Part shown: positions 1 through 64,000 of the stretch, piece after piece
Position numbering within the stretch: the stretch's first letter is position 1
How the letters are laid out: each line of letters begins with the position of its first letter
NCBI RefSeq assembly: GCF_000315625.1
Contig: NW_005434649.1
Location: forward strand, 434,001-498,000
Direction: 5' to 3'
DNA from: Guillardia theta CCMP2712
Lineage: Eukaryota; Protista; Cryptophyta
Length of the DNA: 64,000 nt
Position numbers and translations under genes: made by a program
Notes under the pieces: model-generated
What the model was told of the DNA's origin: nothing
Database searches by the model: none
Seen by the model: the letters and a program-made list of their open reading frames with translations, nothing else

Positions 1-80
1 GGGGTGGTAGAACTCGCCTAATTCCCGGGGTGATTGAGAAGGTTAAATGTGGGGGTAGGGGTGTCAGCGAGGCGACGAGC

Positions 81-677
81 ATGCAGCGGCTAGGGTTGCT
101 GCGCGCGGGGCTTGGGAGGATGGTGCCAAGCATGGGGCGATTGATGGCCTGGGGAAAAGATGCTGGTGGCTTGAAGGAAGCGAGCCAGACCCTCGATGCT
201 AGGAGGGGGTTAGTTACGTTCTCCACCTCTTTGAGTTCTGGATGCAGAGTACGATTTCCTCTTGCAGCTGCTGGGCTGTTCGGCAGAGTTCAGGGGGCTG
301 GTGCTTTGGGGTTTCAGTCAGCAAACCAGACATGCAGATCCTACAAGAATTTTTCTGGATCTCACTACGCACCCACACACATGGCGAGGGCGAAGAACCC
401 AGCTCTACCTCAGGATCCTGCAACTGCCAGTGCTGTGGTTGAAATCTTTGGGACTGCTCGTTTCAGTGATCCACACACAAGAAGTATCAGAAAGATTTTC
501 ATGAAGAGCACCATCAAAGGAAAACTGGCTTCCTACTTCAGACCGCTGCCGGTTCACAATCAAGACGGGTACAAAGATCCGTTTGTCGAGAGGAGGCAAG
601 CTCAGTTAGCGAGGTTACGTCGACGTGGAAAGGGCCCTCCGAAGAAAGGACAAGGAAAGCGATCTAAGAAGAAGTAG
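81..677 (+). CDS. MRPS33: Mitochondrial small-subunit ribosomal protein mS33 (Rsm27/MRPS33 family) with N-terminal targeting extension
   Basis: C-terminal IFG...RSIRKIF.KS.IKG.KLASYF...RRRGKGPPKKGQGKRSKKK matches the mS33 family signature. First ATG at 81 is in frame with the ORF-track 30..677; Arg/Leu/Gly-rich N-terminus. Confidence 0.8.
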   Translation: MQRLGLLRAGLGRMVPSMGRLMAWGKDAGGLKEASQTLDARRGLVTFSTSLSSGCRVRFPLAAAGLFGRVQGAGALGFQSANQTCRSYKNFSGSHYAPTHMARAKNPALPQDPATASAVVEIFGTARFSDPHTRSIRKIFMKSTIKGKLASYFRPLPVHNQDGYKDPFVERRQAQLARLRRRGKGPPKKGQGKRSKKK

Positions 678-851
678 ATGATCTGTTCCTGACATCATCA
701 GGGTGATGGTGAATGGCTCATCCTTCTCGGCTGTCCTTGCCCTTCGAAAGCATTCCGGGTGTACTCAAATACAACTGAGTATGGACATAATTGTGCCAGG
801 ACGCAGCAATAAATCTTCACGTTTGGAGCTATACATGAAGCATCTCAATCC

Positions 852-2557
852 TCACAACTTCACCAAAACCTTTCCCTGTCACCACCAGTCACCTCCACTT
901 GTGTTTGAATCAGGAGCAAACTTACGATGTTTTTCCCCTCGTACATGTACTCGATGGCATCTGGGATGGATTCAAGGCCGTTGAACTGCTTGCAAGCTTG
1001 TTGATCCACAAGAGACTTTAACTTGCCCTCTTGAGTCTGTTCACACGTCAACATCCACGTTTTATCCATCAGTCTCCTTCCGCAACCATCTGAAGGAGCT
1101 TGGCCATGTGCGGCTTCCATTCGCGCGTGTAGTCGTTGAGGAAGAAGCCTCGGATCTAGCAAGAACATTCATCTGCGATCACACGACCCGCATGCTTCAT
1201 CGCAAATCTCACGACTTACACTCGCAGACTTCCCTAGAAGTTTGGCTGTGATGGGTGTGCTCGGCTTCTTTTCCCCACCCTCCTGCGACCATCCTGACCC
1301 ATCCTGGTAGAACTCACGTCATTATCGAGCAAGCTGATGTTTGCCGCCTTGCCTTGTACCCCGAGATGAAACCAATCACGACGAGACGACCTTTCTTGGC
1401 AAGGTTGTTCAACGCAATGTCGAAGAACGAAGCTCCGACGCTCTCATATACTACATTCACTCCGTCCGAGTACTCAGACCTTAGAACCTGGAACAGATCC
1501 TCCTTCTTGTAGTTCACTGGGCGATCACAGCCGAGGGCTTTCAGAGCCTCAACTTTCTCGTCGCTGCTGCAGGTTCCAATGACATGGCAGCCCGCCTGCT
1601 TCGCAAGTTGCACTGCAAACGATCCCGTGCCACCTGCACTCCAGTCACTACAAGGCAGATGGTGAGGGAGGGACCTGCGGCTGCTGTCACGAGCACTATC
1701 TCGTCCTTCTTGATCTCTCCCACCTGCACACGAGTCATGTCGGAAACCTTTCAAGTTTCGCGTCCGTGGAAGATACTTGCTCGAGGGCAATCGAGGCCGT
1801 CAAGCCGCTGACGAAGAGAGGAAGAGCCTCAGGCATGATCTGCACAACGAGGAGCGTCAAGGAACTCATCTCCTTCACTAGCGTCTTTCCTTAGGGAGCG
1901 AAACTGCTGCTCTTGCATCGATCTCCTGGTACTCAGAGAAGGCTCCGAAAGACTGCTCCGGCATGTTCAAGGAACAAAGTCTTGTCCTCTACATGCTCTT
2001 ACAGTGTACACGACGCTGTCGCCTTCCTTCAGCTTCGTAACATTCTCGCCCACCTTTGCAACTTTCCCCATGGCTTCGAAACCACAATCGAACGGCGGCT
2101 TCACCCCCGGCATGTACTTGCCTGCTCACGGTCAGGGGGGGCGACCAGATGGTCAAGGGAGGAGCGACTCTGGTCGAGCCAGCACACCGTTTGTGAAGTT
2201 GATGTCTGACGCATTGATGCCGCACCATTCGTTCTTGACGAGGATGCTGCCCGAGTTCAACGCCTGTGGGGAGCACCCGAGGACATGATGAGATTGTTCA
2301 CAGGGAGCGCGACGAGTACGTCGAGAGGTTCTCACCTTGGGTAGGGGAGCAGTCATGATTCTAGTGCACTCGCGGAAGTTGGTAGACAGCCTGACATGCA
2401 CAGATGGGCAGGTTCGATCAGATCCCCGAGACAGTCGATGAGCATGTGACTTACTTCTCGCAGACGATCTTCCTGTACATGTTTGTGCTTGCGGCTTGCT
2501 AAGGAGGCAGGAAGGATTGTTGTAGCTGTCCTGTCAAGGTCAGATCACTTCGAGCAT
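852..2557 (-). CDS. NADP-dependent MDR-family oxidoreductase, PTGR3/ZADH2-like (multi-exon)
   Basis: Exon peptides [122 protein letters not shown] and GKVLVKL* (TGA at 852-854), separated by short GT-AG introns. Start uncertain. Confidence 0.85.
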
Positions 2558-2956
2558 GCTGCTATGACGGCTGTGTCCCCACTTCTCCTCCTCCTCCTCC
2601 TCCTCCTCCCTCTCCTCCCTCTCCTCCTCCCCCCCCCCCTCTACATCCTATCTGCTTCCCTCGATTATCTCTTGCAGGAAGGCGCATTTGTCCTGGGGCT
2701 GGCTTGGTATCCTTCCTAGTCCCCCCCGCACCCCCTTGCTCCCTGCCTATCGGCTCCTTCGCTTCCTCCCCTCCCCCTCCCCCCTCCCCCTCTTCCTTGC
2801 TTGACTGTCTCCCTTGATCTCCCTGCCCTCCCTGCCCTCCCTGCCCTCCCTGCCCTGCCCTCCCTCCCCTCAATCGCCTCTCTTTCTTTCATCCTTGCGT
2901 TCTTCCCCCACCCCTCATTGCAGCGACACTAAGTTCACCTCTCCTCCTCCTGCAAG

Positions 2957-4255
2957 ATGCATGCTGACGCCACCCTGGTTGTTGTCGCCAAGTTCCCCGC
3001 GCCTGGCCGCTGCAAGTCTCGACTCGCTAAAGACGTAGGAGACGCTGCCGCTGCGGAGTTCGCCCGGACCAGCTTGTTGGACCTCGTCGAGCGCTTCTCC
3101 GCCTTCTCGTTCGAGGTGAGCTGTGCTCCTGCTACTGACGGTACCGGTCAGCTGAGGTCATGCTGGCAGCATGCTGGCGCCACGACGACCTTCGCTCGGC
3201 GCATCCTGCTCTACGCGCCTGAGGGAGCTCGGTCCGACTTCGTCCAGCTTCTGTCGAGCTCACTGGGCGACACGTGGGAGTCCTTCGAGCTTCAGCCCAT
3301 GCTGGGCATCTCGACCGAGGGGAAACCCAGTGGCCAGGCAGGACACGCGGACCTGCTCCTGTCTGTGAGTGCTGAGCTTGCAGCAGGGCTCCGACCTTGG
3401 AGCGTTTCTCTCCAACGCCCTCGAGCAGTTTGGGAGGGAGCGGCCCATCCTCTTCATCGGGACCGACTGCCTGACCCTCTCTGACCTCCACGTCCACACC
3501 TGCATCCTCGAAGCCTCGGCAGGATCCGCCTGCATGTGCCCAGCCGCTGGTCAGCTCGCCGCATGCTCCGCATACGTTCTGACGCGGTTCTGATGCAGAC
3601 GGAGGATACGTCGCCCTCTCCCTCCCTCCCGGCTCGTCCAAGGAAGTCTTTGCTAATGTTACGTGGAGCTCCAGGTCCCTCCTTGCCCTCCTCCTCTACC
3701 CCCTGCCCTCCTCCTCTACCCCTCTTCCCTCCTCCTCTATCCCCTTGCCCCCCTCCTCTACCCCCTTGTCCTCCTCCTCGTCCCCCTCTGCCCTCCTCCT
3801 CTACCCCCCTGCTCTCGTCTTCTACCCACTTGCCCCCACCGCCGTCCCCTCCTCTTCTTCCCAGGTGAGCTCGTACGTCCCTCTCATTGTCCTCCTGCAG
3901 TGTCACCGGCAAGACGCAGGTGGAGGCTCTGAGAGCGGCAGGGCTGACTGTCAGGTTGAAGGAGGGAGGGAGGGAGGAGGGAGGGAGGAGGGGGAGGAGG
4001 AGGTAGGTGAGGGAGGGAAAGGAGGAGGGAGGAGGTAGGTGAGGGAGGGAGGGGGAGGAGGTAGGTGAGGGAGGGAGAGAGAAGGAGGGAGGGAGCTGTG
4101 CAGTTTCAGGTGACTGTGTAGGCAGGATGGGGGAGGAGCTAGAGGACGTAGACGAGTTGCAGGATCTCCGTGTGGTGAAGGCGAAGCTTGACGAGCAGCC
4201 CGAGCTCAGCAGGCTCCTTCCTCGGAGCATGAAGTTCATGCAACAGCACCTCTAG
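2957..4255 (+). CDS. DUF2064 / TIGR04282-like GT-A fold glycosyltransferase (multi-exon)
   Basis: LVVVAKFPAPGRCKSRLA, QQGSDLG, ILFIGTDC, PA.DGGYVAL and LEDVDE motifs in successive exons; stop TAG at 4253-4255; long purine/pyrimidine-tract introns at ~3675-3900 and ~3955-4120. Confidence 0.75.
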
Positions 4256-4493
4256 CTCCTCCTCTTCTTCCTCTGCTGCTGCTTCCTTGACTTGTTTTCC
4301 GTCCTGCTCTTCCATCGAACTGGTAGACATTTTCAGCTCCACGCTCTCTTTCCTTTCCTCTGCTCTATTTCTTCAACCATTCAACAATCCCCCTCCCCCC
4401 GTTCCTTTCCATCCTCATCCCCCCCCACTCTCCCTTCTCTTCCCCTCCCTTCCCTCTTCCCGTCTCGTTATCAGCACGGAATGCTTCAACCCC

Positions 4494-7400
4494 TCAAGTA
4501 AACTTCTCGATCGCTGCCATGAGCACCTTCAACCTCTCCTTGTTCCCTGCCGACCGACCGCAGACCGAGTGGTTGCAAGACGACTGCATCCCAGCAATCG
4601 ACTTCCTCAGCTGAACGCAGAAGCTCGACGCTTCCTTGGTGTACTTGGCGTCCTTTCCCCTCATAGTCAGAAGCTGCATGGCGTTTGTGAGCGAGACCGA
4701 GAGCTTCTCTATCCCCTCCTCAAGCTCCTGCGCCAGAGGTAGAGGGAGAACCCGCCAGTGTGCGCAGGTCGCGGCACCGGCACATGTCAGAACTCCGTCC
4801 TGAACCTTGTGGTACTCCCATGGCCTCTCCATGTTCACAGAAGTCCATTCAATCACCTTCCTCCTCAGCACGGAGCATCCGATCCTGACCAGGAGCTCCT
4901 CGCCTACCGCCTGCTTGAAGGAGCTGCTGCAATGCCGGCTCATCAGGATTGCGCTCCCTTCCACCACCAGCTCCTGCACCTCCCCCAGCACAGCAAGGCT
5001 CTCCATCCTCCTCCAGAGCACAACAGCGCTCAGGTTGCCCCCGTGGAACGCTGGCACGCAACCCACGATCTCTGCCGCCTGCTTTTCGGTGATCCACCAC
5101 ACGGAATCAGCGCGCATGCTGATCCTCGAGACATCGTTCACAGCGTCTGCAAGTCGCTCCTCCTCCCAGAGGCGCTCCAGCCTCGCCAGCGCCAGGATGT
5201 CCTCCAGCACGGAGGAGACCAGGAACACTTTGCTCTCCTCCTCCTCCTCCTCCTCCTGCTCCACCATCTGCACGCTGGTCTCGTCCTCAGAAGCGACGAA
5301 GGGATCGGAGGGGCCCACCGAACAAGCTTCGATCTTCTCCCCGTCCTCGAAGCTGCGAAGTCTTGTCCTGAACTCTCGGCCCTCCATCACGCTCGGTCGC
5401 AAGGCCTGCAGCATGGCTCCTCGCAGGCCCCTAGGGACCTTCTTGAGCCCCCCGAAGAGGAGGAGGAGGAGGAGATCTCGGATGAGCTCGAACGTTCGCA
5501 CTTTGTCATGAGCATACAGGCAGCGAACAATCGGATCCAGCCACTTCCCCTCCTCCTCCCACGCACTGTCGACCTTCCTGCTCCTCCCGCTGCCTTTCTG
5601 AGACCAGTCGCTCACCTGCTGCACAACGAGAGCGAAATGCCCGGCAATGAGCAGGCAGGTGCGCGAGAGAAGTTCCCCGTGCTGGTGCTCGCACAGAGCA
5701 AGAGCTCGGTACTCCAGGAGCAGCCTGCACAGCTTCGAGGAGAGGGCGATAGGCATCGGGCTGCCGATCTTGGGGAAGATTTTCTTGGGGATCAGGTCCT
5801 TTTCGAAGCTGTAGCTCGTCCCCCTTCCTCCTCCCCCCGCCCTGCCCTCCTCCTGCTCCTTCTCCAGCTCCTCCTCCTCAAACAGGAAGTTCTCCCTGCT
5901 GGCGATGCTCTTGGACAGGCGCTCGAGCAGGTCAGCGCAGAGAGGCTTGTTGGGGTCGGAGTCTTTGCGGGAGAAGAACTGGCGCAGCACCGCCATCATG
6001 GAGGAGAAGTACTGCTGGGAAACATGCTCGGGCAGAACTTCGCGCAGGAGCTCGACGAAGAGGTCGTACTCCCTGAGAGGAGCCATGCGCTCGATCATCG
6101 CGTCCACCTGCCCCCCAGCTGCCTCGAAGTCCCTCTGGTACACCTTCGAGCAGAGCTTTCCCAGCTCGTCCTCCAGCTTGTCGAAGCTCTCGAGGACCGA
6201 GGATGGGTTCTTCATTCTCCCCGTCATCGTCCTCACCATGGCCTTCTTGGGCGACAGCGAGGACATGAGGCGGGGCGGTGGCCGCGCGATGCCGAGCTGA
6301 CCCTCAGCAGCGGCGAACATCACCTCGAAGGGGCTGACGTTGGAGAGGTGACAGCCGACGATCTCCGAGGACAGGAGCTTGCTGTCGAGGGCGCAGAGGC
6401 GGCAGTGAGGAGGAAGGTTGAGGCTCCACAGCCTCACGCTCCCGTCCTCCCCTCCGCTCGCCAGCATCTCCCCGTGGCTCTTCGACCAGGAGATGGAGGT
6501 GACGGAGCTGGTGTGCCAGGCTAGGTGGAAGGCCGGGGCACGAAGCATGCGGAGATCCCAAACCTGCCGATGACGTTGGGGGGGAGAAGAGGGGGAGGAG
6601 GAAGGGGATAGAGAGGGAGGGAGGCGAAGTGGACTGGGGTGTTGGCACAGGCAGGTATGGGGAAGGGGAGAGGAAACGACGAAGAAAGGAGGAAGGGGAG
6701 GGGAAGGAACAGAAGGAGGGGGAGAGAGAGAGAGTTTTGAGGGGAGCGGGGAGTATACAGCAAGACACTAAAATAACAGGAAATCCAGATAGAAGAGAAC
6801 GGGGGAGCAGGAGGGGTATGAGGTAGGAGCAGGACCTTGACGACTCCGTCGCCTCCTCCTGTGGCCATCAGGTTGTCGTCGAGCGGCGATTGCTGAATAC
6901 AGTTGACCTGAGTAGGAAGAGGGAGTGAGGAGGAGCTGGCATGTGAAGTGCGGTGCTGATGGCAGGAACAGGACCAGGACAATCAAGAACGCTCTTGACT
7001 TTCACAACTCAAGTCGCTCACCGAGGAGGAGTGCGCGTTCATGAGGTCGAAGGCAAGGCTGCTGGGCACTCGTTCCAGGGTCTCCTCTGACCTCATCAAC
7101 CTCGTGTCGACGATTGACATCCTTCCCTTGGCCCCCCCCACCAAGATCCGCTCCTCCCTCATCTTCACCTCACAGCACCGTATGTGAAAGTCTGACAATC
7201 GCTCAAGTCAGAGAAGAGCAAAGGTGGCTGATATGCTGCGATGCTCCAACAAGCAAACATGCAGGCAGCTTACACATGGATACAGACGCGGACGGCCGGC
7301 CGGCCGGCAAGCAGGCAAGCAGGCAGGAAGGAACGAAGGAACGAAGGACTGAGAGCAGAAAGGGTTGAGGAGGGAGATAGAGGATGGAAGGAGGGAGAGC

Positions 7401-8399
7401 TCAGGGGCGGAGAAACATATCAAGATCGAGTATGACGGGGCAGGTCATGACCTGGGATGCGGCAGAGCCCTATCGGGTCCTTCGGGTTGGTGAGATTCCA
7501 AGTCTTGAGCCCGCCTGCTCGACAAGAAGGAGGGGGAACGTCAGGGCTGGCAGGAGGAGCGTCGGTGGCACCTTGTGCAACAGACGTCAGGAACCAGTCT
7601 GACTTGACCCTCCCCAGACTGAGCTGGTGGATCCTGCCGGGACCTGATGGGCAGTTACTGCTGCAGTCCTACAGTGGGAATCAGGTGTTGCTGCCGACCT
7701 CGTCCGTCATCTGTCGCAGATATCTGGTGTGTTGAGCTGAAATCGATCTTGTCCGCCCCTCTGTCCTTCTTCCAGCGACGAGGGTCTATCGACATGCTGA
7801 AGGCAGCAAGGACGAACGTTGGTATCAGCATGGCGACAGAACAAAGATTTGGAATGACAAGGAAAGTTACATCTCGATCGACCCTGAGAAGTAGCCAACA
7901 GCCAACATGTCATCTAAGGTGCACATGTGAGCAAACAACCAGAAACAAGTAGCTGGCAATGCTCAACCTCTCCATGCAGCGATCGACGCTCTCTTCCCGC
8001 GCAGTTCCACCGTCTGCGCACCATAAGGTCAAACATGTCGCTCTGTCTTCAGCTCCTCCTGACCTGCAAGTGCTCGATGCTGCTGAGCGCGCTCGAAGTC
8101 TCCCGCGCTGTTGCCTGATGAAGAGCCAGCGGTCACTACCATGCCCAGCTCCAGCCAACCTGACATTCCACCTGAACTTTGGACTTCTCCCTCTCGGAGG
8201 TTCGGAAGATGGAGAGGTTGCTGGTATCTTTGTGCTGGTCGACGACACAAACAGCATCGTGCACGTTGTGTGGGCACATGCATGAAAGATCTGACGGCGA
8301 TCTCGGATATTTCATGGTAGAGCAGTCGCTATCAGCACAGACTATCCTCCTGGATCGCAGGCAGTCTGCGCTCCTCCAGGCTGAAAGATCCGCGATCAT
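4494..8399 (-). CDS. WD40-repeat protein with long helical C-terminal region (multi-exon; boundaries approximate)
   Basis: WD motifs AHSSSVSDL..VNCIQQSP...MATGGGDGVVKVWD and WHTSSVTSISWS...MLASGGEDGSVRLWS; 684-aa final exon 4494..6548. Confidence 0.6.
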
Positions 8400-8820
8400 G
8401 TCGAGGATGGGAAGAGCAAGAGGCTGGAACGAGAGACGCGATGAAAGGGGAGGAAGGGGGGGGAGGAAGGGGGGGGAGGGAGGGGGAGGAGGGGGAAGAG
8501 GCAGGGGAGGGGGAGAAGAGGATGGATAAGGCAAGGAAGGGAAAGGGGATGGGGGGTGTGCCTGCAGGAAGGGTGGATAGTAAGAAGTACCGGTGTATTC
8601 AAGATAATTTTTCAGGACAAATAAGGGGTGGAATTTTCGCTCAGGGGTAGGGGTGATTCTGTCGGGGAAACTAGAGGAGGGAAACAAGCAAGGAGTACAA
8701 CCAGCGTGACCCTGAAGAACTATCACTGTCAGTATGCGACCAAGGAGGAGGAGGAGGAGGAGGAGGAGAAGCAGGAGGAGAAGCAGGAGGAGCAGGAGGA
8801 GCAGATGCTTGCCATGCATT

Positions 8821-10716
8821 TCATTCTGTTGTCAAGTCCTGGATAACAGGGTAGGCGAAGCCCTTGTTCTCTCGCACAACTAGCACGGATGGTAAGGAAC
8901 ACCAAACACTCTGGGGTAGGATAACCTTCCAACGCTTCCAACATTCTCCTGCGTCCATCTAACCACATCATTCCTTCACCATAGGAGAGGGGCTCGATCG
9001 GCTGCAGCGACCAGGTGAGCGTCAGGATGGAGAGGAATGACAACAAACCTTGACAGGGATAGGTTTCAGCTGCATGACGTGGCTTGACTCGGGGTCTCGG
9101 CTGGAACAAGCCGGTAAGCGGGAAACGGAGAACAGAAGAGTGTACTTGAGAAAGGTGAAATGGAATTCGTTTGATAGAGCGTCATTTCCTGTTTTGAGAT
9201 CAACGATACGAGTCTCAACTCGCACCTGGGGCAAACAGAAGAGCTCCAGTCACAAAAAGACAAAGCAGTTTCTAAGATGGTGGACCTGAAATATGCAGGA
9301 CAAGCCAGGATGCTGGTTTCCCATCAGGATGCTTTCGTTTGAACCAGTATACACCACGTCCGCTCTAAACTTCACCACATCGCCTATGCTCACAGGCTGC
9401 AAGAGGACATCATTCGAATATGCGCACTGTTACGCAATCTGAAACCAACCCGAGCAAATGACACATCGTCCAGTGCCAGCACTGTCGGCGCCCTGATTGT
9501 GGAGGTGAGCTTTCAAATCAACGCGCAGACCACAACGGTGGGAAAGTCGACGACTCACCCAAGTCTCCATCCTTGAGGATCCTGCGGACATACCTTGGTC
9601 GAGTTTCCTGACGTCGCTGCAAACGTGCACGCTGTGGCATACGCGAGCTCGTATGCTGAATGCATTCTGCAATATAACAATGAGAGGAATCGAAAGGAAT
9701 GTGCGAGCAGATACAAGAATCCACCGAACACTTTGCCAGCACGATTTCGCTCCTTCAAGCATTGTCGATCAGCATGGGAGTCAGATACAAGAAGTAGAGC
9801 ATGCCTGCGGTTGCATGATGGTCACTGACTGCATCCTGACAGCAGCCATCGGCAGCCCGTCCGGAATCCCGTCGGGTACAGTCATGGCGCGATGCAGGAT
9901 TTTCGCTTCCTCCTCAGTTGGCGGAGAAACTTTCAAACTTCTTTTGCGCTCCTCCTTCCTCACGAGGTTTGCCCTCTCTCCCTCATTGAATCGCTTTTCG
10001 TCTTGAGGGGTCTCTAGGATCAGAGGGTTGATCGGAAAGGCCTTGCCTTTCTGATCGACGCAGACAAACACCATAGAGCATCGAAGCTTGTGTTCAGAAT
10101 TTGAGACGTCAAGTTCTGACTTCGGAAAGAGACTGACGTCTATCTGCAAGGAAGTACGTCCTGCCCACGACACGTTTCCTTCAAGCACAAAGTCTTGTCC
10201 AAGATTCAACGTGATCGGGTCGTGAATGTCAAGTCGGTCAAGAGATGCAGTCACCTATCAAGCGATCCCATCAACCTTAAAACGACCAAAGACACGAACT
10301 CACCAGAGTAGGAACAATCGTTTCAGGATCGCCATCGTTGCAATGCATGAAAGCTGGAAGGCGATCGTCAGCAACGAGCCTCGGGCATCCTACAAACATC
10401 CTCCCACCCTATTCAGATTCTTTCATGGCGTACCTATATTGCCAGCAAATGCGTCAATATCCTCCAGCAAGAGCGCGAACCTCAATCCTCCACGGAAGTT
10501 GAGGTACTGATCTCTGACCAGCTCGTCGCTGCGCACTTTCAGTTCTGCTCGGAGGAAGGAGTCCTTGGGTCTCTTCGGAGGAAACGCATGCTGCATCTTC
10601 GACGCGTTCTGCTTGTACTTCTGCATGTCCCATCTCTGCTGCCATAGTCGAGCCGTCAATCCCGTCCTCACCGACGACACCATCGAGCTCAGCATCCTCC
10701 TGGTTCCCCTCGCCAT
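8821..10716 (-). CDS. Acyl-CoA thioesterase 9-like (double HotDog fold), probably mitochondrial (multi-exon)
   Basis: YLNFRGGLRFALLLEDIDAFAG, VTASLDRLD, GNVSWAGRTSLQI, MQPQ.RNRAGKVFGGFL..AYELA, PVSIGDVV, SNEFHFTF and P.SYGEGM.WLDGRR are ACOT9-family motifs; basic N-terminus. Confidence 0.85.
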
Positions 10717-12060
10717 GGTGACTCCGAATCCCATCCAACGCACAACCCCCTACCCCTACTTTTCCTGCAGACCTGTGGTAAAACCACCCCTGCAGGGAGC
10801 ACTGTATCAATTGCTTCCACTACCCCATTTTTGGCCATGGAACAACCCCCACCTTTCCTATTGAGAATTACTGTACAACTATGCCTACACCCTTGGACTT
10901 CCACCTACCCACCCTACATTTTAGCTGTTTATAACCCCCAATTACAAATGAGTAACCCCTCATTAATTACACTTCACCCCCTTCTGAGTACCCCCTACCC
11001 AGGGAGCTCCCACACTGCAGCGGCGCGGCCTCAAAAAGAAATGGCAGGTAAGACAGTCATGAACGGGGAGGAGGAGGAGGTGGTGGAGGTGGAGGAGTGA
11101 GAGAGTGAAGCAATGATCATGTAGCAAGTTGTTCATCGTTGAATCATTCAGTTCGGCAATATGGATGCGCGCTGTGTGCATGCTGACAAAAGCAACGTGA
11201 ACGGACATGGCATATTGCTGTACATCATTACGCATGCAGATGGTTGACGAATGAAGGGCCGTGAGTTTCTGATGATGGAAATTGTTTAAATGTTACAGAA
11301 CTAGTTTCGAGAGCCCAAAGAGCCATGAAAACTCGAACGAGACCCGGAAAGTTGTTGATGAAATTGAAAAGCAAAGAGGGCGGAAATTCGTCAAGTAGAT
11401 TTGTGGTCAAGAGAGATGATGCGATGGAACGCCTTGAATGGAAGAGATGATAGTAGTAGAACATGGAAAGTCCCTTGTGCATAGAGAGGAGCAGATCGTG
11501 CTCATAGATGAATCGCTTGTCTTCACTTCAAGTTCATGATGTTATCCCACCTGCAACCGTTGCGCTCAATGACCCACCGATCAGCTCGTGCTGGAAATCT
11601 TCTTCGCCTTGCTGCAAGACGCGTGAACGCTCCTGCTCTCCGCTCCTCCGCTCCTCTCAGAGGAGGCCACGAAGGACCCGATCCCAACGCTGTAAGTCGC
11701 AGGAGTAACGTTGCAGTGCGCTAACAATGGTGCTGGCAGCCTAAGTGGGAGCAGGCTGTGCGCAGCGTGTTGCGCAAGGACGAGCATGTTGTCTTTGCTG
11801 TGATTGGCTTCTGGGTGAGCAGACTCGTTCTCGTAGGGAGGAGGAGGAGGTTGACGAGCTCACAGGCTGTCGTGATCTACGGCGCCCGCGTGTCATTGAG
11901 GAGCGACGACGATTGAGCATGAGGAGGAGCCGAAGGATGAGAAAGAACTTCTTTTGTTAAGACTCGATAAAGCAGGAGGAACCTGACGCTCTCGATCCCC
12001 TCAAACCTTTTCAGGATATCAGGGCATCCTTTCAGCGATCTTCACTGCTCGGTGAATGCC

Positions 12061-15000
12061 TCAAGAGCTCTTCCCGTCCTCATTCGAAGTTTTCTTTCCT
12101 ATCCTTCCTCTACTTTTTCTCTGTTGTCCTACATTCACCTCTCTCCTCTCCCTCGACCAGCAGCCCCTCGTCCTCGTCCTCTCTGTCGCACGGTCGATCA
12201 TCGCGGCATGCCGCCATTGAGCTTCGCCTCCATCCTCGCGCACTCCTCCTGCCAGCTCGTCAGTGTCGGCATGCCAGCATGTCAGCTCCACATGCAAGAG
12301 TTTGATCGCTCGCTCCGATCGCTTCAGCTCTCGTAGCACCACCGAGCGCGTTTGCATGCACTTGTTCCTGAGGCTGATGATGTACTTCTTCCTATTCTGC
12401 AAGAAAGCGGTGAGAAGAGCGGGAGGGGGAGATGAGGGGAACAGGAGGGGGAGGAGGAAGCCGATACTGTGGAGGAGAGTATAGATTCAGACTGAGAGCT
12501 CGTGTAAATGGGGGCCTCACTTTGAACTCCAAGATCTGACAACAACGTGAGAGGGTGAGAGAGGAGGAGGAGAAAGATTACTCACGCTTTGTTTCATGAG
12601 GAGATCAGATATGTCATCTCGATGCTGCCCATGATGGAGGAGCAGGAGCAGGCGAAAGGGGAGGGAGCGTCAGGACATGCACATGTGAGAGAGTTCAAGT
12701 CTCACGTAGCCTGCTGCCTCTCGCACTGACTCCATGCAGAGGTTGAGGATAGCAACTGAGTTTTCTTGCAGCTGCTCCACCAACTCCTTCCCATCCTCGT
12801 GAGTCCCCACAAGACGATCCCGTCCCACTTACCATCCTGCTCTGGAACGTTTCCTTCACCTCAAACACAAGATTCTCTGCGCTCTCCTCCTCCTCCCCCA
12901 AAGCTCGCTCGACTCGGAACATCTCTCCTCCGATGCGACGGGCAAGCTCCAGCTCCTCCTTCAACCTCCTGCAGCACTCGTTCTCTTGAGCTTTCTTGCT
13001 CTCCCCAGAGATCTCCTTGAGCAACTGGTCTCTTTCTTCCTGCACCTGCAGTAGAGACTCCCGCAAGCTCTTCACCTCGAACGCCATCTTCTTCATTTCG
13101 AATCCTTCCTCCTCCGTCCCTTCCTTCTTCTCCTGCGCATCGCGACGGGCTTGCTCGACCACCATGACCTGCGCCTGCCGCAGCTGCTCCTTGAGGACGT
13201 TGATCTCGGCCTTGAGGTGCTCGTCGATAGCCTTCTCTGCATCGTACTGATTCTCCGCCATCTGCAGCTCGAGGTCCAGCTTGGAAATCCTGTAGGATGC
13301 GATCAGTCATCTAGCCAGCCAGCCGGCGGTAGCGGCGGTAGGAACCTCTTCAGCGCGTTCTCAAACTTAAGGTTCAACTGCTGGTTCTCCTGCCTGAGGG
13401 CGGCGCTCTCGTTCCTCTCCTTCTCCAGAAGCTCCTTCGCGCTCCTCAAGGCCTCTGAGTGCTCTTGTCGCAGCCGACGGCACTCGTGCTCCGCCAGCGA
13501 CAGAGCCTGAGTAGAGCGAGTTAGCAGAACGATCATGCTGCTTGACAATATTGGCAGCGACTTGTGAATGCGCTGTAGCTCCTAACTCTTACAGCACTTC
13601 TTATTCAAGAAGCTTCACTATGCATGACATCACAACGCCTAATTGCTATCCGTCCCCGGCCATGCATAGTCACAAAACTCACCTCCTCCCCTTCAAGTTG
13701 CATGCTCTTGATCTGAGATTTCTGAGACTCGATGACTGTTTGCAGCAGTTGTTTCTCAGACTGATAGTCCTTGATCCTCTCATCTCTCATCATCTTGCTG
13801 ACCACCAGCTGCGACCGAGTCTCGGTCAACTGTCGCACAAGTCCCTCCTTCTCGGCCTCTAGCTGAGCGATCCTAGCTTTCAGCCCCGAGCTCTCCACCT
13901 GAAACGCAACCACGTCCTGTGAGAACGAGCTGTAATGCTCGAGAGCTCGCTTGAGACCCTCGACTCGCTGCTCAAGGATGAAAGCGGGGTTGTCGTACTG
14001 CTCTTTGTTGGCAAAGTTGCACTTGTACTGCATCACCTCTACCTCAAGGTTGTACACTAGCTCCTGCTGGTGCTTGGCGACCAAACGTCTCGACGTCTCC
14101 GTCGCTTGTTCCCATGCTCGATCACGTTGAGAAATGAGTGTCTCCACGTTCTCTCTTAGCGTCTTCACTTCCACGTCCTGCCGAGCCTTCTCCACCTCCA
14201 GCGCTTCTGCAGTCTTTGCCGCCTTGTTGTTCGCTGCATCTAGCCGCGCCCAAAGTTCTTCATTCACTTTCTGTGCTCGTTCTATCTCTTCCTTGGTGAT
14301 GCTCGGGGCAGAACTCCTTTCTCTAGACCCTTCCTCTGTGCCTCGCTGCTTCAACACATGCAGCTGCGCTTCCATGGCTCCCTGCTCAACTCTACCTGCC
14401 TGAAGCTGGTGATTCACATACCGCAGGTCGCTCGCAAGCTGCTGGTTTGCATCTTGTAGCTTCTGATTTTGCGACATCATCCTTGCAAGCTCATCTCTTT
14501 CTTGCTTCTGAACCAAGAGGAGCTCGCGCACGTGCGCCTTCACCTTTAGCAGCTCCCGCTCCCCCTCTGCTGCAGCCTTCCGCTGCTGCTCCAGCTCCCT
14601 GTTCAACTCGTCTGTAATGCTGAGCTGCTGTCGCTGCTGCAGGAGTCCTTTCTTCATGTCTTCTGCTAGCAGTGCCTTGCCCTGGTCCTGCTCCTCAAGC
14701 CTCCTCCGCAGCAGATTGACCTCTAGCCGCAGCGCCTCTTTCTCCTGCCTCAGGTTCATGAGCTGCTGCTCAAGACGCTGCTGGAACAGCTTGTGGGCCT
14801 GAATCTCCCTCTTGAGCGAAGCCTCCCGATGTGACATCTCATGTTGTGTGTCCACAACATGATCGTGTACTGCCCTTGACATGTCGGATGCTGCCAGAAC
14901 CTCCTTGGAGTCGAGCGCGACAGATCGCAGGTCGTCGAGGTGGTCTCTCATCCACCTTATCCTCTTCTCCTCTGCCTCTGCCCGCCCTCTATCTGTCCTC

Positions 15001-15068
15001 AGTCCATCAGTCTGACAGTCTCGCTCCCATCTACCTCCTCCTTCTCCCCATTCTTCTGCCATCTCCAT
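12061..15068 (-). CDS. Long coiled-coil protein of unknown function (multi-exon; 3' end uncertain)
   Basis: E/Q/K/L/R-rich heptad-like exons at 13605..15068, ~13340..13510, ~12830..13290 and ~12170..12400 on the same strand. Confidence 0.55.
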
Positions 15069-16309
15069 GGCTTGATAGGATCACGCCACCATGCCGAACT
15101 TCGGTGTCAAACCGAGCCTGTGGTATTGACTCTGACTCCAATTTTACTCAAAGATAAGTTAAAAATTCACTCTGACACCGTCACCCCGGCGGTACTTGCC
15201 GAGTCAGGTGAAGTTGCCTCGCAGTCCGAGTCGGCCGGGCCCGGGCCAGCCCGGCGGCTTATCTTTCAACTATCCGAGTTTTACTCAAAGTAGTAAGTTA
15301 AAAATCAGTACGTGGACAATCAGGAGAGTACTGAAGGAGGCTTGACCAGCCCCCGCGGCCGGCCGGGGGGCCCCTCCTGCCAGCGACGATCAGCCGTCCG
15401 TGACGGTAAATCCGATGATCATCATCCGACTGTTCATGCCATCATAAAAACAGGCTTCATTTTATACCGTAGCTGACTGTCATCGTTGCTAAAACGCTGC
15501 ATTTCGTGACTCAGTGCATAAAGAGAGCTTTTTTTATGAATACCGGAGCCTCCGGTCACCCGTGATGCTGACTTTGTGCCGTACATGCCGCCGCGGCCGC
15601 CCTCCGTTCCGAGTCCGACTGCGGTGCGACGGTGAGTCACTGCTGAGCCTGACAATGGCAGGCTCAGCCATGCCCGGCCATGCCATGATGACTCATGATG
15701 AGTGACATCGCCGTGAAACCGTGCCCGGCCGTGAGGGTCGTAGCCGGCCCGGCCGGAGGCTCCGGCTTTCCGATTCAAGCCCTTGCGGCAGCTGCTGCCT
15801 ACCTGAGGTATCGTCTACTGAGGCAGGCTCAGTAATTGAAAGCCTTTTGACCGTGGGTGGGTCAGCACTTGGCTCCAAGCAGTCGTATCAGAAGACGTGC
15901 AAAACTTAGAGGGTGGGGTAGTACACACACGGGTATACTTGCTGTACGGATCCAAAGGTTTCAGTACGAAAGACTACGATTCCCTGCCGAAAAGAGCCTT
16001 GGACTGTGCTGGACCGTCGCGAAAGAAACAGTTGTTGTGTTTGCAAGCAGCTATCTCCATGGTGTTGAACAAAAAAGAATATTACGATGCTTCAGGAAGG
16101 CTTCGGAGATTGTAACTGAGGTCAAAGTCGATGCGGTTTCGGTGCGTTGCGACCATACATGCTACGGATGAGAGAGACCAAGAAATGTACATACGAATTT
16201 TTCAATGAATTTACTCAATGCCTGTTATGAATAAAAAGGTTTGGATTTCTAGGCAGAGAACACCCGAATATCGATCGATGGACTAATCAGAGCATGGTCG
16301 ATACTCCTC

Positions 16310-19300
16310 CTAACCGCTGTGCGCCAACACCCACACGTCGTCGAGAATGTCGAGCTCTCCCCTGCCTCCATACAACACGATCCTCTGCCCCATGACTGTC
16401 GTGCTTCCGAAGTATGCTCGAGCAGGGAACGGAGCAAGAGCGGCTGCCTCAACCCAGTCAGCCCCGTCCTTGGACTGCCAGATGTCGCTCTGCAAGAAGC
16501 CATCCGTACCTCCCTCAAACTCTTTCTGCGCGTGTCCTGCTATGACAAGCAGCGAGTCCTGGAAGGCGAGGAGGCTAAAACCTCTCCTCCTCGCCCAAGG
16601 AGCGTTGCCGGTGACCAGCTGCCAGGCTGAGCCGTTGGTGCTGAGCCAGACATCGTTGTACAAGTCGTCACCCTCCCCGCCCATCAACCAGATCTGCGGA
16701 CAAGCGCCGAGGAGCGCGCTGGCTACCATGCCATGACTGTGCCTGGGACTCCAAGGAGCTGCTGAGCTTGCGAGGGTCCAGCTATCCCCATCCTCCGTTG
16801 TCCACACGTCGTTGTACCTGAGCTTTGCCAGCCCTCGGTAGGACGCGCCACCGGCCAGCACCATCCTGAAGTGCCACTCGCCCCCCTCGTACCATGCTGT
16901 TGACACCAGACCGAAGGAGAACCTCCGGCCCCAGGCAGCGCTCGTCGACACCTGGCGCCACACAACCCCGTCGGAGCTGCTCCAGACGTCGTTGAGCGAG
17001 TGCCCTTCCTCTGAGAATCCTCCCATCAGCCACAGCCTCTCCTTGAAGACGGTGACCGCATGCGAGTGTCGGGGCATCCAGCCAGCCTGCCCAGTGACTA
17101 GCTGGAATCGCAGGCAAGAGGCTGTGGAGTTGACCGGGCAAGGAGTCGACTGCCAGACGTCGGACTGGTAAGAGTCGCCCAGGGGAGAGTTGATCTCGTA
17201 CCCTCCGAGGATCCAGACATGTTCCAGAAACTCAACCATGGCATGTCCCATTCTACGCGAGAGAGACGCGTTCTGTTGCTGTCTCCATGACTGCAACTGA
17301 GACGTCTCCACATGCTCCGAGCTCAAGAATGTGTACTCCAGCTCTACAGAAAGCTCGTCCATGGGGTAGAAGAGCAGGAGGTCACGAAGCTGCGTCAGGT
17401 TCCTGCCTCCCGAGTCCTTCATCGTGGCGGTAGCGTTGAAGACAACTGTGCGGTTCGGCGCTTTCATGCACGCGGAGAACAGTAGGCTGTTGTTGCTGTA
17501 CCTGTATGAAGGCAGGCCGGGGGGAGAGAACAGGGGGGAGAAAAGTTCATCCACGAAGATGTGGAAGGAATAAGTTTGATAGCCCTCGCTCGGAGGTCCC
17601 GTAGAGATGTTGAAGAAGAAGTTGGGGATGTATCGGGGCAGACTGTACGGGATGACGGAGAGCCTTCGAGTCTTGACTTGGAAGGAGGGCTGGCGATTCA
17701 CAGGGTGTACAACGATAGTGAAAACCCTCTGCTCCGAGGCCTTGGGCGGAAGGGTCGGCGCCAGGTCGAGGAGGTAACTTGAGTTGGACGAGCAAGCGCC
17801 CTCGTCCTTCAGAGAGACGTAGAAGGTCGCTTGCCCGTACACATCCTCCTTGAGGGCGAATTGCAGCGTCCCGTCGGGAAAGACCTGCGGGCGCGACAGG
17901 AACAGAGCTGAAGAAGCAGAGGAATCTGCATCTTGGACGACGAACGTGACTCTCTGGAAGCAACAAGGGCCGGCCGGACAGTTGCTGTTGGTGCTGATGT
18001 TGATGCCGCCATCGACGGTTGTGTGGTACGGCATTACCTCGTAGGGATCGCCGATTGAGATGTTGTGAGCGAACCTCCTTCGAAGGTGCAGCAGCCGGTA
18101 CTCGCTGAACAGGAAACTGGTGTCGCAGACACCGGCCTCGATCTCGATGCACCAAGAATTCTCGTTTACGTCCAGGGTCTCGTTGGAAGCAAAGGAAGGC
18201 TGATTGTTGAACGGTTGTACTTTGATGGTGAAGAACAAGACAGGCGACCGCAGGTTCTGTTGCAAGTCATAGAAGGAGATACTGAACTTCGCACTTCCGA
18301 ACCGGAAGGGAGCGGAGTCGAAGCGCAGGAAGCCAGTAAGACAGGGAACCTCGGAGCAATTGACGGAAGGCCCGCTAGTGATCAGACCCGGGGGGAAACT
18401 TTCAACCTGCTCCACCTTGAAGCTCCCGGGAGGGACGCGGCCTTCAGACACGATCTGCGTCACGAAGGGAGACGGCCCGTAGGAAGTCTGGTGCTCGGAG
18501 ATGGAGATTTGCTCTTGGACCTGGAACGAGATCGGTTTGGGTATCTCGACACACCTGGTGAGGAAGGAGGAGTTTGACTGCAGCAAGCTCCCATCCTGCA
18601 AGACCACAACCATCGCGATGATCCCTTGGTACTCCCTGTGCATGCGGAACGCCAGGGACTTGTTGGCGAGGTCGATGTGGGGGTAAACGTCGAACGCCTC
18701 CGTCGGAAGGTTTGTGACCAGCACGCTGAATGAGAACGTCTGCAAGCTCTCCAGGTTTTGGCTGGAATACTGAGAGATGAAGTTTTGTAACACCGTTTCC
18801 GTCGAGTTGAGACAAGTCTTGTCGGCGACCGGGACACCCTGCTCATACATACATGCGTAAGGGTAAGACTGGTCACAGGCGATGCTGAACTCTGGTGCAT
18901 ACAGGGTTGTGCTAATCGTCAGGTTGAAATACGCCGGCATCGACACATTCCTTGCCCTGTTTTCGGTGCCCCCGGTATCGAAGAGCAAAATTTTGATGCC
19001 GGCCCTCCCGCTGCAGCCTGGACGGATGGCAAAGAACAAGGTGCCGTTGCGGTCGAGGTAAGGACTGGCCCGTCTCGTGTTGTCGACCTCGATGCTATCG
19101 AACATGGTGGTGTTTGAGCATCGGAATATGACGGAGCTCTCAACTTCGACGTGGAACGTCACTGTCTGCCAGAACTCGTTCGCCCCCGATGAAACGTTGG
19201 TCACAAACGACTCGATCCTACAGGGGTTGGCCGATCCGCACTCATCCTCCTTGCGGACCACGCTGCTGTAAGCAGGGTCCAGAGAGAAGAGAGGAGGGCG

Positions 19301-22300
19301 GTTGACGGAGTTGACGGTGACCGTTATAGTTCTGTTCTTCTGGTTGATTCCGCAATGAGCATCTCCGCTGTCAGTCAGCATGATCACGAACTGAGAGGTT
19401 GCCGTCAGGCTGTCGATGCGGGCTTTAGTCACCAGCTGCAAGCTTCTGTTCGCGAGCAGCACAGGAGGCACCTCCAGCCCTGATTCAGCCGGAGCGTAAG
19501 AGAGAGGAACCACCGCAAACGAAAGCATCTGTGAAGCCTCGTCAGGAGACCCTTGCGACACGTTCACCAGCCAGTCCTCCACCAACACAATCCCCAGGCC
19601 CTCGGGCATCTCAAGGTGACCGGACGAGTCTGCGCTCGTCACTTTACCCGTGAGGTCCTCAGCCCTGAAGCGAGCCTGCTGGTTGAACGCGAACGTCGGC
19701 TGCGCGTTGTACTTGGCCACGTGGATCAAGATCGTGCTTGCGTTTGCTCTGTCCCAGTTGCAAGGAGAAGGGAAGTCGACATACCGCTCGTTCTCAGGGC
19801 AGGCTGGAGGGGTAAAGGGCAAACCGCTCCCAAGTCCACCGTCGTCTTGCACGCCCACAGAAATTGACGCCGTGCCCGCAAAGCCAGGTTTGACTCTGAA
19901 GGTAACGAGGAGAGCAGAGCTGTTCATAGTGTACTGCACATTCTCCAGGGCCTGCGCCCCCACGTCTGAATGCGTCAAAGTGACTGTCAGCTGCTGCGAG
20001 CTCTCGTCGGGGCCGCCATTGTGAACTGCGAAAGGCACAGAGTGGGTGAGTGAAGTCTCGACCGGAAGAGTCTCGCAGAGGGAGAGCTCGGTTTGAGCCG
20101 GAAGGAGGGTTGGAGGGTTGTTGATGGGAGACGCGTAGATGATGAGGGTAGTTCCGATGACAGGAGCAGCAAACTCGATCCGACCGTTCTGTAGGGAGTG
20201 CAAGGAGAACGTCAGACTGCAGTTGTCAGAAAAGATTCTGACGCTGTCATAGATCAACAGGTCCAAGTTTCCAACTGCCTCAGAGACGTTGAGACTGAAT
20301 TGGCCTTCTCCAGCTATGACCCCACACTGAGCCGGTGCCAGCTTGACGTCGACCCTCCCGCTGTTCTCCCACGTGTAGATCTCGATGGGTTGGTCGGAAG
20401 CTGCCCCTGACATGCACTGCTGACAGAGGGAAGATGCTCCGTTAAGGGAGTACCTCAGGTTGTGGAAGTAAACAGGAATGTCGTAGTGAGTGAAATCGAT
20501 CTTCATATTCGCGCAGGTAAGAATACTGCCTGAATCCTTTGCAGGCGCATATTCACACACCAGTTGCTCGTTGGATATCCATTTGGAATGTAAACATTCC
20601 CTTCCGTCGATGGAAATCCTGGGCGACGTGTCGGCGAAGCCGAAATTCTTGCCGAAGACTGTGACGGTGGTGGTTCCGTTGGGGCTGAGGCAGGGAGGGA
20701 TGACATTCTTGACGGAGGGAGTGAGGAGGAGGTTTAGGTCGTCAAGGGGGATAATCGCCTGGAATCCAAGGTCCTCGATCTGGAACTCGAAGCTCTTGAA
20801 GTTCTCTTCGTAGGCGACTGCCCGCATCGTCCCGAGTTCCTTGAAGAGGAAGAGATGGCTGCTGAACAGGAAGGAGTACGAGTCACTCGACACTTCCCTT
20901 GCGCTGAAGGTTGTGATGGTGCGGGTGTAGTCGACGGCCCAATCAGACGGCGACATCTGAGACTCACTGAGTCGGAGGCACTGACCTAACACATTCTGAT
21001 CAGTAGCAACGAAGTTTGCTGTGGAGGTGAAGAGAAAGGAAACGTCCAGGAGCAGGATCGCAAGGTTGTCTTGCTTCCTGACTCTATCTCGGCCCAGCAC
21101 GTCCTCTCTTACGATCAGCAAGGCATCCCTTGTCAGGTCAAACGTCATCGCTGATATCCCTTGCCATCGATTCGCGTACACGATCTTGGGCCCGTTGCAA
21201 GCGTCGGTTCCATTCAGCTGATTCATCTCGAAGGTTTGCAGGATCCCGTTCCACTCGTAGTAGTCGCAGTAAGAGCTCAGGTTCCTACACAGCACCTTCG
21301 CGTCCTGCTCCAGCAGAAGCTCGCTGCTCCTGGTGAAGGTTGTACAAGCGGATTGTCCAGGGGAAACGATCTGACATGCTCCTCCTGCCATCTCACAAAC
21401 CGATCCCACCTTGTTACCCGTGCTCGCCGCGAAGAACACCTGGTCCGTTCCATCCTCTATCAGCCCGTAGTACACTTTGTGTACAGGGTCGAGAGCTCGG
21501 AGGTTGGGGACCGGCACGCCCCGGACAGACGCCAGGACGGCGACAGTTCCGTCAGTGACGTTGATGGAGATGAAAAATGACTTGTCACAAAGGCGGGGGA
21601 TGGCCATGGCGAACAAGCGGCTTGAGACCACGTCAAACTCTAAGTTTGTGACTGTGACGTTGCGCAGGTCCTGCAGGTCGTTGGAGACGCGAGAGCTAAT
21701 GGCTAAGGAGACAGTTGACGTTGCAAACGACATGTTCAAGGAGATCGTAAGCAAGTCAGGATGCCGCTCAAAGTCCTGCATCATGCAGAACAGTCTTCCT
21801 CCCAGCGGATCTGCCGCGATGTTCCCATGGGACATGCACACAGGAGCGATCTTGCGCAGCTCGTGAGTTGAGCCAGTGAACTCATCGAGGGAGAGCAGTT
21901 GAGAGACCGAACCCTTGTTGGACAAGCTGATTGCCTGCACCAGAGGCTCGAAGAACATTACATCTCCAAACTCGTCATAGTAGCGCAGCTGTACCGACGA
22001 CTTCCTCATCACGATCTTGGAGACGATGCACTTGATCATGTTGTCGGATATCCAGATGACGGTAGGGCAACTCTCCTCGTTGATGTAGACTGTAGAGAAC
22101 GAGAGCCCTCCGGTGCCGAAGTTCCTCCCATAAAGAGTGATTTCCGTCTTCTGCCCCTGGTTCACGACTGTGCACAGAACGGAGTCGATGGTTGGGATCT
22201 GTTGCTGCACTACCAAAGCGTCAGACGTGCGATCATCTAGATGCACCGTCACTGTCCAAGGACCGTTGTTGAGGACAGCGGGCGGCTCGCAGATGATGCT

Positions 22301-25300
22301 CGTCCGCTCGGCTTGGAGGACTGCACAGCTCTGACTGCCGATGTTGACCGATGGGATGAATCCCTCCTGTGCGAAGTGGTTGCCAACGATGGTGATCTGA
22401 CTCTGATCGACAAGGTCGAGGCGGGGCGGCTGGATGGAGGAGACGTGGGGCAACTCGAGATAGGTGTAGTTCACTAAGGAAGGGATGGTGGACAGGCCTG
22501 CAACGGTAACCGACACTTGTAATTCCCTTCCTCCTCCTGGTGCCGTCTGGCATGCGATGGAAGAATCAGACTGCCACTGCACTTGCAAGCATGAGGTACC
22601 GCCGATGGTCGCCGACAGTTGATGAAGGTCGTCAACACCGAAGTTGCTCCCGATGAAGGTAACAAATTTGTAACCTTCCACCGACCCGTAGACAGGCTGC
22701 AAGCGACGGACCAGAGGGGCGTCGTAGGAGAAGAAGACTGGTCGGTAGCAGGAGGCGTTCAGGCCAGAGGAGTTGAGAGCCAAGGTCAGCTCATGGTGTT
22801 TGCCTATCCCAGCACCGACTGTACAGGAGATGCTCGTAGTTGAGATCCAGGTCAAAGGTGAGCAGACAGTTTCGCCGATGCTATACTTCAATCCTCCTGT
22901 CTCAGCCGTGTCTGACTCTGCAAAGTAATCTCCTAGAAGGTTCACAGAGAAATTTCCCCTTGCGGGTCCATGATTAGGATCCAGACCGAATACGTAGGGG
23001 GTTTCATAGGTGAAGGAATGGGTCAGACTAGAGTTGTGATCTTCGATGTTGATCTCAACCTTCACGGACTTTCCTGTTCCAGGTGTTACCTTGCAGAAGA
23101 TTGATGTGTCTGAGACGAACGTTGTTGAGATGCAACGTGTCGAGCCAACGAACGCTTCGATCCCTGGCTCAAAGTACGATCCAACGATGTCGACGACTGT
23201 AGATCGAGCAATCTCCAATGTCTCGTTGCACTCTGCATGGGCCTGAACGGACTCGATCGACGGCAGCCGGTAAACCTGACCGACGAAGCTGCCAGTCAGC
23301 TGCGCGACATCAACACGAACGCTGCTCTTAGCATGGAAGGGACCCTGTCTAGCAGGAATGTGCGCCGCCATCGCTGAATCTGATATCCAGAATGTCTGGA
23401 TCGGCTGCCCTTCTATGGAGGCCGTTGCCGAGTAGTCGCTGTACCCAAACCACCGACCGAAGATGGTGCTTGAGGACTGGTTGCGTGGGTCAGCCTTCGG
23501 GCTGAGGTAGTTGATCTCAGGAGGCAGGTAGCTGAAAGTTTTCTCGGATGTAGCCGACTGCAGGTAGACAAAGGTAGTCACAGTCAGGTTCGCTCCCACC
23601 CCAGGTGGGATGTACGCCAGGATAGACGAGTCCGACGTCCAAACAGCCCGAGCAGACTGAGTTTCCCCGACTTGCACGCGGACCTCCGTCTCCGAGAAGC
23701 CGAAGTTCTGACCGTTCACTACCAGCAACCCGACAGCTGGGACGGTCAGGTTGTCAAACTCCAGGGAGGACACATTCCAAGAGACGTTGACACTATGAAT
23801 GACAGGAGGAGCAAGGTACGTGAAGTTGTGGGTGCAAATTGACTCGTCCTCTCCCACCTTGACCGACAGACAATTTGATCCCACCCCGGCAGGCACATGG
23901 CAGCTCAGCGAAGAGTCCGAGGTCCAGACGCTTAAGGAGCAGGCAGACGGTCCAACGAAGGCTCTTGCAGAGTAGTCTGCGGCTCCAAAGTACTTGCCAT
24001 GGACAGCCACGTAGGGGAGAGTTCCATTCTGGTAGGATGGGGCCAGGTTGGAAACTTGAGGGTTCAAGTAGGAGTAGGAGAAGTTGGTGTTGAACGAACT
24101 CTGGGCTATGCCGAGGAGCACCGGGTGCCCCTTGCCGATGCCGGGGCTGACTAGGACCTCAAGGGCAGAGTCTGAGACCCATCGGGTGGTCTCGGCGACC
24201 GTTGAGCCGACGATGGCGACATGGCTCCAGGCAGCGCTGGACCCGAAGTTCTCACCTGTGAGGTTGAGACGGAACTCGCTGACGTGGAGGGAGGAGAAGA
24301 CTGGCTCGTCGTAGCTGAACCACGGGACAACTTCCGTCCAAGCTGAGTTGACGTAGAACTGCGACTTGACGTCTCGCCCGAACCCAGGAGGAGTCTTGCA
24401 GGTCAGGGCGTGCTCGGAGAACCAGTATAGATCTGTACACTCCCTGCCTCCAAGGAGAACTGTGTAGTTCCTCTGGGCATTGCAAGCTCCTGACCCCGAG
24501 GCGCATTTGAGATTCATCCCCCCAATGGTGATGAGCGTCCCCCCCGTTGCTGGGCCATTGGCCGGGGTCAGCTGGGAAATCCTCGAGTCGACGTTCTTGA
24601 TGGAGAAGGCCTTGCTGACAAACTTTTTCCTCACTAGGTACTCGTTCTCCAGGACTGTCAGGTTGACGTTGACCAGGATGTCTCCAGCTGTGTAGACATG
24701 GTCTAGGATGACCCCGTCGAAGATCACGAACGGCTCTGACTCGCCATGGTACCAGTGGAACTCGCCGTGGATCACGGTGGCTTCATAGGAAATCGTGTAC
24801 GTGCCGGAGATAAATCCGTCCGTCCCCTCATTCCTGAGGATCGAGATCAGGATGTTGTCTCCCTCGACAGGTTGCGAAGGGACTGAGAGGTCCAACGACG
24901 CGCCCAATGCGTTGCTATGTAGCATCCAACGTGCGACCAGGGACCTCTGCACCACCTTGCGCTCCTGTTCCGACAGTAAGTCATCGATCAGAACAACCTC
25001 CGCTATGTCGCCATGGAAGTAGTCTCGGGCCTCAGGGTGCAGTTGAGCATCCACCACGTGGGTCCCTCGACCCCCCAGGGTCACGTTGATCGTCGATGAC
25101 AGCGGCATGCGGTGCAAGAACGAGCTGTCGACACTCGGCTGCTCGCGCCCGTCTAACCAGAGCCTGACATTGGTCTCCGTCAGCTCCACTGAGATCACAT
25201 GCATCTCGTCGTTGAGATCCAGCCTGTCCACCGAGTAGAACCCGGAGTAGTTGCCAACCACAGCCTGAATGTATCGCTCTGACCCGATGAAAATCCCAAA

Positions 25301-28300
25301 CCCGGCCGGTGTCTCAGAGTTCGTAACGCTGTTGTCACTCAGCAGCCACCCGGGAGCGCACGCCGTTCCTCCCACCCCGAAGTCCCGAGGGCACCAGCCG
25401 TCCCGGCTGCTCCAGTCCGCGCGGAAGGCGACGAAGGCAGTGAACCGAGGCCCCTTCCTCTCAAGGTTGCTCTGGAGGATTTCGTTCACCCCATTGAAGC
25501 GAACGGTCCCGTCGACCGTCAGTGTTGGCCGCGCGACGTCGGAAGGAGGCGAGAACGCGGCATCTCCGACGTAGGACTGCCAGGATTTGATGTAGACGAC
25601 CAGCTGCTCGCCGACGTGAGACAAGGTTGTCTCAAGGTAGTTCGATACCACTTGGGTGCTCAACCAGGCGATGGGAGTATGGTTCTTGAGCCCCAGCACC
25701 CTGACCACGCTCATCTCTTGCAGCCTCTCGCAGAGAACGAGGCTCGACGCGTTCCTGTCGTCGATCAAGAAGTAGGACGGCGTCTGAGTCCCAGCCAGCT
25801 TCATTGCGACCCGGCAGGTGGGGGAGGAGTAGTTGTACGCATCCTCGACCTCGGCGCTGGTCCCAGAGAAATCAACCATCACTCTCTGGTTGAGACCGGC
25901 CCCAGCTGCTGTAGTGCAGGTGATGGAGGTACTCGAGATCCAGCTGGACTGTTGGCAGGCGGTGTTACCTATGAATGCCGTCAAATTCACGATGCTGGAA
26001 CTTCCAAAGTCGCTGCCCGTGATTGAAACCGTCGAGAAACCTGAGCTCGGCCCCTGCTGGGGTTCTACCCCGGAGATGATTGGCAAGGAATAGGAGAAGT
26101 AGATCTTGTTGACGGCATCGTGGCAGTACTGCCATGTGTCCTGACCGCCTACTATCAGCTTGACTTCAAGGTCGTGCCCGAACCCTCGAGTTGTGTTGCA
26201 GGACAAGGTGGAGTCTGCAATCACCTTCGCATCCTCGCATTGGAACGGTCCTACGAATATCTCGAAAGATACGTGTCGCAGGGCTAACAAGTTTGTCCCG
26301 TGGAAAATCAGATTCTCGCCTCCATCGGTGCGGATTGGGGTGGACGCCTGGGGGCTGGAAGAGAGGCAGGGGTACGAGTAGTCCAAAGACGCGACGCTCT
26401 CGAACGTCAGCCTGTTGATCTCTGCGATCACCTTGAGGCCTCGCCCGAAGCCTTCGGGGGACGTGCAGAGCATGGACGTCTCTGAGGTCCAGAGGCTTGA
26501 CAGGCAGGAAGTCTGTCCGATCCGGAGCGAGAACGTGTCATCGCCGGGCCTGAGATTGACTCCCGTGACGGTCACGTTCTGATCTCCCTTCGCTGCAATT
26601 GGCGATGGGTGGACGTTGGTGATGTTGGGCGCACATTCAAAGTCGTATGCTCGTGAAAGCGTCGCGTTGCCGCCGTAGGTCTCGACGTAGACATCTACCC
26701 ACCTGCCGAGACCTGGACGAACGAGGCACGAGAGCTTAGAGGGAGACATCCACGTCTGGTTGCTGCAAGGATGAAGTCCGATCAGAATGTTCTTCAAATG
26801 CTCCTCACGCTCTCCAAAGTTTCTGCCGGAGAGGGTCACGTTGACGAGTTTGTCTGTGCAAGTGGTCTTGTTCTCCGCCTTGATTCCAGTGAGCTCAGGT
26901 CTTTCGAGGAACCAGAAAGCTCTAGAGCTCTTGAGGTCAAAAGTCCCGATAGACACCGAGACAAAACCCTCTTGGATGGAGCTGGTTGCCGGGCTGCGGC
27001 AGGCCAGCGAAGAGTCTGACACCCACCCTGAACTCATACAGGTAGTGTTGCCGATGGACAGCGACAAGTTTTGAGGGGGGCTCACGTCATAGTTGATGCC
27101 GTTGATGAGAACCGGGTAGTTGCCCGACTTGGGTCCAGCGTACGAGCTCAGCGACAAGATTTTCGGCTGGTCGAAAGAGAAAGTCGTCAAGCTGTTGTTG
27201 ACGACTTGCCCGGTCACTTCAACGGATATGTCAAACTGAGTCAGAGTCAGAGCCTGTACCCTGCAGTGGAAGCGAGTGTCAGTCCGGTCCTCAACGGTGC
27301 AGGGCGAGTTCCCAACACTTGCGACGAGATCGTCGTCGGTATCCCTGCCGAAGTTTGACCCAGACACAGTGAGGACAAGGTGGGACGTCATTCGCGGGAT
27401 GTTGGTGGGATTGACAGCTGAGACAACAGGCGCAGAGTAGCTGAAGGCGACTTCTGAAGTCCCGACGTGCTTGTTCCTTGCGATGACTATCTTGCGCTCG
27501 GTTCCCGTCCCTGCAGCCATATTGCACATGATGGAAGAATCGCTAGTCCATACAAGAGTCGAGCAGCGGCTGCTCCCCACCTTGACCGTCAGGTTCATCC
27601 AACTCTCTGAACCGAAGTTCTGGCCCTTGATCGTCGTGTTGAAGTCTCCCGACGTGGGCCCGAAGTTCGGAGCGATCGAGTCGATTCGCGGCTCATCAAA
27701 CGTGAACCAGTCGGCGGGAACCACGTATCTACGACCCTCCACCACCCAGTCGAGCCCAGCAAACTCTTCCCCATGGCTAGCAAACTCCTCGACGATCGAG
27801 TCCGTGTTCTCTGCCAGATTTGCTCCGTAGATCGTCACGTTCTGGCCTACGATGGGACCATGGACGGGAACGATGGCTGTTATGATGGGCTGATTGTACG
27901 AAAACACGTTCGCAAGCACAACATCGTCTGAGACGTCGTTTCCTACTGTTACTGACAGCCCCACCCCGATCCCTCCTGAGACCCTGCAGGCTAGAGAGGT
28001 GAAGGAGATCCAATCGGAGGTGATACACTCGGTGGACCCGACCTGAACCTTAGGGTTCAGGTTGATCACGGAGAACTGAGTACCGAAGATGGTGATGTTG
28101 ACGGAGCCTGTGGTCGGAGAGTTGGCGTACCGAACCCGCTCGATCACCATCTGAGGGCGGTAGGAGAAGGAGGAGGGCAAGGTGCCTGTTGTCTTGTCCT
28201 CGAGCAAGACGCTGACAGGCAGCAAGCTGCCACTGCCCTTGCGAGCGTTGCAGATGCAGGAAGTGTCGGAGTACCAAGTGCTCTCCGCACAGGCTGTGCT

Positions 28301-31300
28301 GCCGACAGTGATGCTGGTGTTGGTCGGGGAGAAGCCAAAGTTGGAGCCGATGACGGTGATGACCGGTGTTGTTGGCAGCCCGACGTCGTCTACTGGGATG
28401 ATGCTCTGGATTACCGGGCTGTGATACTGAAAGCTTGCGTTGGCGACAGACTTGGTCCTCTTGCAGCCGAAGAAGTGGTTCTCATAGAAAGGACAGCCGA
28501 CGTCGATGTGTACTTCCACAGTCTTGGAGAACTCAGTATGACCCCCCTTAGGTGACGAGGTCACGATGCTCGAGTCCGAGATCCAACGAGGAGAGTCGCA
28601 CACCGTTCCTCCAATGCGAACCTCCACGTGCGAGGGCTGAGTGAAGGGGAGCTTCAAGCCGTATGTGTCGCTGTCTCCGAAGTTGCCGCCGACGATGGTG
28701 ATGGTGACCCCGCCCTGAGTGGTAGAGACGCTGGGCTGGACCTGGTCGATGTACGGGACGTCGTTCTGAACCTGGATGACAGTCTGCTCAGTGTGAACGA
28801 TGGAATCTGTCCACAACTCTCTCAAGTTCACTATAAGGGATCGCGAAAGTTCCCTGACCCCCATCGACCTCGTGATGAAATCAAGGTCCGGCCACGTCAG
28901 CTCCTTTGCTGCAGTGTCGCCATGAGCCCATTCAAGTTTCAGCCTCGTCAGGGTACAGCAAGCGTCTGATGCTGAGGTGTTCCTCAGCTCCAGGTAGAAG
29001 GAGGCGTATCCATCGCTCCCCCCTGTGCGGGAGACGGAAGCAACGGGCACTTGGCTGACGTCCTTGACAATGCTCATCCTGGCAAAGTTGATCCAAGTGA
29101 AGGTAAAGTTGCCCCCAAACCCGGGGGGGCTGCAGAGGGACGGACGCCATCGGATGCAGAGGGCACGGAACACCCTGTCCCGATTCTGCTCGCTCAAGGC
29201 CTCCTTGTACATAACGATCTCACCCAAGTCCCCGTGAAAGTAGGCCTTGTCCGCATCGGAGAAGCCAGTGCTCCTGGATCCCAGAGCCAAGGGGAGGACC
29301 GGGTTGCTGACGTCTTGGTCCTGACTGATCACCTCGGAAGAACTTAGGAAAGCCTCGTCGTAATCGAAGCCCTTGTCAAGGCTGTTGTCGACGTACAGCC
29401 GATAGAACTTGTTGGGGATCTCAAGGTTCATACTCACAGTGAGTATGTGCCAACCGTCAGTCAACTGAGTCTGAGAAACGAGCGTGACGTCCTGTTTGGC
29501 CACAGGTCGCACCAGCTGGTTCTTGTCAATGTAGACGCCGAACCCTCCACCAGCATACGACTTCCCGATAGGATTGTCGCTCAGCAGCCAGCCAGGGGCA
29601 CAGGCAGAATCCATGCCGTAGGGAACCGCAAAGTAACCCTCGCCAGAGACGTCCGGGTAGCTCGTGCCTGGGGGAGCCTTGACCTCGTAGTATGCGGGGT
29701 GCTCGTTTGCAACGGCTGAGACATTCGTTATGCTCACATAGGAGAGCAAGATCCTGGTGTTGCCGCTGGGGCTGTAGATCCAGAACTGAGGGTTGGATCC
29801 TCTGGGGACGGGGAAGATATAATCGTTCTCAGACTGGATGCGCATGTAGTCGTTGCCGTCGATCCTCAGTACAGCGACTACTGGCCTTGCTACACAAACG
29901 CTTGAGGCTCCCCTTTTGCTCTGGGCGGCCCTGAATACTACGAAGAGCGTCATCTCGTTTCTCGGGCGGTACAGCGGCTTGTTGGAGAGCATTCGATCGT
30001 TCATCCCGTCAAAGCGCAAGAAGCCATCCTTGTACTGGGGTCGCTGGACGATAGAGTCCTGCAAGAAGGTGAACGGGTCCTCGGTTGCCGTCGTTCCCGA
30101 AGTGAATCTTGGCTTCCACTCCTTCACGTACTGCACCTGACTTAGTGAGCCCTCCCTCTTCACCGTGGAGGATCGCCTGGGATCGAGCCATATGAGCGGC
30201 TGGGGGAAGCTGAACCCGAACTGGTTCACCAGCCCCGTCCCGCTGTAGTTGAGAGCGTTAGGAAGCGTGCTGCTCTGTCCATCGACATCAACTCGGATTG
30301 ACAAGCCGTCGACAAGCTCAGCCTGCGGGAGGACGCAGGTGATAGAGGTCGAGGCCACCCAGAACGTCTGTGTGCACCTTGTAGCCTCTACGTAGCCAAC
30401 AGGGGTCGGATCCTTGAATCCGAAGTTGTTTCCGTTGATGGTGATGGTGTTGCCGGGGGTTAAGATCTCATGGTCGGGCTCTATGGCAGTAATCGTCGGG
30501 GCAGGCAGGTAAGAGAAGGCCTGGAAGATCGTTGCAAAGGAGCCCAAGACCTCGACGCTTACTGACAGGTCCTGTCCGCTCCCAGGGCCCACCAGGCAAG
30601 ATACCGATGTGTCTGACGACCATGCAGCGTCCAAGGCCAGAGTGTTGCCGACACGACAAGTGAATCCTCCGTTCACATACTGCTTCTGAGCGTTGTTGTA
30701 GATCGAAAACGCCTTGCCCAACACAGTCACGTTCGCCCCTCCTGTCTGCAGGTACGTTCCCGAGTACTGCAACGCAGTCACCTGAGGGTTTCGGAGATAC
30801 TGGAAGGCGACATCCCCCGCGTTGGAGGGAACCGAGTCGATGTTGAGGTGCATCGGCAAGTTTTGACCGCTTCCTGGTTGGAGGGAGCACAATAGCGACG
30901 AGTCTGAGATCCAGTCGAGTCCCTTTTGGGCCACGTTGCTCGGCTTCAAGCAGCTGATTCCTCCGAAGTCTCCGACCACCTCCTGCGGCTCCGCAGTCCC
31001 AAAGTTGTTACCCAGCACAGTGAGCATAGGCACTCCTCCGATGGACCCGTAGGCTGGTTTCAGGCTCGAGACGACGGCTAGGTCGAAGGAGAAGGCATGG
31101 TCCGAGAAGTTGCTCAGAATGGAACCCACGGAGACCTGCGGGTAAAAGAACTGGTTGCCAGAGACATCTGGAGGGAGCAGGCAGCCCATCGACGTATCAG
31201 ACGTCCAGCTACTGCACTCGGTCACCTGCGACCCGTAGACCAGGGACTGGTTCCCTTGCTCTGGGCCGAACCCTTGCCCTAGAAGGGTGATAACAGCATC

Positions 31301-34300
31301 GTTGATGACAGGAGCGTTGCTGGGATGAATATCGCTGATGGAGGAAGGGTTGTAAGACAGGAGAGGAGAAGATTTTCCCACTATCCCCCATCGTATGACG
31401 GAGATCGGAACGTGCCCAGTCCCCGCGGGAGCAACACAGGTTGTCGAGCTATCGCTCTTCCACTGCACCTTGGAGCACAAGGTATCGCCCACCAGGGCCC
31501 TGAAGTCTGGCGGGGCCTTGATCCCAAAGTTAGAACCATAGACGGACACGACGCCACCCCCAGCCGGAGGCACAGAACCGGCCTGCACGTCAGTGATCTC
31601 GGGAGCATCGTAGGCGAAGCCTCCGGCTGCCGGGCTGATGGAGCCGATTAGGCCGTTGAGGTTCAGCCGGAGGTTGGAGGCGATGGAGTTCTGAGGCCCG
31701 AAGGAGCAGGAGGAGCTGGACTCGGAGATCCAGCTGGCGGAGAATGACACCTGATCACCAAGGTAGCAGTCGACCGAGTACCCAGTTGACAGGTTTGACT
31801 TGATCCCAAAGTTCGTCCCGAGGACAGTCAAAGTTACTGGGCTGTTGGGTGTAGAGTTCCTCGGAGTCACCGCCGTCAGCGATAGTGTGTCGTAAGAGAA
31901 GATGTTGGCTGCTGACGTCCTTCCGAACGCGAAGTCCAGCTGAATTGGTATCCCCTGACCCAGGCCTGAGGGCACCGTACACAAAACGCTAGTGCTGGAG
32001 ATCCAGCGGCTCGAAAGAGAGTCTTTGCCGCCTACCTTGACTTGAGCTGAGTTGTCTGCTGTGCCGAACTGCTGGCCGATGATCGTCAGCTCGAATCCTC
32101 CGACCATCCGGCCGTTGGAGGGCTGAGACGTCGCGATGACTGGGCTCGCCCTGTAGGAGAACTTGACGTCGCTAGACGATGACTGCTGGGCAACGGTCAC
32201 TTCAACTGTCCCGCTGCCGTAGCCAAAGGGGGCGCTGCAGAGCAAGGAAGAGTCAGAAATCCACATGGTGACTAGGCAAGCTGTGGGCCCAATAGTGGCA
32301 GTCGGGGAGTAGTCCATGGCCCCAAAGTGCGAGCCGGCTACTGTGACGATGAGCTCTGTTCCAGATACTGACGATGGGAATGTGCTTGGGAAGATTTGGC
32401 TGATGGAGGGAGAGGCTGATCTAAAAGTCAGCTGGTATGAGCTTGCAATGGAGTAGAATATGGTGACGTTGGACAGGCTGACTTTAAAGGTCGCTGATGG
32501 TTGCGGAGGGGAGGGAGTTGAAAAGGCAATATACACCTCGACAACGCTATCAGCTATGGAGATATTGTAGCGCGCCACATGGATGCTGTTCCATGTCACT
32601 GACAGGGCTGTCGTCAACACTGACGTCAACGCCTGAACGAAAGCGTCATCCTGCCCGTCCAGTCGGAGGACGTCAGTCTCGGAGAGGGAACCCACCAGCC
32701 TCATGAACGAAGTGCATCCCTGTACGTTCCCCACGCTGCAGCAGATGTCGTGCACGCCCACCATGGGAGGAACGACTATTCCCATCGATGAGTCGGACGT
32801 CCAGCTCGTCGACGTGGCGGAGCCCCCGATCGTGACAAGGATGTCTGAACCTTTCTGACCGAAGTTCGAGCCGTAAACCCTCACGTTTGTAGAGGTCACT
32901 GTGTTCCCAGCCGACGGCTCCACCACGGTGATCTGCGGCCTTGTAAACTGGAACGGAACCTTGGCACAAGACCTTGAGTTGTTGCTGGCCAGCACGATCT
33001 GAACGAAGGCGTCGAGGAACATTTCGTGCCATGTCGGGATACTGCAGGTCACTGCCACCTCCGAGGTCGCTGTCGCCGCGGTACGCACGACCGGCAAACC
33101 CGCCTGAAGCTTAAAGTTGGCAGAGGAGAACTCACATGCGTAGGACACTTCCTCCCTGAAGCCTGAGCCTGTAAAAGTGATGTTTGCGCCTCCCGCAGCT
33201 GGGCCGAAGGTGGGGCTGAGAGAGTCAACCCGGATCGAGCAGTTGAAGTTGTTTCGCACGCAGGAAGTGTTGGGACAGACGTCGCAGCTGTCGATGGGAT
33301 CGAGGATGAGAACCTGAACAGTGAGCTGCTCGTTGGTTGACGGGGAGAGCTGCACAACAGTGCAATTGACACTCCGTGTTGACTGCAGGATCCCGTTGTC
33401 GATCACGTGCATGTCAAAGTATTTCCGTCCGCTCTCCCCGTGGTCCCACGACAAGCTCCCTGACACGGGCGTGAAGTCGACGAACTGGATCGCTGGCTCA
33501 ATCGCGTCCGAGCAGGGGTTGTAGTTGAGCGATGCCAGATTGGCCGGCTGATCGCTAGAGCAAGTGAATTCCATGGTCATGGGGCCATCAGTACCGTCCA
33601 CCCTCTCCAGCCAGATCCTGACATGGCCCTGCGACTCTGCGACGGAGTAAGAGGAGTTGACAGACTGAAGGTGGCCGTAGGCAGGGGCTGAGGTGCATCC
33701 GGATACGTTCCACTTGAGGCAGAGGTACCTGCGGGAGTTGCGGATCTCTGCTGAATCGAGGAGGCGGTTGTAGAGGATTATGTCGCCGAGCTCGATGCTG
33801 CAGTCGTTCTGCACGTCGAAGAGGGTCGACCTTTTTAGCAGGTGCAGCTTGGCAAGGCCAGGCTGATAGTCCGTGACGGAGTGATTGGTCTCGTTCACCA
33901 CCTGCCCATCGACTGCAAGCTGGACAGTTGTTAGGTTGACCGTCAGGTCGATCAGATGAATTCCGTCGCCCAAGACGCCCGACCGCAGGTCGACAGCCTG
34001 GTCCCCGAAGATGGCAGAGAGCTCGCCGTCCTGAAGTTTGAAGCCGAACCCATGCGGTGGGACAGTGTGGACATCGGTATCATCTAAGATCCAACATGAA
34101 GCATTCTGAAGCATCGATTCCAGCACGAAGAAGATGGTGTACTCTTCAGCGATTGGCCGGAATTCGTTGGCCGCCATGTAGCTGTGATCGGCGATGGCTA
34201 CCTTGGGTGGTGTTGTGACCTGACCGGAGAGGTAAGTCACGGTACTTGAACCTAACGAGTCAAAGGAGACGACGTGCACTGGGGAAAGTCTGCGAGAGCT

Positions 34301-37300
34301 CCACGAGAGGATGGAGGAGCAGGTCGACGAGTTGGTAGGATAGAAGCTTTCGTTCCAAGAGGCCCCGTACTGATCCTGGCATGCGACCGACACAGTGTCA
34401 GCGACCGATGGGTCCAACCACATCCATGGAACTGGTTTGTTCCTGTTGGTGCCCATTGTTCCGTAGATTATGTCCAGATTTAGGTTTCCCATCTCACAGA
34501 AGGCAAGATAGGCGTCGCTCGAAGAGCCGAAGTCTGGGTCAGTCAGATACCTTCCAATGGCTGCAGCTCGACCTATCGTTTCCAACCCGTTCTTGATGAC
34601 CTGGCATGTCGGGGAGGAGACTTGGACGTCGATAGAACCGCTGCGCTGGAGGTGACCGGCAGGTCCCACAGCGATGGAGACGTTGACACTCTTGACGTTG
34701 TCAAACCAAACTCGGCTGACGCAGCGGATGCTGGAGTCTGACGTCCATTCCACAAGATTGCAGAGGGTCGACCCAAGGCGAATCTCCTGTTCGTCATGCT
34801 GAGATCCGAAGTTCTCTCCTCGGATGGAGATCGTCGACTGCCCAGCTACCGGCAGCAGCGGCAAGTCACTCGCGCTCTCTCCCCTTACAGACTCGATGGA
34901 TGTGATGGCAGGGGGCGCGTACTTGAAGCCCTTGAACAGCGTTCCCACGCTGTCAGCAACTTGCACTGAGACATCGAAGTCTTGCCCAGCGAGTCTGGAG
35001 AAAGAGCAGGAGACAGCTGAGTCGGACGTCCAGGAGGTGCTGACACACTCTGTACCTCCCACAAGCACACGAACGGAGGGGTCGAACACTCCAAAGTTCC
35101 TTCCAAAGAGCTTAGCCTTGCTGGCTTGATAGTCGTACTCGATTGACTGTAAGTAGGGAGCCTCGTACCTCCAGGCTCCCAGCCTCTTCACGTGGATAAG
35201 CCCACGCACCTCCAGGTCGATGTCCTGCTGCTCTGAGCCGATCCCGGGGGGAACGTAGGCGAGAATCTGACTGTCGCTGGTCCAGTCGACCGACGGGGCG
35301 CTGGTACTTCCCAGCAGGACTGCTGTAATGGTCGAATTGAGGAGCCCAGAGCCAGTCAGGTTGAGGACTCCCTGGAAGATTCTGACCTGGGGAGGCTCTA
35401 CGGTGTTGATAGCGGGCATGTCAATGAACTCAAGGGATGCCGGCCCAGTCCCCTCCACTCCATTCACCTCGACGGTGGGAGGAACGAAGCTCACGGTCTC
35501 GTCGAAGTTGACGGAGACTGTACAAGTGACCGACGTGTCTGACGCCCAGGTAACGTCCTGGCAGGGGAACTGCTGCGTGTAGACCTTGACTCCAACGTCG
35601 GTGGTTCCGAAGTTGCTGCCGAAGATGGTGACGTTGGTGTCGCCATGCCGATCGGCAAAGTTGGGGACGATGGTGGTCACCGATGGGATCGCGTACCGAA
35701 AGGAGGAAGAGCTTGCGTTGGGGAACGAGCAGTTCAATGCCAGAAGGTTGATAGCAATTCCTTTGCCTGTCCCCGGGGGGACCAGACAGCGGACTGAAGT
35801 GCTGCTGATCCAACTAACGTCCTCGCAGCGAGTCTCTCCAAGAACGATCTGGTAGTCCAGATCCCCAAAGTTGTTGCTGAAGAGAGTCAGATTCGTCCCT
35901 CCCGCTGTCGGCGCCTCGTTGCCCGAGAAGTCAAACACTCGAGGGGTAACCAGGTGATTCGTTTCAGCACACACCCTCGGAGCTTTGCTACCAACTCGGA
36001 CAGACGCGTACAGCTGCTGATCTTCTCCCGTGCATGCAAGGCTCTCTGGAATCACGCATCTCAGCACGCTGTCGCTGACATACTGAGTATCCGAGCATTC
36101 CACGTCATCAAGGAGAACTCGAACCTTGTCGATGTCCTGGAGGGTTCCGAAGCCTCTCCCGTAGACCGTCAGGATCCCGTCAGCCAACAACTTCTGCTTC
36201 ACCGAGGGGAAAGTCAGCGGGACGTCCCAGCGGAAGCATTCTGAATCGTTGTAGAAGGCGACGTTCTCCAATGTGCTGGTTGCGTTTGCCAGGGTCAAGT
36301 TGACGTTGAGACCCTCGTAGTCATAGTTGATACCAGCTGGGGAGACAAACGTCAAGCTCGAGTCCGACACCCAGGTCAGCTGAGACCCTTGCGAGCTTCC
36401 GACGGTCACCTTGCGACTGCTGTCGTTGTTGAACCACTTGGACGTCAACCCGAAGCTCGAGCCGTAGAGCGTGAGAGGCTGGTTGCCAGTGGTGTCAAGA
36501 GAACTGTTGGGGAGCAGGTGGGAGAGAGCTGGTGCCAAGAAGGTGAACGAATTGTCTTGAGGGTAGGCATTCCAGAAGTTCTCGCCCGGCGGGAAGGTCG
36601 AGCAGTTCACTAAGAACTTGACGACTCTGTCTGAGTGGGGCCAGAAAGGAGTTTCGCACACCAGCTCGCTGTCACTGACGAAGTGTGCTGGTGAACTTGA
36701 GTCAGATTCTTGGTTTGTGAAGGAGCAGAGGAGATCTGATCTGCAGGAGCCGAAGCCAAGACCTGAGACTGTAACATTAGCCGATCCCATCACGCTTGCC
36801 GACGCGGTTGACACCGTTGTGACGAACCGCTCGAAAGTGAAGGTTACCGAGGATGACTGCTGAGTGATGCAGATGTCGGGAGTCTCTGTAGCCGGAACAT
36901 GGCAGATGAGATAGGAGGATTTCTGGTGAGAGTAGGAGATAGGAGAGGAGCTCACAAGCTTGAAGTCTGTTGTTGACTGTAAGGTCCAGACAGGTGTAGA
37001 GCAGGTGAGCGTAGATGAGTTGACGAAGGTGGCAAGAACGGACACATTGCCCCACGTGCAGGAATAACTCTTGGAGTGCAGGAGTCCCGCACCCCTCACG
37101 ACAACCAACTTGCTGCCTCCAGCTGAAGAGCTCTCAGGCTCGATGGTCCTCCAGTACTCCACGACCTGCAGCACGTCGGACGCGTTTCCAGTCGGATAGA
37201 AGCTGAGGGGGCTGCGAATCTCCTGCCCTCCTTCCCACAAGACTCTGTAGATTTGGAGCCGCGCGAACATCAACGGAAATTCCCATGCCCCCCAGCTGGA

Positions 37301-40300
37301 GCAGCGGAGCAAAGTGGAGTTCAACCAAGTAGCGTTGGTTTGCACTGACGTGTTTGCGGGCATCGAAGTGTCGTCGGGAGTGAATTCACATACATGCCTC
37401 TCGTGCTCTTGGAAGCCTTGCCCTCGCACCTCAATCTCCTCGCCCGAGGCCAAGACGCTGTTGGTCAGCAGCTGGTTCCACTGGATGTCGTCCGGCCCGA
37501 CGATAGTGAAGTTCATCTCGGAGATGTTGAACGACATGGGGTAGGTCGAGGAGAGTCCGTAGAGCTCGAAGGTCAAAATGCGGTCGAGCTGGTTGAAGAC
37601 CATGTTGTCACATACCTGCACGCTGATGCTCTTCCGAGTGTTCTCGCCGAACCCGAACTGGAACCAGGCAAAGCATTGCTTCTCGTCGTCAGGACTGCAG
37701 AACGTGCAGTCGGGGCAGCCCTCGCTGTTGATGGCGATCAGAGCTCCTGTGCCACACTTGTCGCTGTAGAGAGGAGGTGGAGGTAGCGGGAAGATAGGTA
37801 CAATCTTCCAGAACACGATAGCCCAGCCGTCGTTGCCCCCGACTCGTTCAACCACAACAGATACGTTCCCGATGCTCTCCTTCACGTTGATGCTCGCGTC
37901 GCTCCATGTGATCGCCCCAGGGTTCGTCCCCAACGCCGCACATGTCGACACGTTTCTCCGCAAGCAAGTCGCTCTCTCCAGCTGCGCCAGGTCGCTCGCG
38001 CCCAGCGCAGAGTCGTAGATAACGAATTCCAGCACGGAGCCCAGGAAACTCTGCGAGTTGAGACCGTTCTGGTTGCCGAGGACAAACCGTATGTTGGCAA
38101 GGGAGATCGAACTGCAGTTGAATGCACCCCCTACCGAGTTCACACGCAGTATACAAGAGTCAGAGCTAATGCTGAAAGTGATCTGGTTGTGCTTGTTGGG
38201 AACTAGCTCCACCTCTTGGAGGGGGATGTCGTCTCTGCTGAGAGCCATCACGTTGGACTGGTTGATCGAGAGCACGAGTCGCCCAGTCTCGCTCGGACCT
38301 TCAACCGAGGTAGCCAGGAGAATCTGGTCCTCCAACAAGCCTGTGTTTGCGGGAGGGGAGTAGTAGAAGAGGAGGAGTAAAGAGAGGCTCTGATTGTTGT
38401 ACCTGTAGTCAGTGTACAAGAACTCCTTCCCGCTCTGGAACTGGACCACGTTGAGGGGGGTGAGGGCAGGTGCGGTTTCATAGTAACTCTGAAGGCTGAC
38501 TTCTACCCCGCTCGAGGACGAGGCCCGAGACCTCCAGTACTGAACCCTCCTCGTGTCGTTAGCGTAGCCCTTGATCTTGTCCGAGTCCTCGGAGTTGAAC
38601 CACCCGAACGGATTTCCCGTCACCCCAAGGTTGGACACCCAGTCCGGGAAGTAGGAGAAGGTACGGTACAGGTTGCCTGTCCCGTACCCCACCCTTACCT
38701 TGACCCCCAGGAAGGAGCCTCTGCCCGGGCTCACAGTGCACTGTAGGCTGGTGTCGGAGGTCCACATGATAGTCAGGCACTCAGTTGAGCCCACGTAGGC
38801 CATGCGATCGGAGCTCTCGGAGAATTTCTCCCCGACGATGGTGATGGTACCTCCCACGTCGAAGCGAACCTGCTCCTGCGAGCTCCAAGACTTCACGACA
38901 GGAGGCGGCAGGTACGTGAACGTCAGGCTCGTCTCCACGTTTTGGATTCCCAAGACTGTCAGGGAGGGCTGGAGGTTGGAGCATGAGCCTGTGCATTCTC
39001 CTATCGTGCACGCTATCGAGGTGTCGGAGATGGATTTGGTGGATGAGCAGGAGATGCTTCCGATCTTCATATCCAGCCCCTCGTCGAACCCAAAGTTGTA
39101 TCCTGTCAGCGTTACCTGCATTTTTCCTGTCGTCGGCCCGATGTTGGGGTCAAGCCCTTGCAGCCGAGGAGCATCGTAGCAGAAGACGTTGGTGATGGAG
39201 GACTCAGCGCCTGAAGCGAACGCGACAGTGAAACCGTACGGGCCTCCGACACTGCTGACGAAACGCGTGGTGAGACTTGTATCCGAGGTCCACTCTATCT
39301 CGTGATTCTTGGGCCCGAGCGTGACAGTCGGGGAGAAATCCTTGTAGCCGAAGCAGCTGCCGAAGACAGAGACAGAGGAGGTGCGATTGGTCGGAGCATG
39401 TGATGGGTCAATGTAGCTAATCTTCGGCTCCTCGACCAGGACAAGGTCGGGAACGAACGAGTCGACGCCATGACAAGTGTCTTGTAGAGTGACATTGAGG
39501 CGCCTGACGCAGCTTTCCCTTCCTCCAGGCACATACGGGATGGTGCAAGTCATCATGGAGTAGGAGACCCAAGTCAGGTTGGTACACTCAATGTCGCGGA
39601 TCCGCACGCTGGAGCATCCAAGGCAGAGGTTGTCGCCGAGCACTGTCAGCTCCACCTGGCCGTTGTTCCTGGCTGCGGCACCAGTGAAAGTGAAGACTGA
39701 GTTCAACACAGTCGCCTCCCCTGGGGTCTCGACCTTCAAGATTTTAGCCTCGTCATAGGCGAGAGAGGTCGCCCCCCGCTCCAGCAAGGCCTCGCCTGAC
39801 GGCTGAGCACCCTCGCGCACCACCGAGACGTTGACCTGCCCAAGGGTCTGCGCGCAGGGGGAGGTCTTGGGCGGCAGGTGATAGCAGGCAATTGAAGAAT
39901 CTGAGACCCACGAGGTGTTTTCACACGAGGCTCCATCTAGCGTCAGGCTCGTGGAGTTGGGCGGGGAGACCCCAAAGTTCTCCCCCAGCAGCTCCAGCCT
40001 GATGCCTCCGACTGCTGGCCCGTTGGGGGGCGAGACGCCGGTGACCTTGAGCGGGTCATAAGAGATGCTTGCTCGGCATGCCTCGTCGTCGGACACGATC
40101 ATGGCGGGGCCTTTCCTCAGGAAGGCTGCAAACGAGGCCTCCACCACCCCTGAAGGGATGTTGCAGTTCAGCGAGCTGTCGCTCAGCCAAGTACAGTTCG
40201 TCTCCTGCTGGCCAACGAGCCCGAGCTGGTCCGAGCTGGAGAGGCCGAAGTTCTTCCCGAAGGCCGTGACCTGTGCTCCGATCTTGGGGACGGAGGAAGG

Positions 40301-43300
40301 GAGGAACGAGGTAAGGCAGGGCCTGTCGTAGCTGAAGATGGCTGTAGCTGTGGCCCCTGACTTGATAGCGCTCTGGATCTTAAAAGTACGTTCCTCCTTC
40401 ACCCGGGGGGGAGTGAGGCAGACCAGGCTCGAGTCGCTGATCCACGTGGCCGGGGACTCGTTGCCATCCACCACACACGAAGATGAGTAGTCATGATCGC
40501 CGAAGTTCCTGCCGGTGACGGAGACGTTGGTGCCCCCAACGATCGGCCCGTTGGCCGGGGCGACTGCGGTCACGACCATGGTGTCAAAGGAGAAGAGGGC
40601 GCTGCCGTTCTGGATGTCGTACAACCTGCTCTGCAGCTGGACGTCAGCAGGGGGGTAGCCGGAAAATTCACATCTGACGTAGAGGGCCGTGTCGGAGATC
40701 CAGGTGGTGGAGAGACAAGGAGTGTCGGAGAACGACACGGCAAGAGAGTTGTCCTTGACCCCAAAGTTGCTCCCGAACACAGTCAGGCTCCTCGTCCCAT
40801 CGTTGACAGGCCCGTTGGACGGCGAGACGGCCGTGAGCTGCTCAGGGGGAGGGAACTGGAACGCCTCCCCTGTGCCGCTCTGCGAGTCAACGGACACGAC
40901 GATCTCTGCGTAAGTCTGCGCAAGGGATGAGAAGACGGGGGCGGCAACAGACCCCAGACAGGTCAAGTAGGAGTCGGAGACCCATGACACGTTCTGGCAG
41001 GGCTGCTGCTGGAGGAACACATCTCTCTGCGTGCCCGCCTGGTCGCCAAAGTTCTTCCCGGTCACGACGGCATGGAACTGTAAGCCGGAGACGAGGCGGA
41101 GGTCCTGAGGAGCAAAGGAGATGATCCTGGGGGCGTCATACGAGAACGCCTGGTCGAAGACGGCCAGCCCGTCCCAGACTGTCAGCCCCACCTGCTTCTC
41201 GTACCCCGTCCCAGGAGAGAACCGTGTGATGGAGATCGAGGAGTCCGAGCTCCAGTCCACCTGCCCTCCAGCTGACAAGCCGATGATCGGAGTCAGTGAG
41301 ACGTTGGTGAACCCAAAGTTTGACCCTAAGACTGCGATCTGAGTGACACCAGACATCGGGATGTTGCGTTGGCTCGGAAGCATCGAGCAAGGAGCAAGGA
41401 ACTGGAACCCGTAGGCGCCGAACTTGTTGTCGATTCCCTCCTCTCCCGGCCCGGTTCCCATGCCGAGGCGCAGGAAGATCGGGGCCGAAGTGCTGATAGT
41501 CCACTGCGGGGCCGTGCACCTGAGGAACTTGTCGTTAAGCACGACCACGTCTGAACGCGACTCCTGAATGCCGCAAACTTGCGAGTTTGACAAGTAGTCA
41601 AACCACTTATAGTACACGTTGACCTCCGTGTTCCCCTCGCACGCGTCAGATCGGCTGTACCATGTGCAGTGCATGGGCCGGCTGTACGCATTGAACCCAT
41701 GGCCGTGAATGGTGACCTCGAATCCTCCGCCGATGGGCCCCGTCGAGAGGTTGTTGCAGCTGGGGGCGACCTGACTGGCGCTGATGTTGTACCAGAAGAC
41801 AGGCTCTGTGAGATTGTTGTCCGTGATCGACACGTTGACGGCCTTTGACCCCTCGATGGCGAACCCTTGGAACTCTGAGTAGTACTCGACGATGGTCACT
41901 TGGAACTGTCTTGCCTCTTGAAGCAGCTCATTGTCGATGATATGCACTTCTAGATACTTGGTCGTCTCCTCCCCGTGGCCCCAGGCAACGACCTTACTGA
42001 CAGCCACGAAGTCTTGGGAAGACTTGGCTGTCCTCTCAACGGTCTGGTAACGGATGGCGACAGCTCCGTCGCTGCCGTTGTACCTCGTCACTGGGATGCG
42101 GACGGTTGACGGCATGTAACTGCCGTTGAAAAGAGACCCCTCAGTGATGGTGTAGACCCTGTCTTGAGAGAAGCTGACGTAACCAACTTTGACGTATCCC
42201 GCAACGTCGAATGCCTCGGACTTCACCAGCACGTCTGCGTTCCACTGGGCACTCAGGAAGCTCTGGAGCTGCCCCTCGAACTGACTGGCCCCATCCTGGA
42301 GGACAGACCGCAGGCTTGCCGCGAGCACGGAGTCCAGCCGTGAGAACTTGACGTCGACAGTCACTTGCGGGTTGTAGTTCCACAGATTTTCTGCGTTCTT
42401 CACTTCCTGCAGAGAGGAGAGCTCTACTTGAGTCTCCTGCACCTGCGGGACCCCCATGGCAGCCACGAGACTCTGACGGACCTGGTCCACCACATCCCGT
42501 GAGAAGAAGTCCAGCGGCCGCCCCGTGACTTGCAGCCTGAGGCTCGCCACGAGGCAGGATCGCTGCCAGCGGAGACACATGACCCTCTCCATATCTGCTC
42601 GCTCCGACTCGCTGATCACCCTGTCAAACATCACCATCTCAGCTACCTCCCCAGCAAAGAAGCTCGGGACCCCCGTCTGGTTGTTCAGGTAGCGCGGGAG
42701 AACTCCAGGGAATGTGCCCAGGAAGAGGCTGGGGATCGGAGAGGCCAACCCGCCCGTTCCCCTCCTCCGGCAGAACGTCTGGATCTCGTACTTGGACATC
42801 AGGTAGGACTGGACGACCCCGAGGGCCTCAGGGCTGAGCAGCTCAGTCCACGTCATGTACTCGGTGATGCCTCCCTCCCACCTCTTCGGGAGGCTCTGAG
42901 ATCTATCACAAGCCTCTACGAGGGAGAGCGTGAGAGAGTAGACGGTCAAGGAGGAGGAGGGGACGAAGGAGGAGTTGCAAACCTCAAAGTTCGCCTGCGC
43001 TGACAGCACGGAGACTGGGCAGGAGCTTCTGAAGCCTGGGACGGAGAGGTTTGAGACGGATGCTGGGTAATCACTTGTGGCGAACTGGAGACAGAACTGA
43101 TCGTTGCTCACGAAGACTACAGTCAAGTTTCTCTGCCCTAGTACCGTAGAGAAATCCACGGCAGAGCCAAGGTTGACCGACGTGTACCGTTGGTTGGTGA
43201 GGATCAGAGGTCGGGCAGCCGACGAGCTCCAGTCGAACGTTTGACAAGCGCTGCAGTTCCTCCTGTCCCTCCACTGGAGGACTTCTTGAATGAAGTCTCC

Positions 43301-46300
43301 GTTGTTGTCAAGGTACCTGAGGGTCGAGATGGAGTCGGTCGACGACAGCCAGAGCTCAACCGCATCGCTCTGTATCGCGTCCAAGAAAGAGCCCGTGCAG
43401 TCTGACGGCCCCTCCGGGATGCACAGCTTCTCGAACGACGAGTCTGGCACGGAGCAGGCGAACTTGTCAAATCCTTTCTGAATGTCAGAGTCCAGCCAGA
43501 GGGAGAACTGATTCGCACTCATGACCATCGTGACAACGTGGAGCCCCTCCAAGGGAACCACTTGGGAAGACGAAAGATACCTTGCCTCGTCTCCTCCCAC
43601 CACTTTCAACTTCCCGTCAGGCTCCACGAACAGTCCGACTCCCCGCTCTTGACCCGAGACAGGCACGTTGTTGCTGAAGACGAAACCCCCGTGAAAGGTA
43701 GACTTGATGTTCATCACAACCACGACCGAGACAGCGGGAAGAGCATCGAAGGAGAAGGTCGAAGACTGAAGGAAGTCATTGATGCCGTCGAAGCTGATCA
43801 CCCCGGGGTGAACATAGGGACCTGAGCTCGAGAGCTCGCCCGAGTTGTCGTTCCTCACAGTCCAGGAATCGCTGCTTGCTACAAACGTTGGCTGCTTCTT
43901 GGCATCCGCCTGCTGCAGCACGATCCCACCTACCCTTGACCTCCACGAGCTGACCCGACCTGAGAACCCCTGCTGCATCAAGAGCGACTTCTGCCAAGTG
44001 CAGTACGGGCACGACGTCATGCTCAGGTTTGTGCCATAGGTCAGATACGCGTCCGAGGCATCCAGCCAGAGGACTGGAGGTGCATGGAGGACACCGAGGC
44101 CCCGGTGGCCCGCAAACTCCTTGCCAAAGTCACAGAGGACCACGAAGCCGGACCAGAGGAGCGAGTCTGTATTGATCATGTACTCCCCGCTCCTGGCGTC
44201 AGGCTCGTACCGGATGATCTCTGCGCAGGAGGAGGAGCTGAAGTTGAAGGCCTTGTCCTTGCTCGCCGTGGTGGTGAACTCCGAGTACGACTGGTGGAAG
44301 GTGACGCTCACCGTCCTTTCTATGAAGGATCCAGCAGGAGTCCGGCAGCGGATGGAGGAGTCAGAGATCCAGCTCGACTCGAGGCATCTGGTTGATCCGA
44401 TGCTGACGACTGGCGTGTGATCAAAGGGAGAGAAGTTGTGCCCGAGGACCGTGACGAGCCCCCCGCCGCTCGACAAGGCGAAGTCAGGGGAGACGGCAGT
44501 GACGACGGGGCTGTCGTAGGTGAAGAAGTCGGCAAAGGTCGAGTTCAGCAGGACGCTCTCTCCAGCTAGCTGCAGGGACACGGCGTTGCTTCCTATTCCC
44601 CCGGACGTGACGCAGACTAGCGACGTGTCTGATCGCCAGGACGCCGCGGAGGTCTCAGTGGGTCCGATCCAGACCCTCGGGCTGTTGTCGTACGGCCCGA
44701 AGTTCCTCCCCACGAACGTTATCAGCTCATCCCCAGCTGCTGCTCCCGACCTGGCCAGCGACAGGATCGGCCGGTCCCAAGAGAAGACCGCATTCCTCTG
44801 AGACCCCTCCACGCACCAGGGGCCTTGGAGGGGGTACTGGTTGCACGCTGACCTCGCCCAGATCGCGTCCTCGACCCCCAGCCCTTGAGGGGTCAGGCAC
44901 ATCATGGCTGAGTCAGAGATCCACCCAGTCGAGCTGCACTGCGTCTTCCCGAAGATGACTTGGACCAGCTCCTGGTCCCCCGTGTACCCAAAGTTCTTCC
45001 CCAGCAGTGTAGTCTGCACTCCCCCGGCGGTCGGGAAGTTCCTGGTGAAGCCAGTGACGACGGCTGCGTCGTAGGTGAGCTTGTCGTAGAAGGTCGTCCA
45101 GGAGGAAGCGTTCTTGCTCTTGATAGAGATGTCAACCTTTGCCCTGCCCAGCCCTACAGGGGCTCTGCAACGGACCGAAGACGTTGAGAACCACTGAAGA
45201 TCGGAGCAAGGGGAGTTCTGAATGAAAACTTTGACAACATCTCCGTACGCACCAAAGGAGCTGCCCGTGAGCTGCAACAGGACTTGCCCTGTGCTGGGGG
45301 AGTTGCTGGGCGAAACTTGGAGGGCGTCGACGGGAGCGAGGTACCTGAAGTCCGAGGACTGTGAAACAACATCTTCCGCCTGAAGCTTGATAAAAGGAGA
45401 GCTGACGCCCTTAGGCCCGTAGAACGCAGGCACAACACACGTGATGGCTGAGTCGCTCGACCAGGTTGTGCCCAGGCAGTTCGTGGCTCCCACTTGCAGT
45501 CCCAGGGTGTAGTCGGTGCTGCCAAAGTTCTCTCCGAAGAGGGTAACTGTCGCCCCTCCCTGATACGATGCTTCCGCTGGGACGATGTTGGTCACTGACG
45601 GGGCAGCAAAGGTGAACAGGGGAAGGCGATTTGGCTCCGGCATGCTTCGCTGCCCTCCGACCTCGACGTAGACGTTCCTTGTCCCAACACCTGTGATAAA
45701 TTCCTTGGAAGTTCCGAGGTTATAGGCTGTTGAACACAGAAGAGATGAGTCTGATATCCAGATCGAAGAGAAACAGACTGTCGTGCCGATCGTCGCCTGG
45801 ACCTCACCATCAGCTCCGAAGTTTCTTCCGTAAACTGTGACGTTGATGTCTTCGCCGACAGGCTTCAGGTAGGAAGGAGAGACGGCAGTGACAGAGGGAG
45901 GCTGATATGTCAGCAGCCGATCATGCTCTAAGTTGTAGCCATTGATGCCTAAGTTCAGCTTGAGGTTCGACCCCGACCCGTACGCCACCTGACAGCGGAT
46001 CAAAGAAGTCGAGACGTACTCGATCGTATGACACGAGCTCTGCCCCACCGTCACGCTCGTCCCAGCATTGTAAGCTAGAGCGGACGAGCCTTTCATGGTG
46101 ATGGGAAAGTTTCGCACATGCCATGGGTCAGGGTTGTACAGTCCTGGCGAGTAGGAGCCTTGGGACTCCAGCGATGGGCCAAAATGAAGTCCGGTGATGT
46201 TGACTGAGCTCCTGCCGGAGACCAGAAGAGGGTCGACGGAGAAGATCTGCGGTGGAGGGTACGAGACATAGGAGGTGGTAGGAGAGCAGGCAGCGTTTAA

Positions 46301-49276
46301 GCAAACGACCACCGGCAGATCTTTGCCGGCTCCCAGAGGACTCTGAACGGTGATCGAGGTCGAGGAGGCCCACCCAAGCTCCTGGACAGCCGTTGAGCCG
46401 ATGAAAGTAGTCCTCTGACTGGCCGGGAGGCCGAACCGTGAACCAAAGATTGTGACTTGCTGAGACTGCGTGTCATTGAGCGGCTGCTGGTATTCCAACC
46501 CAGTCACAATGGGAGGGCAAAACCCGAAGATAGGAGAGGCTGGCTCCAGCTCGACACGCAGAGGAGGCGAAATCTCCATCTGGAGTGTAAAGTTCTTCAC
46601 AGTCCCCAGCCCAGGTGATACGAGACATTCAAGAGAAGTATCGGACAACCATCGAGAGTCCGAACATCTTGTGCCTTCGAAGACGATCTCAGTACTGATG
46701 TTGGAGGTGCCGAAGTTCGTCCCGACAATCGTCACCCTTGCGGCATTCTCGCACACAGCTTCTGGCACCATGGAGAGAAATTCGGGCAAGTCATAGCAGA
46801 AGCTGGTTTGAACGGAGTGAGATACGTTGCCTTCCTGCGACGATGACCAGGTCATGGGTAAGTTCACACCCCTGCCAGCGTGAAGGTTGCAAGAGACGCT
46901 GCTGTCAGACGTCCAAGTGCTCGCACTGCACAGAGTGTCGCCAACATGCATCTCGAACTCGTAGTCTGAAAAACCAAAGTTGCTCCCGAGGATCGTGATG
47001 AGGACGTTTCCAGCCGTGGGGACATTTTGAGGGATCACTGAACTCACGATTGGCTTCTTCACATCATATATCATGGGGTTTGTTGAAACGTTTAGGACAT
47101 CCACAGTCGTCCATGCGATCTGTGAGCACTTGAAGGAATAAGCGTAATGAACCGGCAGTCTCATGTTGTTCGGTCCATCATACGTTTGGAAAAAATAATC
47201 AACAGGTTCAAATCCCACCAGAGGCTTTGCTTCGCTGCACGTCACGTCGTTGTTATCGCCTCTGCGGTATAATTGAACAAAGCTTGTCTGATCTTGGCAT
47301 GGCCATGCAGGCTGCTTGAAAGTGAGTAAGTTAGAGTTCTCAGCTCGATATGGATGCGTCGCATTGATCTGGCACAGTCCTTCACATTGATTTTGTTGCG
47401 TAATGTAGCACGATACGGAATAATTTTTACAGAGGCATTTTGACTCGCTGAATTGTGCGAAATATACATCGGAATCTCCTGCATTTTTAAGAAAGAATGT
47501 TATGTTCTGACCCCCTAAGAAATCCAAAGTGTTGACATTGAGATACGTCCAGGACGTCGGAGACACTGGGACGATTTGAAGCACAAATGCCTCGTTAGTG
47601 ACTGTGAGCGAGCTTTCAAAAGTAGCATGACTGACTTGAAGGTGTAATTCGACTGTCCTCGAAGCCTCCGGATACTCCCTTTGGTCAAAGATGAACATTG
47701 AAATATACTTCTTTGCCGTATCGCCATGCTCCCACGCAACCTTCTGCGGTTTCTTAACGACCAAGTCGACTCCCTCTTGACAGCGCGTGCATTGGAATGT
47801 GTAGTCAATCTCAACATAACCATCACTACCGCCCGATCTCTGAAGTTCAATGTTGTAGTACCCGACATTTTCCCTAACAGTTCCAGACAAAGTTGTCCAT
47901 GAGATGGAACCCCCATTTGCCGTACAATCTTGCCACCGAATACAAAGAATCCTCTCAGCCCTATATCGCTCGCTGTCGGTGAGCACTCTATTGAACACCA
48001 TGACTTCTGCTACTTGCCCTTTGAAATATTCATCCTGTTGACCAGGAGTCGCCCCCACACCCAAAGTGAAGGGAAATTTAGATTGAAGAATAGACTCCGA
48101 ATCAGGGGAGGGATCATGTGACAAAGATCTTGGCCCAAGAGAGATGGAATGCTGATCAATCTTGTCGATCTCCATGGTTGAATTGATCCACAATCGGAAA
48201 GTCTTGGGATCCGACTGAACTGAGACTACATGAGTTCCGGTTGCAAGCGTAGACTTGGAAGAGTATCGATTCTCTGAACCCACTAACGGCTTCACATATC
48301 CAGATTGATCGATGTACAAACCAAACCCCGTAGGCCCGATCGGAGGAGGATGGGTCAAATCGTTGTTACCGAGGATCCAAGCGCCTGAGCTGCCCCTTCC
48401 AGGATCGCGCTGAATGCTGAATGCGACGATGACAGTCAAAGAATTGTTGAAGCTCAGATCAAACGGCGAAGTATTAGAAAACGTCTGAAGGACCATAAGA
48501 TCGTCAATGCCGTCAAACAGCACTCCTGCATCAGTGAAACGAGGCAGAGTCGAGGTTGAAATGGTGTCGATTCCATTTGTTTTCCTCAACAAGAGATCGT
48601 CGGGCGAGGATCGAGTCATATCCCCATCGAATCGATTCTTCCAAACATCAACATAAAGCATGCTTCCAAGGTATCCTGATGTCAAAACCAGAGGTTTCCA
48701 GAGTCCCGCCCTTTTGCCACCGTCCCGCAATGCATACAGCCAAATCACCGGCGGGGTACCACTAACCACGACATCTCGTTCATATTCGGCACTTACAGCT
48801 AAGGGCCTTCTGCCTGTGTGAGAGATTTGAGCTTCGTCTGAGCTCATTATTGCTTTTGAATTGCAAAAGTGTAGAAGGATTGAAAGGTAGAAAACCCTTC
48901 GAATGGTAATCAGATGCCTCCCATTCAAATTGGCGAAGCGTGAGTGAAGAGGAGACGTCACCCGACTCCTCCTGGCAGCACAGATTGAGCTGCTTCGTAT
49001 CGAGCTGCTCTCAGGATCTTCGACAGGGATGTCAGGATCACCGTCATGGTCTGGTCGATGGGAGGAATCAATCTTCTGTAAGGAATCGGGGAGAAAGGAG
49101 TCCGAGGAAGAGCTCAGGGGCGGCATACCGCTAAGATGGGACATGCAGTCTCTTAGTTCGATCCTCCCTGAGCAGCGAGGCTCGTCCTGTTTCCAGTTCT
49201 CCTCCATCCCCTTCCCCTCCTCTGGCTCAATCCTGCGCATGGCGCCCCCAAGCGGGAAGGGGCGTGTCAAAGTCAT
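16310..49276 (-). CDS. Giant (10,988 aa) putative extracellular protein: LamG-like, Calx-beta, ~60 IPT/TIG, fibrinogen-like, SEA-like, cadherin-like and C-terminal Kelch-like domains
   Basis: One stop-free 33-kb ORF. Recurring IPT motifs G.NFG ... W.SD[ST]S..C; Calx-beta R..G.DG ... W.HG[DE]; LamG-like P..WLD ... G..AE...[FY]...L...R.LC.RW; C-terminal W.PR..H...W..GG...DVW.S.DG..W repeats. Hydrophobic segment VFYLSILLHF near aa 130; true start uncertain. Confidence 0.9.
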   Translation of the reverse strand: MTLTRPFPLGGAMRRIEPEEGKGMEENWKQDEPRCSGRIELRDCMSHLSGMPPLSSSSDSFLPDSLQKIDSSHRPDHDGDPDIPVEDPESSSIRSSSICAARRSRVTSPLHSRFANLNGRHLITIRRVFYLSILLHFCNSKAIMSSDEAQISHTGRRPLAVSAEYERDVVVSGTPPVIWLYALRDGGKRAGLWKPLVLTSGYLGSMLYVDVWKNRFDGDMTRSSPDDLLLRKTNGIDTISTSTLPRFTDAGVLFDGIDDLMVLQTFSNTSPFDLSFNNSLTVIVAFSIQRDPGRGSSGAWILGNNDLTHPPPIGPTGFGLYIDQSGYVKPLVGSENRYSSKSTLATGTHVVSVQSDPKTFRLWINSTMEIDKIDQHSISLGPRSLSHDPSPDSESILQSKFPFTLGVGATPGQQDEYFKGQVAEVMVFNRVLTDSERYRAERILCIRWQDCTANGGSISWTTLSGTVRENVGYYNIELQRSGGSDGYVEIDYTFQCTRCQEGVDLVVKKPQKVAWEHGDTAKKYISMFIFDQREYPEASRTVELHLQVSHATFESSLTVTNEAFVLQIVPVSPTSWTYLNVNTLDFLGGQNITFFLKNAGDSDVYFAQFSESKCLCKNYSVSCYITQQNQCEGLCQINATHPYRAENSNLLTFKQPAWPCQDQTSFVQLYRRGDNNDVTCSEAKPLVGFEPVDYFFQTYDGPNNMRLPVHYAYSFKCSQIAWTTVDVLNVSTNPMIYDVKKPIVSSVIPQNVPTAGNVLITILGSNFGFSDYEFEMHVGDTLCSASTWTSDSSVSCNLHAGRGVNLPMTWSSSQEGNVSHSVQTSFCYDLPEFLSMVPEAVCENAARVTIVGTNFGTSNISTEIVFEGTRCSDSRWLSDTSLECLVSPGLGTVKNFTLQMEISPPLRVELEPASPIFGFCPPIVTGLEYQQPLNDTQSQQVTIFGSRFGLPASQRTTFIGSTAVQELGWASSTSITVQSPLGAGKDLPVVVCLNAACSPTTSYVSYPPPQIFSVDPLLVSGRSSVNITGLHFGPSLESQGSYSPGLYNPDPWHVRNFPITMKGSSALAYNAGTSVTVGQSSCHTIEYVSTSLIRCQVAYGSGSNLKLNLGINGYNLEHDRLLTYQPPSVTAVSPSYLKPVGEDINVTVYGRNFGADGEVQATIGTTVCFSSIWISDSSLLCSTAYNLGTSKEFITGVGTRNVYVEVGGQRSMPEPNRLPLFTFAAPSVTNIVPAEASYQGGATVTLFGENFGSTDYTLGLQVGATNCLGTTWSSDSAITCVVPAFYGPKGVSSPFIKLQAEDVVSQSSDFRYLAPVDALQVSPSNSPSTGQVLLQLTGSSFGAYGDVVKVFIQNSPCSDLQWFSTSSVRCRAPVGLGRAKVDISIKSKNASSWTTFYDKLTYDAAVVTGFTRNFPTAGGVQTTLLGKNFGYTGDQELVQVIFGKTQCSSTGWISDSAMMCLTPQGLGVEDAIWARSACNQYPLQGPWCVEGSQRNAVFSWDRPILSLARSGAAAGDELITFVGRNFGPYDNSPRVWIGPTETSAASWRSDTSLVCVTSGGIGSNAVSLQLAGESVLLNSTFADFFTYDSPVVTAVSPDFALSSGGGLVTVLGHNFSPFDHTPVVSIGSTRCLESSWISDSSIRCRTPAGSFIERTVSVTFHQSYSEFTTTASKDKAFNFSSSSCAEIIRYEPDARSGEYMINTDSLLWSGFVVLCDFGKEFAGHRGLGVLHAPPVLWLDASDAYLTYGTNLSMTSCPYCTWQKSLLMQQGFSGRVSSWRSRVGGIVLQQADAKKQPTFVASSDSWTVRNDNSGELSSSGPYVHPGVISFDGINDFLQSSTFSFDALPAVSVVVVMNIKSTFHGGFVFSNNVPVSGQERGVGLFVEPDGKLKVVGGDEARYLSSSQVVPLEGLHVVTMVMSANQFSLWLDSDIQKGFDKFACSVPDSSFEKLCIPEGPSDCTGSFLDAIQSDAVELWLSSTDSISTLRYLDNNGDFIQEVLQWRDRRNCSACQTFDWSSSAARPLILTNQRYTSVNLGSAVDFSTVLGQRNLTVVFVSNDQFCLQFATSDYPASVSNLSVPGFRSSCPVSVLSAQANFEVCNSSFVPSSSLTVYSLTLSLVEACDRSQSLPKRWEGGITEYMTWTELLSPEALGVVQSYLMSKYEIQTFCRRRGTGGLASPIPSLFLGTFPGVLPRYLNNQTGVPSFFAGEVAEMVMFDRVISESERADMERVMCLRWQRSCLVASLRLQVTGRPLDFFSRDVVDQVRQSLVAAMGVPQVQETQVELSSLQEVKNAENLWNYNPQVTVDVKFSRLDSVLAASLRSVLQDGASQFEGQLQSFLSAQWNADVLVKSEAFDVAGYVKVGYVSFSQDRVYTITEGSLFNGSYMPSTVRIPVTRYNGSDGAVAIRYQTVERTAKSSQDFVAVSKVVAWGHGEETTKYLEVHIIDNELLQEARQFQVTIVEYYSEFQGFAIEGSKAVNVSITDNNLTEPVFWYNISASQVAPSCNNLSTGPIGGGFEVTIHGHGFNAYSRPMHCTWYSRSDACEGNTEVNVYYKWFDYLSNSQVCGIQESRSDVVVLNDKFLRCTAPQWTISTSAPIFLRLGMGTGPGEEGIDNKFGAYGFQFLAPCSMLPSQRNIPMSGVTQIAVLGSNFGFTNVSLTPIIGLSAGGQVDWSSDSSISITRFSPGTGYEKQVGLTVWDGLAVFDQAFSYDAPRIISFAPQDLRLVSGLQFHAVVTGKNFGDQAGTQRDVFLQQQPCQNVSWVSDSYLTCLGSVAAPVFSSLAQTYAEIVVSVDSQSGTGEAFQFPPPEQLTAVSPSNGPVNDGTRSLTVFGSNFGVKDNSLAVSFSDTPCLSTTWISDTALYVRCEFSGYPPADVQLQSRLYDIQNGSALFSFDTMVVTAVAPANGPIVGGTNVSVTGRNFGDHDYSSSCVVDGNESPATWISDSSLVCLTPPRVKEERTFKIQSAIKSGATATAIFSYDRPCLTSFLPSSVPKIGAQVTAFGKNFGLSSSDQLGLVGQQETNCTWLSDSSLNCNIPSGVVEASFAAFLRKGPAMIVSDDEACRASISYDPLKVTGVSPPNGPAVGGIRLELLGENFGVSPPNSTSLTLDGASCENTSWVSDSSIACYHLPPKTSPCAQTLGQVNVSVVREGAQPSGEALLERGATSLAYDEAKILKVETPGEATVLNSVFTFTGAAARNNGQVELTVLGDNLCLGCSSVRIRDIECTNLTWVSYSMMTCTIPYVPGGRESCVRRLNVTLQDTCHGVDSFVPDLVLVEEPKISYIDPSHAPTNRTSSVSVFGSCFGYKDFSPTVTLGPKNHEIEWTSDTSLTTRFVSSVGGPYGFTVAFASGAESSITNVFCYDAPRLQGLDPNIGPTTGKMQVTLTGYNFGFDEGLDMKIGSISCSSTKSISDTSIACTIGECTGSCSNLQPSLTVLGIQNVETSLTFTYLPPPVVKSWSSQEQVRFDVGGTITIVGEKFSESSDRMAYVGSTECLTIMWTSDTSLQCTVSPGRGSFLGVKVRVGYGTGNLYRTFSYFPDWVSNLGVTGNPFGWFNSEDSDKIKGYANDTRRVQYWRSRASSSSGVEVSLQSYYETAPALTPLNVVQFQSGKEFLYTDYRYNNQSLSLLLLFYYSPPANTGLLEDQILLATSVEGPSETGRLVLSINQSNVMALSRDDIPLQEVELVPNKHNQITFSISSDSCILRVNSVGGAFNCSSISLANIRFVLGNQNGLNSQSFLGSVLEFVIYDSALGASDLAQLERATCLRRNVSTCAALGTNPGAITWSDASINVKESIGNVSVVVERVGGNDGWAIVFWKIVPIFPLPPPPLYSDKCGTGALIAINSEGCPDCTFCSPDDEKQCFAWFQFGFGENTRKSISVQVCDNMVFNQLDRILTFELYGLSSTYPMSFNISEMNFTIVGPDDIQWNQLLTNSVLASGEEIEVRGQGFQEHERHVCEFTPDDTSMPANTSVQTNATWLNSTLLRCSSWGAWEFPLMFARLQIYRVLWEGGQEIRSPLSFYPTGNASDVLQVVEYWRTIEPESSSAGGSKLVVVRGAGLLHSKSYSCTWGNVSVLATFVNSSTLTCSTPVWTLQSTTDFKLVSSSPISYSHQKSSYLICHVPATETPDICITQQSSSVTFTFERFVTTVSTASASVMGSANVTVSGLGFGSCRSDLLCSFTNQESDSSSPAHFVSDSELVCETPFWPHSDRVVKFLVNCSTFPPGENFWNAYPQDNSFTFLAPALSHLLPNSSLDTTGNQPLTLYGSSFGLTSKWFNNDSSRKVTVGSSQGSQLTWVSDSSLTFVSPAGINYDYEGLNVNLTLANATSTLENVAFYNDSECFRWDVPLTFPSVKQKLLADGILTVYGRGFGTLQDIDKVRVLLDDVECSDTQYVSDSVLRCVIPESLACTGEDQQLYASVRVGSKAPRVCAETNHLVTPRVFDFSGNEAPTAGGTNLTLFSNNFGDLDYQIVLGETRCEDVSWISSTSVRCLVPPGTGKGIAINLLALNCSFPNASSSSFRYAIPSVTTIVPNFADRHGDTNVTIFGSNFGTTDVGVKVYTQQFPCQDVTWASDTSVTCTVSVNFDETVSFVPPTVEVNGVEGTGPASLEFIDMPAINTVEPPQVRIFQGVLNLTGSGLLNSTITAVLLGSTSAPSVDWTSDSQILAYVPPGIGSEQQDIDLEVRGLIHVKRLGAWRYEAPYLQSIEYDYQASKAKLFGRNFGVFDPSVRVLVGGTECVSTSWTSDSAVSCSFSRLAGQDFDVSVQVADSVGTLFKGFKYAPPAITSIESVRGESASDLPLLPVAGQSTISIRGENFGSQHDEQEIRLGSTLCNLVEWTSDSSIRCVSRVWFDNVKSVNVSIAVGPAGHLQRSGSIDVQVSSPTCQVIKNGLETIGRAAAIGRYLTDPDFGSSSDAYLAFCEMGNLNLDIIYGTMGTNRNKPVPWMWLDPSVADTVSVACQDQYGASWNESFYPTNSSTCSSILSWSSRRLSPVHVVSFDSLGSSTVTYLSGQVTTPPKVAIADHSYMAANEFRPIAEEYTIFFVLESMLQNASCWILDDTDVHTVPPHGFGFKLQDGELSAIFGDQAVDLRSGVLGDGIHLIDLTVNLTTVQLAVDGQVVNETNHSVTDYQPGLAKLHLLKRSTLFDVQNDCSIELGDIILYNRLLDSAEIRNSRRYLCLKWNVSGCTSAPAYGHLQSVNSSYSVAESQGHVRIWLERVDGTDGPMTMEFTCSSDQPANLASLNYNPCSDAIEPAIQFVDFTPVSGSLSWDHGESGRKYFDMHVIDNGILQSTRSVNCTVVQLSPSTNEQLTVQVLILDPIDSCDVCPNTSCVRNNFNCSIRVDSLSPTFGPAAGGANITFTGSGFREEVSYACEFSSANFKLQAGLPVVRTAATATSEVAVTCSIPTWHEMFLDAFVQIVLASNNSRSCAKVPFQFTRPQITVVEPSAGNTVTSTNVRVYGSNFGQKGSDILVTIGGSATSTSWTSDSSMGIVVPPMVGVHDICCSVGNVQGCTSFMRLVGSLSETDVLRLDGQDDAFVQALTSVLTTALSVTWNSIHVARYNISIADSVVEVYIAFSTPSPPQPSATFKVSLSNVTIFYSIASSYQLTFRSASPSISQIFPSTFPSSVSGTELIVTVAGSHFGAMDYSPTATIGPTACLVTMWISDSSLLCSAPFGYGSGTVEVTVAQQSSSSDVKFSYRASPVIATSQPSNGRMVGGFELTIIGQQFGTADNSAQVKVGGKDSLSSRWISSTSVLCTVPSGLGQGIPIQLDFAFGRTSAANIFSYDTLSLTAVTPRNSTPNSPVTLTVLGTNFGIKSNLSTGYSVDCYLGDQVSFSASWISESSSSCSFGPQNSIASNLRLNLNGLIGSISPAAGGFAYDAPEITDVQAGSVPPAGGGVVSVYGSNFGIKAPPDFRALVGDTLCSKVQWKSDSSTTCVAPAGTGHVPISVIRWGIVGKSSPLLSYNPSSISDIHPSNAPVINDAVITLLGQGFGPEQGNQSLVYGSQVTECSSWTSDTSMGCLLPPDVSGNQFFYPQVSVGSILSNFSDHAFSFDLAVVSSLKPAYGSIGGVPMLTVLGNNFGTAEPQEVVGDFGGISCLKPSNVAQKGLDWISDSSLLCSLQPGSGQNLPMHLNIDSVPSNAGDVAFQYLRNPQVTALQYSGTYLQTGGANVTVLGKAFSIYNNAQKQYVNGGFTCRVGNTLALDAAWSSDTSVSCLVGPGSGQDLSVSVEVLGSFATIFQAFSYLPAPTITAIEPDHEILTPGNTITINGNNFGFKDPTPVGYVEATRCTQTFWVASTSITCVLPQAELVDGLSIRVDVDGQSSTLPNALNYSGTGLVNQFGFSFPQPLIWLDPRRSSTVKREGSLSQVQYVKEWKPRFTSGTTATEDPFTFLQDSIVQRPQYKDGFLRFDGMNDRMLSNKPLYRPRNEMTLFVVFRAAQSKRGASSVCVARPVVAVLRIDGNDYMRIQSENDYIFPVPRGSNPQFWIYSPSGNTRILLSYVSITNVSAVANEHPAYYEVKAPPGTSYPDVSGEGYFAVPYGMDSACAPGWLLSDNPIGKSYAGGGFGVYIDKNQLVRPVAKQDVTLVSQTQLTDGWHILTVSMNLEIPNKFYRLYVDNSLDKGFDYDEAFLSSSEVISQDQDVSNPVLPLALGSRSTGFSDADKAYFHGDLGEIVMYKEALSEQNRDRVFRALCIRWRPSLCSPPGFGGNFTFTWINFARMSIVKDVSQVPVASVSRTGGSDGYASFYLELRNTSASDACCTLTRLKLEWAHGDTAAKELTWPDLDFITRSMGVRELSRSLIVNLRELWTDSIVHTEQTVIQVQNDVPYIDQVQPSVSTTQGGVTITIVGGNFGDSDTYGLKLPFTQPSHVEVRIGGTVCDSPRWISDSSIVTSSPKGGHTEFSKTVEVHIDVGCPFYENHFFGCKRTKSVANASFQYHSPVIQSIIPVDDVGLPTTPVITVIGSNFGFSPTNTSITVGSTACAESTWYSDTSCICNARKGSGSLLPVSVLLEDKTTGTLPSSFSYRPQMVIERVRYANSPTTGSVNITIFGTQFSVINLNPKVQVGSTECITSDWISFTSLACRVSGGIGVGLSVTVGNDVSDDVVLANVFSYNQPIITAIVPVHGPIVGQNVTIYGANLAENTDSIVEEFASHGEEFAGLDWVVEGRRYVVPADWFTFDEPRIDSIAPNFGPTSGDFNTTIKGQNFGSESWMNLTVKVGSSRCSTLVWTSDSSIMCNMAAGTGTERKIVIARNKHVGTSEVAFSYSAPVVSAVNPTNIPRMTSHLVLTVSGSNFGRDTDDDLVASVGNSPCTVEDRTDTRFHCRVQALTLTQFDISVEVTGQVVNNSLTTFSFDQPKILSLSSYAGPKSGNYPVLINGINYDVSPPQNLSLSIGNTTCMSSGWVSDSSLACRSPATSSIQEGFVSVSIGTFDLKSSRAFWFLERPELTGIKAENKTTCTDKLVNVTLSGRNFGEREEHLKNILIGLHPCSNQTWMSPSKLSCLVRPGLGRWVDVYVETYGGNATLSRAYDFECAPNITNVHPSPIAAKGDQNVTVTGVNLRPGDDTFSLRIGQTSCLSSLWTSETSMLCTSPEGFGRGLKVIAEINRLTFESVASLDYSYPCLSSSPQASTPIRTDGGENLIFHGTNLLALRHVSFEIFVGPFQCEDAKVIADSTLSCNTTRGFGHDLEVKLIVGGQDTWQYCHDAVNKIYFSYSLPIISGVEPQQGPSSGFSTVSITGSDFGSSSIVNLTAFIGNTACQQSSWISSTSITCTTAAGAGLNQRVMVDFSGTSAEVEDAYNYSSPTCRVAMKLAGTQTPSYFLIDDRNASSLVLCERLQEMSVVRVLGLKNHTPIAWLSTQVVSNYLETTLSHVGEQLVVYIKSWQSYVGDAAFSPPSDVARPTLTVDGTVRFNGVNEILQSNLERKGPRFTAFVAFRADWSSRDGWCPRDFGVGGTACAPGWLLSDNSVTNSETPAGFGIFIGSERYIQAVVGNYSGFYSVDRLDLNDEMHVISVELTETNVRLWLDGREQPSVDSSFLHRMPLSSTINVTLGGRGTHVVDAQLHPEARDYFHGDIAEVVLIDDLLSEQERKVVQRSLVARWMLHSNALGASLDLSVPSQPVEGDNILISILRNEGTDGFISGTYTISYEATVIHGEFHWYHGESEPFVIFDGVILDHVYTAGDILVNVNLTVLENEYLVRKKFVSKAFSIKNVDSRISQLTPANGPATGGTLITIGGMNLKCASGSGACNAQRNYTVLLGGRECTDLYWFSEHALTCKTPPGFGRDVKSQFYVNSAWTEVVPWFSYDEPVFSSLHVSEFRLNLTGENFGSSAAWSHVAIVGSTVAETTRWVSDSALEVLVSPGIGKGHPVLLGIAQSSFNTNFSYSYLNPQVSNLAPSYQNGTLPYVAVHGKYFGAADYSARAFVGPSACSLSVWTSDSSLSCHVPAGVGSNCLSVKVGEDESICTHNFTYLAPPVIHSVNVSWNVSSLEFDNLTVPAVGLLVVNGQNFGFSETEVRVQVGETQSARAVWTSDSSILAYIPPGVGANLTVTTFVYLQSATSEKTFSYLPPEINYLSPKADPRNQSSSTIFGRWFGYSDYSATASIEGQPIQTFWISDSAMAAHIPARQGPFHAKSSVRVDVAQLTGSFVGQVYRLPSIESVQAHAECNETLEIARSTVVDIVGSYFEPGIEAFVGSTRCISTTFVSDTSIFCKVTPGTGKSVKVEINIEDHNSSLTHSFTYETPYVFGLDPNHGPARGNFSVNLLGDYFAESDTAETGGLKYSIGETVCSPLTWISTTSISCTVGAGIGKHHELTLALNSSGLNASCYRPVFFSYDAPLVRRLQPVYGSVEGYKFVTFIGSNFGVDDLHQLSATIGGTSCLQVQWQSDSSIACQTAPGGGRELQVSVTVAGLSTIPSLVNYTYLELPHVSSIQPPRLDLVDQSQITIVGNHFAQEGFIPSVNIGSQSCAVLQAERTSIICEPPAVLNNGPWTVTVHLDDRTSDALVVQQQIPTIDSVLCTVVNQGQKTEITLYGRNFGTGGLSFSTVYINEESCPTVIWISDNMIKCIVSKIVMRKSSVQLRYYDEFGDVMFFEPLVQAISLSNKGSVSQLLSLDEFTGSTHELRKIAPVCMSHGNIAADPLGGRLFCMMQDFERHPDLLTISLNMSFATSTVSLAISSRVSNDLQDLRNVTVTNLEFDVVSSRLFAMAIPRLCDKSFFISINVTDGTVAVLASVRGVPVPNLRALDPVHKVYYGLIEDGTDQVFFAASTGNKVGSVCEMAGGACQIVSPGQSACTTFTRSSELLLEQDAKVLCRNLSSYCDYYEWNGILQTFEMNQLNGTDACNGPKIVYANRWQGISAMTFDLTRDALLIVREDVLGRDRVRKQDNLAILLLDVSFLFTSTANFVATDQNVLGQCLRLSESQMSPSDWAVDYTRTITTFSAREVSSDSYSFLFSSHLFLFKELGTMRAVAYEENFKSFEFQIEDLGFQAIIPLDDLNLLLTPSVKNVIPPCLSPNGTTTVTVFGKNFGFADTSPRISIDGRECLHSKWISNEQLVCEYAPAKDSGSILTCANMKIDFTHYDIPVYFHNLRYSLNGASSLCQQCMSGAASDQPIEIYTWENSGRVDVKLAPAQCGVIAGEGQFSLNVSEAVGNLDLLIYDSVRIFSDNCSLTFSLHSLQNGRIEFAAPVIGTTLIIYASPINNPPTLLPAQTELSLCETLPVETSLTHSVPFAVHNGGPDESSQQLTVTLTHSDVGAQALENVQYTMNSSALLVTFRVKPGFAGTASISVGVQDDGGLGSGLPFTPPACPENERYVDFPSPCNWDRANASTILIHVAKYNAQPTFAFNQQARFRAEDLTGKVTSADSSGHLEMPEGLGIVLVEDWLVNVSQGSPDEASQMLSFAVVPLSYAPAESGLEVPPVLLANRSLQLVTKARIDSLTATSQFVIMLTDSGDAHCGINQKNRTITVTVNSVNRPPLFSLDPAYSSVVRKEDECGSANPCRIESFVTNVSSGANEFWQTVTFHVEVESSVIFRCSNTTMFDSIEVDNTRRASPYLDRNGTLFFAIRPGCSGRAGIKILLFDTGGTENRARNVSMPAYFNLTISTTLYAPEFSIACDQSYPYACMYEQGVPVADKTCLNSTETVLQNFISQYSSQNLESLQTFSFSVLVTNLPTEAFDVYPHIDLANKSLAFRMHREYQGIIAMVVVLQDGSLLQSNSSFLTRCVEIPKPISFQVQEQISISEHQTSYGPSPFVTQIVSEGRVPPGSFKVEQVESFPPGLITSGPSVNCSEVPCLTGFLRFDSAPFRFGSAKFSISFYDLQQNLRSPVLFFTIKVQPFNNQPSFASNETLDVNENSWCIEIEAGVCDTSFLFSEYRLLHLRRRFAHNISIGDPYEVMPYHTTVDGGINISTNSNCPAGPCCFQRVTFVVQDADSSASSALFLSRPQVFPDGTLQFALKEDVYGQATFYVSLKDEGACSSNSSYLLDLAPTLPPKASEQRVFTIVVHPVNRQPSFQVKTRRLSVIPYSLPRYIPNFFFNISTGPPSEGYQTYSFHIFVDELFSPLFSPPGLPSYRYSNNSLLFSACMKAPNRTVVFNATATMKDSGGRNLTQLRDLLLFYPMDELSVELEYTFLSSEHVETSQLQSWRQQQNASLSRRMGHAMVEFLEHVWILGGYEINSPLGDSYQSDVWQSTPCPVNSTASCLRFQLVTGQAGWMPRHSHAVTVFKERLWLMGGFSEEGHSLNDVWSSSDGVVWRQVSTSAAWGRRFSFGLVSTAWYEGGEWHFRMVLAGGASYRGLAKLRYNDVWTTEDGDSWTLASSAAPWSPRHSHGMVASALLGACPQIWLMGGEGDDLYNDVWLSTNGSAWQLVTGNAPWARRRGFSLLAFQDSLLVIAGHAQKEFEGGTDGFLQSDIWQSKDGADWVEAAALAPFPARAYFGSTTVMGQRIVLYGGRGELDILDDVWVLAHSG

Positions 49277-49795
49277 CTAATAGGTTTTGTAGTCAAGATT
49301 GAGTGTCTTTAGTGAAATATTCCGATCTCATTATCGACGCTTATAGTCAAATCACCGTGAAAACACGACTATGAGGGTGCATAGTCAAAATTAGTGTCTG
49401 TAGTCAAATTCCCGTCTGTGGGAGTCCGGTCAGCGAGTCAGCCCCAGGCTTGCTCGCTGCATCCGATGGTCGAGATAGAACGATCGCATCAAGATTGACT
49501 CGTATGTGCAGTAGAAAATCGAGCTTTTCTGGTCCGACACTATCACGACTCGGCCTCGGAAACCTGAAACTTGGGTCTGGCATTCTATGTGACGATCATG
49601 ATCATGCAATGATTGCGCAAGCCTCAATCGGTGCTTTGCAGCTTTAAATTTAGAGAGTTCGAATGTAGAGAAAGACAGAATATTTGGATATTAAAAAGTT
49701 GCAAGGTATCCGCCGGTGCTAAACAGCTTGGGCGGGCCCCGGCGAATTGAAGCAACTTGATTACTGAAAAAGAATAATGAACACTTGCAAATACT

Positions 49796-50918
49796 TTACA
49801 CCTGTCATGTCGTGGTCAACTACAAGATAATATGCATCATCGAATCCGCCTGACCTCCATTGCTGCGACCGATGAAGACTTCAAAGAAATTGGGTCTTCT
49901 TCAATAGCTTCAGCGATCTTGAGAGCTTGCTTTGCTGCAATCCACTTCTTCCGTGCTGATGCAGTCTCATCAATCAAAGTTTCAACCTGTTGGAAATGAT
50001 AGAAGAAGCTCAGCTAGGGTTTCTCTTCCAATCGATTTGTAACACCTGTTGCTTGATTGGAGCGAGTTGGTGAAGTGCCTCCTTTGCACTCAAGAATCCA
50101 TGACTGCGCACTGCCTCAGTCATCTTGTCCCGTTGTGCCAAGGCATCTTTCAAGCGATCCTTCACTTGCACTACTTCTTTCCTTGCTTGCTGATAATCTT
50201 TGCGGGCGTTTGCTAAAAGTTTCAATCGGTTTTCTTTGATTGCTTGCTTTTCCTCGCGCAACTTTAGAAACTGCTCTTCCCTTTCCTCGCGAGCTGCCCT
50301 TTCTCGCGCCATTTTCTCCAAGTCTTCCTGGAACTGAGGAGAGACCATCCCCCCCGCATGCTCATTCACGGTCTTGGATTGCGCTAAGCTTTGTTGCAAT
50401 GGCTGGCGAGTTGCAAATGATGCAGAGCTTTCCTCTACTCTCGTGTTCTGATTTTGGTGAGCACCAACATGTTTCTTTTCATTGACAATATCGTTTTGAG
50501 ATGGAGTCGAACGAAGCAAGTCGTCCTCTTCATGTTGTTGATCGCTGTCCGTAGTTTTCTGAATCAAACGAACCAAATGTTCCACTGATTTCTTTTCCCA
50601 CTTCCTATTGAGATCCTCTTGCTCTGAAATCGCTGCTTGTCGATCACGAAAAAACTTGATTTGCTCTGGCTTGAGTTGATGGCTTGCAACCTCCAGGGCA
50701 GCAGAGATGGCTGAGTCTAACCGAGGGCCATGTTTACCCTCGCCATCGTTGCTCATAGTAGCAATGGTGTGGCCTCTAGGAATCAAGGTGCATGCAAGAA
50801 CAACGGACATCAAGAATGTCCCACCTGCCACTAGGGTATAGAAGCGCTTCATCTTTCCTGTATCGCCATCCTCGTCTCCCCCTTCCCCTGCCCCATACCG
50901 TCGCTGCCTAGCCGACAT
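49796..50918 (-). CDS. Type II membrane-anchored coiled-coil protein (spliced; continues past the ORF-track end)
   Basis: N-terminal TM FYTLVAGGTFLMSVVLACTLI, then coiled coil. GT-AG intron ~49987-50045 is followed by exon VETLIDETASARKKWIAAKQ. 3' end approximate. Confidence 0.6.
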
Positions 50919-51319
50919 GTGAGCCTATTTCTGGAAAGATGACACTGAGGTAAGAGGGTGATGATTTGGCATTCGGCCCGGATGCCACTGAGGGCCGGGC
51001 CGCCCCGGCCCCCGCGATGCCGCCGCGGACCGTGTCGGACGGACTGGTGACTCCGGCCGGGCTATACTCGGTGACCGTGACGGTGACCCTTAAAGTCACA
51101 CTGTGACAAGTTAACTGAGTCAACTCCGATGATCGGCAGAGAGCGACGTGATTACATCAGTTATCATCCCCGCCGCTCAGTGGAACTGCAACCGGCCGGG
51201 CGGCCCGGCGGGCGGCTCGGAGGAGCCCCCCGCAGGCCGCCGCCGGCCCGGGGCCGCGCTCCGAGGCTCAAGTCATATCACTGAGAAGCAAACACCCACG
51301 TGGCTCCTACTCTGAGAGT

Positions 51320-51519
51320 ATTTATATTAAAGACCTTAAAGACCAATATGCATAAAAGCACTAAAAATGCATAAGTGAAATGCAAAATCCCATCTATTTC
51401 GAATTTCATTACAACTTAAATTTAAAGACCAAAAGATAAAATGCATGAATACTATTAAAATGCATGATTTCTAAAAATACATTTACATATACTACTAGTG
51501 TACTATAATATATTCTATA
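51320..51519 (+). repeat. Left terminal inverted repeat (200 bp)
   Basis: ATTTATATTAAAGACCTTAAAGACC...TATAATATATTCTATA; checked block by block against the right copy with no mismatch found. Confidence 0.97.
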
Positions 51520-51714
51520 GAATTTACAATAAAAATCTATTACCAGTCTGGTAAGGCCATTGCCATGCCCTTACGCAAGGGTCGCAAGCTTGCGTAGCAA
51601 GCACTAAGGCCATAGCACTGGCGTTAGCCATGTGCGTTATCTATAGCCACTCCTTTCAATCCAATATATGCTTTGCATAATCTATAAAAATACATATACT
51701 ATATATATTCTATA
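51520..51714 (+). repeat. Hairpin-rich ~200-bp repeat, unit 1
   Basis: TTTACAATAAA..ATCTATTACCAG...CCCTTACGCAAGGGTCGCAAGCTTGCGTAGCAAGC...GCACTGGCGTTAGCCATGTGC; homologous to the units at 54507-54989. Confidence 0.9.
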
Positions 51715-54505
51715 CATAGCGTTGTCGGGTCAAGGAACTTGCTGACAATTGGGATTTGTACCAGATCCAGGCGTTTTCCAGTACAAAATTGTGTGTAAGT
51801 AAAAAATCGAAGGATTGGAAGGTTTGAAAATCCATTTCCAGCGCTGCACGTTCAACGGCAACCGGGGGTAATTGAGAGCTTAGATAAGTAAACAGTTGTT
51901 CCTATTGCCTTTGCATAGGATCACTTAGGCCCTTGTATAGTGGAGTAATGATTTGTACCAGAACCTGATGGGTAGGCGTGGTAGTATTTCAAATATTCGA
52001 ACCCAACGGACGCGACAGGGGGGTGGGGGGTACAGGTCTTGGTCTGGTACTGTAATGGGTACCTTTTAAAATACATTTAGCAGAGGGGGTCTCCCTCCCC
52101 ATCTCCCTGCCCTCCGCACTTGCGCATCCCTATCCTTCCCTGTCCATGAGTCTCAGACTCTCGTCAGACCTTCCCTGATGACCCTCAACTTTCTTTGACG
52201 CTTCTGTCTGCCTTGTCCTTCCTCAACTTGCTGGAAATTCAAACTCTGAAACCATGCCCATGAGTTGACAAGCACTGAGTTTCTCAGTTTGAATGCGGGA
52301 GGAAAGATGATTCATGGAATGAAACTCAGTGGTTCATATTTCAAGCTGATGGATACGAGTCGTATAGCACTGGCTTATGACTGTCATTTTACTTCTCAAT
52401 GATACAGCATCACGAACTTGCTCTCGATCCATCAGTACTTGCAAAGGGTCATTTTTCAGACAGAACTTCGAGTCCATCTTTATTTTGCGTCGATCCACAC
52501 GATGACATCTGTTTGATACACTATGTTTGATGAATAGCAAGAAAGCAAGGCTGAACTGTGCACCGCTTGACTGAATTTTCTACAATACTCTTCAATTGTG
52601 TAAGAGAGCATGTCACATGTAATCATACCAGGCAAACAAGTCACAGTATCGCTCCAAACCGCGTTGTGCTTAAAACTGAGACTCTACATGAAGATGTTAT
52701 CGGACTAGTCGAATGATGTACAACTTTATGGTGATACGTGGTTTAGAACTGTTGCAAAGCGGACATGGGAATATGTAGCGGCCTAGGTGATGTTTTCAAC
52801 GTACTTCAATAAAACAATGCCAAGTTGTTGCTAACAACATCATCATTTTTACATGAGCCTGCATGACCTGATGTACATGTTAGAGAAGTCGATGCTCATT
52901 CATCAAAAGAGTGGTTAGACAAGAAACTGGTAGATGCTTCTGCGCAGCATTCTTGTGTATGTGGAATCGTGCACACTCACCGTCGTGTGGAAGTGTTTGC
53001 ACATTCTTCTGCGCAAGTCTCATACATTGTCCTTATCATCTGGAATGGTTGACTTTTGCTGCAAGTAATATGAGCAGCGCAAAGTTGGCAAACTTATCCA
53101 TATGGTTGGAATGCCGGCGATGCATTGCAGCCTGCATAGCACCTGAGCGCTTTGTTCCACTTATCGCTTGGTTCCAAACAATTGATGATATCGCAGCATG
53201 CAACTCGCATTGACCCAAGGGTGTCAAGCGAAGAAAAGATCAGGATGATGGAAGGGCGAGAATGCAGCGAATAAGAGAAGCTGGTCAGGCTCAGTTTACT
53301 TTGTGTAAGAAAATGCCAATGCTTTGTACATGTTAGGTTACAAAGAAAGAGGCAAGAAAGCTCTGGTATGATACTCGAGAAGAAAGATTTATTCAAAAGG
53401 GTATGTCCATTTTCATCTGCATGATTCAATCGGATCCAACATCAATTAACTGCTCCTGATACCATGTCAGTCTAGTCACAACAAAGATATCAGCACCTTG
53501 AAAATTTCTTGCTTCGACTCGAGGTGAAGGAAATGAAATATGATTTACAATGCTATAAGGGGTATCGTTTTGTCGCTCAAAGCGTCTTGATTGTAAGTCA
53601 TGAAATAGAACACGACATGCAATCAATTTGCAAGTCATGCCTTCATGTGGTACCTCATCACTGCCATTTGATGAATGCACTGGTATTCCTTGAAACTCTT
53701 TACATGCCTTGGCAATACACTTGCATATTGCTCAGACCGCCCTCAAGCCCGACTCTTTGCAGCAGATTCCTATGAAATAAGTATAGATCATGCTGTCTCC
53801 GTGACATGCTTCATGACTTCCTACTTATTGCTCATGAGAGTCAATGTCATCCATCGTACAGCGCCACTAGCGGACGGTCCGTGCAGAGTACTACTTATTC
53901 AAGCTGCTAAAATCTATGATGATCAACCCTCTTTACATGTGTTTGCAATCACAGAGATGTTTTCAGACTACTGCGCTCACACCAGATTCTGCAGGGATTG
54001 CCTCTGCTTGTCCTCGTCTGAGCTCTCCTGCTGCAGATGAGTCACGTCTGCGTAACAACATTCACTTGCTAACCTTGGATATGCAACCAGGGAAGGGAAG
54101 GGGCAAGGCTTGAGAGCTCCCTCTGATCTACAAGGGTGGTCTATGTTGGTCGGAGGCAGGGTAGGGTCCAAAACTTGACCCCATCGGAGAAGGCACTTTC
54201 ACTGGGAAACAGGTGGGTCCAAAGCATCATAGTTTGAACAGGGGAGGTACCGCATAAACTATTTTGGTACAAGTTTTCCTAACAGTACTTGAATATGTAC
54301 CATAAAATTGGTACTGTTGGTACAATTATTTGCTACCAGGAAGTACCCTACCCCCTTAAACAGGTCCCAACCAATTTGAATCAGCTCCCAGCCGTCTGAC
54401 CCACCCCAGACCCCAACTGCCATTTGCTATTCACATGTGTCGAAGGATACCCCCACAGAAAACTATTGGAAACCAGAGGGGTCAGTTGAGAGCGACAACG
54501 CTATG
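51715..54505. mobile_element. Nested ~2.8-kb putative DNA transposon (13-bp TIRs), non-autonomous or decayed
   Basis: CATAGCGTTGTCG at 51715-51727 and CGACAACGCTATG at 54493-54505. It interrupts the repeat array at a unit junction; GTAC motifs cluster at both ends; GC is higher than in the flanks; no recognisable transposase. Confidence 0.75.
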
Positions 54506-54506
54506 A

Positions 54507-54989
54507 GAATTTACAATAAATCTATTACCAGAATGATAAGGCCACCACACCGCATTTAGAAGAAGGTCGCCAAGTTTGTGAAACAAACCATAAGCCATAG
54601 CACTTGCGTAGCAATGTGCGTCATCTATAGCCACCCTTACAAACCTCCATTATGCTCTCAAACATATACTTTGCATAATTTATAAAATACATTTACATAT
54701 CCTATAAATATCCTATATTCTTTACAACAAATCTATTACCAGTTTGGTCAGCCATATGCATCGCCCTTACGCAAGGGTCGCAAGCTTGCGCAGCAAGCAC
54801 TAAGGCCTAGCACTGGCGTTAGCCATGTGCGTTATCTATAACCACCCTTACAACCCTCCATTATACACCGTCACACATACTTTGCATAATTTATAAAAAC
54901 ATATATCTTACATTAAATATCATATATTCCACAATAAAATCTATTACCAGTCTGGTCAGCCATCTGCATCGCCCTTACGCAAGGGTCGC
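54507..54989 (+). repeat. Hairpin-rich ~210-bp repeat, units 2, 3 and partial 4
   Basis: Units begin ~54507, ~54721 and ~54931, each with ACAA..AATCTATTACCAG followed by the hairpin cassette. Confidence 0.9.
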
Positions 54990-55039
54990 TACAAAAACTA
55001 CTCCCTCTCTGCAAAATATTCCTTAACAAAAATTTCACA

Positions 55040-56100
55040 GCACACAAAAATTATTCACCCTCAACCATCCTCACCCCTCCCCCTGTAATTAAATCTATAC
55101 ACCGTCAACCCATCCGCCCCTACATACTCACCATCCCTCATTATCAAACTCATGCTATCCTCCAATGCCTTCAACGCCTCCACATCCACATTGCTTGATC
55201 CCTTCTTTATCTCTAATGTCATCCTACACAAACCCCTCCTTACATTACATTTTTATTTTTCTATCTCCTACGCACCCCACCCACGCCTTTTTATCACCCA
55301 TATTCCTCTCATTCACTCCTTTTAATATTTTCTCCATTCACTTTATTCACTACCCCTCTCTATTCTCCATCCCTTTATTCACTTATGTATCACTCGTTTC
55401 CTCACCCATCATGTCTATCACCCCTAACGTCCTCTCTATCAATCTATCCCTATACCTCCTCCCACTCTCCAACCCCACAAAACGTGACATCCATATCATC
55501 CTACTCCACCTCTCCTTCATCACTACCCCATACAATCTCAACAACATCTTCACCCTCTTCCCCTTCTGCTCCCCTAATACATCCTTCATATCTATATCCA
55601 CCCTATCCATATCCTTCACCCTACACTTATAATTCCCCCTCTTGTCCCTCCTCATCCATACCCTCATCATTCTATCCTCACCCCTCCTCCTCAACGATCC
55701 TATCACCTCCCTCTCCGTTAAACCCCAATCACCTCCTTGCTTCCTCTCTACACTCTCCATTATCCTCCGTCTCTATCTCCTCTATCCTCTCACTAAACTC
55801 ACTCTCCACCCTCACCCTCCCCTCAACACCAACTCCACCTCACTCTTACCCTCACTCTCCATTCTTACAAATGGCGTCTCTATATCTATACTCCTACCAT
55901 CCATCCTCAACTTTATCATCCTCATATCACCCCTCTCCGAGGCTCCTTACAATCCCCTACACTTATCCTTGACACATCCAACTCACTCACACTCAACATA
56001 CCTTATCAGACTACTCTACCCCCTTTACATCCCTTTCTCATTTTTATACCCACATCTTCCCTCAGTCAATTACGGCAATACTCTTTGATATCCATCCTAA
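55040..56100 (-). pseudogene. Compositionally extreme, frameshifted coding remnant (possibly including a small jelly-roll/minor capsid-like gene)
   Basis: Plus strand is very G-poor. Minus strand reads protein-like in changing frames: MRMIKLRMDGRSIDIETPF.. / RVRVESEFSERI.. / ..NYKCRVKDMDRVDIDMKDVLGEQKGKRVKMLLRLYGV. Confidence 0.35.
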
Positions 56101-56300
56101 TATCCCCTTTATTAACCCTTTTCTAATTCGGACAAATCCCCCGGCTAAGTCAATTAACTTCTCCACTAAATGGAACCTTTCCCACAAAAAGGCGTGGGTC
56201 ACACCTATATCCTTTAATGTTATATATCCCTTACCATGCTTCGTATAAATATTATCATATGTATGATTTAAGACTTAATTAATAAACAAATGTACTAAAT

Positions 56301-56837
56301 ATGTCATGTAATGGCGATGGATCTTGTCTTGCACAAACAACCTCATCTAATGATTACGCATACCAGTTTGAATGTGCCCATCAATGCAAACCCCTTCCAT
56401 GCCCTAATTTTATCGTCTGTGATACCATTGCTCCACTCTGGCTTTTTAATATGCATAGTGGATTGTGTATGGGTTGTAATATAAAATTTGGGACTTGGGG
56501 TACTCAGACGGGCAAAGGAAAACTTGATTTCTTTGATGATCTTGAATGTCCAATATGTCTTCAAATTACAAAGTGTGTTTCTCAACCTAATTGCAATCAT
56601 TCAACATGCATCACTTGCTTCAAACGATGCTACTATGGTAAAGAAATGCCATCATTCCCTTATCCTCATTTAGAAGAAGAGTATTATAATGATTTTGATA
56701 ACAACAATTATCAAAACAATTCTAAATGGGACCCTTTCAGAAAAACAATTGATAAATTTGAATCTTCATGCGAAACTATTGAATACAATAACGCCAACGA
56801 AACTGTTCTCAATAAATGCCCATTATGTCGTAAATAA
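56301..56837 (+). CDS. Cys-rich protein with split RING finger (putative E3 ubiquitin ligase, giant-virus style)
   Basis: CPIC...C.H..C..C followed, after a ~60-aa insertion, by KCPLCR; extra N-terminal Cys cluster; intronless, AT-rich. Confidence 0.75.
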   Translation: MSCNGDGSCLAQTTSSNDYAYQFECAHQCKPLPCPNFIVCDTIAPLWLFNMHSGLCMGCNIKFGTWGTQTGKGKLDFFDDLECPICLQITKCVSQPNCNHSTCITCFKRCYYGKEMPSFPYPHLEEEYYNDFDNNNYQNNSKWDPFRKTIDKFESSCETIEYNNANETVLNKCPLCRK

Positions 56838-56887
56838 CTCATACTTAAGAAAAATACAATGTATTACATTATGACTTCTTTCTCATT

Positions 56888-57565
56888 ATGAACAAAGCTT
56901 GTAAAGTTCAATTTGGCAATGTTAAATTCAAAACTTACAAAGATGCTGAAGATTATGTCCGCAATCTTCTTCGTCAGATTGGAATTTGCAAGAGTGTTAA
57001 ACAACTTAACGATGGTAATGTTTTGTATCAACAACTCCTTGATATCGCCTCAAATCATCCTAACAGTTTAAATAAGCTTGCTAATGTAATTGACTTTTCA
57101 ATTCAACAAAGTTATATCAATAAAAGAGCATTAGCCTTGTTCATCATCAACAAAGATGGCTCTCTTCTTGATATCTCTTGGAGGATTTGTGTCACTGGAA
57201 AACCTAAAACTATCCGAACTGAGCTCTTATGCGCTTTACGCACATCTGTAGACCATCAGATTCTTGCTTTCAAAACAACTCATGATACCTCCTCCTGCTC
57301 TTTGTGTGGGACTTCTACTCTTAAATCGTTACATATCGATCATGATGTTCAGTTCATTCAACTTGTTGCTAATTTCTTGGATATTCAATCATCTTGTCCT
57401 ATCATATTCGATGACCTCAAAGAATATCCACATTCTCGGTATTTCTTTCCACAACATTTCAACTTTGAACAAGACTGGATCTCATTCCACCAACAACATG
57501 CCATTCTTCGGCCACTCTGTTCTCATTGTAATCTCTCACGACCCAAAATCACTAATTTACTTTGA
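56888..57565 (+). CDS. DCL/DUF3223-like domain fused to HNH-type endonuclease
   Basis: N-terminal HP....K ... FIINKDGS..DISWRICV (DCL-like); C-terminal CSLC...HIDH ... W..FH...A.LRPLCSHCN (Zn-binding HNH pattern). Confidence 0.7.
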   Translation: MNKACKVQFGNVKFKTYKDAEDYVRNLLRQIGICKSVKQLNDGNVLYQQLLDIASNHPNSLNKLANVIDFSIQQSYINKRALALFIINKDGSLLDISWRICVTGKPKTIRTELLCALRTSVDHQILAFKTTHDTSSCSLCGTSTLKSLHIDHDVQFIQLVANFLDIQSSCPIIFDDLKEYPHSRYFFPQHFNFEQDWISFHQQHAILRPLCSHCNLSRPKITNLL

Positions 57566-57605
57566 AGTCTTTTTTATATGTTCTTTTGTATTCGAGTTCT
57601 TCTTT

Positions 57606-58004
57606 ACCATTATGCTTTCGAAAATACCCTTAGGCTTTCAGCCATGCGCAGCACCGCCTTCATGCCTGAATAAAGGGGAGTCTAAGATCCTATCATACTG
57701 TCTCATAAGTCCTCACACTATTTAAACCAGCTTGGTAACACCCTATAGCCTTTACAACATCCTTGCATGCCCGACTCCCCTTTAATCCGGCCCTGACCGC
57801 TCCGTTTTTTATAAGAGTTTTTTGTCTGGTCAGGCCTTCCGTCAGGCTATTGAACACTCATTCAACAATCTTCCTCACCATCATGCTTTCGAAAATACCC
57901 TCAGGCTTTCAGCCATGCGCAGCACCGCCTTCAATTTGCCTTCATGCCTGAATAAAGGGGACTTTTAACCTACAAGGTTTGGTAACACCCTATGGCCTTT
58001 ATAA
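57606..58004 (+). repeat. Imperfect direct duplication with hairpin potential between convergent genes
   Basis: ACCATYATGCTTTCGAAAATACCCTYAGGCTTTCAGCCATGCGCAGCACCGCCTTCA..TGCCTGAATAAAGGGGGA at 57606 and 57877; TTGGTAACACCCTATRGCCTTTAYAA at 57732 and 57979. Confidence 0.9.
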
Positions 58005-58045
58005 GACTTCGCCTATATCATATGTATATTGATCCAAATAGTTCT

Positions 58046-61000
58046 TTATGGTGCTGCTAAAAAATTGAAACCTTTGATTACATCAATTATGTTTTCAATC
58101 TTATCTTGTTTTATCAGTATTAATTTGTAATCAAAATAACGATGTCTTTCTTTATTTTTTGTGTATTCTTTCTGTTTGCCTTCTGTTTTCATTTTACAAT
58201 TTAATAGTTTCTCTAGAAGGAAATTTATCTTACTTTCAGTTCTTTTGCTAAACTCTGGTTCCTTTAGTAAGAATTGGTTTATGAAACACTCATAAATCTC
58301 CTTTATCAACACCTCATTCTCACACAATCTCCTGCCTGATACATAACCCCTCTCAAGGGCATTGTGATCCCTCAGATCAATACCGAGCACATCAATAAGA
58401 TTGTCTAAGATATATTTCAATCTGTTATAAGTGTGCATAGCGTCATTCTGTATGATTACCTTAACAATGTTATATTTGTCTTGTGGCGAATTTAATACAA
58501 TGAGAGATGTAATGATGTTGTAAGGCTTTGTCATGAACTTGTCATATAACCTCTCATATTCCGTGAAGGGCAGCAATTCCTTGAATTCTATATTTTTTCC
58601 AGACATCTCATCCTTATATGTGGAAGTATATATCACGTCTGTAAAATACTTCGAATATATGTAAGTCTTAGTCAATGCCTTACGATCATTGCTGCTCTTC
58701 AACATATTCAGAATGTTTGTATATGCTATGTTGAAACCATAATATGTCCCTACATAACCCTCCCTTAACAACATATTGTGGAACTTTCCATACACAGGAT
58801 GATTATAGAAGCCATGAACTAAGGCCTCCTTCTCATCATGATCCTCCGGTGTTATATTATAATCTTCAGTTAATGCTTTATAAAGATCCTGATGGGTCCT
58901 GATACATCCCTTATCTACAAATAGGTTGTCCTTGTAACAATTGTCAATATGGTATTTAAATAACTCAATCAAAAAGGGCTTTGAGATATGATCTCTCTCT
59001 GCTATATCAATCCTGAGCCTCTCTTGCATCTCTCTATACGACGCCATCATGTTCTTATCGGTTCCATTGTATTTCTCTTTGATATGCCTCTCAATCTCAG
59101 ATCTATGAGGAGTATACCTATGCTCATAATCAAAATTCCTCTTGCAATAGATTATATTCAACTGATAGCCATCCTCATCGGTTTTTACGTATCGAAATCT
59201 TTGAGATGCCTGTATCATCTGATTTGTCTTTATGAAACCCTTCTCAATGTTCCCAAATTCTTCAATTATATGGATCTTCAAATCCCAATAATCAGGGGTC
59301 TCCTCGCTGAATCCAGTGCATATGGTGTTCGTGTGCAAGAACACCTGTACCTTGTCTTTTGCAATCAATGATGGGTTCTTTATATATTTATCAATCTCCT
59401 TATCCTTTTTTGTATCTCCTGTAACTATCACGGCCTTTATCCCTTCTCTTTCAAACCGATCCATAAACTTTTTCCTGTGCTTCTGGAACATCATTACACC
59501 GCACACATTCCGTCCTGCCTTAACATGTCTCACTATGTCTTCAAGTGCTAGATTCTCAACTGTATATTTGTCGCAATCTATCTTCTTTGAATACTTTGGA
59601 ATGTCACATGCTAGAACATACTTCTGTTTCAATCTTGTAGATGCTGTATGATAGAAAGATATTGTCTCCTGTTCATAGATAGATGCTAAGTTCTCGATGA
59701 AATTGACACATGGTTTAGATATATTGAATAAGGCATCTGCAAAGATTACCGCCTTAGCATTCAATATTACATTGTGCAGGATCTCATATATCTTGGTTCT
59801 GGTCTCTAGATCCTTTCTATCATCTGTAGTGCAATTCTCTAGAGCACCAATAGTCTCTTCTGCTTCATCTATAAAAACTAAATCATACTCTAAAAACTGT
59901 AACTTGTGCAAAGATTGTATGGAACACACAAGGCGTTGGCTATCGTAATTTGATCTGCTGGATGACTGATAGAGATTAAACAACCTTATATTGTCAAATT
60001 TCAGATCTTTTCGATGTTTGTTTATGGTCTTATTGAACCTTGAAGTAACAGAAGTCGCAAGATTGCGGTTTGCTATTATATTCAATACTCTATCATTTGG
60101 CTTTATAAGACCCAACATCTGTTCTGTCTTGCCATAACCACATCCTGCCGACAGGCATATGAACTTAGATGTTAATTGTATCATATCCCCATACCTTGGG
60201 TATGGCTTGACATTGAATATAGCTGGAAACTCATTGATTGGGATAACTGACCGTTTGAAGAGGTTACACTTAAACCATCCTGCCCATAAATCCTTGTTAC
60301 ACTTTGTAGCAAAATAATTAAGAAATCTATAAGGACCTAAAGGGTTAAATTCTCCCTCCTCTTGTTCTATCTTAGTCATAGAATAGTCTAATATAGACTT
60401 AATGAATTTATGATGTTTCTCTCTATCATTCTCAGCAATGGTTGGTATAACCTCCTTCAACCTCTTTATCATGGTTGCCATGTCCATTTTGTAGTAACCA
60501 GTTATGCCATTCTCATTGCACAGCCGCCTTAGTTGGTTTCTCTTTTGAAGGCTGTAGCTATGGCATTCTTCATATCCCTTTTCTGTCCAATTGAATATGT
60601 GCTCCCTGAAGACCTCAATCCTCTCTGAATAGTCTATAGGATTAGATCCTTGCAAGTCCTCAAAGAATTCCCTTGAAACACCAAGCAATACCTTGAATAT
60701 GGCTTTAACAATCCTGTACCATAGGCTAAAGTTTATGATGTTGATGTCATTCTTTATAGACTTTAAGCAACAGAGAATGTAATGATCATCATAGAATTCC
60801 TCTTGAGGGCTCTCTATGCTTAGCTTTATCTTAAGATCCTTCTTGATTGATTTTTTTATAATTGATGAATGTTTCTTATCTATGCCTGTTTCTCCTTTGA
60901 TTGTCTCTATTGGGATTATCACATTCTTTACAGTTCCATAGCTGCGTACAAGATACATGTAATAACTTAAACCTAAGGGTTGAACAGGTTTGAGGATCAA

Positions 61001-61810
61001 AGTGGAGCCCTTCTTGGATTGATAGGGCATGCGAAAGCACCTATTGTCTGAATAGATCCTAATATCTATGATTGGTTTAGGGAATTGGCTATCAAATAAG
61101 AAGAATTCAGAATCAAATAGATCTCTAAAGACTTGCCTCTGTTTCCATTCAAACAAGAAAGGGAGTATGATATGATACGAAACCTTATATGACCCTTTGC
61201 AGGATAATCCACAGGATTCTAGTATCACTGTATCATCCTTAGAAATGTTCAAATCAAAATGATTGTTTACAATGTTCACTAAGTTGGAACATAGGTTCAT
61301 AATCTTATCGAAAATAGGAAAGATGCCCTTCTCTCTCTGTTTATCATATTCTTGGGCCTGATTAATATTCTCTATGATATAATCTATATCAATAGGAAAT
61401 TTGACAAGATCATCATTTCCTAGTATCTCATATCCATGGAAATTATGTAGGAAGATAGGATGCTTATAATGCACCAATGCATACTGCTTGCTTCCAGGCT
61501 TAGCATCCGGGTCAGGAGTGTCTCTTGCAATCTTCACATTGGCTCTGTTCTTGATATGTAGATCACTTGTGTTCTGTAGAAGCCCATCCTTCCCATCCTT
61601 CAGACGATAAAACCAATTCACTTCCTGAATAAGTGTGGTTTGAAGGAATTCATACAGGATGTTACGGGTTTTCCTTTTGATACGCTCAAATTGTCCTAAT
61701 TGTCTTGCTTTCAATCCAATACGGACAAATGATCTCAACTCATTTGTCTTGAAGTGTTCATATATCGTATTGTCATCAGTATCTTCCTTAGATGGAAAAT
61801 ATAATCGCAT
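58046..61810 (-). CDS. AEP primase-polymerase (PrimPol) fused to UL9/origin-binding-protein-type SF2 helicase
   Basis: AEP motifs YE.......KFPIDID, KVSYH, IDIRIYSDNRCFRMPYQSK; PriCT-like FSLWYRIVKAI; helicase motifs AGCGYGKT, NRNLA, SIQSLHKL, VFIDEAE, VIFADA, TNTICTGFS, QASQRFR. Confidence 0.88.
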   Translation of the reverse strand: MRLYFPSKEDTDDNTIYEHFKTNELRSFVRIGLKARQLGQFERIKRKTRNILYEFLQTTLIQEVNWFYRLKDGKDGLLQNTSDLHIKNRANVKIARDTPDPDAKPGSKQYALVHYKHPIFLHNFHGYEILGNDDLVKFPIDIDYIIENINQAQEYDKQREKGIFPIFDKIMNLCSNLVNIVNNHFDLNISKDDTVILESCGLSCKGSYKVSYHIILPFLFEWKQRQVFRDLFDSEFFLFDSQFPKPIIDIRIYSDNRCFRMPYQSKKGSTLILKPVQPLGLSYYMYLVRSYGTVKNVIIPIETIKGETGIDKKHSSIIKKSIKKDLKIKLSIESPQEEFYDDHYILCCLKSIKNDINIINFSLWYRIVKAIFKVLLGVSREFFEDLQGSNPIDYSERIEVFREHIFNWTEKGYEECHSYSLQKRNQLRRLCNENGITGYYKMDMATMIKRLKEVIPTIAENDREKHHKFIKSILDYSMTKIEQEEGEFNPLGPYRFLNYFATKCNKDLWAGWFKCNLFKRSVIPINEFPAIFNVKPYPRYGDMIQLTSKFICLSAGCGYGKTEQMLGLIKPNDRVLNIIANRNLATSVTSRFNKTINKHRKDLKFDNIRLFNLYQSSSRSNYDSQRLVCSIQSLHKLQFLEYDLVFIDEAEETIGALENCTTDDRKDLETRTKIYEILHNVILNAKAVIFADALFNISKPCVNFIENLASIYEQETISFYHTASTRLKQKYVLACDIPKYSKKIDCDKYTVENLALEDIVRHVKAGRNVCGVMMFQKHRKKFMDRFEREGIKAVIVTGDTKKDKEIDKYIKNPSLIAKDKVQVFLHTNTICTGFSEETPDYWDLKIHIIEEFGNIEKGFIKTNQMIQASQRFRYVKTDEDGYQLNIIYCKRNFDYEHRYTPHRSEIERHIKEKYNGTDKNMMASYREMQERLRIDIAERDHISKPFLIELFKYHIDNCYKDNLFVDKGCIRTHQDLYKALTEDYNITPEDHDEKEALVHGFYNHPVYGKFHNMLLREGYVGTYYGFNIAYTNILNMLKSSNDRKALTKTYIYSKYFTDVIYTSTYKDEMSGKNIEFKELLPFTEYERLYDKFMTKPYNIITSLIVLNSPQDKYNIVKVIIQNDAMHTYNRLKYILDNLIDVLGIDLRDHNALERGYVSGRRLCENEVLIKEIYECFINQFLLKEPEFSKRTESKINFLLEKLLNCKMKTEGKQKEYTKNKERHRYFDYKLILIKQDKIENIIDVIKGFNFLAAP

Positions 61811-61856
61811 GCTACTTTGCTATTATAACTAATAAATTTGTTTATATGGTTTTTAC

Positions 61857-62162
61857 TCACTTATGTGGAGTATTAGCTTCATTCTTTTCCATAATCTTTT
61901 TCTGATAATACCTCCTACTTTGCTCCTTAATTCGTTCCCTATATTCTGGATCATTTTTGTACCTCTCATTCCTATATTTACGGATACTCTCATTAACTTT
62001 TTCTCTAAATTCAGGATTTGTCTCATACCGTATTCTATTGCATCTGTTTATTACATCATACACAACTGTCTTTATTGTTCCATCATCCTTCCTCCGTTGA
62101 ATAAACTCTTTTGATTTCTTCCGGCTATACTCTCTCTCCGCTGCTCTCTTCTCCTCTTCCAT
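61857..62162 (-). CDS. Small basic helical protein (putative DNA-binding, virus-like)
   Basis: 101 aa; repeated RY..NPE[FY]RE motifs and SRRYYQKK; same strand and just upstream of the PrimPol-helicase. Confidence 0.6.
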   Translation of the reverse strand: MEEEKRAAEREYSRKKSKEFIQRRKDDGTIKTVVYDVINRCNRIRYETNPEFREKVNESIRKYRNERYKNDPEYRERIKEQSRRYYQKKIMEKNEANTPHK

Positions 62163-62205
62163 GTTATTTATAACTATATATGGGAATTGTTTATGTATTT
62201 ATTGG

Positions 62206-62757
62206 TTATCTACACAATGATTTCATGCTGTTTTCTATTGTCTTGAGAAAATTAATTCTATTCTGTCTTGTGAAGGTCTTTATGTCATTAAAAGAACCCT
62301 TCAGTTTATTTATTATTGACACTACATCATCCTTATCCTTCTCTTGTGCTTGTTTCAACTTTTTATTCTCTGCTTTTAAATCTTCTATGATCTGTTTATT
62401 CTTCTTTATCTCATTCTTCAGGTCACGATTCGCCCCCATCAGATGTGCATTGTGTATAGATAAGATCGCATTCTCTCTTCTTTCTGTATCATTCCGCAAG
62501 TCTTGAAAGATTTGTACAAACTCTGAGATCACATCTGAATATGTTCTCTCTTTGTCTTCAATTTCATTTATCATCGCATAATCCTTGTATGTAAACCTCA
62601 ATACATGTTCTTTTGTGTATTGCGATTCACATAGCTTTATACGGTTATTGTATCTACATAAAGGACATTGAAACAATATTACTGGGTAATATTCTTCATT
62701 ATACTTCACTATATTCTTATCTCTACCATCTATCATATTATTCACATCATAATACAA
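62206..62757 (-). CDS. Hypothetical protein with CxxC motif and coiled-coil C-terminus
   Basis: FQCPLC, then heptad-rich LKNEIKKNKQIIEDLKAENKKLKQ; starts just inside the right TIR. Confidence 0.55.
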   Translation of the reverse strand: MYYDVNNMIDGRDKNIVKYNEEYYPVILFQCPLCRYNNRIKLCESQYTKEHVLRFTYKDYAMINEIEDKERTYSDVISEFVQIFQDLRNDTERRENAILSIHNAHLMGANRDLKNEIKKNKQIIEDLKAENKKLKQAQEKDKDDVVSIINKLKGSFNDIKTFTRQNRINFLKTIENSMKSLCR

Positions 62758-62841
62758 TGCAGCTTGCTCTGATAAATCTTTTAACTCATAATGTGATAAG
62801 ATCTCATTTATTCTTTCATTCGATCTGAATGAATCAAATAA

Positions 62842-63041
62842 TATAGAATATATTATAGTACACTAGTAGTATATGTAAATGTATTTTTAGAAATCATGCA
62901 TTTTAATAGTATTCATGCATTTTATCTTTTGGTCTTTAAATTTAAGTTGTAATGAAATTCGAAATAGATGGGATTTTGCATTTCACTTATGCATTTTTAG
63001 TGCTTTTATGCATATTGGTCTTTAAGGTCTTTAATATAAAT
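62842..63041 (-). repeat. Right terminal inverted repeat (200 bp)
   Basis: TATAGAATATATTATAGTA...GGTCTTTAAGGTCTTTAATATAAAT, the reverse complement of 51320-51519. Confidence 0.97.
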
Positions 63042-63405
63042 GAGGCTATTTCGGCCTAGTCGGGGCGACTAATTAGGAAGTCGAGGACCCACCCCCTGCC
63101 CCCGATCTGACGATTTGCAGAGGCTGCCAGGTACTGAAGATTCACGCCGGTCCACACCGGCACCGGTAGTTACTGGGGCCAGAAAACACCGGTCTGAAGG
63201 GGTGGGCACCCACCCTCGAACCAGCAAAGTGACTTCACAAGGAGTCCCATTACCACCCCTACCCCCTCTTCTTAGTTCCTACTAGGCTCCTCTTGCTAGT
63301 GGCTCTGCATTTCTTGAGAGGATGGTTGGCGCGGGCAATTCGCCATGATCAGAGGTCGCCGTGCGCTGAGGACGTAGGAAGATTGAGCGAGCTTCAGCTG
63401 AAGTG

Positions 63406-64000
63406 ATGGAGATGGAACAGAAGTACAAGGAACTGCAGGAACTCTTGCAGCAGCGAGAGCAAGATCTCATGGCCGCTACCGACATAGGGGAAATGCTGCT
63501 GGAGCGAAACAGGAGCCTGAACGACAAGATCAATGCCCTAACCCTTAGAATCCAAGAGATGGAAGAAGAAAGATTGTGTGCTTCAGCATCTGACGAAGAT
63601 GAGAACATGAGAACCTCGTTGGAGCTTGAGCATGAGACTGAGCTCTCAAGTAGAGTTTTCCGGCGTGAAACCTCGCTTCAAGATGCTGTGGGAGAGCTCA
63701 ACAACTCCCTCATCATCAACGACAAACTTCGCAGTATCATCCAGCGCCTGGAAAGCACAATATCTGAGATGTCATACCAGTCTGCGGAGGCAACAGCCTT
63801 CATGTCCTGGAAGCTGTCGACGGACCGATCACACAGGAGCAAATTGAAAGAAGAGCTACAATCGCTAGAGAGGCAGCTTGATGACACTAGTGCGTTATGG
63901 AAGCAAGGAAACGATCAATCCATGACAGAGATATCCAAGCTGCAAGCTCTCAACTCCGATCTTCGTCGGCAAGTAATGGATCTGTCATCCGAAAATGAAG
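63406..64000 (+). CDS. Host coiled-coil protein, 5' part, with HAP1/BICD-like N-terminal CC1-box
   Basis: Frame open from ATG 63406 to the window end: MEMEQKYKELQELLQQREQDLMAATDIGEMLLERNRSL...; absent from the ORF track because there is no stop in the window. Confidence 0.65.
   Translation, partial: MEMEQKYKELQELLQQREQDLMAATDIGEMLLERNRSLNDKINALTLRIQEMEEERLCASASDEDENMRTSLELEHETELSSRVFRRETSLQDAVGELNNSLIINDKLRSIIQRLESTISEMSYQSAEATAFMSWKLSTDRSHRSKLKEELQSLERQLDDTSALWKQGNDQSMTEISKLQALNSDLRRQVMDLSSENE

What the first reader, a model, noticed from the sequence alone, without database searches (positions are those of the whole stretch)
51320..63041. TIR-bounded, apparently capsid-less and integrase-less virus-like replicon built around a PrimPol-OBP helicase
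Seen: perfect 200-bp TIRs, a sharp AT enrichment, five intronless ORFs (PrimPol-SF2 helicase, DCL-HNH, split RING, two small ORFs) and a structured repeat array; about 8.9 kb once the nested transposon is removed. Known: Polintons/Mavericks carry pPolB, a retroviral-type integrase, an ATPase and capsids; Polinton-like viruses and virophages carry capsid genes; transpovirons are ~7-kb TIR-bounded linear DNAs with an SF1 helicase. Inference: this matches none of them fully. It could be a new class of small endogenous linear replicon or satellite that depends on a helper virus for integration and packaging. Identical TIRs suggest recent activity or ongoing homogenisation.
Basis: partly seen in the sequence, partly recalled or inferred. 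Interest (0 to 1): 0.92.

Follow-up and report, generated by a model that had tools for sequence, protein, structure and literature searches.

The report
Capsid-less TIR replicon with primase-helicase
A small, AT-rich, virus-like DNA element with perfect inverted ends sits in a GC-rich protist-like genome and carries its own primase-helicase but no capsid, packaging or integrase gene, so it resembles the plasmid-like transpovirons of giant viruses but uses a different replication enzyme.

Summary
An 11,722-bp AT-rich block (51320-63041) is bounded by 206-nt inverted repeats whose first 200 nt are identical. It contains five intact ORFs, repeat arrays and one nested insertion of about 2.8 kb.

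The 1254-aa ORF is an AEP (PrimPol-type) primase fused to a UL9/R8-type SF2 origin-binding-protein helicase. Family motifs, a profile search of solved structures and two fold searches all support this. That protein architecture is already known from giant viruses, mriyaviruses, malacoherpesviruses and some polinton-like viruses.

The less ordinary part is the vehicle. No capsid, packaging ATPase, polymerase or integrase was detectable here or on relatives' contigs of up to 12 kb. A three-gene core (RING/coiled-coil protein, small basic protein, primase-helicase) recurs in metagenomic relatives. A non-coding tandem repeat is conserved at DNA level with a relative whose replicase is only 39% identical, which suggests an origin.

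Best reading: an integrated copy of a transpoviron-like, self-priming replicon that depends on a host or helper virus for polymerase and spread. Helper dependence is inferred, not shown. I rate it a new variant of a known kind, interest about 0.62. The host is unidentified and is not human.

The parts
51320..51525 (.). Left terminal inverted repeat (206 nt). It contains three copies each of the short motifs AAATGCAT and TAAAGACC.
   Evidence: For each motif, 6 of the 7 window matches lie in the two TIR arms, against 1.3-1.4 expected in the whole window.
51526..55012 (+). Left-arm subterminal array of about three 211-bp units, each with an iteron-like core (ACCAGNYTGGTMANSC) and small palindromes. 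The array holds one nested insertion of about 2.8 kb (44.6% GC, short inverted ends, no ORF above 121 aa). It is given as one part.
   Evidence: The core motif has 4 matches in the window, all inside the element, against 0.18 expected.
55013..56100 (+). G-poor tract of about 1.1 kb (G about 3.4%, C 41%, T 32%, A 24% on the + strand). The long ORFs here are open only because two of the three stop codons need a G. Most likely non-coding; role unexplained.
   Evidence: No counterpart in relatives.
56301..56837 (+). ORF of 178 aa: Cys-rich N-terminal part plus a complete C3HC4 RING with a long second loop. It ends just after the last Cys pair and has no coiled coil.
   Evidence: Pfam zf-C3HC4 is weak (E 0.03). 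The alignment with RING/coiled-coil proteins of relatives shows all eight ligand positions. The RING end followed by HNH is also seen in L014.
56888..57565 (+). ORF of 225 aa: DUF3223/DCL domain (N-terminal) plus HNH-type nuclease motif (CxxC..HxDH..H..CN). Intact.
   Evidence: Pfam DUF3223 E 3.5e-4, found in 9 of 9 family members. Pfam HNH in 1 of 9. phrog_28887 7.5e-14. PDB 2k0m 4.7e-5. Invariant residues. dN/dS about 0.21 among three copies.
57566..58045 (+). Internal tandem repeat, 2 x about 271 bp, non-coding. It is conserved at DNA level with the terminal or inverted repeats of metagenomic relative L001. Candidate replication origin.
   Evidence: It is 72-85% identical to L001 1-498 and includes a 33-nt identical block, while no coding DNA of the two elements aligns by blastn.
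58046..61810 (-). Replicase ORF of 1254 aa, intact: AEP primase-polymerase, linker, SF2 helicase, C-terminal domain.
60911..61633 (-). AEP (PrimPol-type) domain, about residues 60-300. Motif residues D141 (DxD), S211/H213 (sxH) and D249 are invariant in the family.
   Evidence: invariant columns. Profile against PDB: human PrimPol 1.3e-4, poxvirus D5 AEP 1.3e-3. Foldseek top hit human PrimPol 1.6e-8, TM 0.59-0.62 on the target.
59111..60223 (-). SF2 helicase core, about residues 530-900: Walker A G558/K561, Walker B D648/E649, motif VI Q867/R871/R873.
   Evidence: Profile against PDB: herpesvirus origin-binding protein 2e-20.
58049..59110 (-). C-terminal domain of the replicase, about residues 901-1254. 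It is covered by the full-length fold match to origin-binding proteins. Candidate DNA-recognition domain (inferred).
   Evidence: Model pLDDT 78.9, pTM 0.78. HSV-1 OBP is the top PDB hit at 1.1e-15 over about 800-900 columns. Giant-virus 'origin-binding protein / helicase-primase' proteins score 1e-21 to 1e-13.
61857..62162 (-). ORF of 101 aa: small basic protein with RYxNDPEYR-type repeats. It lies immediately upstream of the replicase in every close relative.
   Evidence: Weak phrog 'transcriptional regulator' match, 2.5e-5.
62206..62736 (-). ORF of 176 aa (from the first ATG): only the last Cys pair of the RING (CPLCR) followed by a coiled coil. It occupies the position held by a full RING/coiled-coil gene in relatives.
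   Evidence: No RING front-half remnant in any frame between this ORF and the right end.
62836..63041 (.). Right terminal inverted repeat (206 nt).
56282..56291 (+). ATAAACAWWT motif 9 nt upstream of the RING ORF. Candidate promoter element; the other two copies are 61836-61845(-) and 62185-62194(-).
   Evidence: three matches in the window, all 9-25 nt upstream of element start codons, 0.13 expected. The motif was derived post hoc from these same regions.

Best explanation
This is an integrated, largely intact copy of a small capsid-less DNA replicon. It is about 8.9 kb of its own sequence plus one nested insertion.

The family core is three genes: a RING/coiled-coil protein, a small basic DPEY-repeat protein, and a replicase. 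The replicase fuses a PrimPol-type AEP primase to a UL9/R8-type SF2 origin-binding-protein helicase.

Proposed working (inferred):
- The helicase and its C-terminal domain recognise the iteron-bearing repeats, meaning the internal 2 x 271-bp array and the related cores of the 211-bp left-arm units.
- They unwind the DNA there, and the AEP domain lays down primers.
- No processive polymerase is encoded, so elongation needs a host or helper-virus polymerase.
- With no capsid, packaging ATPase or integrase, spread between cells would need a helper, most plausibly a giant virus, as for transpovirons.
- The DCL-HNH nuclease is a candidate for end processing or for making the break through which the DNA enters a chromosome.

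Shown: the anatomy, the domain identities, the conserved synteny, the conserved non-coding repeat and purifying selection on the HNH gene. Inferred: origin function, episomal life and helper dependence.
For: Boundaries and composition.

Replicase identity:
- Invariant AEP and SF2 motifs.
- Profile hits to herpesvirus OBP 2e-20, human PrimPol 1.3e-4 and poxvirus D5 AEP 1.3e-3.
- Foldseek top hits are PrimPol for the N-terminal model and HSV-1 OBP for the C-terminal model.
- Giant-virus OBP / helicase-primase proteins lead the viral library.
- The ORF is full length against its best relative: 39% identity, residues 61-1178 against 10-1131.

No capsid, ATPase, polymerase or integrase family in any element ORF, nor on relatives' contigs of 5-12 kb.

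The three-gene synteny is conserved in the window, L003, L006/7 and L008/9. The small-protein and replicase pair is also conserved in L001 and L004.

L010 repeats the convergent HNH and replicase arrangement.

The non-coding repeat is conserved with L001, where it lies at both contig ends in inverted orientation.

HNH dN/dS is about 0.21.

Links to giant viruses: an HNH homologue (41% identity) lies in a contig carrying RNR, Evr1/Alr, NUDIX, SNF2, capping-enzyme and FtsJ genes. Distant replicase relatives lie on a 527-kb IMG/VR contig and on a giant-virus MAG. Relatives' contigs have 17-38% GC.

The architecture (TIRs, internal tandem repeat, helicase, zinc-finger proteins, no structural genes) matches the published description of transpovirons (PMC5499653, PMC11788076).
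Against: - No free linear form, helper virus or second copy was observed. The source assembly and its reads were not available.
- All relatives' contigs are incomplete, so a morphogenetic module just off-contig cannot be excluded.
- Capsid proteins of small eukaryotic DNA viruses often escape sequence profiles, and I had no structure jobs left for the neighbours' ORFs.
- One distant relative (L017, 16.5 kb) carries a weak FtsK-like P-loop ORF and three unassigned ORFs of 451-542 aa, as a capsid-bearing virus would. L008/9 carry fibre-like proteins.
- The giant-virus early motif AAAATTGA is not upstream of any element gene.
- Transpovirons are known from giant-virus particles and genomes, not from cell chromosomes.
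- No target-site duplication is visible, so the entry route is unknown.
Confidence: 0.5

Rival explanations
1. It is a deletion derivative of an integrated polinton-like virus or virophage. An internal deletion removed the capsid and packaging module and left the ends and the replication module.
For: - AEP-SF2 replicases occur in such viruses (bioRxiv 10.64898/2026.10.13.758929).
- Transpovirons themselves are thought to derive from polinton-like viruses by loss of the morphogenetic module (PMC5499653).
- L017 looks like a capsid-bearing genome with a distant replicase.
- The RING architecture lies in two ORFs on opposite strands, and the L001-type terminal repeat is internal here. Both show that this copy has been rearranged.
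Against: - Closer relatives (L001, L003, L006, L008, L010) show the same small gene set, with no recognisable morphogenetic gene on up to 12 kb.
- L001 (6.8 kb) is flanked by inverted copies of the repeat and has room for only three or four genes.
- HNH is under purifying selection across copies, and the replicase keeps every motif.
Confidence: 0.22
2. It is a self-mobilising replicase-nuclease module. The HNH nuclease makes a break and the PrimPol-helicase copies the element into it, in a homing-like or self-synthesising manner, without any helper virus.
For: - HNH and the replicase are adjacent and convergent here and in L010.
- There is no integrase and no target-site duplication.
- This mechanism has been proposed for AEP and PolA replicases lying next to endonuclease genes (bioRxiv 10.64898/2026.10.13.758929).
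- The same DCL-HNH family also occurs in a giant-virus-like contig and in a prokaryotic mobile-element context, as selfish nucleases do.
Against: - L001, L003, L006 and L008 lack the HNH gene yet keep the core, so HNH is accessory to the family.
- 206-nt perfect TIRs with internal short repeats are not a feature of homing elements.
- Only one copy is seen in 64 kb.
Confidence: 0.15
3. It is a fragment of giant-virus DNA integrated into the host chromosome.
For: The nearest fold relatives of the helicase are giant-virus proteins. An HNH homologue lies in a giant-virus-like contig.
Against: The block is bounded by perfect 206-nt inverted repeats, is small, has no giant-virus core gene, and has a gene order shared with small metagenomic contigs.
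Confidence: 0.05
4. It is an assembly chimera or contaminant joined to host sequence.
For: The composition jumps abruptly at both ends. No second copy or empty site could be checked.
Against: Both junctions fall exactly at the TIR tips. GC-rich sequence resumes on both sides. A nested insertion of intermediate GC lies inside the element, which points to residence in a chromosome.
Confidence: 0.03

Closest known systems
Transpovirons of Mimiviridae and of pacmanvirus (PMC5499653, PMC11788076)
   Same: Small size (about 7 kb there, about 8.9 kb here). Terminal inverted repeats, an internal tandem repeat, one large helicase-containing replication protein and zinc-finger-type small proteins. No structural genes. 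AT-rich.
   Different: The hallmark helicase of transpovirons is an SF1 helicase fused to an inactivated PolB; here it is an AEP primase fused to a UL9/R8-type SF2 helicase. No membrane protein was seen here. Transpovirons are known in giant-virus particles and genomes, whereas this copy lies in a cellular chromosome. No helper virus is known for it.
R8 / pF1055L / UL9-like primase-helicases of Nucleocytoviricota, mriyaviruses, SmDNAV and malacoherpesviruses (PMC11253617; bioRxiv 10.64898/2026.08.29.747986)
   Same: Same two-domain architecture with intact AEP motifs. The best fold matches are giant-virus 'origin-binding protein / helicase-primase' proteins and HSV-1 OBP.
   Different: Those genes belong to viral genomes of 35 kb to over 1 Mb that encode capsids. 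Here the gene is the centre of a small capsid-less element. Sequence identity to giant-virus homologues is only 22-31%. Only 26 relatives were found among 1.84 billion cluster representatives.
Polinton-like viruses and virophages with AEP-helicase replicases, and the proposed autonomous replicase modules (bioRxiv 10.64898/2026.10.13.758929)
   Same: AEP-SF2 fusions, TIRs, integration into protist genomes, and frequent neighbouring endonuclease genes.
   Different: No major or minor capsid protein, packaging ATPase or protease was detectable. The RING/coiled-coil plus DPEY-protein core and the conserved non-coding repeat are not described there, as far as I could read.
Polintons / Mavericks
   Same: TIR-bounded and self-replicating in concept.
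   Different: No protein-primed PolB, no rve integrase, no capsid module and no 6-bp target-site duplication.
Archaeal pRN1-type plasmids with a prim-pol/helicase replicase (from my own knowledge, not tested here)
   Same: A plasmid whose single large replication protein combines an AEP prim-pol with a helicase and recognises its own origin.
   Different: Those plasmids are circular and archaeal and use an SF3 helicase. No homology beyond the AEP fold is expected.

Membership tests
Transpoviron | Small (about 7 kb) linear dsDNA with terminal inverted repeats | tested here: inconclusive
   TIRs of 206 nt and about 8.9 kb of own sequence. Only an integrated copy was seen, so a linear episome was not testable.
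Transpoviron | Internal tandem repeat | tested here: met
   2 x about 271 bp at 57566-58045. The feature is described in PMC11788076.
Transpoviron | Tlr1-like SF1 helicase fused to an inactivated family B polymerase | tested here: not met
   The replicase is AEP plus an SF2 OBP-type helicase. No PolB or SF1 match was found.
Transpoviron | No virion structural genes | tested here: met
   No capsid or ATPase family in any ORF. This is at sequence-profile level only.
Transpoviron | Propagates in giant-virus particles or genomes; genes carry the helper's promoters | not testable with these tools
   No helper is known. AAAATTGA is absent upstream of the genes. An element-specific motif, ATAAACAWWT, is present instead.
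Polinton / Maverick | Protein-primed PolB and rve-type integrase | tested here: not met
Polinton / Maverick | Double and single jelly-roll capsid proteins, packaging ATPase, maturation protease | tested here: not met
   No ORF is long enough other than the replicase, and there are no family hits.
Polinton / Maverick | Target-site duplication of 6 bp | tested here: not met
   The flanks at 51319 and 63042 show no duplication.
Polinton-like virus / virophage | Morphogenetic module (major capsid protein, penton protein, A32-like ATPase) | tested here: not met
   for this copy. For relatives' contigs it was tested only by Pfam and PDB sequence search, not by fold.
AEP superfamily, PrimPol / giant-virus / herpesvirus clade | Catalytic motifs DxD, sxH and hD, and the AEP fold | tested here: met
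   D141, S211/H213 and D249 are invariant. PrimPol, D5/E5, UL52 and ASFV PrimPol are the top fold hits.
UL9 / R8 / pF1055L-type SF2 origin-binding helicase | SF2 motifs I, II and VI, and a fold match that extends through the C-terminal domain | tested here: met
   G558/K561, D648/E649 and Q867/R871/R873. OBP 2e-20 by profile. OBP is the top fold hit over about 800-900 columns, five orders of magnitude ahead of generic SF2 helicases. Giant-virus OBP-like proteins lead the viral library.
UL9 / R8 / pF1055L-type SF2 origin-binding helicase | Sequence-specific binding to origin repeats | not testable with these tools
   Candidate sites only.
DUF3223 (DCL)-HNH nuclease | DUF3223 domain plus a Cys-bracketed HxDH..H motif | tested here: met
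   The Pfam HNH model itself matches only 1 of 9 family members.
RING (C3HC4) finger | Eight zinc ligands with canonical spacing | tested here: inconclusive
   All eight ligand positions are present in the 178-aa ORF, but the second loop is longer than canonical and Pfam is below its cut-off (E 0.03). The 176-aa ORF keeps only the last Cys pair.

The most novel reading that the evidence does not exclude
The element represents an unrecognised lineage of eukaryotic capsid-less, self-priming linear replicons. The lineage is defined by an AEP/OBP-type primase-helicase, a RING/coiled-coil protein, a DPEY-repeat protein and a conserved iteron-bearing origin repeat. It would have arisen independently of the SF1-helicase transpovirons and could reside in cell chromosomes as well as, presumably, travel with a giant virus. 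That would make 'transpoviron-like' a convergent lifestyle rather than one family.
Probability: 0.35. Interest if true: 0.8.

Novelty: new variant of a known kind. Interest (0 to 1): 0.62.

Why it matters
Known capsid-less satellites of giant viruses (transpovirons) all use one helicase type and have only been seen inside giant-virus particles or genomes. Earlier 'integrated transpovirons' in an alga turned out to be capsid-bearing viruses (PMC5499653).

A clean, nearly intact, TIR-bounded element with a different replicase and no morphogenetic or integration gene, sitting in a cellular chromosome, would do three things:
- show that replication modules of small eukaryotic DNA viruses can live on their own, as a 2026 preprint proposes;
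- give a compact natural pairing of a primase-helicase with its probable origin repeats;
- offer a marker for past giant-virus contact in an unidentified protist lineage.

If it is instead a deletion remnant, it is an ordinary endogenous viral fragment.

Tried and rejected
- Direct searches with the replicase found nothing: Pfam, NCBIfam and PDB and the word-indexed protein search. Only the exhaustive representative search found relatives.
- An exact-protein look-up of the replicase found no record.
- Pattern scans of IMG/VR, JGI metagenomes and GTDB genomes with close-family alignments found no relatives. One IMG/VR scan found five distant relatives. Two scan requests failed for lack of a conserved stretch.
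- Exact-pattern scans for the conserved repeat block and for the TIR tip found nothing.
- Host identification failed. There were no tRNA or Rfam hits, and the giant flank protein has no relative above 34% identity. Sample accessions of the relatives are not named in the paper library.
- The bacterial promoter and terminator scan was at chance level.
- The 13-nt motif GTCTGGTCAGGCC alone is not enriched at window scale.
- Sequence searches of large unassigned ORFs of L017 and L006 against solved structures gave nothing.
- Small-protein and RING homologues are absent next to the distant giant-virus replicase genes.
- A coding role for the G-poor tract is rejected, because all three + frames are open for compositional reasons.

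Full report
**1. The observation**

The two arms 51320-51525 and 62836-63041 are 206 nt long and 99% complementary. The first 200 nt are identical. This is the only long inverted repeat in the 64 kb.

GC falls from 0.51-0.61 in the flanks to 0.27-0.44 inside, and it changes at the TIR tips.

Each TIR arm carries three copies each of AAATGCAT and TAAAGACC. For each motif 6 of the 7 window matches lie in the arms, against about 1.3 expected.

No target-site duplication is visible at the junctions.

The order of features from left to right is:
- TIR.
- About three 211-bp units, with one nested insertion of about 2.8 kb inside the array. The insertion has 44.6% GC, short inverted ends and no ORF above 121 aa.
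- A 1.1-kb tract with only about 3.4% G.
- RING ORF (+).
- DCL-HNH ORF (+).
- A 2 x 271-bp tandem repeat.
- Replicase (-).
- 101-aa ORF (-).
- 176-aa ORF (-).
- TIR.

**2. The replicase**

The 1254-aa protein matches nothing directly. An exhaustive search of 1.84 billion representatives found 26 relatives. The best is 39% identical along the whole length.

In an alignment of 12 relatives the following are invariant or nearly so:
- AEP motifs: D141 of DxD, S211/H213, D249, R260, K266.
- SF2 motifs: G558/K561, D648/E649, Q867/R871/R873.

The family profile hits herpesvirus origin-binding protein (2e-20), human PrimPol (1.3e-4) and the poxvirus D5 AEP domain (1.3e-3).

Two AlphaFold models were built:
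- Residues 1-479, pLDDT 73.5. Foldseek puts human PrimPol first, then poxvirus D5/E5, herpesvirus UL52 and ASFV PrimPol.
- Residues 480-1254, pLDDT 78.9, pTM 0.78. HSV-1 OBP comes first at 1.1e-15 over about 800-900 columns, and generic SF2 helicases follow at 1e-10.

In the viral structure library the leaders are giant-virus 'origin-binding protein' or 'helicase-primase' proteins from Marseillevirus, Samba virus, Indivirus, Bodo saltans virus, Catovirus and Pyramimonas orientalis virus.

This architecture is known from the literature. It is described for mimivirus R8, ASFV pF1055L, some mriyaviruses, SmDNAV and malacoherpesviruses (PMC11253617; bioRxiv 10.64898/2026.08.29.747986). It is also a 'sizable minority' of the AEP-helicase fusions of polinton-like viruses and virophages (bioRxiv 10.64898/2026.10.13.758929).

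**3. The other genes**

*225-aa ORF.* It has a DUF3223/DCL domain, found in 9 of 9 family members, and a Cys-bracketed HxDH..H motif.
- Close copies lie on two Logan contigs: 84% identity on L014 and 75% on L010.
- L010 repeats the convergent HNH and replicase arrangement.
- dN/dS among the three copies is about 0.21.
- More distant homologues sit in a giant-virus-like contig and in a prokaryotic mobile-element context.

*101-aa ORF.* It has homologues immediately upstream of the replicase in L001, L003, L004, L006/7 and L008/9, with an invariant Y..D.E signature.

*RING and coiled coil.* In L003, L006 and L008 the gene before the small ORF is a RING followed by a coiled coil. L004 shows the same but is cut by the contig end, and L002 has a short RING ORF on the opposite strand. 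In the window that architecture is present as two separate intact ORFs:
- the 178-aa ORF holds the whole RING;
- the 176-aa ORF holds only the last Cys pair plus the coiled coil.

No RING front half remains upstream of the 176-aa ORF.

*Count of damage.*
- Replicase, HNH and small ORF: no stops or frameshifts.
- RING/coiled-coil architecture: one split into two ORFs.
- Non-coding left-arm array: one nested insertion.

**4. Conserved non-coding DNA**

The internal repeat (57566-58045) is the only part of the element that aligns by blastn with L001. It is 72-85% identical and includes a 33-nt identical block, while the replicases are only 39% identical.

In L001 the unit occurs twice at the left contig end and once, inverted, at the right end. 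The unit therefore forms that element's inverted ends.

A related core, ACCAGNYTGGTMANSC, occurs in the 211-bp units and in the internal repeat: four matches, all in the element, against 0.18 expected. Because the pattern was derived from these same repeats, the enrichment is descriptive and not an independent test.

The best reading is a cis-acting replication site. That is an inference.

**5. What is missing, and the relatives**

No capsid, packaging ATPase, protease, polymerase, integrase or recombinase family was found in the element. None was found on the relatives' contigs either.

Three observations complicate this:
- One relative fuses a complete family B polymerase to the replicase (L003).
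- L008/9 carry fibre-like proteins.
- Distant relative L017 (16.5 kb) has a weak FtsK-like ORF and three unassigned ORFs of 451-542 aa. Capsid-bearing viruses with distant versions of this replicase therefore probably exist.

The relatives' contigs are incomplete, and I could not fold their ORFs. The capsid-less state of the family is supported but not proven.

**6. Mechanism and verdict**

The most likely reading (about 0.5) is an integrated copy of a transpoviron-like, capsid-less replicon.
- It recognises its own repeats through the OBP-type helicase.
- It primes with its AEP domain.
- It borrows a polymerase and a vehicle from the host or from a giant virus.
- The HNH nuclease is a possible entry or end-processing enzyme.

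It shares the published transpoviron architecture: TIRs, internal tandem repeat, helicase, zinc-finger proteins and no structural genes (PMC5499653, PMC11788076). It fails that family's hallmark, the SF1 helicase fused to an inactivated PolB, so I do not file it as a transpoviron.

Rivals, in order:
1. A deletion remnant of a polinton-like virus.
2. A helper-independent nuclease-plus-replicase module.
3. A giant-virus fragment.
4. An assembly chimera.

Novelty: new variant of a known kind. Interest: 0.62.

Noticed in passing
window 16310-49276 (-): A single uninterrupted ORF of 10,988 aa made of IPT/TIG repeats with Calx-beta and laminin-G-like domains. Its best database relative is only 34% identical, so the host lineage is poorly sampled.
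   Followed up: partly
window 2579-2820, 3678-3837, 3942-4101, 8418-8541: Long strand-asymmetric polypurine and polypyrimidine low-complexity tracts in the host flank. The element's own G-poor tract (55013-56100) has a similar one-strand bias but lower GC.
   Followed up: no
window 55013-56100: A 1.1-kb tract with about 3.4% G on the + strand inside the element. It has no internal repeats, no counterpart in relatives and no convincing coding potential. Unexplained.
   Followed up: partly
L003 4686-11426: A 2246-aa protein on a 12-kb metagenomic contig joins the same AEP-SF2 replicase to a complete family B DNA polymerase (exonuclease and polymerase domains).
   Followed up: partly
L011 10001-10732 (and L012): A DCL-HNH homologue (41% identity) lies in a 56.6-kb contig with ribonucleotide reductase, Evr1/Alr, NUDIX, capping enzyme and FtsJ genes. 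It sits directly upstream of an SNF2-type helicase. The gene content is giant-virus-like.
   Followed up: partly
L001 2527-2610 and 6704-6787: Two 84-nt copies (94% complementary), each itself a palindrome, bracket the small-protein and replicase gene pair of the closest relative.
   Followed up: no
L017 (about 500, 3780, 8015, 8520, 9485, 10795, 13620): At least seven copies of a 59-70-nt palindromic intergenic element in a 16.5-kb IMG/VR contig. The contig also has a distant AEP(PriCT-2)-SF2 replicase, two RING proteins and a weak FtsK-like ORF.
   Followed up: no
L008 2-4672 (and L009): Two fibre-like proteins (RCC1 repeats plus Peptidase_S74; Gly_rich_2 plus Peptidase_S74) lie upstream of the RING, small-protein and replicase core on 12-kb contigs.
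   Followed up: no
L001 1605-2489: A SET-domain protein occupies the position that the RING/coiled-coil gene holds in other relatives.
   Followed up: no
window, inside the left-arm repeat array: The nested insertion (about 2.8 kb, 44.6% GC, short inverted ends, no long ORF) has no second copy in the window. It looks like a non-autonomous DNA transposon of the host.
   Followed up: partly

What the first reader, a model, noticed from the sequence alone, without database searches (positions are those of the whole stretch)
51520..54989. Array of ~200-bp units with covarying hairpins and GNA triloops: candidate single-stranded-DNA origin or structured-RNA array
Seen: 3.3 units directly inside the left TIR (51520-51714, then ~54507, ~54721, ~54931). 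Hairpin B is GCTTGC-GTA-GCAAGC (51588-51602), GTTTGT-GAA-ACAAAC (54574-54588, two compensatory pair changes) and GCTTGC-GCA-GCAAGC (unit 3). Hairpin C is GCAC-TGGC-GTTA-GCCA-T-GTGC versus GCAC-TTGC-GTA-GCAA-T-GTGC (another compensatory change). Hairpin A, CCCTT-ACGC-AAGGG, is kept in three units. Known: GNA triloops make exceptionally stable DNA minihairpins through a sheared G-A pair. Inference: selection acts on structure, and the free middle base with fixed G and A points to folded ssDNA, e.g. priming/loading sites for the element's PrimPol-OBP. Each cassette is preceded by an AT-rich spacer, so repeated small transcription units remain possible.
Basis: partly seen in the sequence, partly recalled or inferred. 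Interest (0 to 1): 0.82.

Follow-up and report, generated by a model that had tools for sequence, protein, structure and literature searches.

The report
Tandem hairpin units in PrimPol element
Just inside one end of a small virus-like DNA element integrated in a protist genome lies a short array of ~210-bp repeats. Their small hairpins are kept by compensating mutations and carry the loop type that makes very stable DNA mini-hairpins, so they are most likely sites where the element's own primase-helicase starts copying, though a small-RNA role is not excluded.

Summary
The array holds three full units and one truncated unit (period ~211 bp) directly inside the left 206-nt inverted repeat of an 11.7-kb element (51320-63041). 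A 2.8-kb nested insertion splits the array. Hairpins B and C are real. Unit 2 carries four compensatory pair changes (2 of 500 shuffles reach this). Between units 1 and 3 the stems changed at 1 of 52 positions against 33 of 139 elsewhere (p = 2e-4).

New here: a metagenomic relative (L001, replicase 39% identical) has one homologous unit. Its hairpin C has three further compensatory pairs and the same GC-G(N)NA-GC tip. A decayed copy sits in Guillardia theta.

The 1254-aa protein is a PrimPol domain fused to a herpesvirus-UL9-type origin-binding helicase, by profile and by fold.

On the + strand, G is 26-27% in the hairpin blocks, 3-5% in the tails 3' of them and 3.7% in the next 1.1 kb.

Best reading (about 0.4): single-strand loading or priming sites of a replication origin. 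Main rival (about 0.3): repeated promoter-plus-structured-RNA units, because the AT-rich spacer looks like a promoter. No Rfam family matches. Function is inferred, not shown.

The parts
51320..51525 (.). Left terminal inverted repeat of the element (206 nt, 99% complementary to 62836-63041). It holds three AATGCATRA motifs. Its inner ~65 nt are homologous to the AT-rich spacer of the units.
   Evidence: (I1, D6, D10)
51520..51714 (+). Unit 1: hairpin A 51568-51581, hairpin B 51588-51602 (GTA loop), hairpin C 51615-51635 (GTTA loop), then a G-poor tail and the spacer motif at 51673-51689.
51715..54505 (.). Nested 2.8-kb insertion with perfect 13-nt inverted ends and subterminal GTACC-type repeats. 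No protein family hit. It interrupts the array and is not part of it.
   Evidence: (I4)
54506..54720 (+). Unit 2, the most diverged: hairpin B 54574-54588 (GAA loop, two compensatory pairs), hairpin C 54600-54619 (GTA loop, one compensatory pair), hairpin A degenerate, spacer motif 54671-54687.
54721..54930 (+). Unit 3: hairpin A 54764-54777, hairpin B 54784-54798 (GCA loop), hairpin C 54810-54830 (GTTA loop), spacer motif 54882-54898.
54931..54989 (+). Truncated unit 4: conserved start and hairpin A only. It runs straight into the G-poor stretch.
54990..56100 (+). G-depleted stretch (G 3.7% on the + strand, C 41%). No credible gene: the long + strand ORFs in all frames follow from the lack of G. 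A unit followed by a G-poor stretch is also seen in L001 and in G. theta L039.
56301..56837 (+). Gene for a 178-aa cysteine-rich protein with a C-terminal RING-like finger. It has many relatives in metagenomes.
56888..57565 (+). Gene for a 225-aa protein (DUF3223 match, PHROG 28887) with an H-x-D-H ... C-x-x-C-N motif that suggests an HNH-type nuclease.
57598..58006 (+). Second repeated non-coding module ('type 2', about 1.6 copies, spacing 271 nt) between the convergent genes. It is 72% identical to L001 although the coding DNA is not alignable. It has a long-range helix with 5 compensatory pairs.
   Evidence: (D5, D15, D16, I12)
58046..61810 (-). Intact gene for the 1254-aa replicase. The N-terminal part is a PrimPol (AEP) domain. 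The rest is an SF2 helicase closest to the herpesvirus UL9 origin-binding protein.
61857..62162 (-). Gene for a 101-aa protein. Its homologue sits just upstream of the replicase gene in L001 and in G. theta L039.
62206..62757 (-). ORF for a coiled-coil protein with a C-x-x-C pair. The first in-frame ATG is about 150 nt downstream of the spacer-like motif in the right TIR.
62836..63041 (.). Right terminal inverted repeat. The spacer-like motif is at 62885-62901 on the - strand.

Best explanation
The units are cis-acting replication modules of a capsid-less linear element that replicates with its own PrimPol/UL9-type helicase.

Inferred mechanism, step by step:
1. The AT-rich spacer melts.
2. 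On the + strand, the short GC-G(N)NA-GC hairpins B and C snap into very stable DNA mini-hairpins. These stay free of single-strand-binding protein and mark the site.
3. The G-depleted, and therefore unstructured, tail 3' of them offers a single-stranded landing strip. This gives a hairpin plus a 3' tail, the substrate that activates the herpesvirus origin-binding protein.
4. The pyrimidine-rich tail also serves as template for priming by the PrimPol domain.
5. Tandem copies add redundancy.

What is shown: the repeats, the hairpins, their compensatory evolution within and between elements, the loop class, the G depletion and the identity of the protein.

What is inferred: that the DNA rather than an RNA folds, and that the protein uses it.
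For: 1. Structure is maintained.
- Four compensatory pairs occur in unit 2.
- Stems are nearly invariant between units 1 and 3 while the flanks differ by 20-30%.
- Hairpin C in L001 has three more compensatory pairs and none broken. L001's replicase is only 39% identical.

2. Loop pattern.
- All seven B and C loops begin with G and end with A, while the middle base(s) and even the loop length (3 or 4 nt) vary.
- Six of the seven are closed by GC/GC, the published mini-hairpin DNA class GCGNAGC / GCGNNAGC.
- That class is reported at the phage G4 priming site, at RSF1010 ssiA used by primase RepB', and at phage N4 promoters (PMC13037366).
- None of the tetraloops is of the GNRA type usual in RNA (general knowledge).

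3. All these loops read G..A on the + strand only.

4. G content on the + strand is 26-27% in the hairpin blocks, 2.7-5.1% in the tails 3' of hairpin C and 3.7% over the next 1.1 kb. The layout of a unit followed by a G-poor stretch recurs in L001 and in G. theta.

5. The element's large protein is a PrimPol domain fused to a UL9-type helicase. The herpesvirus protein binds boxes around an AT-rich spacer. After unwinding it binds a hairpin with a three-base loop plus a 3' single-stranded tail (PMC12543377).

6. The array lies directly inside a terminal inverted repeat, and no Rfam family matches.
Against: - No experiment and no expression data bear on the question.
- Only 3.3 copies plus one intact and one decayed relative are available, so covariation rests on few independent events.
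- The AT-rich spacer looks like a promoter. It has an ATGCAT-type element plus a TATA-like box, it recurs in the right TIR upstream of a gene, and a similar arrangement lies upstream of a gene in L029.
- The + strand is also the sense strand of the next two genes.
- Hairpin A and the first hairpin are not supported by compensation. Hairpin B of unit 2 has a T-A closing pair, which is weaker as a mini-hairpin (PMC3201870, abstract as listed).
- All hairpins are on one strand and at one end only. Known ssi pairs serve both strands (general knowledge).
- L001 and G. theta carry a more classical origin-like module about 0.5 kb from the unit: direct and inverted 10-mers around an AT-rich core. The window lacks this module.
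- DNA folding z-scores do not differ between the strands.
Confidence: 0.4

Rival explanations
1. Each spacer is a promoter and each unit body is transcribed on the + strand. This gives either an array of small structured RNAs or duplicated 5' leaders, the last of which runs into the G-poor stretch. On this reading the hairpins are RNA hairpins.
For: - The spacer motif (for example 54671-54687) combines an ATGCAT-like element with a TATA-like box. It recurs at the inner end of both TIRs.
- In the right TIR it lies about 150 nt upstream of the first ATG of the 62206-62757 ORF.
- L029 has a similar ATGCAT-plus-TATA arrangement upstream of the homologue of the 225-aa gene.
- The + strand is the sense strand of the two genes downstream.
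- The neighbouring type-2 module has a long-range helix with 5 compensatory pairs and G-U pairs valid only on the + strand, which looks RNA-like.
- RNA folds of the + strand give z = -2.7, -1.6 and -1.6.
Against: - No Rfam family matches at E <= 1 and there is no tRNA.
- The loops are GUA, GAA, GCA, GUUA and GCUA, none of them GNRA. The interchange of 3- and 4-base loops fits the DNA mini-hairpin class better.
- All compensations are Watson-Crick to Watson-Crick.
- The spacer is not found upstream of the unit in L001 or in G. theta.
- There is no run of four or more T on the + strand inside a unit.
Confidence: 0.3
2. The array is a functionless tandem duplication of the subterminal region. The small palindromes are kept perfect by a replication mechanism, namely intrastrand template switching at quasi-palindromes or gene conversion between units, and not by selection for a function.
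For: - Only one end carries the array. Copy number differs between elements (3.3 in the window, 1 in L001).
- One unit is truncated and a transposon sits in the array without evident harm.
- All within-window compensations are in a single unit.
- Template switching at quasi-palindromes is an established mutational mechanism (general knowledge).
Against: - The unit, with hairpin C and its G..A loop, is retained in an element whose replicase is only 39% identical and whose coding DNA no longer aligns.
- Stems changed at 1 of 52 positions against 33 of 139 in the rest between units 1 and 3.
- Template switching explains perfect stems. It does not explain the fixed G and A of the loops or the G-depleted tails.
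Confidence: 0.12
3. The palindromes are double-stranded binding sites (iterons) for a dimeric protein of the element. Candidates are the C-terminal domain of the replicase, the HNH-like 225-aa protein or the RING protein. The sites would serve origin recognition, end processing or transcription control without any hairpin forming.
For: - The primary sequence motifs ATTACCA and GGGTCGCAA are conserved between the window and L001 without pairing partners.
- AATGCATRA occurs three times per TIR against 0.9 expected in the whole window.
- The UL9-type protein binds duplex boxes.
Against: Base-specific duplex recognition predicts conserved bases, not compensatory change. Hairpins B and C change both arms together, and hairpin C has an asymmetric bulge. 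A fixed G..A with a free middle base in an odd-length centre is not what dimer sites require.
Confidence: 0.1

Closest known systems
Herpes simplex virus OriS / OriS* with the UL9 origin-binding protein
   Same: - The replicase carries a helicase whose best sequence and fold match is this protein.
- The known origin combines recognition sites, an AT-rich spacer and, after unwinding, a hairpin with a three-base loop plus a 3' single-stranded tail that activates the protein (PMC12543377).
- The oligonucleotide printed in that paper has a loop of the G-N-A kind closed by C-G.
   Different: - Here the helicase is fused to a PrimPol domain.
- No inverted boxes flank the spacer.
- The units are about 210 bp, tandem and at one end only.
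- The stems are shorter (4-8 bp against 12).
- The conserved DNA-binding motif of the C-terminal domain was not found.
- The host is a protist.
Single-strand initiation signals: RSF1010 ssiA/ssiB with primase RepB', and the phage G4 complementary-strand origin
   Same: These are hairpins tipped by mini-hairpin sequences at the place where a dedicated primase starts synthesis on single-stranded DNA. The mini-hairpin resists SSB binding (PMC13037366).
   Different: These are bacterial plasmid and phage systems. ssiA and ssiB lie on opposite strands, whereas here all hairpins read on one strand and are repeated in tandem. No priming has been shown here.
Streptomyces linear-replicon telomere palindromes (Tap/Tpg end patching)
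   Same: A series of short palindromes with GNA loops (sheared G-A) sits near the end of a linear replicon with terminal inverted repeats. They fold in single-stranded DNA and are bound by a primase-like protein (PMC5449611).
   Different: Those palindromes are at the very 3' end, inside the terminal repeat and at both ends. Here the array starts about 200 bp in, internal to the TIR, and at one end. There is no terminal protein, and the host is eukaryotic.
Phage N4 early promoters (DNA hairpin promoters)
   Same: Several hairpins with 5-7 bp stems and three-base G-N-A type loops lie near one genome end and are recognised in single-stranded form by a polymerase (PMC13037366; PMC5449611).
   Different: They need the N4 virion RNA polymerase. 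No RNA polymerase gene is seen in this element.
Primase-superfamily 2 helicase (Prim-S2H) replicases of polinton-like viruses in cryptophytes
   Same: The replicase has the same domain pairing and comes from the same kind of host. The paper reports it in 20 Rhodomonas lacustris PLVs and one metagenomic element (PMC12220804). A homologue of the window's replicase is integrated in Guillardia theta.
   Different: No capsid, packaging ATPase or protease gene was found here by Pfam or PHROGs, in an element of about 9 kb. The paper describes no hairpin arrays.

Membership tests
PrimPol / archaeo-eukaryotic primase | AEP catalytic motifs (acidic pair, s-x-H, acidic residue) conserved in the family | tested here: met
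   Invariant D141, S211, H213, D249, R260 and K266 in the alignment of 11 relatives. The motifs are visible in the translation.
PrimPol / archaeo-eukaryotic primase | AEP fold | tested here: met
   Model of residues 1-479 (pLDDT 72). The best PDB matches are human PrimPol (E 2e-7, TM 0.54-0.58 on the target), then poxvirus D5/E5 AEP, the HSV primase subunit and ASFV PrimPol. The profile hits human PrimPol at 2e-4.
UL9-type origin-binding protein (SF2 helicase) | SF2 helicase core closest to UL9 | tested here: met
   The profile of 9 relatives hits four OBP structures at about 1e-17, and the next hits are above 0.2. The model of residues 480-1254 matches OBP best at E 1e-14, against 2e-10 for the next helicase.
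UL9-type origin-binding protein (SF2 helicase) | C-terminal sequence-specific DNA-binding domain with its conserved motif | tested here: inconclusive
   The Foldseek alignment spans about 800-870 columns of the 811-residue chain, but the global TM is only 0.40-0.42. The sequence match covers the helicase part only. I did not see the conserved motif named in PMC12543377 when reading the translation.
UL9-type origin (OriS-like) | Inverted recognition boxes flanking an AT-rich spacer | tested here: not met
   No inverted box pair flanks the spacers in the window. L001 and G. theta do have direct and inverted 10-mers around an AT-rich core, but that module is absent from the window.
UL9-type origin (OriS-like) | [quoted passage not shown] | tested here: inconclusive
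   Sequences able to form such hairpins, followed by a G-poor tail, are present. Whether they form in vivo cannot be tested here.
Mini-hairpin DNA (GCGNAGC / GCGNNAGC) | Sequence motif | tested here: met
   It is met by hairpin B of units 1 and 3, by hairpin C of units 1, 2 and 3, and by L001 hairpin C. Hairpin B of unit 2 has a T-A closing pair instead. The motif is not enriched in the window as a whole (33 against 29 expected).
Mini-hairpin DNA (GCGNAGC / GCGNNAGC) | Extraordinary stability of the folded single strand | not testable with these tools
   Nearest-neighbour DNA folding gives -2.9 to -6.6 kcal/mol. That energy model may not include the special stability reported for this loop class.
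Single-strand initiation signal (ssi) | Primer synthesis by the cognate primase at the hairpin | not testable with these tools
   This is inference only.
Streptomyces-type telomere palindromes | Palindromes at the extreme 3' end, within the terminal repeat, at both ends | tested here: not met
   The array begins at the inner edge of the left TIR and is absent from the right end.
Any described RNA family (Rfam 15) | Covariance-model match | tested here: not met
   There is no match at E <= 1 in 50000-64000 on either strand. ARAGORN finds no tRNA or tmRNA.
Polinton-like virus / virophage | Capsid and packaging genes | tested here: not met
   The element's ORFs give no capsid, ATPase or protease hit in Pfam or PHROGs. 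The searches covered ORFs only, so spliced genes could be missed.
Transpoviron | Superfamily 1 helicase fused to an inactivated polymerase | tested here: not met
   The replicase is PrimPol plus an SF2 UL9-type helicase. The family feature is taken from the title of PMC5499653.

The most novel reading that the evidence does not exclude
A previously undescribed family of capsid-less linear replicons exists in cryptophyte-like protists. They encode a PrimPol fused to a UL9-type origin-binding helicase. They start replication at arrays of DNA mini-hairpins followed by G-depleted, structure-free single-strand tracks. This would be the first eukaryotic counterpart of bacterial ssi signals and a simple relative of the herpesvirus OriS* mechanism. 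The family also carries a second, even better conserved structured non-coding module (57598-58006).
Probability: 0.3. Interest if true: 0.8.

Novelty: new variant of a known kind. Interest (0 to 1): 0.62.

Why it matters
How the many primase-helicase replicons of protists (polinton-like viruses and their capsid-less relatives) start replication is unknown, and no origin has been mapped. Here a replicase with a recognisable origin-binding-protein ancestry sits next to a non-coding module with three properties:
- its hairpins evolve by compensation;
- it keeps the exact loop class known to give very stable DNA hairpins at priming sites;
- it is followed by DNA stripped of G on one strand.

That gives a concrete, testable candidate for an origin in this class. 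It also gives a possible evolutionary link to the hairpin step of herpesvirus origin activation.

Non-coding modules of these elements are conserved between relatives whose proteins are only 39% identical. They are therefore useful markers for finding such elements. If the RNA reading is right instead, these are new structured RNAs carried by a selfish element.

Tried and rejected
Searches with no result:
- Rfam at E <= 1 gave nothing, and there is no tRNA.
- Exact-sequence look-ups of seven window proteins found none in the collection, so other copies from the source genome could not be fetched.
- The word-based search with the replicase found nothing. The exhaustive search found only 26 relatives.

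Contigs of relatives:
- Those of P0002, P0003 and P0005 are too short to show ends.
- Relatives of the 225-aa and RING proteins gave coding similarity only.
- P0034 lies in a prokaryotic context and no DNA was returned.

Collection scans:
- Protein scans of viral and metagenome contigs gave only distant helicases.
- A 24-nt pattern from the type-2 module found nothing in viral or genome contigs.
- A gapped pattern of the type-1 unit gave 10 hits in viral contigs and 19 in genome contigs. These numbers are near my rough estimate of chance hits, and none is a relative by nhmmer or tblastn.

Structure tests that failed or were rejected:
- One search used wrongly placed columns and is uninformative. 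It was replaced.
- The multiloop helices of the MFE fold and the first hairpin were rejected as unsupported.

Interpretations considered and rejected:
- Transpoviron: wrong helicase class.
- Helitron-type ends: no Rep/helicase of that kind.
- Streptomyces-type telomere: wrong position.
- Coding region: no ORF in the units, and the ORFs in the G-poor stretch follow from its composition.

The mini-hairpin motif cited is the one printed in PMC13037366. The short IUPAC patterns I searched with were read from tool output.
Full report
**1. What is there**

The window is GC-rich (55-60%) up to about 51.3 kb and then drops to 35-47%. The low-GC part is an element bounded by 206-nt terminal inverted repeats, 51320-51525 and 62836-63041, that are 99% complementary.

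Directly inside the left repeat lies the reported array:
- unit 1, 51520-51714;
- unit 2, 54506-54720;
- unit 3, 54721-54930;
- a truncated unit 4, 54931-54989.

The gap between units 1 and 2 is a nested 2.8-kb insertion, 51715-54505. It has perfect 13-nt inverted ends and no recognisable gene. I compared the two pieces of the array apart throughout.

The inner ~65 nt of each TIR are homologous to the AT-rich spacer that ends each unit (D6 and D10). The array therefore looks like tandem duplication of the first segment inside the TIR.

**2. Are the hairpins real?**

On the four-row alignment, four pairs changed on both sides and stayed paired. All four are in unit 2: two in B, one in C and one in A. 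Only 2 of 500 column shuffles reach this, and slid partners give 0-1. A simple binomial for 4 of 6 touched pairs being compensated gives 4e-4 to 4e-3.

Between units 1 and 3 the stems changed at 1 of 52 positions against 33 of 139 elsewhere, p = 2e-4.

Some features are not supported. The multiloop helices of the MFE fold and the first hairpin (TTACCA/TGGTAA) show only breaking changes. Hairpin A is lost in unit 2.

**3. Relatives**

The 1254-aa protein has only 26 relatives among 1.8 billion representatives.

The closest is P0001, 39% identical, on a 6.8-kb metagenome contig, L001. Its coding DNA does not align with the window, but two non-coding pieces do.

(a) L001 687-821 is a single copy of the unit (nhmmer E = 9e-27).
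- The motifs ATTACCA and GGGTCGCAA are kept.
- Three hairpins follow in the same order.
- Hairpin C reads GAC-ATGC[GCTA]GCAT-GTC in L001, against GCAC-TGGC[GTTA]GCCA-T-GTGC in units 1 and 3 and GCAC-TTGC[GTA]GCAA-T-GTGC in unit 2.
- Read outward from the loop, that is three more compensatory pairs, none broken, and an unchanged GC-G..A-GC tip.

(b) The second repeated module, 57598-58006, is 72% identical to L001 1-409. It has a 15-pair long-range helix with five compensatory pairs.

A third element lies in Guillardia theta (XP_005839857.1). It has a full-length replicase homologue (32% identity), the small upstream gene and one decayed copy of the unit (E = 1e-3).

In all three elements the unit is followed by DNA poor in G on the same strand. 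The array form itself is not conserved.

**4. The protein**

A profile of nine relatives hits the solved structures of the herpesvirus origin-binding protein at about 1e-17 and human PrimPol at 2e-4.

| Part modelled | pLDDT | Best PDB match | E-value |
|---|---|---|---|
| residues 480-1254 | 75.7 | herpesvirus origin-binding protein (alignment over nearly the whole chain) | 1e-14 |
| residues 1-479 | 72 | human PrimPol, then poxvirus and herpesvirus primases | 2e-7 |

The AEP catalytic residues are invariant in the family.

The other genes are:
- a RING-like protein;
- a DUF3223 protein with an HNH-like motif;
- a 101-aa protein;
- a coiled-coil protein.

No capsid or packaging gene was found. 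A primase-SF2 helicase pairing has been reported in cryptophyte polinton-like viruses (PMC12220804).

**5. DNA or RNA?**

For DNA:
- Every B and C loop begins with G and ends with A. The middle varies, and the loop length switches between 3 and 4 nt.
- Six of the seven loops are closed by GC/GC, which is the mini-hairpin DNA class GCGNAGC / GCGNNAGC.
- That class is reported at the phage G4 priming site, at RSF1010 ssiA used by primase RepB' and at phage N4 promoters (PMC13037366).
- Similar GNA palindromes fold in the single-stranded telomere overhangs of Streptomyces (PMC5449611).
- The herpesvirus origin-binding protein is activated by a hairpin with a three-base loop plus a 3' single-stranded tail (PMC12543377).
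- Here the + strand has 26-27% G in the hairpin block, 2.7-5.1% in the tail 3' of hairpin C and 3.7% over the next 1.1 kb. A strand without G cannot fold, so this reads as a hairpin followed by a structure-free tail.

For RNA:
- The spacer combines an ATGCAT-type element with a TATA-like box. It recurs in both TIRs.
- It lies upstream of a gene at the right end.
- It resembles the sequence upstream of a gene in L029.
- The + strand is the sense strand of the next genes.
- The type-2 module looks RNA-like.

Rfam has no match. Folding z-scores do not separate the strands.

**6. Verdict**

Structure-dependent constraint on hairpins B and C is well supported for so few copies.

The most likely function is a cis-acting replication module: single-strand loading or priming sites next to an easily melted spacer (confidence about 0.4). 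A promoter-plus-structured-RNA array is the main rival (about 0.3). The remaining readings are neutral duplication with palindrome correction (about 0.12) and duplex binding sites (about 0.1). Origins and promoters often coincide, so the first two need not exclude each other.

By kind this is a new variant of known hairpin-bearing origin or ssi elements. It sits in a rare, undescribed capsid-less PrimPol-OBP element of protists.

**7. Limits and a declared slip**

No other copy from the source genome could be reached, and all function is inferred.

The functional test that would settle the matter is outside what this report may propose.

Noticed in passing
window 57598-58006; L001 1-409: A second repeated non-coding module lies between the convergent 225-aa and replicase genes. 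It is 72% identical to the metagenomic relative although the proteins are only 39% identical. It has a 15-pair long-range helix with 5 compensatory pairs and an invariant hairpin around two T6 runs. The closer relative L029 lacks it: there the two genes are 24 bp apart.
   Followed up: partly
window 54990-56100; 55279-55292 (+) and 56186-56199 (-); L039 17380-17393 (-): A 1.1-kb stretch has only 3.7% G on the + strand. Most of it is bracketed by a perfect 14-nt inverted repeat, and the same 14-mer occurs once in the G. theta element. The long ORFs in all three + frames are a by-product of the composition.
   Followed up: partly
window 51715-54505: A nested 2.8-kb element has perfect 13-nt inverted ends, subterminal GTACC-type repeats and no recognisable gene. 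It is probably a non-autonomous DNA transposon and it splits the array.
   Followed up: partly
window 16310-49276 (-): A single uninterrupted ORF of 10,988 codons. Its first 3000 residues, the only part scanned, contain many IPT/TIG domains plus Calx-beta and a laminin-G-like domain. It points to a protist host.
   Followed up: partly
L001 1258-1500; L039 15618-15733: An origin-like module is shared by the metagenomic and G. theta elements: the 10-mer AACGAGGGAA twice direct and once or twice inverted around an AT-rich core of about 90 nt. It is absent from the window element.
   Followed up: partly
L001 460-694 and 2527-2610 / 6704-6787: L001 carries a fragment 85% identical to the 3' end of the G. 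theta replicase gene next to its type-2 repeats. It also has 84-nt inverted repeats, each itself palindromic, that flank its full-length replicase gene. The contig may be rearranged or composite.
   Followed up: no
L009 3062-3336; L002 138-288: Contigs that encode more distant relatives of the helicase also carry tandem arrays. L009 has 57-bp units, each a 6-7 bp hairpin plus an AT-rich TATA-like stretch. L002 has 44-bp units.
   Followed up: no
window 56888-57565 (+): The 225-aa protein (DUF3223, PHROG 28887) has an H-x-D-H ... C-x-x-C-N motif suggestive of an HNH nuclease. Close relatives (75-84% identity) occur in two public sequencing runs. One more distant relative (33% identical, P0034) lies in a prokaryotic gene context.
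   Followed up: partly
window 51312-51319 and 63042-63049: No clean target-site duplication flanks the element. By eye, the six bases on either side agree at only four positions, although the TIRs are 99% identical.
   Followed up: no
L039 17220-17400 (-): The G. theta locus has a short tandem array with CCATGG and ACATGT palindromes next to an assembly gap, about 1.2 kb from its decayed unit.
   Followed up: no
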